Assembly: GCA_964016885.1 (NCBI GenBank)
Contig: OZ024753.1
Coordinates: 39,308,001 to 39,372,000, forward strand
Source of the DNA: Eledone cirrhosa
Taxonomy: Eukaryota
Length of the DNA stretch: 64,000 nucleotides
Direction of reading: 5' to 3'
Shown: positions 1 through 64,000 of the stretch, piece after piece
Position numbering within the stretch: the stretch's first letter is position 1
Layout: each line of letters opens with the position of its first letter
The notes under the pieces: model-generated
The model's database searches: none
Seen by the model: the letters and a program-made list of their open reading frames with translations, nothing else
Told to the model about the DNA's origin: nothing
Translations under genes and position numbers: made by a program

Positions 1-794
1 GCCAGAGTTTTGTTGCATTGTTGCTACAAGAAAGCCAATGATATTACGAGTGCAACCAATGTTGTTACTTTAACAAGTTCCGTTAATTAGAGGCTAATAT
101 TAGTGACATAGAAATAAAATAAAAAATACTTCATTTAATATTGTTGCTTGTCTGTGGTAGTCAACCGTTGGTCAAAGTATAGTATTAGTTGTGTTAATGT
201 GAGAGAGATTGCGTGTTGTGTTTGTTGGTGGCTGTGATGAAGGTGGTGTGGCAGTTTTCTCGTCAATTACCTCTCATTTTATCCCGAACTCCATAACTGA
301 CACTAATGTAAAATGAATCAGTTCATGTAAAGGTGTTCACTGCTCTGTTACTAGACGACAATAATGACAGTGAATAAAAAATAAATAACAAAAAGAAAAT
401 ACAACGAACATCGTTTCTGATTAGGGTAATTTGGAGAACTGGCGAATATTTTGCTATTTGGTGAGATCAGCGATTACAAAACTGTTAAATTATGTTCGAT
501 TAATAGTAGTAAAAATAAAAGATTATACAAATGCTTAAAGTAAAATGTACAATACACAAAATTTGACCAATCAGATAATTTACTAAAAAGACGGGAATGA
601 TACTGTTCTCCCACCTCAATGGCTGCTCGGACACATCAAAATGCAACGTAGTTGCTGAGGAGGATGATATACTGTCCGTTCTATATTATTCACTATATTT
701 ATTACAAGGAATAGGAAAAGGGATATAACTGTGATAGAGAAGCAGACAGACGCCAGCTATTGTTAGATGTGTTTCCACTGTATTATTATCTAAT

Positions 795-898
795 GCCGAG
801 GTTAACTTTGCCTTTCATCCTTACGGGGTCGATAAAATAAAGTACCAGTAATGCACTGGATAATTGCTGGCCTTGTGCCTAAAGTAGAAACAATTATT
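795..898 (+). mobile_element. 5'-truncated tRNA-derived SINE (family A, Meta-domain-like core) with 16-bp flanking direct repeat
   Basis: Core ACTTTGCCTTTCATCCTTACGGGGTCGATAAAATAAAGTACCAG is shared with more than 10 copies in the window. ATTATTATCTAATGCC occurs at 782-797 and 893-908. Confidence 0.8.
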
Positions 899-2044
899 AT
901 CTAATGCCTGCATTGAACTTGTCTTACTAAATTCTTGTAAAAGCTAGAATTTGAAGAAAAGAAATTATTGTTAAGCTAGGTGTGTTACCTCTGTGCGTTA
1001 GTAAATAACGGTAATAGAGTTAAGTGTCGTAGTGTGGTGAAATTCTCTGACCATTGCTAAAAGTCGAAGGCAAAATCTGAACCTCTGGTGTTAGAGAATG
1101 TCAGTATGATGCAACTGACTCGAAAAATGAACAACTAAAACAGAGACAAACTAATATAGTGTGACCTTCTCTCTAAAGTGAGTCTTAATCTTGAAATTCA
1201 AGTTTCCTGAGCTTCAAATTAAAGTAATATGGTTTTGGAATTAAATGTAGTATGACCTTGAATATCATTTGGCCTTCAAAGTGTTTTGACCTTAGAAATA
1301 AAGTGTCTTCAACAAAAAAAATAACACCAAAAAAACCCTAAATTATGGCTCAGATCTGACTCCGCTACCGAATGTGCAAAGATGTCTGGCGGCTTCCTTG
1401 AATATAAAGAGATAAGGATGCCAGCAAATACTTAGCTTTATGATTTTTGTAAAGTTTATTTTGGTGACAGGGATTTAAAATCGCATTCACAGAAAAATAT
1501 TTAAAGTTTTGTCTCAAAAAAACATGGGTCGGTGGCCTTAGTTAATCCTGGAAGTCATCACGATCAATTGAAATGCTCTTCGTGGGAACAGACGGAAGTC
1601 CAAAAAATATTTCTACATTACAGTCAACGAATGTATTTATGAGATATAATTTCTATGTTGCTCTTCGTAGCTGAACACACCGAGAGATTCACATTCGTAT
1701 GACAAAAGATTAGTTATCTGATAGAAAGACAGGCTGTTTGAATATTACTCGAATTGCGAATGTTTAACGAAATTATGCAGATCAGGTAGTGCACGTTGTT
1801 GTCGTCAACAGAGAGTTAAGAATATACACACAAGCTACAAAGAAAGTATATAAAAATATAGAGAAATAAAATTCGGTCTCTTTGCGCGCAGTATGCTTCT
1901 CACTTGTACAGCATACTGATTCTTCTAGCCTACAGAACTATTTCTGAATCCTGAGTCTATTGACATATTTCTGCACTCTATCGCTGGTTCCTCTCCTGCG
2001 AAACTATTTTAAGAATTTCTTTTATTCCTATATTCATATGCATA

Positions 2045-2161
<117 letters not shown>

Positions 2162-2224
2162 GCTTATATATATATATATATAAATATATAAATATATATA
2201 TATATATATAAATATATATATATA

Positions 2225-2314
<90 letters not shown>

Positions 2315-2315
2315 A

Positions 2316-2358
<43 letters not shown>

Positions 2359-2387
2359 GCTTATATATATATATATATATATAAATG

Positions 2388-2422
<35 letters not shown>

Positions 2423-2423
2423 G

Positions 2424-2484
<61 letters not shown>

Positions 2485-2485
2485 G

Positions 2486-2546
<61 letters not shown>

Positions 2547-2619
2547 TCAATAATTTGTGTGTGACTCACTTTGTTATTACAAACACACAAATACACACAT
2601 ATATATATATGTGTGTGTT

Positions 2620-2654
<35 letters not shown>

Positions 2655-2667
2655 TGGGGGAAGAGAT

Positions 2668-2741
<74 letters not shown>

Positions 2742-2883
2742 AGGCACTTGGCTTTCTGGTGTTTACAATCTTGAGGTTGTGGGTTTCAATACAGGTCCGA
2801 GCGTTGTGACATCACTGGTACCAAGGACATCACTGGTGCCAAGCAGTATCAGAAGTATCAGCCATTGCTTTTTCCTTGGTCAA

Positions 2884-3275
2884 TAATTATTTCTACGTTA
2901 GGCACAAGGCCAGCAAATTACCCAGTGCATTACTGGTACTTTATTTTATCGACCCCGTAAGGATGAAAGGCAAAGTTAACCTCGGCGGGATTTGAACTCA
3001 GAATGGCAAGGGCCGTAACTCTATACGTCAAAGCATGGCGTCTGAGCCTCTACCGATACTGCCAATCCACCGCCTTTTTTCTTGGTCAATAATTGTTTCT
3101 ACTTTAGGCACAAGGCCAGCAATTACCCAGTGCATTACTGGTACTTTATTTTATCGACCCCGTAAGGATGAAAGGCAAAGTCAACCTCGGCGGGATTTGA
3201 ACTCAGATCGTAAAGGGACGTAACTATGCTGGAAAGCATGGCGTCCGACCCTCTACCGATACTGCCAATCAACCG
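2884..3275 (-). mobile_element. Two tandem copies of SINE family A
   Basis: Reverse complement of the family A core appears twice (about 2884-3075 and 3089-3275), each with B-box-like GAGTTCAAATCC. GGTCAATAAT is repeated at all three junctions. Confidence 0.85.
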
Positions 3276-3566
3276 GTCAATAATGGTGGTTGCGTAGAGG
3301 AGCGATAAGTATGCCTGTACGACTGTTGATCTTCCTCAAAAACACTTTGCCAGGGCTTGTACCTCGGTGAGGAACTTTGCAGGTACAACTCATGTGATCA
3401 TTGGTAAGCGAAGTGGGTCTTTACTCTTTTTATACATATATACAATGCATACACACTCTTACACACACACACATATTATATATATATATGTATATATATA
3501 GAGAGAGAGAGAGAGTTATCTATATCTATCTAACTGTCTATATATATATATAAATATGTGTGTGCT

Positions 3567-3630
<64 letters not shown>

Positions 3631-3640
3631 TGTGTGTGCT

Positions 3641-3703
<63 letters not shown>

Positions 3704-3793
3704 AATTATTTATTCCCTTTCAGAAACTAATTAGTTGGAGTGAAATTTTAGTAAGTAAGTAAATTTTTATAATTTTCTTATTTTACGTCTTTC

Positions 3794-3826
<33 letters not shown>

Positions 3827-3842
3827 CTTGTGCTTGTATATG

Positions 3843-3942
<100 letters not shown>

Positions 3943-4362
3943 GAGAGAGAGAGAAAGAGCTATAGATATAGGTATAGATATATATATAACCATACATATA
4001 TTCAATACATATGCTTGGGTATATATCAATGAATATCGGTGTCTTTGCGAGTGAATACATTTATATATATATATATATAGGATATTACTTCTTCCTCCAC
4101 GGCATATATTCTCATGTGGGCAAGAATTAGTGTTTTCTTTTTAATATTATTGTTTGTTTCTATGTTTGAATGTCTGCTTCATTCGTTTGTAGTAGTAAAT
4201 ATGTGGACCAGAATATATCTAGACTTCTTGACCTAGTTATCAAGGACTGGTCTAGAATACTGATTTTATCGTGTATGTTTTAGATGAAATGGTGTTACCA
4301 TCTCTACGTGTTTAATATTAATTCAATTTATAGAGAGCAAATATTGGTGTATATATATAATT

Positions 4363-4431
<69 letters not shown>

Positions 4432-4628
4432 GTGTGTATATATACACATATATGTATATATATATACATATATATATTGATATATATATATAAATGTATA
4501 TATATATATATAAGGATTAAAATACTGGAGCGTGTTGGAGTTAAACACCCTCTTCGTATTATAGAAATGACAGTAAAAGGTATAGCTCAATGTAATTAAA
4601 CAGAGCCGAAGATTTATGAAAATAAAAC

Positions 4629-4661
<33 letters not shown>

Positions 4662-4665
<4 letters not shown>

Positions 4666-4860
4666 ATAATAATAAATTTGAAGACTAAAATCCAAAGAGG
4701 GCTCGATAAGGATAAATATATATCAAATATATAAGAACCGTAGAGCAAATATTTATTAAAATAACAGATTAAAGTTTAAGCAAAGAATCGGTGCTTTCAC
4801 CGTTAAAGGTGAAAGCAGCGATTCTTTGCTTAAACTTTAATCTGTTTTTTTAATAAATAT
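4662..4860. mobile_element. (TA)n-flanked dispersed repeat (Penelope pLTR-like) ending in a palindrome with 53-bp arms
   Basis: 4662-4750 recurs at about 8093-8185 (+) and 30125-30212 (-). Arms 4749-4801 and 4808-4860 are reverse complements with 2 mismatches. The arm sequence recurs at 38529-38637. Confidence 0.6.
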
Positions 4861-4931
4861 ATATATATATATATTTATATATATTTGGTAATATATATTT
4901 ATATTTGTATATATATATATGTATATGTGTG

Positions 4932-4964
<33 letters not shown>

Positions 4965-5321
4965 GTATATATATACATATATACGGTCGGCCGCGAAGAG
5001 GCTGCTGCAGTTTATTTTTCAAATATTTCTTCATAGGAGCCTTTATTCTTATAGCCTGGTCTAATTGATTTTTTATATGGTTAATTATGCTAATTGGGAG
5101 AGGAAATAGTGTATATATTTTATCAAATAATTCTATGGACATAATTTATGATATATATATATTTATATGTATGTATATATATATATATTGTAAATGTTAC
5201 AAATGAGATGTATCTGCTTGTGCATTTCAATGAAACTCCATGTGCAAAGATTAAACCCAATTTCAAATTAAAAATGCACCGTCTATAGACGTACGTACGC
5301 TTATCAATATATATTTTTATA

Positions 5322-5515
5322 TAAGGGCGGTGGATTGGCAGTATCGGTAGAGGGTCGGACGCCTTGCTTTGCAACATAGAGTTACAGCTCTTTATGATCT
5401 GATTTCAAATCCCGCCGAGGTTAACTTTGCCTTTCACCCTTACGGGGTCGATAAAATAAAGTACCAGTCACGCACAGGGGTCGATTTAATCGACTTCCTC
5501 TTCCCTAAAATTGCT
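5322..5515 (+). mobile_element. SINE family A, long-tail variant
   Basis: Head AAGGGCGGTGGATTGGCAGTATCGG, then the family core, then tail GGGGTCGATTTAATCGACTT. Confidence 0.8.
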
Positions 5516-6096
5516 GTATATATATGTTTATATATATATTTTGTAATGAATATGTTTTTGTATGCATTTCTGTCTCTGTGTGTTCGTGTGTGTCTGTGTG
5601 CGCCTGTGAATGTGTGTATGTGTCTGTTGGACCAAGAATTCCTGAACTATTTTCTATTACTACATTGCTCTAGCATAGATTATTCCTCTTTCCATTTCTC
5701 TTTCAGAAATTGTGTTGACATAAATTATATACATTGTACCATAATTCAATGATACGTGCTGCCTGCCCATAATATAATTTCAAGGAGATTCAGCGCGGTA
5801 GAGTTTGTAATAAGTTTGGCCATATGTTAAACAGTTAGACAACTGTTTTGTTTTTGGATTAGTGGAGTGGAGCAACGTAAAATAATGTCTCCTTTTCAAT
5901 GACACAACGAATTACCTGTAATCAAAGGTATGACCTTACGATTGTGAGCCTAACTTCCTAAACCCCAGACCCCGCGGTCTCACGGTATAGTCTCATACCT
6001 ACAGTATCACAGTTGATTCAGCTGTAATCTCTTTATATAAATATGGTAATGGTGGGAGCAGTAGTCATAGTAGTAGTAGTAGTCATAGTAGTAGTG

Positions 6097-6155
<59 letters not shown>

Positions 6156-6178
6156 CATAGTAGTAGTGGTAGTAGTAA

Positions 6179-6229
<51 letters not shown>

Positions 6230-6796
6230 CTTTCGACGTGACGTGAGATGTGACGTGATGGGATGTGATGTGATGTTCCTTGAGTTCACGTGTTTCTTTT
6301 TTGTTTTTGAGAATTGACATTGACAGTTTCTCAGCTAACCTCAGTTTCCTTCTGGGATAATAAAAGCCGTTAAAATGCAAGCAATTCATATCTTTTCGTC
6401 GTTGTTATTTGGTTGGTTGATGTCAATAGTAGTCAATGACCTACTTGTCTGCCATTGCTGTTGAAAAATACCTTTTCAAAAAAAAAAAAAAAAAAAAAGA
6501 AGAGTCATAATTGTTATTTAAGGAAATTGGCTCGGGTTAATAAAAATGGCTTCACATCCGGTAATAGAGCGGACATCAAAATCTTGGCAAGACACTCAAA
6601 TGAGAACAGAAACTAAACATTAAAAAAAAAAGATGGAAAGAAAGAAGAAAGGTGACAAAGAGATATGGAGATATAATAATAAAAAAAGGACTGGATGGGA
6701 CGGAAGTGGGAGATGTAGAGATATGAGAGTAAAGAGAGATTGCCTGTCAGGAAAAAAAACAACAACACACTCCATACTCACATACACGAATCTCTC

Positions 6797-6856
<60 letters not shown>

Positions 6857-6937
6857 CACATACACATACATACACACACAAATACACACGAATCTCTCTC
6901 TCTGTATATATACGTATATATATATATGTATATATAC

Positions 6938-6991
<54 letters not shown>

Positions 6992-7525
6992 GTGTGTGTG
7001 TGTATGTATATATATAAAGAAGAGATAGTAAGATAGAAAAGAGGCACAAACAAAATGACGGACTGATTAGCAGCAGCAGCAGCAGTAGCAGTAGACATAT
7101 TAAAAGTTAGAACGGGACTGGGGGAAGGAAAAGAAGTAGATGAAATCAATATTATGAGTAAAAGATGCTATAAATAGGGGAAAACTAAACTAAATGACGT
7201 GTGGGATACTGGGATACACACGAAAACAAAATGGCCGTTTAATAGGCAGAATGCAAATCTTCTTATCTGTTTTGAATCAGTATTTTTCAGTGCTCTGCTT
7301 TGCTCTATTACCGTACAGAGAGAGAGGGAGGAAAATAAGCTAATGACAGAAAACACAGAACTATCAACAAAACGATCTTTTTTTGCTGATGAGGGGAGGG
7401 AAGTCAGTGGAGGTAATAAATGTATTGCCATAGCGTGTTGGTGACGGTGAGTGAGGATAACTTTTCATTGATGATTTTAAATGCCACGATATATCAATCA
7501 AATGTAACATATGTGTTGATGTATG

Positions 7526-7560
<35 letters not shown>

Positions 7561-7605
7561 ATGCACGCGCATGTGTGAGTGTCTGTATGTGAGTGTGTAT
7601 GTATG

Positions 7606-7745
<140 letters not shown>

Positions 7746-8030
7746 TTGCTTATATGTATGTATATCTGTCTGTATGTATGTATAATCTATTAGGCTTTTA
7801 CTAGTTTCAGTCATTATACTCTGGTCTTTCCGCGGACTACAACTCTTAAAGATATTTTAGTTGATCATATCAAGCTCAGTACTTATTTTTTTTCATATCT
7901 AGAATATAATTGCCTGATCTCCTTTGTCGAACCCCTAACTTATATGACATAAACCCAAACACGGGGACAGGTACTCAAATAGACACTCGCACACACATAT
8001 ATACACACACACAAACGCCCACAGGCATGC

Positions 8031-8089
<59 letters not shown>

Positions 8090-8204
8090 TATAGTAATGA
8101 TTATAAATATGAAGAGTAAAATCCAAAGAGCGCTCGATAAAGATATTATATATATATCAAAATATATAAAACCATAGAGCAAATATATATATATATATTA
8201 TATA

Positions 8205-8237
<33 letters not shown>

Positions 8238-8959
8238 GGAAGAGATTCAGGACCCTGACGGCTGAGCTCCAGCCGTTTGGACAAACTAGACCCGAACTCA
8301 TGTATATATATATATATATATATATAGTTGTGATATACATCTCAATTCTTGCATGAGAAAATGGCATTACTCTTGCTCTGCTGTGCTTGGTACCTGTCAT
8401 ATATGGAGGGTTATGTAGAGAGTTTAATTAATTACATAGAATAATATAATGCATATAATTTAGAAAATAATATGTAGTGAAGAAAAGATACTTTTGTTAA
8501 GATATTTCTAATGAAATACAATTTATTTTGAGATCAAGAAGAATTTAAGAGAATATTTTTGTAATACAACTTAACTTCTTTTTTTTCTCTCATTATAACG
8601 TTGATATGTAGAACATTTCTTAATATTAAATTATTTTGGATGGTTTTAATTTAGATATGAATATTTAAAATGTACACTTTTGTTTCACGAAGTTAAAAGT
8701 GGTTCAAGCGAGTTGGTATCAAAAGTATTAATGCTTATTGCAAGCAGTTCTGTGAGACTGTGTTAGGTTGCCTGATTTTTCTGTTAAACTTTGGATGTTG
8801 TGCGAAATAGATAGGGTTGAGTACCTCTGCTTGAGAGGATAATGAACATAGAAATAACTCATTGTAACAGATTTCTATGTATGCAGAGTGTGTGATCCAT
8901 TTCTTTCGGAACCGAGGTCGTGTGTTCCTGCTGTTTGAATAACGGGACAGCCTGCTTAT

Positions 8960-9430
8960 GGACGTAACATGCAAATGGCTGTGTATTCCAATATTACATA
9001 CATCCTTAACGTAGTTCCCAGGGAGATTCAGTGGGACGAGTGTCCCTGTTGTTTGAATAACGGAACAGTCTGCTTGTAGACTTAACGTGCAAGTGGCTGA
9101 GCATTCAACTGTTACATAATCGTTAACATAGTTCTCAGGGAGACTCAGTGTGACATAGTGTGTGACAAAGCAGTTCCTTTGAATTACTGGTGTAATGCTT
9201 GTATTTTACAGAAAGTGACTGACTGAGCATTTTGCGGACATGTGAATCTTTATAGTTCTTCGAGAGATTCAAAATAATACTGTGAGAATGTGTTAGTTCT
9301 TTGAATTATAGACACAACTTAATTTGTTCCAGTCTAGTAGACTAAAGCAACATGAAATAAATGTGTTGCTGAAAGACATTATACACTGTATGTTCCGGCA
9401 TTCGAACTCATGACCTTTAAGCCACGACCA
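8960..9430 (-). mobile_element. Diverged SINE family B with internal tandem sub-repeats
   Basis: GCAACATGAAATAAATGTGTTGCT...TTCGAACTCA resembles the 15139 copy. AACGTAGTTC..GGGAGATTCAG blocks are repeated about three times. Confidence 0.5.
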
Positions 9431-10205
9431 TTCACTTCGTTTAAGTTGCAAATGTTTGAAGAATTACGCTAAATTAAGTCATGTAACTTTGTAGGGTTTT
9501 GTTCAATGTTTATGCTTTCGTATTTCTTCTTTTTTTACGTCTGTCTGTCTATATCTTTCAGCCATTTTGCTTTGTGTTGTCATTTGTCTTTTGCAGAAGG
9601 TAAATTCTTTATCCAAGACCTCTTAGTTGAGAAGAATATATCTTAGTATATATTTATCTCACTAGTATCTCAGCATCTTCTTCGTTGTGGACATTGTTAT
9701 TATTATTTTCTTTTCGCTTTTTTGGGGTGTTTCCTTTCTTTTTTTTTCTTTATTTGTTTGCTTTCATCTAACAAAAAGAAAACGTTATTTAAACAATTAG
9801 TGAACATACGATAAAAATATAAAAATAAAAATGGTAATAACAAAACAAAAACAAAAACAAATATGAAATAACAATAAATAATATTTATACGAAACAAAAA
9901 TATATAGAAAAAGGAACCCAATGCTAGCATCAAAGAATGGATTTAATGAATAGCTGAGTAATAAGATTTATAAGAAAGAATATAAGAACATTTGGTTTAT
10001 TTTTTTTTTTATTATTTTTATCATTTGTTATTTCAAGCTTTTTTTATTTTTGTTTTTATTTTTCCTTTTTTTAATTTTTTATTTAGAAGGATAAATAAGA
10101 GAAATAATTTTATTTCTTGGGGTTGCATAAGATAATAATAAAAATAGTGATAATAATAATAACAACAATAATAATAATAATAACAACAACAACAACAACA
10201 ACAAC

Positions 10206-10262
<57 letters not shown>

Positions 10263-12248
10263 TGTAATAATGGTAGAAAGGAAGAAAAACTAATATGTGT
10301 ATAGAAAAAGAAAAAAAAAATTCAAATAAAGTGATATGTCAAAACGCTCTGTTCCGTTATAACAAGCGGAATATTCTATATTGTTGTTAGCTTGGCATAG
10401 AGACAGAATCGAATGTTCTAACTGGTTGGCCTGATCGCCAGGTCAGGGGAAAGTATTTTATCGCAACAGGCAAAAAGAAAGTGATTTCACGACAAAACAA
10501 GCAAAGGAAAGGAGAAAATATGACAAGAGATTTTTCTCTCTCACTCTTTCTGTTGTAAAACGAAACCATGTCGTGTTAACACCAACCGCGATGACAATCT
10601 CACAATTTTATCCTTCAATAGTTTGGAATAGTTTTACTGAAATTCTCTGCTGGAGATTAATCATTTGGCGATTTGAACGAAAATATTTATCAGGTTTCGC
10701 TGAAATTCCTGTGAAAATTAAACAAGTCCTCGCAGAACATACGGCGAGAAAACTAATTGTTATAATTGGTTTTGTGTCTTTAAAAATATAGACTTTATGG
10801 ATTGTTTTTACTTCTTCTGAACATCTCAAGATTTGTAATCGACATAGAACGACAGAATTAATGCTATATATACTAAAATGCCTTGCAGTAATATTTCGCA
10901 ACTTTATGTTGTCTGTTCAAATACTGACGGGAGTCAAATTCACTGTTCTGTATGAATGCTTTTGATAATAAACAGCCTGAAACTGTCCCCATGTACAAAA
11001 CTTGTTTGTTTTAAAATATTTATATTTATCTAATCTCCCATATCATAAATCTTATGTAAGAAACTCTGTTTTATTATGTTGCAAATACCAGCTTAATAAT
11101 ATGCTAATTATATTACTAGATTTTTACAATTTCTTGATTATTTTCAAAATTATTTGAAAATCATAAGCAGTGACTTTCAGTAGAAATAGGGTAACGAGAT
11201 AGTTAATAGCATAACTGAAGTTAGACAATACTTGCCACGAATCATAACAGAATATTGTTCTTTTTTAAAAATTCACCCTTTGACTCTGTTACAATTACAC
11301 CAGGCTTCCATCACAATATAGCGTTTAGACTGTGAATTATGATTCAGTCACTAGGGCACCGTCGAAACATACGGCATCTCTTGTATATCAGATGCCCTAA
11401 CGACTCTGACCACCTTCACATAAATGTAACAGATCGATAAATGTTTATTTTAACTATATTTCCAAGTAGGAAGTTACTGAAACATTTGCACATTTTACAA
11501 GATTGTTAGCTGCTATACGAAACTAGATCGTATGCTGTTGCATACAGAAAATATGCTTGTTTTTATGTACCAAGTCAAAGCTCCTTTGGGAAAATATAAC
11601 GTAAATAGAAAGGAAAAAATAACATTATATTTTCTACGTATTTATGAGGGAAGGAAGGGGAACTAAGATACCTGGATATAGTCTAAAGATCCGTAAGATT
11701 CTGACTCTAGTTTTATGGGAAGAAAATAGTTAACTGCATGTGCCTCACTCTATCTATTACAAGTAATTATTCCATAAGTAACAATGAAGAATGACAGGTA
11801 ATATCTGATACGATAGCTATTGAAACCAAAATGTAGCGAAATTATTGTAAATGTTAGTATGTCAGCAATTTAGACCGATTGTCTTACGTTTGCTCCCACA
11901 TTACCATTGATTGTAAAACGATGAAATTACATTTACAAAATAGACAAAGATAAATTCGTCTTAATCATATGCAAAGTGAATTTATTAATCTATATCTTAC
12001 TTCCGTATTGTATGTAATCTTATTTCGATTAAAACTAAAAGCATTATGTGAAAAGTTCCAACTTTCATCAGAGTCATCTAATTTCATTCAAGTTTCAGCG
12101 AAAATAACAATTACATTCATATTTCCAAATGGTGACATCTTTTAGAAGTTATGTCAAATATCGAGTATTTTGTGTCCAGACATGTCCTCATATTTCGTTA
12201 AATTGAAGACAATTCTATGAAATTTGACTCCTACTTATATACACGCCT

Positions 12249-12329
<81 letters not shown>

Positions 12330-12450
12330 TCATGTATTTCTATGCATCATACAGACATACATATATCTATATATATCTATATATATATATTTATTTATAT
12401 ATGTGTGTGTGTGTGTATGTATATAAATAAATATATGTATATATATATAT

Positions 12451-12534
<84 letters not shown>

Positions 12535-12552
12535 GCGCGCGCGCACACACAC

Positions 12553-12597
<45 letters not shown>

Positions 12598-13101
12598 ATA
12601 GCGTTGTGTAGTTAAAGTTAAAGTCCAATTAACCTCTTGGCTGGCAGCCGACATAAAGAGATCAGGACACACGATGAAAGATGCTTTTAACCTTTCTGAA
12701 GCTTAAGTTCTCTTCTTGAGAAAACTTGAGCTTAGTCTATGGCAGTTGTCAATTTAGACGAAGTTCAATTAATTTAACCTCGTAGATAGACGTTTCAAAG
12801 TAGCTTGTTGCATCTTCTATTGATTCTTAACGCTGTTTCTCCCGTGTGTAGAGAGTTCAGATCAGTGAAATCAGAGGTCATCAACCATTGAACTTACTAG
12901 AATTTCTTTTGAGTTTATTTGCATTTCTAAACGAATTGATCCATTGATTAGGAACTGGTTTATAGCAAATAGATTTGAATTATATATATTTATGTTTTAG
13001 ATATTTGGTTGCTGAATGAGTAAAAAAGATACATAGCAGAATAGCATAGATAGATAAATAGATAGATAGATAGATAGGTAGATAGATAGATAGGTATATA
13101 G

Positions 13102-13210
<109 letters not shown>

Positions 13211-13731
13211 GAGAGACATGAACTCCTCATTTTACGATGGAATATAGTCTTTAAAAAAAGCTAAACAAGAAGAGCAGTATGTAACAAACACTTGAGAACC
13301 TAACTTAAATAATAATAATGATAATAATAATGATAATAATAACAACAACAGCAACAACAAAAATAGTGCAAATATATTTTTAAAAAACAGGTAAATATAA
13401 AGTGGAACAACTTTCCACACATGTACGTACGGATGTAAACATGAACAAAAGGTTACAGTAATATCCATTTAAGTAAACATTGAAGCAAACATCACCTGTA
13501 TCAATAAAGGGACCAGATAACTATGGGGTTAACCAGTGCACAGTGGACGCCTTTTCCTTTTCATTACTTTTAACATTCTTACTCCGACCATCCGCTCAGC
13601 TCCCAAACAATGGCGACCAGTTGTAATTAGCGCGTTTCTCATATAAACGAAGATTGCACAGGATACGTTACTGTTTCAAAGGCAATTTATCTATCTATCG
13701 CTTCCTCTCCCTCTCTCTCTCTATCCCCCCC

Positions 13732-13800
<69 letters not shown>

Positions 13801-13868
13801 CCCGTCTATATATTAGTGTATATCTATCTATCTATATATTTACCTCTCTCTCAGTCTCTCTCTCTTTC

Positions 13869-13902
<34 letters not shown>

Positions 13903-14131
13903 CATATATGTGTGTATGTATCTACCTATCTCGCTCTCTTTCTCTCTATCTATCTATCTATCTATCTATCTACATCTATATATATAAATGTAAGTATGCA
14001 TGTATGTATACGTACATACATATATGTATACAGACGTACAGTAGTATGTATATATATACATACATGCACGTATTTAAGTAAGTGCCGTTCTAAGAGTGAG
14101 AAATGAAATTTCGTTTCATTCTATTCCATTT

Positions 14132-14178
<47 letters not shown>

Positions 14179-14207
14179 TGTATATAGATATAGATATATG
14201 TGTGTGT

Positions 14208-14256
<49 letters not shown>

Positions 14257-15138
14257 CTGTCTACTTATCTGTGTATGTCTATCTATCTATTTATTAATCG
14301 ATTTATCTATCACCTGTTTACAATATCATCCACCTCAGCCTCTCTTTCTTCTTTCAATGCGTATATAAACACTTTCGAACATATCCTCACACAACCATAG
14401 AGATACGTATGCATATTTGTATGTGTACGTATGTGTGTATCAGTGTATGAAAACTTGTATTATGTCTGGGAGTTTGTACACGAAAGCATATATAAATATT
14501 TGTATGCATATATGTACTCCCTTATACGAATGTTTGCATACACGCTAAAGCTGTTGGTGGTGGTGGTGGTGGTGGTGGTGGTGGTGATGGTGATGGTGGT
14601 GGCGGTAGTTTCAATAGTGGGGTAGTTGTTGGTTTTACTGGCTAAGGTATTGTTGTGATTGTTGTGGGTGTAGTGGTGATACTGGTTTACGAGATTGTGA
14701 GTGTGGTTGTGTTTGGGGTGTGGTTGAGTTGTAGCTATGGCTGTAGCTGTGGTAGAATCAGAGCGGATTTAAGGATTCGTGGATGTGGTTTTTTGGTGTG
14801 ATGGTTTGAGTAGGGTGCCGTGGTTAGGGTGTGGTTTTGTTTGTGTTTCAGATGTCGTTGTGAACATGTTGGCAGGTAGTTGTGAAATGTTTTTAGGTTA
14901 CAGTGTGACCTGTTTCTCGGGGTTAAGGCTACAGTAATGATGATTAGTGAACGATAGATACAGTTATATATATATATATGTGTATGTGTGTGTGTGTGTG
15001 TACACTCGTACATATAGAAACAGATAAGCACACACACACACAGAGACATATATTTATATATATATTTTTTTTTTTTTTTTTTTAGACCATCGACTTTCGT
15101 CAAATCGGACCGAGGGAACAATGTTTCCGTTGGTCTTT

Positions 15139-15297
15139 CCAATTGCTAATACTATCTATCGGTCGCAACTCCAGGTAGAAGGAGCAACGTGAAATAAAGT
15201 GTCTTGCTCAAGGACATAACGCATCGCCTGGTCCAGGAATCGAACTCACAACCTTACGATTGCGAATCCAATTCTCTAACCACTCAGCCACACGCCT
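15139..15297 (-). mobile_element. tRNA-derived SINE family B (5' part)
   Basis: Minus strand reads A-box TGGCTGAGTGG, B-box GAGTTCGATTCC, then GTCCTTGAGCAAGACACTT. A near-identical copy lies at 28911-29069. Confidence 0.8.
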
Positions 15298-15298
15298 T

Positions 15299-15338
<40 letters not shown>

Positions 15339-15406
15339 TGTGTGTGTGTGTACACTCGTAGATATAGAAACAGATAAGCACACACACACACACAGACATA
15401 TATATT

Positions 15407-15438
<32 letters not shown>

Positions 15439-15568
15439 TATATACATACATATTTATATATAGGTATATATGCGCCTACAAAAATAAGTACACGTACACG
15501 CATAGTTATAACATATACATATATATATATATATTTATGTATACATTCGTACATATACAAACAGATAA

Positions 15569-15611
<43 letters not shown>

Positions 15612-15888
15612 CGTACATACACGTACACATACGCACATTCATACAGATTTACAGACCCGTTCACATAAACCCATATATGTACATATACACACACATACTT
15701 ACTTACAAATAAACACATACATAGTAACACATACATGCACACAACATCAGCCTTTTCACCTCTAATTATCAATGTACACTTCGCGTTTATGTCTCGTTGA
15801 TCACGTGGTCAGAAATACTTACCTCTACGAGAAACCAATTAAAGCTAAACATGTGATCAAACATATATTTTAGGTTTTCACAGCGCAA

Positions 15889-15921
<33 letters not shown>

Positions 15922-16180
15922 ACACACACACACACACGTACTCTCTCTCTCTCTCTTCCTCTCTCTCCTTTACCCTCCTTCTCTCTCTCTCCCTCTTTCT
16001 CTCTCCTCTATCCCCCCTCTCTCTCTCTCTCCTTCCCTCTCTTTCTCTCCCCTTGCTTACTCCGCTCTCCCTCTCCTCTCTATTACTCGTTTCCATCTCA
16101 CTTCATCTCTCCCCTCTCTCCTTCACTACCTCTCGCCCCTCTCCGTTATTTTACTCCACTCTCTCCCACTCTCTCTCTTT

Positions 16181-16227
<47 letters not shown>

Positions 16228-16509
16228 AATACTGTTACTAAACAACAATAATTACTATTACAAAGTCATCGTGATAATAGATGGTATAAATTGTTGTTGT
16301 CATTGTTGTAGTTGTTGTTCTGGGACGAAGGAGCTGACATGTGACCAAACATGGCTAAATACTTTCCTTTTTTAGGAAACATGTATCTAGGCCTACATTA
16401 TCCAATGTGTCTTTTCTTTGTAAGATAACAGAATGGATGTGATTGGAAGGACATTAAGATATTATGCGTAGTAGATCGAACTACTATCACATAAACCTTT
16501 CCCTTCATT

Positions 16510-17465
16510 GAACACCACTTATCCTCACCACCACCACCACTACCACCATCACCACATCTACCACCACCTCCACCACTACCACCATCACCACATATGCCAG
16601 CACCACCACCACCACCACTACCACCACTACCACCATCACCACATCTATCACCACCATCACCACATCTACCACCACCTCCACCACTACTACCATCACCACA
16701 TATGCCACCACCAACACCACTACCACCATCACCACATCTATCACCACCATCACCACCACCTCCACCACTACCACCATCACCACATATGCCACCACCACCA
16801 CCACCACCACCATTAACACACGTATCACCACCATCACCAACACCCCTATCACCCTCGTCACCAACCCCACTGCCACCATCCCCACAACCACCACCACTAC
16901 CACCACTTCCACTCCCATCTCCACCACTATCACCAATACCACCACCACAGCATCACTAAGACCAGCCCACCACCACTGCTACCATTACCACAACCACCTC
17001 CACTACCACCACTCCACCCTCACCAATTCACACCCACACCACTCCCACCATCGCCACAACCGTCACCACAACCACCACCACTACCATCAGCTCACCCTCA
17101 CCACTACCACCCTCATCACCAGCACCACCACCACAACAGCACCACTAAGACCAGTCCACCACCACCACCACCACAACAGCACCACTAACACCAGTCCACC
17201 ACCACCACCACCACAACAGCACCACTAAGACCAGTCCACCACCACCACCACCACAACAGCACCACTAAGACCAGTCCACCACCACCACCACCACCACAAC
17301 AGCACCACTAAGACCAGTCCACCACCACCACCACCACCACAACAGCACCACTAACACCAGTCCACCACCACCACCACCACAACAGCACCACTAAGACCAG
17401 TCCACCACCACCACCACCACAACAGCACCACTAAGACCAGTCCACCACCACCACCACCACCACTA
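16510..17465. repeat. CCA-rich compound minisatellite; ~36-42 bp unit ACAACAGCACCACTAAGACCAGT(CCA)n at 17125-17460
   Basis: Tandem units are directly visible. Confidence 0.9.
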
Positions 17466-18400
17466 TCAACATCACCACCAACATCAATTCAATGCTACCA
17501 TCAGTTGTAGTACTCGTGTCTTAGTAATAGTGAATGTAGTGGCTGTGGCGGTGGTGGTTTTAATTGGTGATGGTGGTGTCGGAGAGCCTTATACAATGTC
17601 TTTCTTTCTTCTTTTCTTTCACACATTCATTCTTTCTTTTTTTTTCTTTCTTTCTTTCACTCATTCTTTCTCCCCACCCCCTCTCTCTTTCTATCTCTCT
17701 CTCTCTCTCCCTCTCCCTCTTTCTCTCTGATACAATCTGTTGCAAGGAACACGAAATTATCCTCCAAAATGATATTTCTATTTAAGATAATGGCGTCACA
17801 CGTAAGGTAGTTAGCCATATGTTATATTTACACCAATCTCTCTGCTAGCTTTGATGGCGTAATTAGGTGAATTTTTAGCTTTTCTTTTTTGTTAGGTTTT
17901 ACAGCAAATTACACTAGAGACGAGGGATTAAATCCATGGTTTAGGTATTTTCTCATTTCCTGATTAGCAATTTATCTTGACGAAATTTCTATCGGTTAGC
18001 TATCAGCTGGAGCTGCAGAGGGAGGGAGTAAGAGACGGAAAGAGAGATGCCCTGCATTCTTCAAGTTAGTTCAGTTGAAAAATGTCAAAATGACAAATTG
18101 ATAGTAATGCCCGAACTACTCTTATCTGTTTGTCGGTGCAGTATTAGGACTCAGAGGGATTTCAGAGTTGAGTTGAGTTGAGTTGAGGTGTAGGGGTGTG
18201 TAGAGTTTGGTGTTTAGCGTTTGCTGAGAGAAAGAGCGAAAGAGAGAGGGGGAGATAGAGAGAAGGGGGGAATGGGAGAGCGCAAGTCAGAAAGCAAGCG
18301 AGAGAGTAAGGGAGAGTGAGAGAGAGAGAGAGAAGGAAGGAGAGAGCAAGAAAACAAAAGTGTGACTGAACAAGGGAGAGAGATAGAGAGAGAGAGTGAG

Positions 18401-18435
<35 letters not shown>

Positions 18436-18574
18436 GACAGCGCAAGTCAGAAAGCAAGCGATAGAGCAAGAAGGAAAGCGAGAGAGAGAGAGAGCAAGAA
18501 GGAAAGCGAGAGAGAGAGAGAGAGAGAGGGGGGGACAGCGCAAGTCAGAAAGCAAGCGATAGAGCAAGAAGGAA

Positions 18575-18627
<53 letters not shown>

Positions 18628-18726
18628 AGGAGAACGAGCGATAGCAAAAGAAAGAGCGAAAGATGGAGAAAGAGAGAGAGAGCAAGCGGAAGAGTGATAG
18701 CTAGAGAGAGTATGTATGTATGTCTT

Positions 18727-18811
<85 letters not shown>

Positions 18812-19098
18812 GTGTCTGTGTGTGTGTCTGTATGTGTGTGGTACAAGCCTGGCTCTTTAAATTACAGCTACAATCCACATGATAGGCTTCTATATAGTTT
18901 ACGTCGACACAATTTCATTCACAAGATTTAGGTCCCCAAAATTTCCGTCTACAAAATTTCACTCACCAAAATACCACACAGTAATGCACATTTCATAGGC
19001 AGATTACGTAACGCATCGCAACACGTGTAATACTTCCATTATTCAATATGAAAAATAATTGAATAACAATAAATGTTCCTTATTTTTCTATTAACATG

Positions 19099-19135
<37 letters not shown>

Positions 19136-19166
19136 AGTGTAATTTTCTACACAAAGCGAAGGTTAT

Positions 19167-19568
19167 AGAGAAAATTGAGGTTGGTAATGGCACATGGAAT
19201 ATATAAGAGACAGAATACTTTTTTGTGAAAAAACATAATTTTATAAGGTAAGGAAATAATAAAGGGTATAAAAAATGACCGGTTTCGATGGGTCTGCAAA
19301 AGCCATCTTTTCAAATGTTGATTAATATTAAGAAATCCCACAATGAATTTTATACTTGAATTTTCAAGTCTCAAATTTTAACTCTTCGTATTATTAATTT
19401 TTCTTAATATTAATCAACATTTGAAAAGATGGCTTTTGCAGACCCATCGAAACCGGTCATTTTTTATACCCTTTATTATTTCCTTACCTTATAAAATTAT
19501 GTTTTTTCACAAAAAAGTATTCTGTCTCTTATATATTCCATGTGCCATTACCAACCTCAATTTTCTCT
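19167..19568. mobile_element. Inverted repeat (169-bp arms, 64-bp spacer), Penelope pLTR-like, with a hammerhead motif in each arm
   Basis: 19167-19335 is the reverse complement of 19400-19568. The element is flanked by (TA)n. Confidence 0.8.
19415..19465 (+). ncRNA. Minimal type I hammerhead ribozyme, U3-A8 core variant (mirror copy on - strand at 19270-19320)
   Basis: TTGAAAA, helix II GATGG/CCATC, GAAA, palindromic helix III ACCGGT, GTC triplet. Helix I has one mismatch. Confidence 0.6.
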
Positions 19569-19891
19569 CTCTCTATATATATATATAAGTTGAAATAAAA
19601 TTAAAACGAACTCGATATGCAAATTAGGCTTCTCAGCCGTTAATTTTCATGAGTAAAGTATATACTTTCGAACGTTCAACTATCTGGCAGAAGGGTATAC
19701 GGTGCTGATGATAGCTAACAAGCTTGAAACTAGTACATCGTTCCTGTGTCAGTGTTGAACAAAAGGGTGACGTGGTTGCCTTAACACCGTACGGCATAAA
19801 TTCAGGCTGTTCAGTTTGTTTACAAACGAACAAAGCGGCGTTATAATAAGCGTCCGCTAAACTTATACGTGCATATATGTATGTGTACCTG

Positions 19892-19943
<52 letters not shown>

Positions 19944-19993
19944 TGCTACTGTACGTCTGTATACATATATGTATGTACGTATACATACATACT

Positions 19994-20051
<58 letters not shown>

Positions 20052-20054
20052 TCC

Positions 20055-20282
20055 AAGGAGTGTAGGTTCACCCGGGTGAGCACTCGATGTTTAGGTTCAC
20101 TTCGGTGTCGAGGTGTAGGGCTAGACATTACCTTTACAAGGGGTCTAACAAGCCGCGGATTACAGAGTCGGGTCAGATCGATACAGATCGAACCTTGAAC
20201 TGATCGGCTGTGAAACGCGTCAGCAACAAATAAAATAAACGTAATGAAGGAGTAACCAATCGTCCTTGTTATTTTATTCCAC
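20055..20282 (+). mobile_element. (TA)n-flanked pLTR-like fragment with a hammerhead 3' half
   Basis: GAAACGCGTC at 20212-20221 (palindromic helix III plus GTC) is followed by AATAAA. No intact CTGANGA lies upstream. Confidence 0.4.
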
Positions 20283-20320
20283 TATATATAATATATATAT
20301 ATATATATACATACATACAT

Positions 20321-20917
20321 GGTGGCTGCCAACTCGTTTTCGAGTACGGCCACTACTTTATATCCATGTAGGAGAACCCCTACCGATGTGCTGAACGAGT
20401 GTGACTTTTTAGTGCAGCCAGCGACTTGAAAACTCTGGTACAAACACTACACTTGTGACAATTATTGACACATAGTGCTGGGCCCATGGTACCATGTGAT
20501 GACAAATGCAGAGAGATCTCCAGATATAAAGCAATGCCTGTGCCGTGAAGCTTTTATAGTGAGCAAAGGCACTGCACAAAGCCAGTCCCACTCTCTTAAC
20601 CAAGATGATATTTACCAAAAAGAAGAACAAGTCAACATCATTGGATACCATCAGAGTTGCAGGTGTTATATCAGAGTTTTCCTTCTCCTAGAATTCTGCC
20701 TTGACAAAGGCTAAGGGGTCATCTCTCCCGGTGATTTTGGATGGCCATTAACTCTGAAGAGCTCCTTTGCCCTTTGACAGGTTTTGTTTTTAGTCCTGTA
20801 GTCACCCTCCTCACCAAGAAACCTTGGTGGCGTTGCCAGTTTAGTCGCCAACGACCCGACCATGAGACAGGTTGTACTGGGCTACATGTTACCAGTAGCA
20901 CCAAGTGATGACCTGAC
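20321..20917 (-). mobile_element. Non-autonomous bipartite RTE-derived retroposon (~600 bp), full length
   Basis: One of 7 highly similar copies. It has an RTE-5'UTR-like segment (CTAGGAGAAGGAAAACTCTGA; GTCGTTGGCGACTAAAC), a C2H2-finger remnant, a 3' stem-loop and an (ATGT)n tail. Confidence 0.75.
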
Positions 20918-20946
20918 CTACATACATACATACATACATACATACA

Positions 20947-20977
<31 letters not shown>

Positions 20978-20993
20978 GAAAACAAAATTAACG

Positions 20994-21520
20994 GAAAACA
21001 AAATTAACAACAAACGAGGAAGAATATATTGAGACAGATGGCACTAAGGAATACTGGTGGAACCTGAAAATAAAAACTGCCACCAGATTAAAGCACAACC
21101 GGCCTGATATTGTAGTTTGGGACCACACATTGAAAACGTGTTCTGTTGTGGAGATCAGCTGCCCACTTGATGTAAACGTTGTCAGAAAAATACAGGAGAA
21201 GGAGGACATCTACAGACCATTGATGAGGAGTTTACAAATCCAGTATCCAAGATACACCTTTAGCTTCATACCCATCATTATTGGTGCTACGGGTTATATA
21301 CCAACCCGCTTGGACCAAAGTATGACTGAACTTGGATTTGCGGACAAAAAGCGCAGCTCCCTAATTCATAGTCTACAAATGGCTGCGATAGCTGGCACCT
21401 TCAAAATTTGCAAAACATTCTTGCGATTCAAGGGATGACAATTTCTTTTCTTTTACAACCTTGCCACCAGGAAGGTGGCCGGTCAAAAAAATATACTCAA
21501 AATTAAGAGAAAGAGAAAAC
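20994..21520 (+). mobile_element. 5'-truncated RLE-type non-LTR retrotransposon (R4/Dong-like); endonuclease domain plus 3'UTR, inserted in (CATA)n
   Basis: Open frame 20992-21438 reads EYWWNLKIKTATRLKHNRPDIVVWD..CSVVEISCPLD..KIQEKEDIY..IPIIIGATG..KICKTFL, a PD-(D/E)xK-type restriction-like endonuclease. (CATA)n lies on both sides. Confidence 0.88.
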
Positions 21521-21537
21521 ATACATACATACATACA

Positions 21538-21568
<31 letters not shown>

Positions 21569-21731
21569 TAGACCGTAACATAACACAATGTACTCCATTC
21601 ATAATGATATACTGTACAAAGGATGCGTATATTTATCGAAAACAATGTCTCGTATAAGAGTAAACTTGTCAGAGTCATTCTTTTAGATATATGTCTATGT
21701 GCGTACCTATGTAGCCGTATATATGTATGTG

Positions 21732-21817
<86 letters not shown>

Positions 21818-21819
21818 TC

Positions 21820-21853
<34 letters not shown>

Positions 21854-22274
21854 ATATGTATGTGGATATACACACACAGTGGGAGAGAGAGTGTAGATAA
21901 ATGGATATTGATAATCCTTATCTTAATTACAGATAATAATGATTTCCATAATTATCACATGTTATTATAACAATATAAATAATAAATACATTAATTACAG
22001 ACTGTAAATATTATCTTCAGTGAAATCACCAAGAAAATATTTTAAGAAAATCACCAAAATTACCAATTATATCTTTAAAATAGCAATAATCTTTTATCAT
22101 ATTTATGTTATATTGTAATTTGAAAACGGCTTCCGCACGGCCGGATGGTTAGAAGGTTAATTCGCAACCATGAGGTTCAGGGCTCGTCCTCACTGCATAG
22201 TATCTTGAGCAGGCGTTAGTTACTACGATGCTCTGAGGATTTTGCCAATCGGCCACATTATATATACGTACATG

Positions 22275-22686
22275 TAATGGTAGTATCTGTAGAGGGTCTA
22301 ATGTCATGCTTTGCAGCATAGAGTTACGGTCCTTTACGGTGTGAGTTCAAATCCTGCCGAGGTTAACTTTGCCTTTCATCCTTACGGGAGTCAATAAAAT
22401 AAAGCACCAGTAATACACTGGGATAATTGCTGGCCTTGTGTCAAAGGTAGAAACAATTATATATACATGCATGTATTGGCAGTATTGATGCAGTCGGACA
22501 ACGTGCTTTCCAACATCGAGTTACGGTCCTTTACGGTCTGAGTTCAAATCTCGCCGAGGTTAACTTTGCCTTTCATCCTCACGGGGGTCAATAAAATAAA
22601 GTAGCAGTCACTCACTGGGGTCAATTTAATCGACTTCTCCCTCCCCCCAAATTTGCTGGCCTTGTGCCTATATAAGAAACCATTAT
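22275..22686 (+). mobile_element. Two tandem SINE family A copies
   Basis: B-box GAGTTCAAATC plus the family core occurs twice. Confidence 0.8.
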
Positions 22687-23157
22687 ATATGAGAAAAATG
22701 AAAAGCTAGTTTTCTAGAAAGAAAACCATGAACAGTTAACAAACTGATGCTCTTCCGTCCGAATCACATCATCACATACCTTACATATAGATAGGCATAG
22801 TATTTGTCGCTTCATTAGGCATCCTTTCATCCGTGCAGTTGATTCTCTGGAGTAACATCGCTGCACTTATCAAACCGTTGTTCATGCAACGAGATAGTAA
22901 ATTGCATCTTTTCACTCACTAATTATAGTAAACAAGCACCATCTATTTCACTGAATGCATTTGCTGACACGGAAGACATTAATTCTCTCACTCACTTTCT
23001 CATCCCCACTCTCTCTCTAATTCTCTATCTTTCTTCCCCCCCCCCTCTCTCTCTCTCTCTCGATCTCTAACTCTCTAACCCTCTATCTCTCTCACCTTCT
23101 CTTTCTCTTCCACTCTTCCTATCTTTCTCCCTTTCTCTCGTTCTCTAGCTCTCTAAG

Positions 23158-23219
<62 letters not shown>

Positions 23220-23349
23220 CTCTCTTTCTCTCCCACTCTCGCTCACCTCTCTTTCTCTCCCACTCTCATTTTCACTCTGTTTCGATGTTGTCTTACCAAA
23301 ATACTCAATTCCTTTTACCATCATCATTATTATTATTATTATTATTATT

Positions 23350-23385
<36 letters not shown>

Positions 23386-23667
23386 GCACGGAAGATATTC
23401 AACAACAAAAGTGAACAAAGATAACGTCTATACCACATGCACAGAAATATTAATAACGATGCTGGTGATGATGAAGATGATGATGATGATAATAAGCGGA
23501 GGGGGTACGAGGAGTAGGGGGAGAAGGAGTAGGAAGTACATAAATAAATAAATAAATAAATAAATGGATAAATGAGAGTAATATCTGAAAACTTCCGAAA
23601 ACATGTTTGAATTTTTAGCGCTTCATTTCATAATGGTGTGTGTATATACACACACATTCTCTCACAC

Positions 23668-23736
<69 letters not shown>

Positions 23737-23772
23737 GAGAGAGAGAGAGAGTGAGCGAGAGAAAAAGACCTG

Positions 23773-23846
<74 letters not shown>

Positions 23847-23876
23847 TACACATATATATATTGCTTATGTTAATAT

Positions 23877-23923
<47 letters not shown>

Positions 23924-24017
23924 ATATTGTATATATATATATATATATATTGTTATACTTGGGGAGGGTCATATTTGTGTAATATTGCCAGAATTAATAA
24001 CAGAACACACATTAATA

Positions 24018-24072
24018 GTCCAGAACTAGCCGTCGAAACGGCTTGAGCTCAGCCGTCGGGGTCCTACTCGTT

Positions 24073-24077
<5 letters not shown>
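24018..24077 (+). mobile_element. GC-rich repeat carrying a hammerhead 3' half (family also at 8235-8300, 46385-46500, 46823-46880, 52871-52974, 57707-57750)
   Basis: GAAA-CGGCT-TGAGCTC-AGCCG-TC-GGGGTC forms helix III plus a GTC triplet. It abuts (TA)n. Confidence 0.55.
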
Positions 24078-24125
<48 letters not shown>

Positions 24126-24316
24126 CTTATGTTAATATCGTGCTCTGTGTTAAGCAATTTAAAACGAAAAGAGTTATCGTCTCTGAGAAACACTGCTTTG
24201 AGTGAAACTTTGCTTGCATTGGTTCAAAATATCTCTGCGATTCAATATGTCTTCATCTTAGACTTTAATTATGATATCTGAGTGGTTCAGTATCTTTCGT
24301 ATCATCAAAACATTTC

Positions 24317-24925
24317 TAACAGACATTAAAGAACCAGTAATGCACTGGGGTGGATTTGAACGACTTTCTTCTCCCCTAAAAAATGCTGACCTAATGTCTA
24401 AATAAGAAATCATTATCTTAGACATGTTATTGTACACCTTATTGTGTACTATAACCATATATTTTCAGGTTTGGGAATCATACACATTATATATAACGTT
24501 GTCCAAGGGAATAGCTGAAACAGCTTGGCACCAATGACATCATAGATCATCATTTAATGTCTACTTTCCCTGCTAGCAAGGGTGGGACAGATCTTTACAA
24601 ACCAGGGTGCAGTGGGAGACCACATCTCTCTTACATATGGTCCCACATTCTACTGAGTGTATTTTATTGTGGCACCAGTACTAAAGAGGTTGTCATGTCT
24701 TTGACAGAACTGAAGGGTCCTACCAAACCCTTGTTTGGCAAGAGAAGAAAATTGTTAACAGACATTAAAGAACCAGCAATGCACTGGGGTGGATTTGAAC
24801 GACTTTCTTCTCCCCTAAAAAATGCTGACCTAATGTCTAAATCAGAAATCATTATCTTAGACATGTTATTGTAATGTACACCTTATTGTGTACTATAACC
24901 ATATATTTTCAGGTTTGGGAATCAT
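24317..24925 (+). repeat. Local direct duplication (~165 bp; 24317-24481 and 24756-24925) containing a SINE-A tail
   Basis: The two blocks are near-identical by direct comparison. Confidence 0.9.
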
Positions 24926-25512
24926 TTGCATCAAATACCTGTACCCAGTCACGTCCATGTATATATATTTTCGAGTAAGAGGAAGCCGGTATATGTGATG
25001 AATTATTTCACAGTGTGTAGTCTTCAAATGACACTACACTCTTGATTTATTATTTAATTTTGATTTGGGGAGATATTGTTTTTAAACTGCAATCTACCAT
25101 TTCTTCCTCTAAGTTAAGTATATCAGCTTTCGGAGGTCTAGATAAGTGTTAAGGTTATTCAGTTTTCATTTGAACATTGTGAACACTGGCAAACTTTTCT
25201 TTCGTTATTTAAAGATGTGTTTGAATTTTCCTTCTAAAATGTATTGTTAAAATTGCGATGGTTTTAACCTCATCTAAAGATCTTTCTCAGCTTCAAGTTA
25301 GCACTATACCTGTTCCTTATATAGAGAGAAATCTTATATAGAGAGAATTCCTTCATTTCCAAGTTACATTCTACTGGGTTTCCTAAAACAATTTTAAAGT
25401 CTCATATCATAAAGCATTATATATATAGATAGATAGATATAAACATACACACATACACACGCACACACCCATACACACATGAACACATACATGTATATAT
25501 GTATGCATTTAC

Positions 25513-25543
<31 letters not shown>

Positions 25544-25544
25544 C

Positions 25545-25953
25545 CCGGGAGAGATGACCCCTTAGCCTTTGTCAAGGCAGAATTCTAGGAGAAGGAAAAC
25601 TCTGATATAACACCTGCAACTCTGATAGTATCCAATGATGTTGACATGTTCTTCTTTTTGGTAAATATCATCTTGGTTAAGAGAGTGGGACTGGCTTTGT
25701 GCAGTGCCTTTGCTCACTATAAAAGCTTCACGGCACAGGCATTGCTTTATATCTGGAGATCTCTTTGCACTTGTCGTCACATGGTACCATGGGCCCAGCA
25801 CTATGTGTCAATAATTGTCACAAGTGTAGTGTTTGTACCAGAGTTTTCAAGTCGCTGGCTGGACTAAAAAGTCACACTCGTTCAGCGCATCGGTAGGAGT
25901 TCTCCTACATGGATATAAAGTAGTGGCCGTACTCGAAAACGAGTTGGCAGCCA

Positions 25954-25955
<2 letters not shown>
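25545..25955 (+). mobile_element. Bipartite RTE-derived retroposon, 5'-truncated
   Basis: Matches the 20321 family. 25825-25896 translates to CSVCTRVFKSLAGLKSHTRSAHR* (C2H2 finger). Confidence 0.8.
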
Positions 25956-25999
<44 letters not shown>

Positions 26000-26500
26000 G
26001 AAAGTATCAGAAAATAAAACGAAATAATATATAAAAATTAAAAAAAAATCGGATAATCATAGACTATAGACTAGAGATAGTAATAATGGAGGCTATAGCT
26101 TTAAAGAGAATTCACCATCGAATCGAGATAACGAGATAATATATACCAAAAATAGAAAACAGAACTTGAGAGAAAGGATTGGAAATAATAAAGTCACTTC
26201 ATCTTTCACTTCTTCGTTCTTACCTTAAATTGAATTTAGCTTTGTAAACAAAATGAAAAATGAAAAAAGTTTTAAAAAATTAAAAATCGAAAATATAAAA
26301 AGTAATTCCACAAAAACAGATCAGAAACTGAAAGAAAAAAAATAAGAAGATGAGACACTATCAAAGAAACTATAAAATAGGATGAGTACATCGTGTGTCT
26401 TAAATGTAATTGTGTAAAAGAATTTATTGGCGTCTTAGAATAAAGACAGAAGTCTCTCCGCCGTTTCTAACGTAATGACATGCTTCGTTTCTTAACTTAC

Positions 26501-26527
26501 AGAGCAGCCATTTAAACTTACCGTCGA
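26501..26527 (-). CDS. Candidate microexon (6 nt 26522-26527, or 27 nt 26501-26527) of an unidentified minus-strand gene
   Basis: Minus strand reads long pyrimidine tract ...TTTTTCCTTTACTTTTACAG|TCGACG|GTAAGT. A second GTAAGT lies 21 nt further on, with GCATG just downstream. Confidence 0.4.
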
Positions 26528-26731
26528 CTGTAAAAGTAAAGGAAAAACTCAGACTAAACGACGTTGAAAACGCTACTAAGAAAAATAGGAAAAAATAGAA
26601 AAAGAATTGAATATTTACTTCAAATATCTTCAAAGTTGTTAGGCTCTTTATATATATATATGTGTGTGTGTGTATGTGTGTATATATATATATATACATA
26701 CATATATATATATATGTATATGTGTGCATGT

Positions 26732-26912
<181 letters not shown>

Positions 26913-26961
26913 AACATACATGCATATATACAATCATACGTACATATATGTATATATGTAT

Positions 26962-27029
<68 letters not shown>

Positions 27030-27081
27030 ATATATATGTATATATATATGTGTGTGTAAATATATAATAATCATATATATA

Positions 27082-27140
<59 letters not shown>

Positions 27141-27590
27141 TACACATATACATATATTCATAAGATTCGAAATGATGTTTGTGCATACGTATAAGCACTG
27201 ACTACATCTACATGCATAGATTTCAGGGTAATCATAACTTTATACATATGTTACTAGAAAGAAAACAACGATGTATCAAGCCTCGTTGCTGTATAAAAAT
27301 ACAATTGTATTTTTATGATAGCATACGCATATTTGTTTTTGTTGTGTGTGTGTGGGGGGGGGGGCGTGTGTGTGTGTGTGTGTGCGTGTACCTTTGTTGT
27401 ACCTTATTACTGGGTTTCGTTTTTTGGGGGGTGGGAGATGGGTGGAGATTCTGCTGTTGTATTCATTTGCTTGTATATATTTCTCTACGCTTCGATCCCA
27501 AATCACGTGACCCTTTAATGGTTTTCTATTTGTTTTTGTGTATTTTTGTTTGTTGAATATTTTTGTTTATTTATTAATACATTTAGCTAT

Positions 27591-27629
<39 letters not shown>

Positions 27630-28311
27630 TTATAAGGCGTTCCTCTCGAAACAGTCTCCCGATCCATCATTTCAGAAATAGTTGTTATCTGTGGCCGAGG
27701 ATTAAGACAGTCACCGGTCATGCTAAACACCAATAGTGGTGCGATCTTAAAGGCTAGTAGATGTTTAATTTTCTCTGACATATCTTTTATCATTGTCATT
27801 TTTCACAGAAAAATATCTATTTTGATCGCTACAATTGCATGCACACACAGAAAGAAAGAGAAACTCGATCAAAAATGGCCGCCTTTCATAAAGCCAGGCG
27901 AATAGCAACGTTCATGGCAGCGAGAAGAAGGGGGAGGAAAGCGTGTAATTTAGTTTCCTTTAATCGGCTTCTTAGAGCTGATAATGTGTCACGCAAACGT
28001 CATTCTCTCACTAACACTACACAACAACACGAAACTATTGTCACTGCTGCTATTACTTCAGTTGATCTATCTACATTATCGAAGTGTTTATTCCTCTGGC
28101 CATAGAGAGAACCCATCTTAATATCCTATTCACAACTATCATCATTACCATATGAGACTGTTGCTGCTGATTTTTTAGAGTAGCTCGTATTAGTGTTTGT
28201 CGTCTGCCTATAGTCTAGACAAAACAGACATACAGTCCCGTAAACACATTATACATACATATATGTATATCTGTCTGTATGACATGATTATTGTAATTTA
28301 TATATATATAT

Positions 28312-28906
28312 GGTGGCTGCCAACTCGTTTTCGAGTACGGCCACTACTTTATATCCATGTAGGAGAACCCCTACCGAAGCGCTGCATGAGTGTGACTTTT
28401 TAGTCCAGCCAGCGACTTGAAAACTCTGGTACAAACACTACACTTGTGACAATTATTGACACAGTGCTGGGCCCATGGTACCATGTGAGGACAAGTGCAG
28501 AGAGATCTCCAGATATAAAGCAATGCCTGTGCCGTGAAGCTTTTATAGTGAGCAAAGGCACTGCACAAAGCCAGTCCCACTCTCTTAACCAAGATGATAT
28601 TTACCAAAAAGAAGAACAAGTCAACATCATTGGATACCATCAAGGTTGCAGGTGTTATATCAGAGTTTTCCTTCTCCTAGAATTCTGCCTTGACAAAGGC
28701 TAAGGGGTCATCTCTCCCGGTGATTTTGGATGGCCATTGACTCTTAAGAGCTCCTTTGCCCTTTGACAGGTTTTGTTTTTAGTCCTGTAGTCACCCTCCT
28801 CACCAAGAAACCTTGGTGGCGTTGCCAGTTTAGTCGCCAACGACCCGACCATGAGACAGGTTGTACTGGGATACATGTTACCAGTAGCACCAACTGGTGA
28901 CCTGAC
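28312..28906 (-). mobile_element. Bipartite RTE-derived retroposon, full length
   Basis: Near-identical to 20321-20917. Confidence 0.8.
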
Positions 28907-28910
28907 ATCA

Positions 28911-29069
28911 CCAATTGCTAATACTATCTATCGGTCGCAACTCCAGGTAGAAGGAGCAACGTGAAATAAAGTGTCTTGCTCAAGGACATAACGCATCGCC
29001 TGGTCCAGGAATCGAACTCACAACCTTACGATTGCGAATACAATTCTCTAACCACTCAGCCACACGCCT
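28911..29069 (-). mobile_element. SINE family B (5' part)
   Basis: Near-identical to 15139-15297. Confidence 0.8.
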
Positions 29070-29398
29070 ATATATATATATACAAACATACATAAATGCA
29101 TACATATAAATGTCTGTGTGCACCCATGTAGGTGTATGCGCGTATGTGTGTGAGAATGAGAGAGAGAGAGAGACAGAGACATATATATAGAGAGAGATTG
29201 TGTGTGAGTGTGTGTGTGTGTATGTGTGAGTATGTTTGTGTGTGTATGTCTGTAAGTATGAATTTGACATTATATATACAAATATAGCCTGGCAAATATA
29301 TGTATAGGTTGTGAGTTAAATGAGTTAAATGAGAGTAAATGAGAGTAAATGCGTGCGTGTTTCTGTGTTTGTGTTTATGTGTATATATATATATATAC

Positions 29399-29447
<49 letters not shown>

Positions 29448-29519
29448 TGTGCAGCTACTATTTATCAAATAAAAGTTTTAAGTTTGAATATATATAGTTC
29501 TAAGTTCTAAGTTTATTTT

Positions 29520-29635
29520 TCGGTGGCACGAATGAAACAGTTCTAGTCCTGTAGAAGCTCTTCTATATTAAAACTGTTATACTCTGCTATGTATTGAGTA
29601 CCTTACTTACTGTGGTTACCTCCGATTCAACCCGC
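29520..29635 (+). mobile_element. pLTR-like fragment with a hammerhead 3' half; inverted relative of 46905-47030
   Basis: GAAACAG-TTCTAGTC-CTGTA-GAAGCT. The downstream sequence matches the reverse complement of 46905-46980. Confidence 0.55.
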
Positions 29636-29653
29636 AATAACTTATATATATAT

Positions 29654-29693
<40 letters not shown>

Positions 29694-29698
<5 letters not shown>

Positions 29699-30012
29699 CG
29701 ATATTAAACAAATGGAAACTATATTTATAAAACCATATTTATTTCATTATACATATTTCGGGGATACCATATTAAAAATATGGCATGTCAGATAAAATAC
29801 AATATATAAACAGTTTTATAAATAATTTTGACGTACCATAAATATGAGCGACCATTATGTAGGAAGCTGGTTTGGTATTTATAAAACTGTTTATATATTG
29901 TATTTTATCTGACGAAGGCATGCCATATTTTTAATATGGTATCCCCGAAATATGTATAATGAAATAAATATGGTTTTATAAATATAGTTTCCATTTGTTT
30001 AATATCGTATAT
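29694..30012. mobile_element. Inverted repeat (arms 29694-29824 and 29876-30012), Penelope pLTR-like
   Basis: Arms are reverse-complementary except for a 6-bp deletion in the left arm. Confidence 0.8.
29901..29966 (+). ncRNA. Minimal type I hammerhead ribozyme
   Basis: Helix I TATTTTAT/ATGAAATA, CTGACGA(A), helix II GG..ATGCCATATT/AATATGGTAT..CC, GAAA, short helix III, ATA triplet. Predicted cut is after 29958. Confidence 0.7.
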
Positions 30013-30094
30013 CTACTCCAAAAACTTGTCGAGCGCTTTATATCAGTTATAAAATATTTACTTGTTGTAACCCAACAATTTTAAATAAAACTTT

Positions 30095-30128
<34 letters not shown>

Positions 30129-30285
30129 CTCTACGGTTCTTATATATTTGATATATATTTATCCTTATCGAGCCCTCTTTGGATTTTAGTCTTCAAATTT
30201 ATTATTATTACTATATATATATATATTTCGTTTCTGAATTTGTTTAGCAAGATTCTTTATCTGAAATCGTGTGTTGAAACCGATA

Positions 30286-30355
30286 TTGGGAGGGTCATAT
30301 TGCCAATAAGAAACACATGTGCGTGTGTTTCTTATTGGCAACATTACCCTCCCAA
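30286..30355. repeat. Imperfect palindrome (~32-bp arms) of a dispersed repeat end
   Basis: TTGGGAGGGTCATATTGCCAATAAGAAACACA is paired with its complement. Single arms occur at about 23950 and 41340. Confidence 0.75.
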
Positions 30356-30360
30356 GGTAT

Positions 30361-30412
<52 letters not shown>

Positions 30413-30445
30413 ATAAATGGAAAACTATATTTATAAAACCATATT

Positions 30446-30511
30446 TATTTCATTATATATATTTCGGGGATATCATATTAACAATATGCTATGCCTTCAT
30501 CAGACAAAATA
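30446..30511 (-). ncRNA. Minimal type I hammerhead ribozyme within pLTR-like repeat 30405-30665
   Basis: Same motif as 51763-51828 (CTGATGAAGG...CCCCGAAATATATATA-ATGAAATA). Confidence 0.7.
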
Positions 30512-30662
30512 CAATATAAACAGTTTTATAGATAAATATATTCGACATACCGTAATAAACATCAACTTCATTTGAAGAGGTTTACTCCAAATATTTGTCG
30601 AGTGCTTTTATATCAGTTATAAATATTTACTAGTTGTAACCCAACAATTTTAAATATAACTT

Positions 30663-30703
<41 letters not shown>

Positions 30704-31516
30704 TTGACGGAGACGAAAATGAGTACTCACTACCAAACCTTAACTATTTCAAAATATGTTTCCTTTCTGAAAAGCTATCAAAACTTTGTCCCAGAGATTC
30801 ATAAAGGAATTGCTGTTGTTACTAACTGCTTTAAGTTTCATTTATATCTCTTTGTCTTTATTAGCTACTGGACCGAAAGCATTCAGGACAACAGAAATAA
30901 ACAAAGACTTTTGGATATTATTACAGTTATTAATGTTAATAATATATAAATAATAAAGAAATCATTATTAATAATACTTTAAAGTATGAACCTTTACTGT
31001 CTTAATGCGATTGCGATTTTTCTTGAGAAAACAAAAAAATCGAAGATTTCTTTGATATGTATAATGTTCATTGTTCGTTAATTATATACGATAACAATTC
31101 CTAAAAAGGGGGTGTGTAATTTTGAATCAATCTTCTTTTAAATTGGTGACTAATCATTTTCGGCAATGGTTCCACACCTGATCCTATCGTAGGACACAGT
31201 ATAGAATCTTCAAAGAAAAAGGAAATCAAGAAAAGGAAATCAAGAAAAGGAAATCGAAGAAATGTTGCAAAAAGAATAAAAAAAAACAGTTAAAATTAAT
31301 ATTTAAAAACAAAAAAAAAATGTGGAGATAATCACAAACAAACTAAGAAAAAAAATCAATGAAAGACCACCATCTTGGGCCAATCTGGAAAATCGTTAAA
31401 AACTCTGTAAATATAAAAATGACCTAAACAAAAAAAAATAAATAGAATGGAATTAGAGGAACCCATTGCGATTGTAAAGTTGCTTTATGTATCAATAATA
31501 ATAATAATAATAATAA

Positions 31517-31663
31517 TAATTGTTTCTACTTTTGGCACAAGGCCAGCAATTATCCCAGTGCATTACTGGTACTTTATTTTATCGACCCCGTAAGGATGAA
31601 AGGCAAAGTAAACCTCGGCAGGATTTGAACTCAGAATGGCAAGAACCGTAACTCTATGCGTCA
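31517..31663 (-). mobile_element. SINE family A between (AAT)n tracts
   Basis: Reverse complement of the family core. Confidence 0.8.
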
Positions 31664-31772
<109 letters not shown>

Positions 31773-32133
31773 ATAATAATACCAACATCAACAATAATAA
31801 TGAGGGTAATTTTCCGTTTCAGATATGGAAGCCCCCTCCAATCATTTATTCCTTTCTATTCGGCCAATATTCTTTTAGTTATTAGTTCTACATCTTTGAC
31901 CAGCATACGTCTGCAAAGAATAAAAGACACAAAGTCAAACAAACAGACAGTCAGACAGACAGACTGAAGAAAGCAACCAGTCCCCCATATTCTTTACACC
32001 ATCAACACTGTCATTAGATTCTCGTGACCCCTCTCTTCCCCACCCATCTCTCTCTCTCTCTCTTTCTCTCACTTCATATCTCATCCTCTATTCACCAACC
32101 ACACACCCATCTCTCTCTCTCTCTCTCTCTCTA

Positions 32134-32199
<66 letters not shown>

Positions 32200-32235
32200 A
32201 CTTCATATCTCATCCTCTCTTCACCACCCACACAC

Positions 32236-32320
<85 letters not shown>

Positions 32321-32996
32321 ACTTCATATCTCGTCCTCTGTTCATCTCACTGTTTCCTCTCTATATCCCCCATCTCTCTGTATTTCATTCTCTCTATCTC
32401 ATTTCTTTTATCCTATTCTATTAATACACACACGGTCAACTGAATGCGCCTCTTTAATTGCCTGTCTCCATTTTTTATGGCCCTTCCTTCCAACGCTCCC
32501 GTTTCCATCCCGCTCCATTCCCATCCCGTACCATACCGTACCAATAAGGTCTGTTTTGCCGCTTCGTTTCGACTATTCTATAATTTCCTTTATTGACGCT
32601 TCATTGCACTTTCGTAGATCTTTGCAAGCTTTCTTACTCTCTAATGACTTCTGTAACATCATGGTTTACTTCTTACACCCTTTTTCCCCCTTATTTTCTT
32701 ATCCGTAACTTTGTCTCCTTCAGTCTCCGCCCCTTTTCCTCACATTCATTATACCCATTCTTCTGTTTGTTTCCTTATACGTATTTTTTATTGCCGTACT
32801 GTCATATCTTTCTCTTATCGCTTCTTTTCTTAATTCTTAATTCTTCTTGAATTAAGATTTGCCCCTCACCCCTTTTTTCTTCTTCTTTTTTCTTTTTTTA
32901 TTCTTCTCTTTTTCTTCTTTTTTTCTTTTTTTTTCTTTTCTTTCTCTTTATTACACTTCTTGCTCTATTAATCTTCCATGACGTATAACAATACAT

Positions 32997-33081
<85 letters not shown>

Positions 33082-33277
33082 GACATTGGGCTTACAATGA
33101 AGGCATACATACACACCACTAACACAAACTCTCTCTGATATATATATATGTATGTATATACATATATATATATATATATACATATACGTATATATATATA
33201 TATATATATATACATATATATGTATATATATAAATATATATATACATATACATATATATATATATATATACATATAC

Positions 33278-33320
<43 letters not shown>

Positions 33321-33428
33321 TATGTATATATATAAATATATATATACACATATATATTTTTATATGTATGTATATATATATGATTACAAATATATATTTA
33401 CATATAACATAGATGCATATATACATAT

Positions 33429-33491
<63 letters not shown>

Positions 33492-33571
33492 TATGTGTGT
33501 ATGTATGCATATATGTGTGTATGTATGTATGTGTGTATGCATATAGGTATGTGTAACTAATTCACGTGAAC

Positions 33572-33771
33572 NNNNNNNNNNNNNNNNNNNNNNNNNNNNN
33601 NNNNNNNNNNNNNNNNNNNNNNNNNNNNNNNNNNNNNNNNNNNNNNNNNNNNNNNNNNNNNNNNNNNNNNNNNNNNNNNNNNNNNNNNNNNNNNNNNNNN
33701 NNNNNNNNNNNNNNNNNNNNNNNNNNNNNNNNNNNNNNNNNNNNNNNNNNNNNNNNNNNNNNNNNNNNNNN
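33572..33771. other. Assembly gap (200 N)
   Basis: Run of n. Confidence 1.
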
Positions 33772-33828
33772 ACATTTTTCTGTCTTCTTCGCTCTAAGTC
33801 TTTTTCGATTTTATCGTGATGTTCGTCA

Positions 33829-33873
33829 AGTCTATCTCTGATGAAGGACTAGTGTCCGAAACGTGTAAACTCT
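33829..33873 (+). ncRNA. Hammerhead-like motif with poor helix I, in a pLTR-like repeat (~33772-33935)
   Basis: CTGATGA-A-GGAC-TAGT-GTCC-GAAAC-GT-GTA. Confidence 0.5.
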
Positions 33874-34003
33874 TTTCTACTATATCAAGCGTGCAACTAA
33901 TATATTTCTTCTTTGTACTGAGTCGCTTGCATTGTTTATTTCTGTTTACTATCATCTTCATTATCATCGCCAACACCATCACATCGCCATCAATCGTCAA
34001 CAC

Positions 34004-34034
<31 letters not shown>

Positions 34035-34055
34035 GTCATCATCCTCGCCACCATC

Positions 34056-34086
<31 letters not shown>

Positions 34087-34322
34087 TCGACATCATCATC
34101 ATCGCCACCATCATCGATCGTCATCATCATCATCGTCATCATCATCATCATCGCCATTATCATCGTCACCATCATCATCATCATCGTCATCACCAATCAT
34201 CACCATCATCATCAGCATCATCAACATCATCAATCATTATCAACATCATCACCATCATCACCACATCTGCCAAACTACATTTGCTATAACAAATCACGCT
34301 GTATTACATTTAAGATGTTTTG

Positions 34323-34516
34323 TAAGGGCGGTGGATTGGCAGTATCGGTAGAGAGAGTCGACGCCATGCTTTCCAGCATAGTTACGTCCCTTTACGATCT
34401 GAGTTCAAATCCCGCCGCGGTTGACTTTGCCTTTCATCCTTACGGGGTCGATAAAATAAAGTACCAGTAATGCACTGGGTAATTGCTGGCCTTGTGCCTA
34501 AAGTAGAAACAATTAC
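34323..34516 (+). mobile_element. Full-length SINE family A with 19-bp target-site duplication
   Basis: ATTACATTTAAGATGTTTT occurs at 34303-34321 and 34512-34530. Confidence 0.9.
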
Positions 34517-34699
34517 ATTTAAGATGTTTTCAGTTTTCTGTTGTTCGTTTTTTTTTATAGAAGAGAGAAACATATTTTCATGTGTTTTAAGTTTGGAATT
34601 AACAAGATTTTATTAGTGGAATATATATTGACAATGTATGACAAGATATTTTAAAATTATTTTTATAGAATATATACAATTCCTATCTACGTGTATGAG

Positions 34700-34788
<89 letters not shown>

Positions 34789-34920
34789 TGTGTGTGTGTA
34801 TATGTGTGTCTGTATATATATATATATATATATATAAATATATATAAATATATATATATATATATATTGTATATTTATATATATATAAATATATATATAT
34901 ACACATATAGATAGATATAT

Positions 34921-35010
<90 letters not shown>

Positions 35011-35352
35011 CTATCTATATGTGTATGTATATATATATTTATATATATATAAATATACAATTATATATAAATATATATATATATACAGACACACACATAT
35101 ATATATATATACTTGTAGAAATGTATATAAAATATATATATGATACATTTGCATATGAAATATATAGACTCTCGTGTGTATACATATATATACATTTATA
35201 ACCGAAAAATATACGACACACACACATATATATATATATGTATATATATTTATATATATTTATATATATGTGTGTGTGTGTGTGAATGTATTTGTGTTTG
35301 AATACGTAAAAGTATATGTATATACCTAAATATATACATACATACATATATA

Positions 35353-35396
<44 letters not shown>

Positions 35397-35741
35397 AGTG
35401 AATGTATGTGACAAAATATTTACGTTATAATATATGAGTATATTTTAATCAATCACAGCAAGTGGATCAAGGAGATTATCATAAGATTTGACTACCCTGG
35501 GGCAGAGAATTCTAATAGAATTAGGATTGTTAGCAAAAGAGACATAGAATAGTAAATGTAATGTTGACTCGTACACTGATTATTCAGACCAACGGGTAGA
35601 CTTCCAATTTCATACTAATGAATGCAGATTCTAACTTTATGTATGTATGTATGTATGGGTGTATGTATATTTGTGTGTGTGTGTATGTGTGTGTGTGTGT
35701 AGAAATATGTATATATATACATATATTATATATATATATAT

Positions 35742-35805
<64 letters not shown>

Positions 35806-35853
35806 CATTTGTTTGAATATAAGTATATGTGCATATATATATACGTATTTATG

Positions 35854-35894
<41 letters not shown>

Positions 35895-35939
35895 TTGTTT
35901 GAATATAAGTATATGTGCATATATATATACGTATTTATG

Positions 35940-36015
<76 letters not shown>

Positions 36016-36061
36016 ATATATATATATATATATATATACTTATACATATCTATAGATGTAC

Positions 36062-36094
<33 letters not shown>

Positions 36095-36253
36095 CATTTG
36101 TTTGAATATAAGTATATGTGTATATATACGTATTTTTATGTATGTATATATATATATATATATGTGTGTGTATATATATATATATACATATATATATATG
36201 TATAGATGTACATATATATATATATATACATATACATATCTATAGATGTACAT

Positions 36254-36288
<35 letters not shown>

Positions 36289-36403
36289 ATATATATATAT
36301 ATATATATTCATAGTAATCTCTTTAACATGTCTTGATGCTCTTCGCGATATTTACATCAATTCATTTAGATACATATACATTTTTATCGTCTGTCTGTCT
36401 ATA

Positions 36404-36471
<68 letters not shown>

Positions 36472-37189
36472 CCTCTATTATTATTGAATATATATGTAGA
36501 ATTTAATATCTATATAAATATCTATTGACTTTCCTCTTTTTTAATAATGAACATATCACATATGTATATGTATATGTGTATATATATATATACATATGTG
36601 TGTGTGCGTATGTGTGTGTGTGAGTGTGTGTGTATGTGTGTGTGTATATATATATATATGTATATGACAATACGTGGATATAATTGTGCATGTATCTGCT
36701 TCTGTATAAGAACATGGACATGTATATTAGAAAATGTAAAACATATGTATATATATATACGTATATATGCGTATATATACGTATATATATATATATACGT
36801 ATATATGCGTATATATATACACATTCATATATGGATATATACTTATATATACATATATATATTTATATATATATTTATATTTATATATGTAGTCATATAC
36901 GTATGTTAGAGCGCTCACGTGTGTGTGTATGTATGTATGTGTGTATGTATGTATGTATGTATGTATGTATGTATGTATGTATGTATGTATGTATGTATGT
37001 ATGTATGTATGTATGTGTATATGCCAGTATATATTACATATATAGTACTGAATATATTTCATTTCATACACACACTCACTCCAGTATCTGTAGCTATACA
37101 TCTGTCTTTAACTATAAAATGTCTCGCTATCATCACAAATACTGAAGTTCTTAGAGAATAAATCTTTCTCTGTCTTACTCTCCCCTCCC

Positions 37190-37248
<59 letters not shown>

Positions 37249-37278
37249 ATGTGTGTGTGTTAACTAGTTTGTGTTAAG

Positions 37279-37369
<91 letters not shown>

Positions 37370-38107
37370 AGAGCGAGAGAGAGAAATATAGAAAAAGAGA
37401 GAGACAGCGAGAGAGGGGGAGGGAAGGAGAGAGTGATGAGGGGAGAGAATATGTTCATACATACATACATAAAAAAACTTTCCCAACTGAAACTTTTTTC
37501 ACCCATTTTTGCGATTAAGTAAAAACGGAGTTATCGTTCTTAAGATTTCGGCGTGGAGAGATTTCAGGAACTGATGTCGCTACAACGTCAAAGTATTTAC
37601 CTCTACTGTTGCATCATGGGAGGAGTAATGGCTGAATTTTATTTTTTAACGACGTCAAACTTTTAAATTTCTTTCGCGGCATCTTGTTCCTTGTTTGGTA
37701 TAAGTAAATAAATAAAACGATTAATTTACTCCCCCACCGCTCTTTAATCTGAAGATTACCGTGGGATCGAGAGGGGTTTAAGGTAAAGTAAGTGTAACAT
37801 ATAATCCCTAAACCGGTGTCACGATTAATTTTACACTATTATTATCAAAACAATGTCGGGTTTTATGATTATTTTGAAGTTTTATTTATCTTCTATCGCT
37901 GCATTTTCTGTATTTATAATTAAATAAATTAATAAAAAGGTTTTAATACTTTAAATATATAAAACTTTCAACAACTTTTCTGGTAGCTTCGCTGGTAGGA
38001 GTAATGGGTATTCATTCTTTCGTAACGAGATGATAGGGTCGAGCTGTTGCTGCATAAATGATTTGATTTTATTATTTTAACCTACAAATGATATAATGTA
38101 TATATAT

Positions 38108-38160
<53 letters not shown>

Positions 38161-38385
38161 TATATATCTTTATTTTTAACCGTTGGTCAATCAAGCCAGA
38201 TAAATTAACTATGGGGATATAAAAGATACAGAAGCGAAAACCAATCCAAACCGAACCGAAGCGTGAATGTGTTTTACTTTTTCTGGCAATATTATAACAA
38301 TATATTCTCTTTTACACTTTTACCTATTCCAGCCGTCCGGCTGAGGCCATACTGAATCACCGCCCTTATATATAAATATATATAT

Positions 38386-38447
<62 letters not shown>

Positions 38448-38569
38448 GTATAGAGATTGTTTTAGCAAGAAGCTAACGGCATTCTATAACATATATGCGA
38501 CTATAACGTCAAGATGGGAAAAGTAGTTAGCGATTCTTTACTTAACTTTAATCTGTTATTTTAATATAT

Positions 38570-38602
<33 letters not shown>

Positions 38603-38677
38603 TAAAATAACAGATTAAAGTTAAGTAAAGAATCGCTGCTTTTACCTTAACGGGATCTTCTGAAACTTTATCTATAA

Positions 38678-38772
38678 TAACTTTGCCTTACATCCTTACG
38701 GGGTCGATAAAATAAAGTACTAGTGATGTACTGGGTAATTGCTGGCCTCGTGCCTAACATAGAAACAATTAT

Positions 38773-38775
<3 letters not shown>
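38678..38775 (+). mobile_element. SINE family A 3' fragment
   Basis: Family core and tail are present. Confidence 0.75.
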
Positions 38776-38818
<43 letters not shown>

Positions 38819-38952
38819 GTGAGGTTTTTTTTTTTTACAAAATGAAAAATAACCGAGGTGTCCTACACGAGTGAAAGTATAAAGAATAAGAGATGAAATC
38901 GAAAATGCAACTGGAGTCTTATTTTTTTTTAAATATATATATTTATTTGGTT

Positions 38953-38990
38953 CCTTTACCGGGTTCGCAGTTCTTCTGCTTTTCAAAAGG
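38953..38990 (-). ncRNA. Minimal hammerhead, U3-A8 variant with one core change (GAAC), in a repeat shared with 51305-51416
   Basis: Minus strand reads CCTT-TTGAAAA-GCAG-AAGAA-CTGC-GAAC-CCG-GTA-AAGG. Confidence 0.55.
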
Positions 38991-39429
38991 TGAGTTGAGA
39001 TGGAGGGTCTGTGGTTTTTCTCACATCTGGTTGGTCTCTGAATGTTACTTGTTTTATATGGAAAAAGTGGCTCGAAATGCCAGGTTTTTCGAGAAGTAAT
39101 TTGATTGGTTTGTCAATAATTATAATAAATTTCGCGCAGTTCGCGTTACAATAGTTCTTCAAATAAGAGGGGGGGGTTGTCACAGGTTGTTTTTTCATAT
39201 ATGAGTGTTTGAATTTCTTTTTACTTGAAAAAAGGGGCTCACGAAGCCTTTTTTTTTGGTTGGTTATAATGAAATTATGGCTGTCACGTGAACAAGTTTT
39301 CATTAAATTTCCGTGCCCTTATTTGGAAATCCATTCTGTAGCCTTTTTAGAGAATTTTATGATAAGTGAAAGATAATGGTCAAGAGAAAGGATGGGAGAA
39401 TTGTTTATATATATATATATTTATATATA

Positions 39430-39480
<51 letters not shown>

Positions 39481-39591
39481 TTATATATATATATATATAT
39501 ATAATGTAGGAGGTGAGTTTTATTGTAGTACAATAAAGCAATGCAGATATCGGATAAGAAGCACTCTACAGTTTGTGGGACTGGAGTATGC

Positions 39592-39943
39592 ATAATATAA
39601 GATCAAAAGATGGTTAAAGGAGTTCAATATATTTTATTATGCGCATTTCAAAAACAAACATCATCAAACAATAATATTTGTGTTTTCATCAGATAAAACA
39701 GGAGAACATGATATGAAGGCTAAAAAAACACTTGTTGATAGTGCAGTTTTAAATCAACATATATATATCATGATATGTTGATTTAAAACTGCACTATCAA
39801 CAAGTGTTTTTTTAGCCTTCATATCATGTTCTCCTGTTTTATCTGATGAAAACACAAATATTATTGTTTGATGATGTTTGTTTCTGAAATGCGCATAATA
39901 AAATATATTGAACTCCTTTAACCATCTTTTGATCTTATATTAT
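39592..39943. mobile_element. Inverted repeat (171-bp arms, 10-nt loop), pLTR-like
   Basis: 39592-39762 versus 39773-39943; one mismatch seen. Confidence 0.85.
39835..39905 (+). ncRNA. Minimal type I hammerhead (mirror on - strand at 39630-39700)
   Basis: Helix I TGTTTTAT/ATAAAATA, CTGATGA, long helix II with a weak base, GAAA, palindromic TGCGCA, ATA triplet. Confidence 0.6.
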
Positions 39944-39944
39944 A

Positions 39945-40021
<77 letters not shown>

Positions 40022-40366
40022 TGTATATATATAAATATATACATATATATATATATGTGTGTGTGTGGGGGGGGGGGGTACAAAGAAAAGAAAAGAATTG
40101 ATTTATATCCAAAGTTCTTTATATTTAGACTTACGATATATCAGCTATTGAACAACGCCAAGCAGAAAATTAGCCAAAAATAGTTAAGGAAGACATGAAA
40201 GTCTTTTTACTCTTTCGGTTAATTTTTCCAGATTTTTTTTTCGGGTTTTTAAACGTTTTTTAACAAAGAAAGGTAACGGCAAGTTCTGTTTTTAATGTTT
40301 CATATTGTGTTGGTGTTTTTTGCCAAAATTGAAGCAAAAGCTAAATGTAGGATGAACCCACCATAG

Positions 40367-40885
<519 letters not shown>

Positions 40886-41300
40886 TAAGTGAAACAGAAA
40901 AAAAATGAAGACACTTTTTTTATCTTTTCTCTCTTCTAGACATTTACTGTCGTAAACAAAAACTGGTAAGAAATGGAAATAAGAGAGGTTTGTGATGTAT
41001 CAAGGGATGTGTTGTTGTTGATGTTTACCTTGTTATTGATGTTGGTGTTGTTGGTGTCACTACTTCAGTTGTTGAAAACAGGTACATAGAGAGAAATAAC
41101 ATACATACATACATACATGTATGTATGTATATATATAGATGTATGTATGTATGTTTGTATGTATGTATGTATGTATGTATGTATGTATGCATGTATGTAT
41201 GTATAGAGATACATACATACATATATACATGCATATATTCATACGTACATACATAGATTGATGTGTACACATCTATTCCTTATATATACAGACACAGACA

Positions 41301-41339
<39 letters not shown>

Positions 41340-41375
41340 TTATGCTTTGAGAGGGTCATGTTGCCAATATATATG

Positions 41376-41407
<32 letters not shown>

Positions 41408-41453
41408 AACATATATACGTGTATGTATAGATGTATATACATATATATATGTA

Positions 41454-41565
<112 letters not shown>

Positions 41566-41643
41566 TATCTATATATATATCTATGTATATATATATATAT
41601 ATATATGCATATATATATGTATGCATATATACATTTATATATT

Positions 41644-41735
<92 letters not shown>

Positions 41736-41994
41736 TATGTATGTATGTATATATGAATATATATATGTATGTATATATATATAAATATATATATATACAT
41801 ACATACATAGATACATACATACATACATACATACATACATACATACATACATACATACATACATACATACATACATACATGATGGCTGCCCCCTCGTTAT
41901 CGAGTATGGCCATTGCTCGAGTAGAAAAAAAAATATTAATAAATAAATAAAAAAGAAAATAAATAAAAACATACATACATACATACATACATGC

Positions 41995-42025
<31 letters not shown>

Positions 42026-42032
42026 CATACAT

Positions 42033-42083
<51 letters not shown>

Positions 42084-42347
42084 TTGCCTGGAAACAACAA
42101 TAGAAAAAATGATAAAGAAACGCCACCAAAAGAAGGAAAAGACTGTAAAACAAAAGAGATTTGGATTGGGAGATAATTATGGTGTCTAAAACAACAGTGA
42201 AGATATATAAACAAAGTATATAAGAATATATGCAGAAAAATGTATAGAAATTGAGCAGTTGGGGAGAGAGTTAGAGGGAGATTCTGTGTCTATATAATAA
42301 GCATATATAAATAGTATGTATATATGCTGATACACACACATATATAT

Positions 42348-42488
<141 letters not shown>

Positions 42489-43124
42489 AGACAGTTAAGC
42501 CGACGCACAGACATTCATGCGTGAGAGACGTAGAAATGATGTGACATAAAATAAACAATTATTAACATAAACAAAAATATACAACAGCAACAACAACAAC
42601 AACAACAACAGCAACAGCAACAACAATAACGACAACAACAGCAACAACAACATAAATATACATCGAAATGTCACGTGCTGAATTTTGGTCTGCAAATTCA
42701 ATGAACTCGAAGCTGTTTGACAAAGCAAAATCTAAGGTCGGCCATTTGTGATTTGCAGTAGATCGAACCACGTGATCATAAAATGCATCTTGAGATTTGA
42801 AAAAAATGGCGTCTTCTTGAAATAGTTGACATATGTCATGCTGATGTCTTCCTATCTATTGTTCTTGTGTGTTTCTGTGATTATTTAATTGCTTGTTTGT
42901 GAGTTTCTGCTTGTCTACCTGTGTGTGTGATTGTGTCTATGGCTATGTTTGTTTGTGTGTCTATGTGTGTGTGTGTGTGTGTGTTTGTGCATATATGTCA
43001 ATGTGTATATATGCATCTGTTTGTGTACCTGTGTGGCTGATTGTGTCTATGTTTATGTTTGTGTGTATCTATGTTTATGTTTGTGTGTATCTATGTTTAT
43101 GTTTGTGTGTTTGTGTCTATGTTT

Positions 43125-43270
43125 ATGATCTGCGTTCAAATCCCGCCAAGGCTAGCTTTGCCTTTCATCCTTATGGGGTCGATAAAATAAAGTACCAGTA
43201 ACGTACTGGGGTCAATTCAATCAACATTCCCCTCTCCTCAAATTGCTGGCCTTCTACCTATAGTAGAAAT
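43125..43270 (+). mobile_element. SINE family A fragment
   Basis: Family core is present. Confidence 0.75.
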
Positions 43271-43751
43271 CCTTATACGTTCTTTTCATTCCTATTCGTT
43301 CGACCTAAAACAATAATAGACTTCAATAAAATAAATACTAATACCGATAAGATCTCTAAATAAAGGCAGTGCCCTAGCATGGCCGCAGTCCTGTGACCGA
43401 AATCTATAAAAGAATATTAGAACAAAAGAATAAAACTTTCAGTTTTCATTAAAACTAACACAGAAGAGGGGGGTGATCTCCCTTTTTACGGCAAATTTTC
43501 TGACGACACACATCAATGACGTCATACCAATTCTTAGACAATATACAAAATATCTGTCGAAAGTGATTTAGGTCCAGATTATATTTCAGTAGTAATAATT
43601 TTTTGGGGTCTGTTTATGTTTGTGTGTTTATGTTTGTGTGTTTGTGTGTGGGTGTTTATGTGTGGATGGGGTGTATTTCTGTGTGTGTGGCACAGATTTA
43701 GAGGGTGAGAGATAGAGAGAGTGGGTACGAAGAAGAAAAAAAAGAAAGAAA

Positions 43752-43787
<36 letters not shown>

Positions 43788-43859
43788 ACGTTTCTCTATA
43801 TTTATATTTGCATGCTATTCCCTGTCCTCTTTGTATTGTCATCATTATTAATTTTTTAC

Positions 43860-44805
43860 GAGGGTGGGGGATTGGCAGTGTCAGTAGAGCACCAGACACC
43901 ATGCTTTGCAGCATAGAGTTATGGCCCTTTACGGTCTGAGTTCAAATCCCACCGAGGATAACTTTGCCTTTCATCCTTACGGGTCGATAAAATAAAGTAC
44001 CAGTAACGTACTGGGATCGATTTAATCGACTTTCCCCTGCCCCAGAATTACTGACATTGTGTCTATACTAGAAATCATTATTACTTTTTAAGGGCGGTGG
44101 ATTGGCAGTATCGGTAGAGGATAGGACGCCATGCTTTGACTCATAGAGTTACGGCCCTTGCCATTCTGAGTTCAAATCTCGCCGAGGTTAACTTTACCTT
44201 TCATCCTTACGGGGTCGATAAAATAAAGTACCAGTAATGTACTGGGTAATTGCTGGCCTTGTGCCTAAAGTAGAAACAATTATTACTTTTTAAGGGCGAT
44301 GGATTGGCAGTATCGGTAGAGGGTCGGACGCCATGCTTTGACGCATAGAGTTACGGCCCTTGCCATTCTGAGTTCAAATCCCGCCGAGGTTGACTTTGCC
44401 TTTCATCCTTTCGGGGTCGATAAAATAAAGTACCAGTAATGTACTGGGTAATTGCTGGCCTTGTGCCAATAGTAGAAACAAATATTACTTTTTTACGAAG
44501 GTGGAGGATTGGCAGTGTCGGTAGAGCGTCGGACTCCATCCATTGTTTCATAGAGTTTCGGCAGTTTACGTTCTGAGTATAAATCCTGTCGAGGTTCGTT
44601 TTGCCATCCCTCCTTACGAGGTCGATAAAATAAAGTACCAGTAATTCACTGTGATCTATGTAATCGACTTTCACATCCACCCTTGTACCTAAATCAAAAA
44701 CCATCCGAGGTTAACTTTGCCTTTCATCCTTACGGGGTCTATAAAATAAAGTACCAGTAATGCACTGGCATAATTGCTGGCCTTGTGCCAAAAGTAGAAA
44801 CAATT
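43860..44805 (+). mobile_element. Head-to-tail array of five SINE family A copies
   Basis: Core repeats at about 43960, 44190, 44390, 44600 and 44715. Junctions read ATTACTTTTT. Confidence 0.85.
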
Positions 44806-44880
44806 TTTATGTATTCCAAATGTAGGCGCAGCATGGTCAATGGTCAAATGGTTGAGTAGTTCGCTTCTAAAACTTGAGAC

Positions 44881-45170
44881 CAGACCATGGACAACATTTT
44901 TCGAGAAGTGGGCCGCATGAGATATGGCCCATCATCAAGTGGACCCCAAGCACTAATTTACATTCGTGCCCACATTAAAAAAGGGCGGCAACTCAGGTTG
45001 TTTTGATTTGTTTCTTCAGAATTCGGACACGTTGTTTTCCTCGATCGTAAAAATGATAGAAAGATAAATTACGACTGAAAAGTTGGGTTAATAAAATCAG
45101 AAAGATTTCACTTAGGTGACTTAGGCGAGCCACTCAGATAGCTTCGCGGGCCGCAGATTGCCCATGACTG
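44881..45170. mobile_element. hAT-like MITE (~290 bp)
   Basis: Imperfect TIRs CAGACCATGGACAA and TTGCCCATGACTG, subterminal GGGCCGC motifs, and 8-bp flanks CTTGAGAC / CTTCAGAT (6 of 8 identical). Confidence 0.6.
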
Positions 45171-46077
45171 CTTCAGATAGAGGCTTCGATCAGACGGCGT
45201 TTCATCTAGGGTAAGGGTCTTTAAAGTAGCTTCGGATTAAACCATGACACCTGAGTAAAATTGGGTAGACGAAAAGTGTTTGGAAGCCCATCGATGGGAT
45301 TGTACCTTTAACTCAAAGAGTCAGCCTTGTCACATAATGTGCCATGCTGAATCTCCGTTAAGAGAACCCGTTTTTGTAGAATGGCCAGCTAATTACACGT
45401 TAATTTCACGACCATGATGATCTGTTTGTCGAAAAACTGGAAAGCTCATCGTCGAAACCGACTGAAGTCCATTCCATTTAATACAATTCTTTTTATACTC
45501 ATATGTACCATTTTTCCTTTAGTGTGCCCTGACACACACATACACACATACACATAAATACACACACACACATATACGCAAGACACAAATACATACAATC
45601 ACGGATTTTTTTCCTAGCCCATCTCTATCAAGTGCCCAAGCACATACATACATACAAACACACACATTCACACACACTCGCCCACTCTCGCTCTCTCTCT
45701 CTCTATCTCTCTCTACCTAAGAGTTTTTCTCTGTCTCTCCCTCACAATTATACAAACACAATTATACAACCACAAACAAACACACAGACACACAAATTCA
45801 GGCACACACACTGTCTCTCTCCCTCTCTATCTCCCCACCCCCTCTCTCTCTCACTCTCTCTTTCTCCCTCACAAACATGCACACACACACACACACACAC
45901 ACGTAATCACACACATACAAACACACACGCACACACACGTTTCTATCTATGAGAATTAAAGAAGTGTATATGGAGACAAAATATTGTGTGCAAGTTTGTG
46001 TGTGTGTGTTTGTTCGTTTTTGTATACAAATGCTTGTACATACATACATACATAGACATATACACACACACACGCGC

Positions 46078-46109
<32 letters not shown>

Positions 46110-46149
46110 TTATATATATATACATATGTATGTATATATATATATATAC

Positions 46150-46194
<45 letters not shown>

Positions 46195-46213
46195 CATATG
46201 TATATATATATAC

Positions 46214-46308
<95 letters not shown>

Positions 46309-46316
46309 CGAAGGAA

Positions 46317-46500
46317 ATGTGGTAAGGAACCAGGTGGACCATAACGCACCAAAGTACTCAATACTTAGGGTAGTAGAGTGGGTAATAGGAACAAGTAAGA
46401 CCCCGACGGCTGAGCTCAAGCCGTTTCGACAGCTAATTCTGTACAGAATTAGCCGTCGAAACGGCTTGAGTTCAGCCGTCGGGGTCTTACTTGTTCCTAT
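46317..46500. mobile_element. pLTR-like repeat ending in a palindrome with 58-bp arms (46385-46500)
   Basis: Centre is CTGT|ACAG. A paralogue lies at 52804-52974. Confidence 0.75.
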
Positions 46501-46555
46501 ATATATATATATATATGTATATATATGTATATATATGTATATATATACATATGTA

Positions 46556-46621
<66 letters not shown>

Positions 46622-46762
46622 TATCAGTTTGGTAGAAATATCCAAGTACGAGAGCACTCAGCCCATGAGACGAGTTAAGTATTATTAGTTATAATTCAGC
46701 CTGAATAAGTTGGGGTGCATAACCCAAGGAAACTTAAGTACCTATATATGTCACTGTTGTAA

Positions 46763-46824
<62 letters not shown>

Positions 46825-46979
46825 GGAAAAGAGTCAGGACCCCGGATGGTGAGGTCCGGGCCTTTCAACAACTAGATACACGTGCATGTGTATATATATA
46901 TATACCGGACTCAATCGGGGGTAACCACAGTAAGTAAGGTACTCAATATAAAGCAGAGTATAAATATCAAATATAGAGA

Positions 46980-47030
46980 AACTTCTACAGGACTAGAATT
47001 GTTTCATTCGGGAGAAATCATCAGGAAGCT
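46980..47030 (-). ncRNA. Type I hammerhead ribozyme, near-intact
   Basis: AGCTTC-CTGATGA-T-TTC-TCCC-GAA-T-GAAA-CA..TG-TA-GAAGTT. The base of helix II is U.U rather than G-C. Confidence 0.55.
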
Positions 47031-47055
47031 CTCCCCCCCCCTCTCTCTCTCTCTG

Positions 47056-47088
<33 letters not shown>

Positions 47089-47110
47089 TTATATACATAC
47101 ATATATATAT

Positions 47111-47691
47111 GGTGGCTGCCAACTCGTTTTCGAGTACGGCCACTACTTTATATCCATGTAGGAGAACCCCTACTGATGCGCTGAACAAGTGTGACTTTTT
47201 AGTCCAGCCAGCGACTTGAAAACTCTGGTACAAACACTACACTTGTGATAACTATTGACACATAGTGCTGGGCCCATGGTACCATGTGATGGCAAGTGCA
47301 GAGAGATCTCCAGATATAAAGCAATGCCTGTGCCGTGAAGCTTTTATAGTGAGCAAAGGTACTGCACAAAGCCAGTCCCACTCTCTTAACCAAGATGATA
47401 TTTACCAAAAAGAAGAACAAGTCATCATCATTGGATACCATCAGTGTTGCAGGTATTATATCACAGTTTTCCTTCTAGAATTCTGCTTTGACAAAGACTA
47501 AGGGGTCATCTCTCCCGGTGATCTTAAGAGCTCCTTTGCCCTTTGACAGGTTTTGTTTTTAGTCCTGCAGGATGTCCAAAGTCACCCTCCTCACCAAGAA
47601 ACCTTGGTGGGTTTGCCAGTTTAGTCGCCAACGACCCAACCATGGGACAGGTTGTACTGGGGTACATATACTGGGATACAGATTGTACTGG

Positions 47692-47692
<1 letters not shown>
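47111..47692 (-). mobile_element. Bipartite RTE-derived retroposon, slightly diverged
   Basis: Matches the family. It retains CAGGATGTCCAA, which is absent from the 20321 and 28312 copies. Confidence 0.8.
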
Positions 47693-47768
<76 letters not shown>

Positions 47769-47993
47769 CATATATATATATATTTATATATATGTATGTA
47801 TATATATATATTTATATATGTATGTATATATACACATATATACATATATACATATATACATACATACAGAAAAATGAAACGGAATTTCTGTCGTCAGAAA
47901 TGATAAGTCAGTAGAACTATATATAGGCACACACACACACATATGTGTGTGTGTGTGTGTGTGTGTATGGGTGTGGGTGTGTGTGTGTGTGTA

Positions 47994-48038
<45 letters not shown>

Positions 48039-48294
48039 CGATGAGGAAGTCAGTCATCAAGAAAGATAAACTCTTCTGATTGATACCGTGTACTGTGTAT
48101 TGAATACAGAATATCTTTTTTGCTGAACTTATTTTGAATATCTTTATTATATATTTTTAAACGTTTCTTCTTTGTTTGGTTTTGTTATTGTTTTGCTGTT
48201 GTTGTTGTTTTATGTGGGTTTTCTTCGTCCACAAATACACAGAACAAACAAAACTGCAAGAATATAATCCTTTGTTTACTTCAGTTCTGTAAAT

Positions 48295-49335
48295 GACACA
48301 CACACAACATACAAGCCACAACATACAACACACTCACGTACATACACACACACACACACACATCCAGCAACACACAACACACAACCTACAACACACATCA
48401 TATAACATATACACACACAACCCACAACACATCATATAACACAACACACACATCATAATACACACACACAACCCATAACACAGAACACATGCACACACAC
48501 AGACAATATACAACACACACACACAACACCCAACGCACCACATACAACACATACAACATACAACACACACAACACCCAACACACAACACCCAACACAAAC
48601 AACATACAACACACCACATACAACACACAAGATACAACACACACAAGATACAACACACACAACATACAACACACACAACATACAGCACACCACATACAAC
48701 ACACAACATACAACACACACAACATACAACACACAACATCCAACGCACACAACATACAACACACCACATACAACACACAACATACAACATACAACATACA
48801 CCACACAACATACAACACACAACACACAACACCCAACACACAACACCCAACACACAACACCCAACACACGACACCCAACCCACAACATACAACAGACAAC
48901 ATACAACACACGCAACACAACACACAACACACAACACACAACACACACAACACAACACACAACACACACCATACAACACACAACAGACAACACCCAACAC
49001 ACAATACCCAACACACAACATCTAACACACAACTCCCAACACACAACATACAACACACAACACCCAACACACAACACCCAACACACAACACCCAACACAC
49101 AACATACAACACACAACATACAACACCCAACACCCAACACACAACACCCAACACACAACATACAACACACAACATACAACACACAACACCCAACACACGA
49201 CACCCAACACACAACATTCAACACACAATATACAACACACACGCATCACAACACACAACACAACACACAACACACAACACACACAACACAACACACAACA
49301 CACAACATACAACACACACAACACACACAACACCC
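48295..49335. repeat. CA-rich degenerate satellite (ACAACAC/ACAACAT/CCAACAC units)
   Basis: Directly visible. Confidence 0.9.
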
Positions 49336-49444
49336 AGCCAACCAGACCTTCTGTCTTTCTTATCACATTTACTGATTGATTTCTCACACATATACACACT
49401 CCCCACTCACTCTTCCCTCACTTCACCCTCACCCCACCCTCATC

Positions 49445-49566
49445 CCATCAACAACAACAACAACAACACCACCAACAACAACAACAACACCACTAACAAC
49501 AACACCACCACCACCAACAACAACAACAACAACACCACTAACAACAACGCCACCACCACCAACAAC

Positions 49567-49597
<31 letters not shown>

Positions 49598-50342
49598 CCA
49601 CTAACAATAACAACACCACCAACATCAACAACAACAACACCACTAACAATAACAACACCACCAACATCAACAACAACAACACCACCAACACCACCACCAC
49701 CACCAACAACACCACCACCACCAACAACATCCCCACCACCACCATCAACAGCAACAACAACACCACCACCACCAACAACAACAACAACACCACCACCAAC
49801 ACCAGCAACACCACCACCACCACCATCAAGAACAACATCCCCACCACCACCATCAACAACAACAACAACAACACCACCACCACCATCAACAACAACAATA
49901 ACACCACCACCATCACCATCAACAACAACAACACCACCACCATCAACAACAACAACAACAACAACACCACCAACAACAACACTACCACCACTACCACCAT
50001 CAACAACAACAACACCACCACCATCAACAACAACAACACCTTCATTGTATATTTATGACGGTAATATTTCTCTATCCTTCCTTTGTATAACATTTTCCTT
50101 CCTTGCTGTCATGGCCGTCTTTGTTGTTGTTGTTGTTATTGTTATTGTTGCTGTGGGGTTGTTCCCATTGATGTTGTTGTTGTTGTTGCTGTTGTTTTGT
50201 TGTTGTTGCTACTGTCGTTGTTGTTGTTGCTGTTGTCGTTGCTGTTGTTGCTGTACTTGTTGCTGTCGTACTCGCTGCTGCTGTTGTTGTTGTTCTTGCT
50301 GCTGCTGCTGTTATTGCTGCTACTGTTGTTGTTGTTGCTGTT

Positions 50343-50373
<31 letters not shown>

Positions 50374-50441
50374 TTGTTCTTGCTGCTGCTGTTGTTGCTG
50401 CTACTGTTGTTGTTGTTGCTGTTGTTGTTGTTGTACCTGTT

Positions 50442-50472
<31 letters not shown>

Positions 50473-50483
50473 TCGCTGCTGTT

Positions 50484-50514
<31 letters not shown>

Positions 50515-50846
50515 TTCTTGCTGCTGCTGTTGTTGCTGCTACTGTTGTTGTTGGTTGTTGTTGTATCTGTTGTTGTTGTTGTTGCTGTTGCTGTTGCTGT
50601 TGTCGTTGCTGTTGTTGTTGCTGTTGCTGCTGTTGTTGTTGTTGTTGCTGCTGTTGTTGCTGCTACTGCTGCTGTTGTTGTTGTATCTGTTGTTGTTGTT
50701 GTTGCTGCTGCTGTTGTTGTTGTTGTTGCTGTTGTTGTTGTTGCTGTTGACCAGAAAACATTACACATATTCTTCAAACTCTCCAGATTTTTTTATACAA
50801 TCTTTCCTTTCACGTTTTTTTTATTATCGTTATCATCATCATCATC

Positions 50847-50914
<68 letters not shown>

Positions 50915-50920
50915 CATCAT
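49445..50920. repeat. (CAA/CCA)n tract, spacer, (TTG/CTG)n tract, (CAT)n
   Basis: Directly visible. It explains the 582-aa low-complexity ORF. Confidence 0.9.
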
Positions 50921-51025
50921 TGTTATCATTATTATCTCACTTTGGCTTCGTGGCTTTGCGACCAGACGTTTTTTTACTATTTTTTCTATATTAATATTTC
51001 AGCCAGAAAGATCTTTGTAAGGAAA

Positions 51026-51102
<77 letters not shown>

Positions 51103-51254
51103 GCATTTTCTAAGGAATTCTTAGAATGTTCTCGAAAGTTTATCGCTATACATAGGACACAGTGATGGAGAACATATTTCACACACACATACCCCTTACC
51201 TCACCAAGACCACAAATACCACCACCACAATCACCACTACAGACCCACACACAC

Positions 51255-51307
<53 letters not shown>

Positions 51308-51367
51308 AGAAAGTGAGGGTTTTTTTACAAAATGAAAAATAACCGAGGTGTCCAACACGAGTGAAAG

Positions 51368-51464
51368 TATAAGGAAAAAAGGATGAAATCGAAAATGCAA
51401 CTGGAGTCTTATTTTTAAAATAAGACTCCAGTTGCATTTTCGATTTCATCCTTTTTTCCTTATA
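51368..51464. repeat. Perfect palindrome (48-bp arms, 1-nt centre)
   Basis: The left arm is homologous to the unmirrored copy at about 38878-38930. Confidence 0.9.
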
Positions 51465-51482
51465 TATATATATATATATATA

Positions 51483-51872
51483 TACAATATTAAATAAATG
51501 GAAAACTATATTTATAAAACCATATTTATTTCATTATATATATTTCGGGGATATCATATTAACAATATGCTATGCCTTCATCAGACAAAATACAATATAA
51601 ACAGTTTTATAGATAAATATATTCGACATACCGTAATAAACATCAACTTCATTTGAAGAGGTTCACTCTAGCAGTAGTGACTGCTAGAGTGAACCTCTTC
51701 AAATGAAGTTGATGTTTATTACGGTATGTCGAATATATTTATCTATAAAACTGTTTATATTGTATTTTGTCTGATGAAGGCATAGCATATTGTTAATATG
51801 ATATCCCCGAAATATATATAATGAAATAAATATGGTTTTATAAATATAGTTTTCCATTTATTTAATATTGTA
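51483..51872. mobile_element. Inverted repeat (193-bp arms, 4-nt loop AGTG), pLTR-like with two hammerheads
   Basis: 51483-51675 versus 51680-51872. The left arm matches about 30405-30580. Confidence 0.88.
51763..51828 (+). ncRNA. Minimal type I hammerhead (mirror on - strand at 51527-51592)
   Basis: TATTTTGT-CTGATGA-A-GG..CATATT/AATATG..CC-GAAA-TATATA-TA-ATGAAATA. Confidence 0.7.
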
Positions 51873-51956
51873 AATATACTCCAAGTATTTGTCGAGTGCT
51901 TTTATATCAGTTATAAATATTTACTAGTTGTAACCCAACAATTTTAAATATAACTT

Positions 51957-52029
<73 letters not shown>

Positions 52030-52119
52030 AGAAGTTATATTTAATTTGTTGGGATACAACAAGCAAATATTTTTATAATTGATATAAAGCACTCAACAAA
52101 TTTTTGGAGTAAAAATACA

Positions 52120-52270
52120 ATATATTAACAAATGGAAACTATATTTATAAAACCATATTTATTTCATTATACATATTTCAAGGACACCAAAGCGCACCAT
52201 AATTTGCTTTGGTGTCCTTGAAATATGTATAATGAAATAAATATGGTTTTATAAATATAGTTTCCATTTG

Positions 52271-52279
<9 letters not shown>
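52120..52279. repeat. Palindrome (74-bp arms, 12-nt loop) of a hammerhead 3' half
   Basis: 52120-52193 versus 52206-52279. GAAATATGTATAATGAAATA is the same as in the 29901 ribozyme. Confidence 0.85.
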
Positions 52280-52345
<66 letters not shown>

Positions 52346-52538
52346 GTTAAAAATGTACATCCGCATATGTATACTGAAATACTAGTATGCATATGAATAC
52401 ACACACGTATACATATGTAGATGTACCAAGTCTTTCACTGGTTACTTTACTGTGAGTATCCAGCTATTCTGTATGTAAACACACAGACAAACCGGTTTTT
52501 AGAGTCATACTGGTTTTTGAGGAAACACCTTTCCTCTA

Positions 52539-52633
52539 TTCTCCAGAAAGCCAGACAAGGAATATTGAACTAGTTTCGCTGTTGTTACAACTCATCAGCA
52601 ATATTTACCTATCTACCGGCCTTTCTGGAGAAT
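52539..52633 (-). ncRNA. Intact type I hammerhead ribozyme (core 52561-52605) with extended helix I
   Basis: AATATTG-CTGATGA-GTTGT-AACA-ACAGC-GAAA-CTA-GTT-CAATATT. A distal 13-bp pairing ATTCTCCAGAAAG/CTTTCTGGAGAAT closes the helix. Confidence 0.8.
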
Positions 52634-52803
52634 CGTAAAAGCACATATCGTTATATGCTTTTTCTATGAAAATTAGTAGTGGGCAGACTAATTTGCATAG
52701 AGTGTGAGTACGTACCGGTTCAACGGAGACGATAAAAACAAATAACGAAACGAAATTAAATTTCGTTTCGTTTGTAACGAATATATATATAAAACAAAGG
52801 AAT

Positions 52804-52974
52804 TGTGGTAAGGAACCAGATGGACTATAACGCACCAGAATACTCAATACTTAGGGTAGTAGAGTGGGAAATAGGAAAAAGTATGACCCCGACGGCAGAG
52901 CTCAAGCCGTTTCGGCAGAGCTCAAGGCGTCGAAACGGCTTGAGCTCTGCCGTCGGGGTCATACTTTTTCCTAT
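52804..52974. mobile_element. pLTR-like repeat ending in a palindrome with 44-bp arms (52871-52974)
   Basis: Paralogue of 46317-46500. Confidence 0.75.
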
Positions 52975-53039
52975 ATATATATATATATGCTTGTGGGTGA
53001 ATATATGTCAATGTATTATTGTTATTACAATTATCATGA

Positions 53040-54190
<1,151 letters not shown>

Positions 54191-54762
54191 TATTATTATT
54201 GCTTCATTATTGCATTATATTTGATTTATCTTTGTGTAATAAAATGATGTTAATTATTAGCGAATTAGAGTCGTTTAATAATTGCCAGAGCCAACGATAA
54301 TAATCTAGAAGTCGAGCTAAATCTGTTGTAATGTTGCAAGAGTCATTAAAATATATCTAATTAGGGTTAATTAGAAAGATTTCGATTGAGACAACATTCT
54401 TTCACGTTCTCAGAATCTTAAAGTATTATTAAGTTGTTTCACTTTGTTTTAGATCGTCCATAATCGTCCCAATTTCAATGTAGGTGGCTTCGTTAGGGCG
54501 TCTTAAACTCGTGTATGTATGTATGTATGTATGTATGTATGTGTGTATGTGTGTATGTATGTATGTATGTGTGTATGTGTGTATGTGTGTATGTATGTAT
54601 GTGTGTATGTGTGTATGTATGTATGTATGTATGTGTGTATGTATGTATGTATGTATGTATGTATGTATGTATGTATGTGTGTATGTGTGTATGTATGTAT
54701 GTATGTATGTATGTGTGTATGTATGTGTGTATGTATGTATGTATGTATGTATGTATGTATGT

Positions 54763-55998
54763 AGATGACCCCTTAGCCTTTGTCAAGGCAGAATTCTAGG
54801 AGAAGGAAAACTCTGATATAACACCTGCAACTCTGATGGTATCCAATGATGTTGACTTGTTCTTCTTTTTGGTAAATATCATCTTGGTTAAGAGAGTGGG
54901 ACTGGCTTTGTGCAGTGCCTTTGCTCACTATAAAAGCTTCATGGCACAGGCATTGCTTTATATCTGGGGATCTCTCTGCACTTGTCGTCACATGGTACCA
55001 TGGGCCCAGCACTATGTCACAAGTGTAATGTTTGTACCAGAGTTTTCAAGTCGCTGGCTGGACTAAAAAGTCACACTCGTTCAGTGCATCGGTAGGAGTT
55101 CTTCTACATGGATATAAAGTAGTGGCCGTACTCGAAAACGAGTTGGCAGCCACCATGTATGTATGTATATATCTGGAGATCTCTCTGCACTTGTCGTCAC
55201 ATGGTACCATGGGCCCAGCACTATGTGTCAGTAATTGTCACAAGTGTAGTGTTTGTACCAGAGTTTTCAAGTAGCTGGCTGGACTAAAAAGTCACACTCG
55301 TTCAGCGCATCGGTAGGAGTTCTCCTACATGGATATAACTTAGTGGCCGTACTCGAAAACGAGTTGGCAGCCACCATGTATGTATGTATGTCAGGTCACC
55401 AGTTTTTGCTACTGGTAACATGTATCCCAGTACAGCCTGTCTCATGGTCGGGTCGTTAGCGACTAAACTGGCAACCCCTCCAAGGTTTCTTGGTGAGGAG
55501 GGTGACTTTGGACATCCTGCAGGACTAAAAACAGAACCTGTCAAAGGGCAAAGGAGCTCTTAAGTGTCAATGGCCATCCAAAATCACCGGGAGAGATGAC
55601 CCCTTAGCCTTTGTCAAGGCAGAATTCTAGAAGAAGGAAAACTCTGATATAACACCTGCAACCCTGATGGTATCCAATGATGTTGACTTGTTCTTCTTGT
55701 TGGTTAAATATCATCTTGGTTAAGAGAGTGGGACTGGCTTTGTGCAGTGCCTTTGCTCACTATAAAAGCTTCACGGCACAGGCATTGCTTTATATCTGGA
55801 GATCTCTCTGCACTTGTCATCACATCGTACCATGGGCCTAGCACTATGTGTCAATAATTGTCACAAGTGTAGTGTTTGTACCAGAGTTTTCAAGTCGCTG
55901 GCTGGACTAAAAAGTCACACTCGTTCAGCACATCGGTAGAGGTTCTCCTACATGGATATAAAGTAGTGGCTGTACTCGAAAACGAGTTGGCAGCCACC
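54763..55998 (+). mobile_element. Three tandem bipartite RTE-derived copies (54763-55154, ~55168-55375, 55390-55998) in (ATGT)n
   Basis: Each copy ends GAGTTGGCAGCCACC plus (ATGT)n. The 5' truncation points differ. Confidence 0.85.
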
Positions 55999-56435
55999 AT
56001 GTATGTATGTATGTATGTATGTATGTATGTATGTATGTATGTATGTATGTATGTATGTATGTATGTATGAAGGCGAGTGGCTTCGTGGTTAGGGTGTGTT
56101 AAACTCCTGTATGTATGTATATATTTATGTATGTATACACAAATTCATATATGCAAACATTCACACATGCACACTTTCTCTATCTCCCTCTTTCATTCTC
56201 ACTCTTCTCTCCACTCTCATCTCTCCTCTCCCTACTCCCTGGATTTTTTACTCTCTCTTCCCTTCCTCCTATCACTCCCTCCCTCCTCTACCCCCCCCCC
56301 TCTCTCATATACACACACAAGCATATACAGACTCATACATACAAACATTCGCGCACGCTCACTTTCTTTCCCTCTCTGTCTCTCACTCTTCCCTCCTTTC
56401 ACTCTCTCTCAATCATCTCTCCCCTATCCCCCCCC

Positions 56436-56469
<34 letters not shown>

Positions 56470-56601
56470 TAGAAACCTATACAGACCTCATATATACAAA
56501 CACCTTCTGAAAACTCTTTTGCATTTAAACTCTCTTTCAATGTAATGAATGTATGTTGAGTTTGTTATGTTGGAAAGTCGTATCGACAGCAGGGACCACT
56601 T

Positions 56602-56619
56602 CGACCACTAGGTGGCGTG
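56602..56619 (+). promoter_or_regulatory. Candidate CTCF binding site
   Basis: CGACCACTAGGTGGCGTG matches the bilaterian core CCASYAGRKGGCR and sits in a unique, relatively GC-rich island. Confidence 0.55.
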
Positions 56620-57024
56620 GTGTTTTGCAAATGTTGTGCGTGCAGTGCCATGTTTCTCGTCCATTCGGCCATTTGTTTTCACCCCCACTTAAAGCATGTC
56701 CCCTCTTATATAAGCCAGTCAAAATCTATTAAACGAACTAAACGACCCCCTCCCTGCGTTTTAAAGGAGAACGATGAGAAGAAGAAGGAGAGAAGACAAT
56801 AACAATTCTCACTCAGTTCTGCTCCTTGTATTGAATTATTCATTTTATGTCAGATTTCCAAGGTTTCCGAGAGAAAGTTCCAGAGATATTCTGCTTCAGA
56901 ACGAAAGCCGCTCCTCATCAGGTGTCTTAACCAATTAACCGGATTAGTCGGAAGTTCTAAACTAGTCTGTCAAGTATTTCACCATCTCAGTGTTGCTTGC
57001 TTCTTGAAATATATATATACACCA

Positions 57025-57067
<43 letters not shown>

Positions 57068-57108
57068 CAGAGATATACACCAATGTATATATATATATAT
57101 GTATCGAC

Positions 57109-57249
<141 letters not shown>

Positions 57250-57276
57250 CATATATATATATATATACATATATAC

Positions 57277-57308
<32 letters not shown>

Positions 57309-57785
57309 ATATATATGTGGGTATATGTGTGTGTGATGTGTATGTGATGTGTAGGAACAAATTTATCTATCGTCTGCAAACAACACTCCAACAACCAAAC
57401 ATGGCGATATATAGATAAATCAATTTAACGTATTTAGAATTTCACCATTTCACAATCGAGCCTCCTTCATATAAGGTGAATATGTGGGATTGTGTAGTGA
57501 CTTGTGTGTATGTGTGTGTCTTGTGTCTGTAGTGTAATATATAATCCCACCTGTACTTGTGTCGACATATACATACATATATATGTGTGTTGAGGGGCGA
57601 GTGTACGTCAGTGTGTGATATGTGTGTAACTAGTAAAACCAAAAGCAATGGCAACATAGTTTCCTTGGTCCGATTTGGCGATCAGCTCATATGATTTTAC
57701 CCATATAAGGGCCGGAGCTCAGCCATCGGGGTCCTGACTCTTTTCCTATATATATATATATATATATATATACACTCACACACAC

Positions 57786-57834
<49 letters not shown>

Positions 57835-57871
57835 TGTGTGGGGATGACCAAATGCGTTTTATTTTGGTTTT

Positions 57872-59500
57872 ATTCTCTGGTAACCTGTATTCTCTATTCG
57901 ATCACCCTATGTTCAGTATTCTCTCCTATTCTGTGGTATCCTGTATTCCCTATTCTATCACCCTCTCTTCGGTATTCTCTCCTATTCTGTGGTAACCTTA
58001 ATTCCCTATTCTATCACCCTCTCTTTGGTATTCTCTCCTATTCTGTGGTAACCTGTATTCTCTATTCTATCACCCTCTCTTCGGTATTCTCTCCTATTCT
58101 GTGGTAACCTTAATTCTCTATTCTATCACCCTATGTTCGGTATTCTCTCCTATTCTGTGGTAACCTTAATTCTCTATTCTATCACCCTCTCTTCGGTATT
58201 CTCTCCTATTCTGTGGTAACCTGTATTCTCTATTCTATCACCCTCTCTTCGGTATTCTCTCCTATTCTGTGGTAACCTGTATTCTCTATTCTATCACCCT
58301 ATGTTCAGTATTCTCTCCTATTCTGTGGTATCCTGTATTCTCTATTCTATCACCCTCTCTTCGGTATTCTCTCCTATTCTGTGGTAACCTGTATTCTCTA
58401 TTCTATCACCCTCTCTTCGGTATTCTCTCCTATTCTGTGGTAACCTGTATTCTCTATTCTATCACCCTATGTTCAGTATTCTCTCCTATTCTGTGGTATC
58501 CTGTATTCTCTATTCTATCACCCTTTATCTATTCTATTGCCCTCCGTTCAGTATTCTCTCCTATTCTGTGGTAACCTGTATTCTCTATTCTATCACCCTA
58601 TGTTCAGTATTCTCTCCTATTCTGTGGTATCCTGTATTCTCTATTCAATCACCCTCTCTTCGGTATTCTCTCCTATTCTGTGGTAACCTGTATTCTCTAT
58701 TCTATCACCCTCTCTTCGGTATTCTCTACTATTCTGTGGTAACCTGTATTCTCTATTCTATCACCCTCTCTTCGGTATTCTCTCCTATTCTGTGGTAACC
58801 TGTATTCTCTATTCTATCACCCTATGTTCAGTATTCTCTCCTATTCTGTGGTATCCTGTATTCTCTATTCTATCACCCTCTCTTCGGTATTCTCTCCTAT
58901 TCTGTGGTAACCTGTATTCTCTATTCTATCACCCTCTCTTCGGTATTCTCTACTATTCTGTGGTAACCTGTATTCTCTATTCTATCACCCTCTCTTCGGT
59001 ATTCTCTCCTATTCTGTGGTAACCTGTATTCTCTATTCTATCACCCTATGTTCAGTATTCTCTCCTATTCTGTGGTATCCTGTATTCTCTATTCTATCAC
59101 CCTTTACCTATTCTATTACCCTCCGTTCAGTATTCTCTCCTATTCTGTGGTAACCTGTATTCTCTATTCTATCACCCTATGTTCAGTATTCTCTCCTATT
59201 CTGTGGTATCCTGTATTCTCTATTCTATCACCCTCTCTTCGGTATTCTCTCCTATTCTGTGGTAACCTGTATTCTCTATTCTATCACCCTCTCTTCGGTA
59301 TTCTCTCCTATTCTGTGGTAACCTGTATTCTCTATTCTATCACCCTATGTTCAGTATTCTCTCCTATTCTGTGGTATCCTGTATTCTCTATTCTATCACC
59401 CTATGTTCAGTATTCTCTCCTATTCTGTGGTATACTGTATTCTCTATTCTATCACCCTTTATCTATTCTATTACCCTCCGTTCAGTATTCTCTCCTATTC
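57872..59500. repeat. 56-bp minisatellite array (~28-29 units)
   Basis: Unit CTGTGGTAACCTGTATTCTCTATTCTATCACCCTCTCTTCGGTATTCTCTCCTATT, with variants. Confidence 0.95.
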
Positions 59501-59658
59501 TTTCCTATCCTGTATTCACTATTCTCTTCCTGTTCGCTATTCTCTCCTATTCTCTAATTCTCTGTATTCTGTAGTTGGTTCTTAAGAATCAAAATTATCG
59601 ACCGCTCTTGTTGAAAAGTCTCGTCAGCCACTCTGCTGTTATTTGTTTATTAATTAAG

Positions 59659-59716
<58 letters not shown>

Positions 59717-59876
59717 TACAAGCACACGCATACACACGCATACACATACACACACACACACATACATACATACACATACACACACACACATATATACACA
59801 CACACCTTCATACACTCACTAATATGTATGTATACGTATGTCAGTGTCAGAAGGCTTGTATATATATACACACACA

Positions 59877-59922
<46 letters not shown>

Positions 59923-59926
59923 TATA

Positions 59927-60022
<96 letters not shown>

Positions 60023-60117
60023 TGTATAGAGAGAGAGGTATGCGTACATGTCCGTGTGTGAGTGTGTCTTTAAAATACGTTAACAATACAAACATTAACT
60101 GAATACGTGTAATCAGA

Positions 60118-60189
<72 letters not shown>

Positions 60190-60579
60190 GTGTGTATGTG
60201 TCTGCGTGTGTGTGTGCGTGTGCGCGTGCGTGCGTGTGTGTGTGTGTAAATTCATGTTTATATACGTATATAAACGTCTATATGGGTGTATACGTATACA
60301 TGTACATTTATGAACACATACAAACGAGCACACAAACAAACAACCATACATATACATGTGTGTGTGAGTGTGTGAGTGTGTGTGTGTCCGTGCAAGTGTG
60401 TATGTGTATGTGTATGTGTGTGCAGATGTGTGATGCACACTTCATCTACAGGCACCTCTATAACAACTGACTACTCTGTCCCTTTAATAGCTGTTTGGTG
60501 TTAAAGCATAGCATGGTGGTAGAAGCAGATACAATAATTAAGACATAGCGGTATATAGGTGTATATATAAATGTAAGTG

Positions 60580-60805
60580 TGTATGTATACGTACATACAC
60601 ATATGTATACAGACGTACAGTAGCATGCATATATATATAAATATATATATATATATACATATATACATACAGGTACACATACATATATGTACGTATCAGT
60701 TTATGTGTACCTGTATATATATATGTATATATATATATATATATGCATGCTACTGTATATGTATGTATACGTACATACATATATGTATACAGACGTACAG
60801 TAGCA

Positions 60806-60863
<58 letters not shown>

Positions 60864-60979
60864 CAGGTACACATATATATATGTATATATATATATATAT
60901 ATATGCATGCTAATGTACGTCTGTATACATATATGTATGTATACGTACATACACATATGTATACAGACGTACAGTAGCA

Positions 60980-61029
<50 letters not shown>

Positions 61030-61676
61030 CAGGTACACATAAAGTGATACGTACATATATGTATGTGTACCTGTATGTTTATATATATATATGCCTGCTA
61101 CTGTACGTCTGTATACATATATGTATGTATACGTACATACATATATGTATACAGACGTACAGTAGCATGCATATATATATATATATATATACATATATAC
61201 ATACAGGTACACATAAACTGATACGTACATATATGTATGTGTACCTGTATGTATATATATATATATATATGCATGCTACTGTACGTCTGTATACATATAT
61301 GTATGTACGTATACATACATACTTACATTTAGGTATATATATAGATATAGATATATGTGTGTGTGTATGTGTGTATGTGTGTTTGTATGTGTGTATGCGT
61401 GTTTGTATGTGTGTGTATGTGTGTGTGTGTGCACGTATCGACTTGCATGAGAAGGTATGTATATATATATGTGTGTGTATGTGTGTATATATATGTGTGT
61501 GTGTGTGTGTGTGCGTATGTGTGTCTGTTTGTGTGTGTATGTGTGTGTGTGTGTGTGTGTGTTTGTGTGTGTGCACGTATCGACTTGCATGAGAATGTAT
61601 GTATATATATATGTGTGTGTATGTGTGCATGTATGTGTGTGTGTGCGGATATGTGTTTGTATGTGTGTGTATGTGT

Positions 61677-61740
<64 letters not shown>

Positions 61741-62110
61741 ACGTATCGACTTGACTGAGAATTTATGTATATATATATGTGTGTGTATGTGTGTATGTGT
61801 GCGTGTGTGTGTGTGCGTATGTGTGTTTGTATGTGTGTGTATGTGTGTGTGTGTACGTATCGACTTGCATGAGAATGTATATGTATATATATATATATGT
61901 GTGTGTGTATGTGTGTATGTGTGTTTGTCTGTGTGTGTGCACGTATCGACTTGCATGAGAATGTATATATATATGTGTGTGTGTGTGTGCACGTATCGAC
62001 TTGCATGAGAATGTATATATATATATATGTGTGTGTATGTGTGTATGTGTGTATGTGTGTATGTTTGTGTGTGTGTGTGTGCACGTATCGACTTGCATAA
62101 GAATGTATAT
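60580..62110. repeat. Microsatellite-embedded motif arrays (GTATACAGACGTACAGTAGCATGC; GCACGTATCGACTTGCATGAGAA x7)
   Basis: Directly visible. Confidence 0.85.
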
Positions 62111-62379
62111 ATATATATATGCATATAAATGTATATGTATGCATGGACTTACGTGCGTCTATATAAATGGGTTTGTGTATGCACACTTCCATATAGAAGA
62201 TGTGTGCATAAGCGTATATATATATATATATGTATATATGTATATATGCGCCCGAGCGTGTGTGTTTGTGTGTGTGTATGTGTGTATATATATATACATA
62301 TATATAAATTCTCACATCACACACATATATACGCACACACATCAAAAAATATAGATAGACATATAGATAGATAGATATG

Positions 62380-62795
62380 TTTCTTTTATTTGCCACCAGG
62401 GCATCAAAAGTGGGACAAGTACAAAGGGGGGAGTTTACACAAAAAGGCGTCCTGAATAAGGAGGAGGCAGTAACAATGTATAAAAATAAAATATAACAAA
62501 AAATAAAATTTATAACAAAATCCTCAATAGAGAGGAGGCGCCTTGGGGGGTCGCACACACCCCCGAAAAAAGTGTGCAACCCTTTTCCTCAGGAGCACAG
62601 AGAGGGGGTGCTCCCTCGTTCCTTACTCTTTTCCCCCTACAGGCTTATGTAAAGAGAAGGCCCATTCACACGGGCCATTCTCGCCACTTTCACCCACCTT
62701 TCATAGAAACGACTGGGGTGGAGCACCTCTCTCTCCATCCTGATCCTTCTTCCGAAATGATATCGGAAGAAACGGACCAGTTGTTGGCCAGAGAG
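62380..62795 (-). mobile_element. 3' end of a Tx1/L1-clade-like LINE inserted in (GATA)n
   Basis: C-terminus [47 protein letters not shown], then a 3'UTR, an A-rich poly(A)-signal-like end and (ATCT)n. Confidence 0.65.
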
Positions 62796-62819
62796 ATAGA
62801 TAGATAGATAGATAGATAT

Positions 62820-62898
<79 letters not shown>

Positions 62899-62911
62899 TA
62901 TAGATAGATAT

Positions 62912-62942
<31 letters not shown>

Positions 62943-62943
62943 T

Positions 62944-63320
62944 ATTTCTTTATTAGCCACAGGGGCACAAAAGAAGGGGACAAATACAAAGGGGGAAGTT
63001 TACATACAATAAAAACGTGTAAAATGTTATCACAGATGGAATTTAAAAGTTAGTCGATTTTCCCCAATAGAGGGAGACAGTTTATATGGGTAACACAGAC
63101 CCCCGAAAAAAATGTGCAACCCTCATCTCCAGGAGTACGAAGAGCTTGTACTCCTTTCCTCTCCTCCTTCTTTTCCTCAACCTACAGGCTGATATAGAGA
63201 GAAGGCCCATTCACTCGGGCCATTCTCGCCACTTTCACCCACCTTTCATAAAACTTGCTGGGGTACAGCACCTCTCTCTCCATCCTGATTCTTCTTCCAA
63301 AGTGGTATTTGAAAAAAAGA
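62944..63320 (-). mobile_element. Second Tx1/L1-like 3' end in (GATA)n
   Basis: [44 protein letters not shown]. The protein is conserved relative to the first copy while the UTR has diverged; it ends in AATAAA. Confidence 0.65.
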
Positions 63321-63398
63321 GATAGATAGACTAGATTTTCCGACTGCGCCAACCTGGACTTGGGCAAATCGTAGCGGATCATCTAGGTCGTGTAACAC

Positions 63399-63468
<70 letters not shown>

Positions 63469-63532
63469 GGAGAGAAGTATATTCCTATAGATTCAGGGAC
63501 AGACAAACACACTTATGTATATGTGTATGTGA

Positions 63533-63745
63533 ACACACGTGGCTTTCTAATAAGGGTATTGGGCTCACGCTTGAAATGTCGTGAGTTCGATTCCCACGGC
63601 GCGTTGTGTCCTTGTTCGAGACATTTTATATCACTTTGTCCATTCAACTGGCAAAAAGGAGTTGTATCTGTAATTCGAACGGCCAGCCTTGTCACATTCC
63701 GATCCATGGTGAATCTTCCTGAGAACGCCGTTAAAGGTACACGTT
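63533..63745 (+). mobile_element. SINE family B-related element
   Basis: B-box GAGTTCGATTCC followed by GTTGTGTCCTTG..GACATTTTAT. Confidence 0.6.
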
Positions 63746-63848
<103 letters not shown>

Positions 63849-63936
63849 GACACTGGAAGGTAATATCCGTAGTGGTAGAGCACTCAGGCTATGGGACGAG
63901 TTAGGTAGAAGTGGTGAAGTAATTGTTGTGTTACCA

Positions 63937-63985
<49 letters not shown>

Positions 63986-64000
63986 TGTGTGTGTGTATAT

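Follow-up and report, generated by a model that had tools for sequence, protein, structure and literature searches.

Published work on Penelope-like elements (PLEs) already describes inverted pLTRs, tails and junction palindromes and proposes self-priming (PMC8557442, PMC3846280); how inverted pLTRs originate and what the PLE hammerhead does are both treated as open questions (PMC8557442, PMC11167929). No paper placing PLE junctions at RNA 5′ ends was found in the open-access literature. As outlined in PMC8557442, the Hydra clade resembles the parent element described below in its single ORF with RWR, DKT, CxCx5C, CxxC and CxH motifs and no CCHH, and in its (TA)n targets, tandem and inverted structures, one-sided tail and pLTR hammerhead. 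Described members of the clade are mostly shorter than 3 kb with a tail of 30-40 nt, against 3.54 kb and ~78 nt here, and, compared by motifs, they differ from the non-canonical U3-A8 core and 37-nt loop II found here. Penelope of the rotifer Adineta vaga (Arkhipova et al. 2013, PMC3846280) likewise has head-to-head pLTRs, a junction palindrome and a tail on one side, and an Inr-like TCACT was noted in its pLTRs, as in the elements here. The explanation put forward in that paper was self-priming, probably on an antisense template, whereas the counts presented here speak rather for two cDNAs, each run out to the 5′ end of the RNA.

In vitro, PAc, a Poseidon element of Anolis (Frangieh et al. 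2024, PMC11167929), cuts and extends both strands; its targets are AT-rich and two internal start sites bound its tail, as here. Ribozyme cutting was dispensable in that system, with no reads ending at the cut, and no indication of RNA cut by the ribozyme in vivo was found, whereas a class of junctions at the predicted cut was found here. PLE hammerheads surveyed by Cervera and de la Pena (2014, PMC4209133) include pairs on opposite strands, 100-700 bp apart. Those hammerheads share with the present ones type I topology, a 5-bp helix I, a long helix II and a palindromic loop III, and the Cercyon example shows the U3-A8 covariation of family 1; unlike them, family 1 has a very long loop II, holding a predicted start site.

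The window analysed here is a stretch of 64,000 nucleotides. Following re-checking of the sequence, the three palindromes of the initial annotation were found as described: 46385-46500, with 58-bp arms around the centre GTAC and 2 mismatches between arms; 52871-52974, with 44-bp arms around a 16-nt centre; and 52120-52279, with 74-bp arms around a 12-nt centre. In the first two, GAAA-helix III-GTC-GGGGTC runs outward along each arm, as had been stated. They are Penelope-type inverted insertions, as had been proposed, and they do carry the 3′ half of a hammerhead. All three elements exceed their palindromes, having a tail on a single side (~78 nt at 46307-46384 and 52793-52870, ~92 nt at 52028-52119) and sitting within (TA)n. 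The locus at 29901 is a palindrome too, with its centre 60-90 nt upstream of CUGACGA, as is 51477-51878. Signed positions in family 1 are numbered from +1, which is the A of AGT(C/A)CAG within loop II.

46307..46384, minus strand: one-sided tail of family 1, +62 to ~+140, ending in (TA)n; read from the sequence, with the same end in raw reads
46385..46444, minus strand: tail-bearing arm, +2 to +61, comprising the 3′ part of loop II, GAAA, helix III and the 3′ strand of helix I; predicted GUC cut site between 46405 and 46404
46441..46444, no strand: junction GTAC common to both arms, each extending to parent +2
46441..46500, plus strand: tail-less inverted arm, +2 to +61, running into (TA)n; GAAA at 46458-46461, predicted cut 3′ of 46480
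52793..52914, minus strand: family 1 subfamily B, tail and arm, the arm ending at +18
52915..52927, plus strand: templated junction insert of 13 nt, in which 12 nt directly copy the arm sequence
52928..52974, plus strand: subfamily B tail-less arm, beginning at +15
52028..52193, minus strand: family 2b tail-bearing arm, stopping in loop II
52189..52279, plus strand: family 2b tail-less arm, from A9 of the parent CUGAUGA, overlapping the other arm by 5 nt (AAAGC)
29694..30098, plus strand: family 2 palindrome with an intact CUGACGA hammerhead at 29909; the tail-less arm extends to +3, the tailed arm begins near +55
51477..51950, plus strand: family 2 palindrome with hammerheads intact in both arms; both arms extend to +1, ~90 nt upstream of CUGAUGA, the right arm with a G before +1

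Genome-wide counts were taken over the 3.0-Gb genome. A 37-mer across the family 1 arm and tail gave 2356 exact matches, far beyond chance, and its reversed control gave 0; the subfamily of the 52871 locus had 3192 matches and the family of the 29901 locus 4770. The GTAC junction of 46441-46444 recurs in loci L038, L047, L048 and L173. RAD reads carrying the same species label contained both 3′ ends and joints between opposite strands. In each of three runs, 34-50 reads crossed one mirrored centre, extending only ~8 nt into the second arm; an assembly artefact was rejected on these grounds. Since these reads end at AATT, like a restriction cut, a drop in depth is uninformative on the axis. No coding gene was evident by eye among the 67 ORFs of at least 150 aa in the window. 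Of 513 Rfam matches in the window, the 150 listed included no hammerhead and were all microRNA families, each under its gathering score.

Most of 25 distinct unmirrored family 1 segments read ACCCC-(U/C)UGA(U/G)AA-G..CGGCUA-37 nt-UAGCCG-UC-GAAA-helix III-GUC-GGGGU. The family 1 parent has the whole hammerhead fold, with a U3-A8 core (a C3-A8 mismatch in some subfamilies) and a loop II of 37 nt; its true helix II pairs +11..+18 with -36..-28, and the 'central hairpin' that had been placed at 46442 arises from the mirroring itself. The minimum-energy structure of the parent is a three-way junction, with a stability not above that of shuffles (z -0.18). A three-way junction, conserved core and NUH, as in type I hammerheads, were found together in the parent only, the mirrored copies being without the 5′ half. 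Compared with the canonical core, family 1 has the fold with U3-A8 or C3-A8 and family 2 has CUGANGA. The half absent from mirrored copies had been given as CUGANGA; it is indeed missing, but reads UUGA(U/G)AA. Similarly, unmirrored copies with a 5′ half upstream do exist, with the core (U/C)UGA(U/G)AA and no CUGANGA at the expected place. A genome-wide pattern search for a CUGANGA parent of family 1 with helix I attached gave 0 matches. Among 49 loose CUGANGA matches, the 30 examined were junction or flank coincidences and were rejected; L118, one of these 30, is a long copy with a CUGAAGA-like variant from which helix II is absent.

Extending past the tail resulted in 306 matches and led to tandem arrays of a 3.54-kb unit that encodes a single ORF of 717-719 aa. 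The ORF was read by eye and contains the RT motif YRDD and the GIY-YIG motif VIY..YIG, together with LRWR, SDKTG (DKT), CNCPDRSIC (CxCx5C), CNLC (CxxC) and CKH (CxH); CCHH is absent. Because this motif set fits the definition in section 11 of PMC8557442, the parent would fit a Hydra-clade-like EN+ Penelope-like element. The tandem units or pLTR, the inverted 5′ copy and the tail on a single side agree with EN+ Penelope-like architecture, and insertion into (TA)n is a trait of the Hydra clade. Family 1 insertions have two fixed 3′ ends, the tail site (~+140) and the tail-less site (+61). A non-LTR retrozyme was rejected, the stubs being single half-ribozyme copies of a coding parent and not tandem non-coding units. 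L161-L162 (G000:C1:91472500-91491500) is a five-unit array with ~40 tandem copies of a 55-nt ORF piece at the 5′ junction. In short tandems at L133, L134, L135 and L160, a new copy beginning at ~+1 comes after the 5′ UTR and ORF start, which points to jumps from the 5′ end of the RNA to a site farther downstream.

Mirror axes were tallied by hand in 90 of the first 100 listed family 1 matches along contig C1, with both arms mapped; the final seven matches and three overlapping loci picked by BLAST were left out. BLAST-ranked loci L001-L030 were excluded from junction counts as biased to the query. The 90 loci comprised 72 short mirrors, 11 long copies and 7 short copies without mirror. The longer arm ended at -5..+4 in 53 of the 72 short mirrors and between -6 and -50 in none, the other 19 falling short of +1; three short unmirrored copies also start at +1 or -2. 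In 30 subfamily B loci the axis pattern was the same and no arm went beyond ~-25. The initial annotation had explained mirroring by snap-back of cDNA at hammerhead helix II, offered as a structural rule. The axes are not set by helix II: the hotspot lies near +1, inside loop II, and genome-wide ~10,300 mirrors near +1 stand against 0 matches to a helix-II-register product. As a general rule, snap-back at helix II is refuted. Dozens of junction types occur among the 72 short mirrors, and their overlaps of 0-6 nt, blunt joins and templated inserts resemble end joining.

Besides family 1, two families break outside helix II, each at a Y-A-S-T-like motif. In family 2, where CUGANGA is intact, 19 of 70 loci were short mirrors; in 12 of these 19 an arm ended at +1..+8 of the TCACT motif, ~90 nt before CUGA. 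One arm ended within helix II or at its edge in 2/19 and both arms in 0/19, contrary to snap-back at helix II. The window copies at 29694 and 51477 follow the family 2 axis pattern. The family 2b parent of 52120 reads CUGAUGA-AAGCGCACC; this locus had also been assigned to snap-back, an assignment that does not hold, as the arms share 5 nt (AAAGC) at a junction lying outside the register of helix II. Four other family 2b copies break 35-100 nt upstream or beyond. Family 7, with 13,036 matches, breaks at TTAGT, the start of helix I; of 30 loci most were long, and four short or truncated copies reach or begin at +1 or -2. The window copy at 4749-4860, also of family 7, fits a 2-nt helix II register, counter to the +1 pattern.

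The number of cDNAs was assessed from the arm to which the loop belongs. A tail-primed cDNA folding back would always leave the loop on the tailed arm. In the 72 short mirrors the loop was on the tailed arm in 29, on the tail-less arm in 20 and equal in 23. For two defined junctions, tailed against tail-less ownership genome-wide was 203:212 (p 0.69) and 548:563 (p 0.67). This ~50:50 ownership argues against a single cDNA folding back. In the window, 52120 and 29694 have extra sequence on the tail-less arm, which at 52120 is absent from the tailed arm. Differences between the arms of different loci are real, but the local homogenisation suggested for them does not stand, the differences being subfamily variants with thousands of copies each. 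After 16 junction mis-alignments from 4 loci had been dropped, private substitutions in 61 loci were mirrored in 1 case and unmirrored in 56. Because only 1/57 was mirrored, later flipping of the loop by arm exchange is unlikely. The view that junctions are newly made at each insertion was judged right. In long insertions the inverted partner is joined at unrelated positions. A2 and A3, in which both outer ends are visible, have one tailed and one tail-less end; in A2 the main copy is tail-less and the inverted partner tailed. The arms agree at a subfamily marker in 50/50 loci, L048 being discordant in the sample. Such agreement points to a common RNA, or a common source, for the two cDNAs in most cases, and is explained as easily by a one-ended copy.

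The mirror point is likely the position where the element RNA begins, either a predicted transcription start or a predicted ribozyme cut, and two bases, +1 and +42, are named here as expected RNA-end positions. From sequence context, we infer that the main 5′ end, +1, is a capped transcription start. An initiator-like Y-A-S-T is present at +1 in three families (AGT[C/A]CAG in family 1, ACT[G/A]CC in family 2, AGTTTCAG in family 7), and a start site inside the pLTR is reported for Penelope of D. virilis (PMC2377424). A G at -1 that is not parental and follows a non-T base had 1342 matches genome-wide. It followed A or C in 56 of the 100 matches listed, giving an estimated ~750, compared with 326 where an A stood there after A or C. 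At -1, T and C match the parent, so that only G and A are comparable, and the excess of G, estimated from these 100 matches, is a modest ~2.3-fold. Several loci have the extra G on both arms. In L1 and SVA, an untemplated G is read as a copied cap and marks capped RNA (PMC4859970); the enrichment before +1 is as expected from a cap. A TATA-like TATTTAAA at -29 is not conserved in subfamily B or family 2. Copies keep the AG, and +1 was therefore rejected as a 3′ splice site.

For the minor 5′ end, +42, a hammerhead cut is predicted. Genome-wide, 469 mirrors fell in the +33..+52 window around the GUC/GGGGUC cut. Among the first 50 listed, both arms were exactly at +42 in 24, one arm in 8 and neither in 11, and 7 were ambiguous. 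Inspected by eye, these junctions mostly had A, not C, as the extra base of the cDNA strand. Clear starts at the cut site were also seen in 4/30 loci chosen by a pattern without that site. This hotspot suggests that ribozyme-cut RNA is used as template in vivo, of which it would be a genomic sign; on this reading the ribozyme would cut in vivo. At 46825-46847 in the window, a relative of family 1 has an arm that ends precisely at the predicted cut of the ribozyme, where it is joined to unrelated sequence.

We consider it rather probable that priming was two-ended, both cDNAs running off the RNA 5′ end before being joined head to head. The transcript would start at +1 in an upstream unit, and the element protein would cut (TA)n. 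Both DNA 3′ ends would then anneal to UAU sites at +61 and ~+140 and be extended on the RNA, much as PAc extends both strands from two sites in vitro (PMC11167929). Short copies would result from initiation in the more 5′ of the transcript's copies of the tail region, the cDNAs then running off after 60 and 140 nt. End joining of the two cDNA ends would give the inverted insertion, and such head-to-head joining of two DNA copies would account for the inverted ends of these elements. In twin priming of L1, the two arms copy different RNA parts, unlike the arms here, which copy the same part. Two primers on one RNA, inversion and small junction indels are features common to twin priming (PMC4859970) and the present elements. 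With somewhat less confidence, and as a tentative reading, the genome could be a census of Penelope template RNAs, in which mirror axes preserve the positions of capped starts and of hammerhead cuts made in vivo, and an enzyme dimer copies one RNA twice from both break ends; with the family 1 start inside loop II, the 5′ copy would have half a ribozyme, and read-through and 3′ copies could cut.

The main rival of two-ended copying is a hairpin intermediate opened at either side: one cDNA would run off the RNA 5′ end and its fold-back be copied, with symmetric opening or later rearrangement of the centre scrambling the junction. It comes close to the self-priming idea in PMC3846280, against which, in its simple form, the counts weigh. 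The 50/50 agreement of arms at subfamily markers, the frequent stop of both arms at the same RNA end and the recurrence of junctions on small hairpins (AGCCGT/ACGGCT) speak for it. The tail-less arm nevertheless owns half of the loops, some junctions have both arms full length with 0-1 nt between, private mutations are unmirrored, long inverted partners meet at unrelated positions, and the fixed +61 end would need a separate cause; we regard this explanation as unlikely. Still less probable is two-ended copying in which +1, following a U-rich tract, is where reverse transcriptase stops or a nuclease cuts. A T-rich tract does directly precede +1 in all three families and the TATA box is not conserved, yet long copies read through that tract, and the Y-A-S-T motif of three families, the G excess at -1 and the start inside the D. 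virilis pLTR (PMC2377424) point to transcription.

Inheritance of whole palindromes from a few palindromic masters would explain why some junction types recur hundreds of times. It is very improbable given the dozens of junction types in 72 loci and the presence of one junction on several subfamily backgrounds in both orientations; the matches listed already suggest that junction type is not linked to subfamily markers. Self-priming of the second strand by snap-back at helix II has, in our judgement, the smallest probability of all. The family 1 axes do lie within loop II, 52120 is in the helix II region and 4749-4860 fits the register, against which stand the lack of register products beside ~10,300 mirrors near +1, the 0/19 of family 2, the upstream breaks of the four other family 2b copies and the 50:50 loop ownership.

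Further observations concern other elements in the window and the flanks of family 1 stubs. Family 7 copies at 4640-4870 and 38529-38680 fold in a hammerhead-like way around a CAGAAGA core (U4 to A), and their +1 lies where helix I begins. A palindrome of another family at 39495-39943 has CUGAUGA intact in both arms, a tail on one side and its axis ~75 nt upstream of the CUGAUGA core. The palindrome at 19108-19568 has 169-bp arms, a 64-nt centre, a GAAAC motif and a one-sided tail. Short palindromes of other families lie in (TA)n at 51368-51464, 30286-30355 and 60592-61321, the last being a cluster of short inverted units, and two further CUGAUGA...GAAA hammerhead-like motifs of other families are at 33838-33860 (plus strand) and 47024 (minus strand). 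L033:300-1500 contains the 3′ end of another PLE, comprising a GIY-YIG-like region and the 3′ UTR, which meets a family 1 stub at position +14 of the latter. Finally, the four stubs L101, L110, L121 and L129 have a common upstream flank from another repeat, ending CTGAGGAA, a possible recurrent target or shared carrier.
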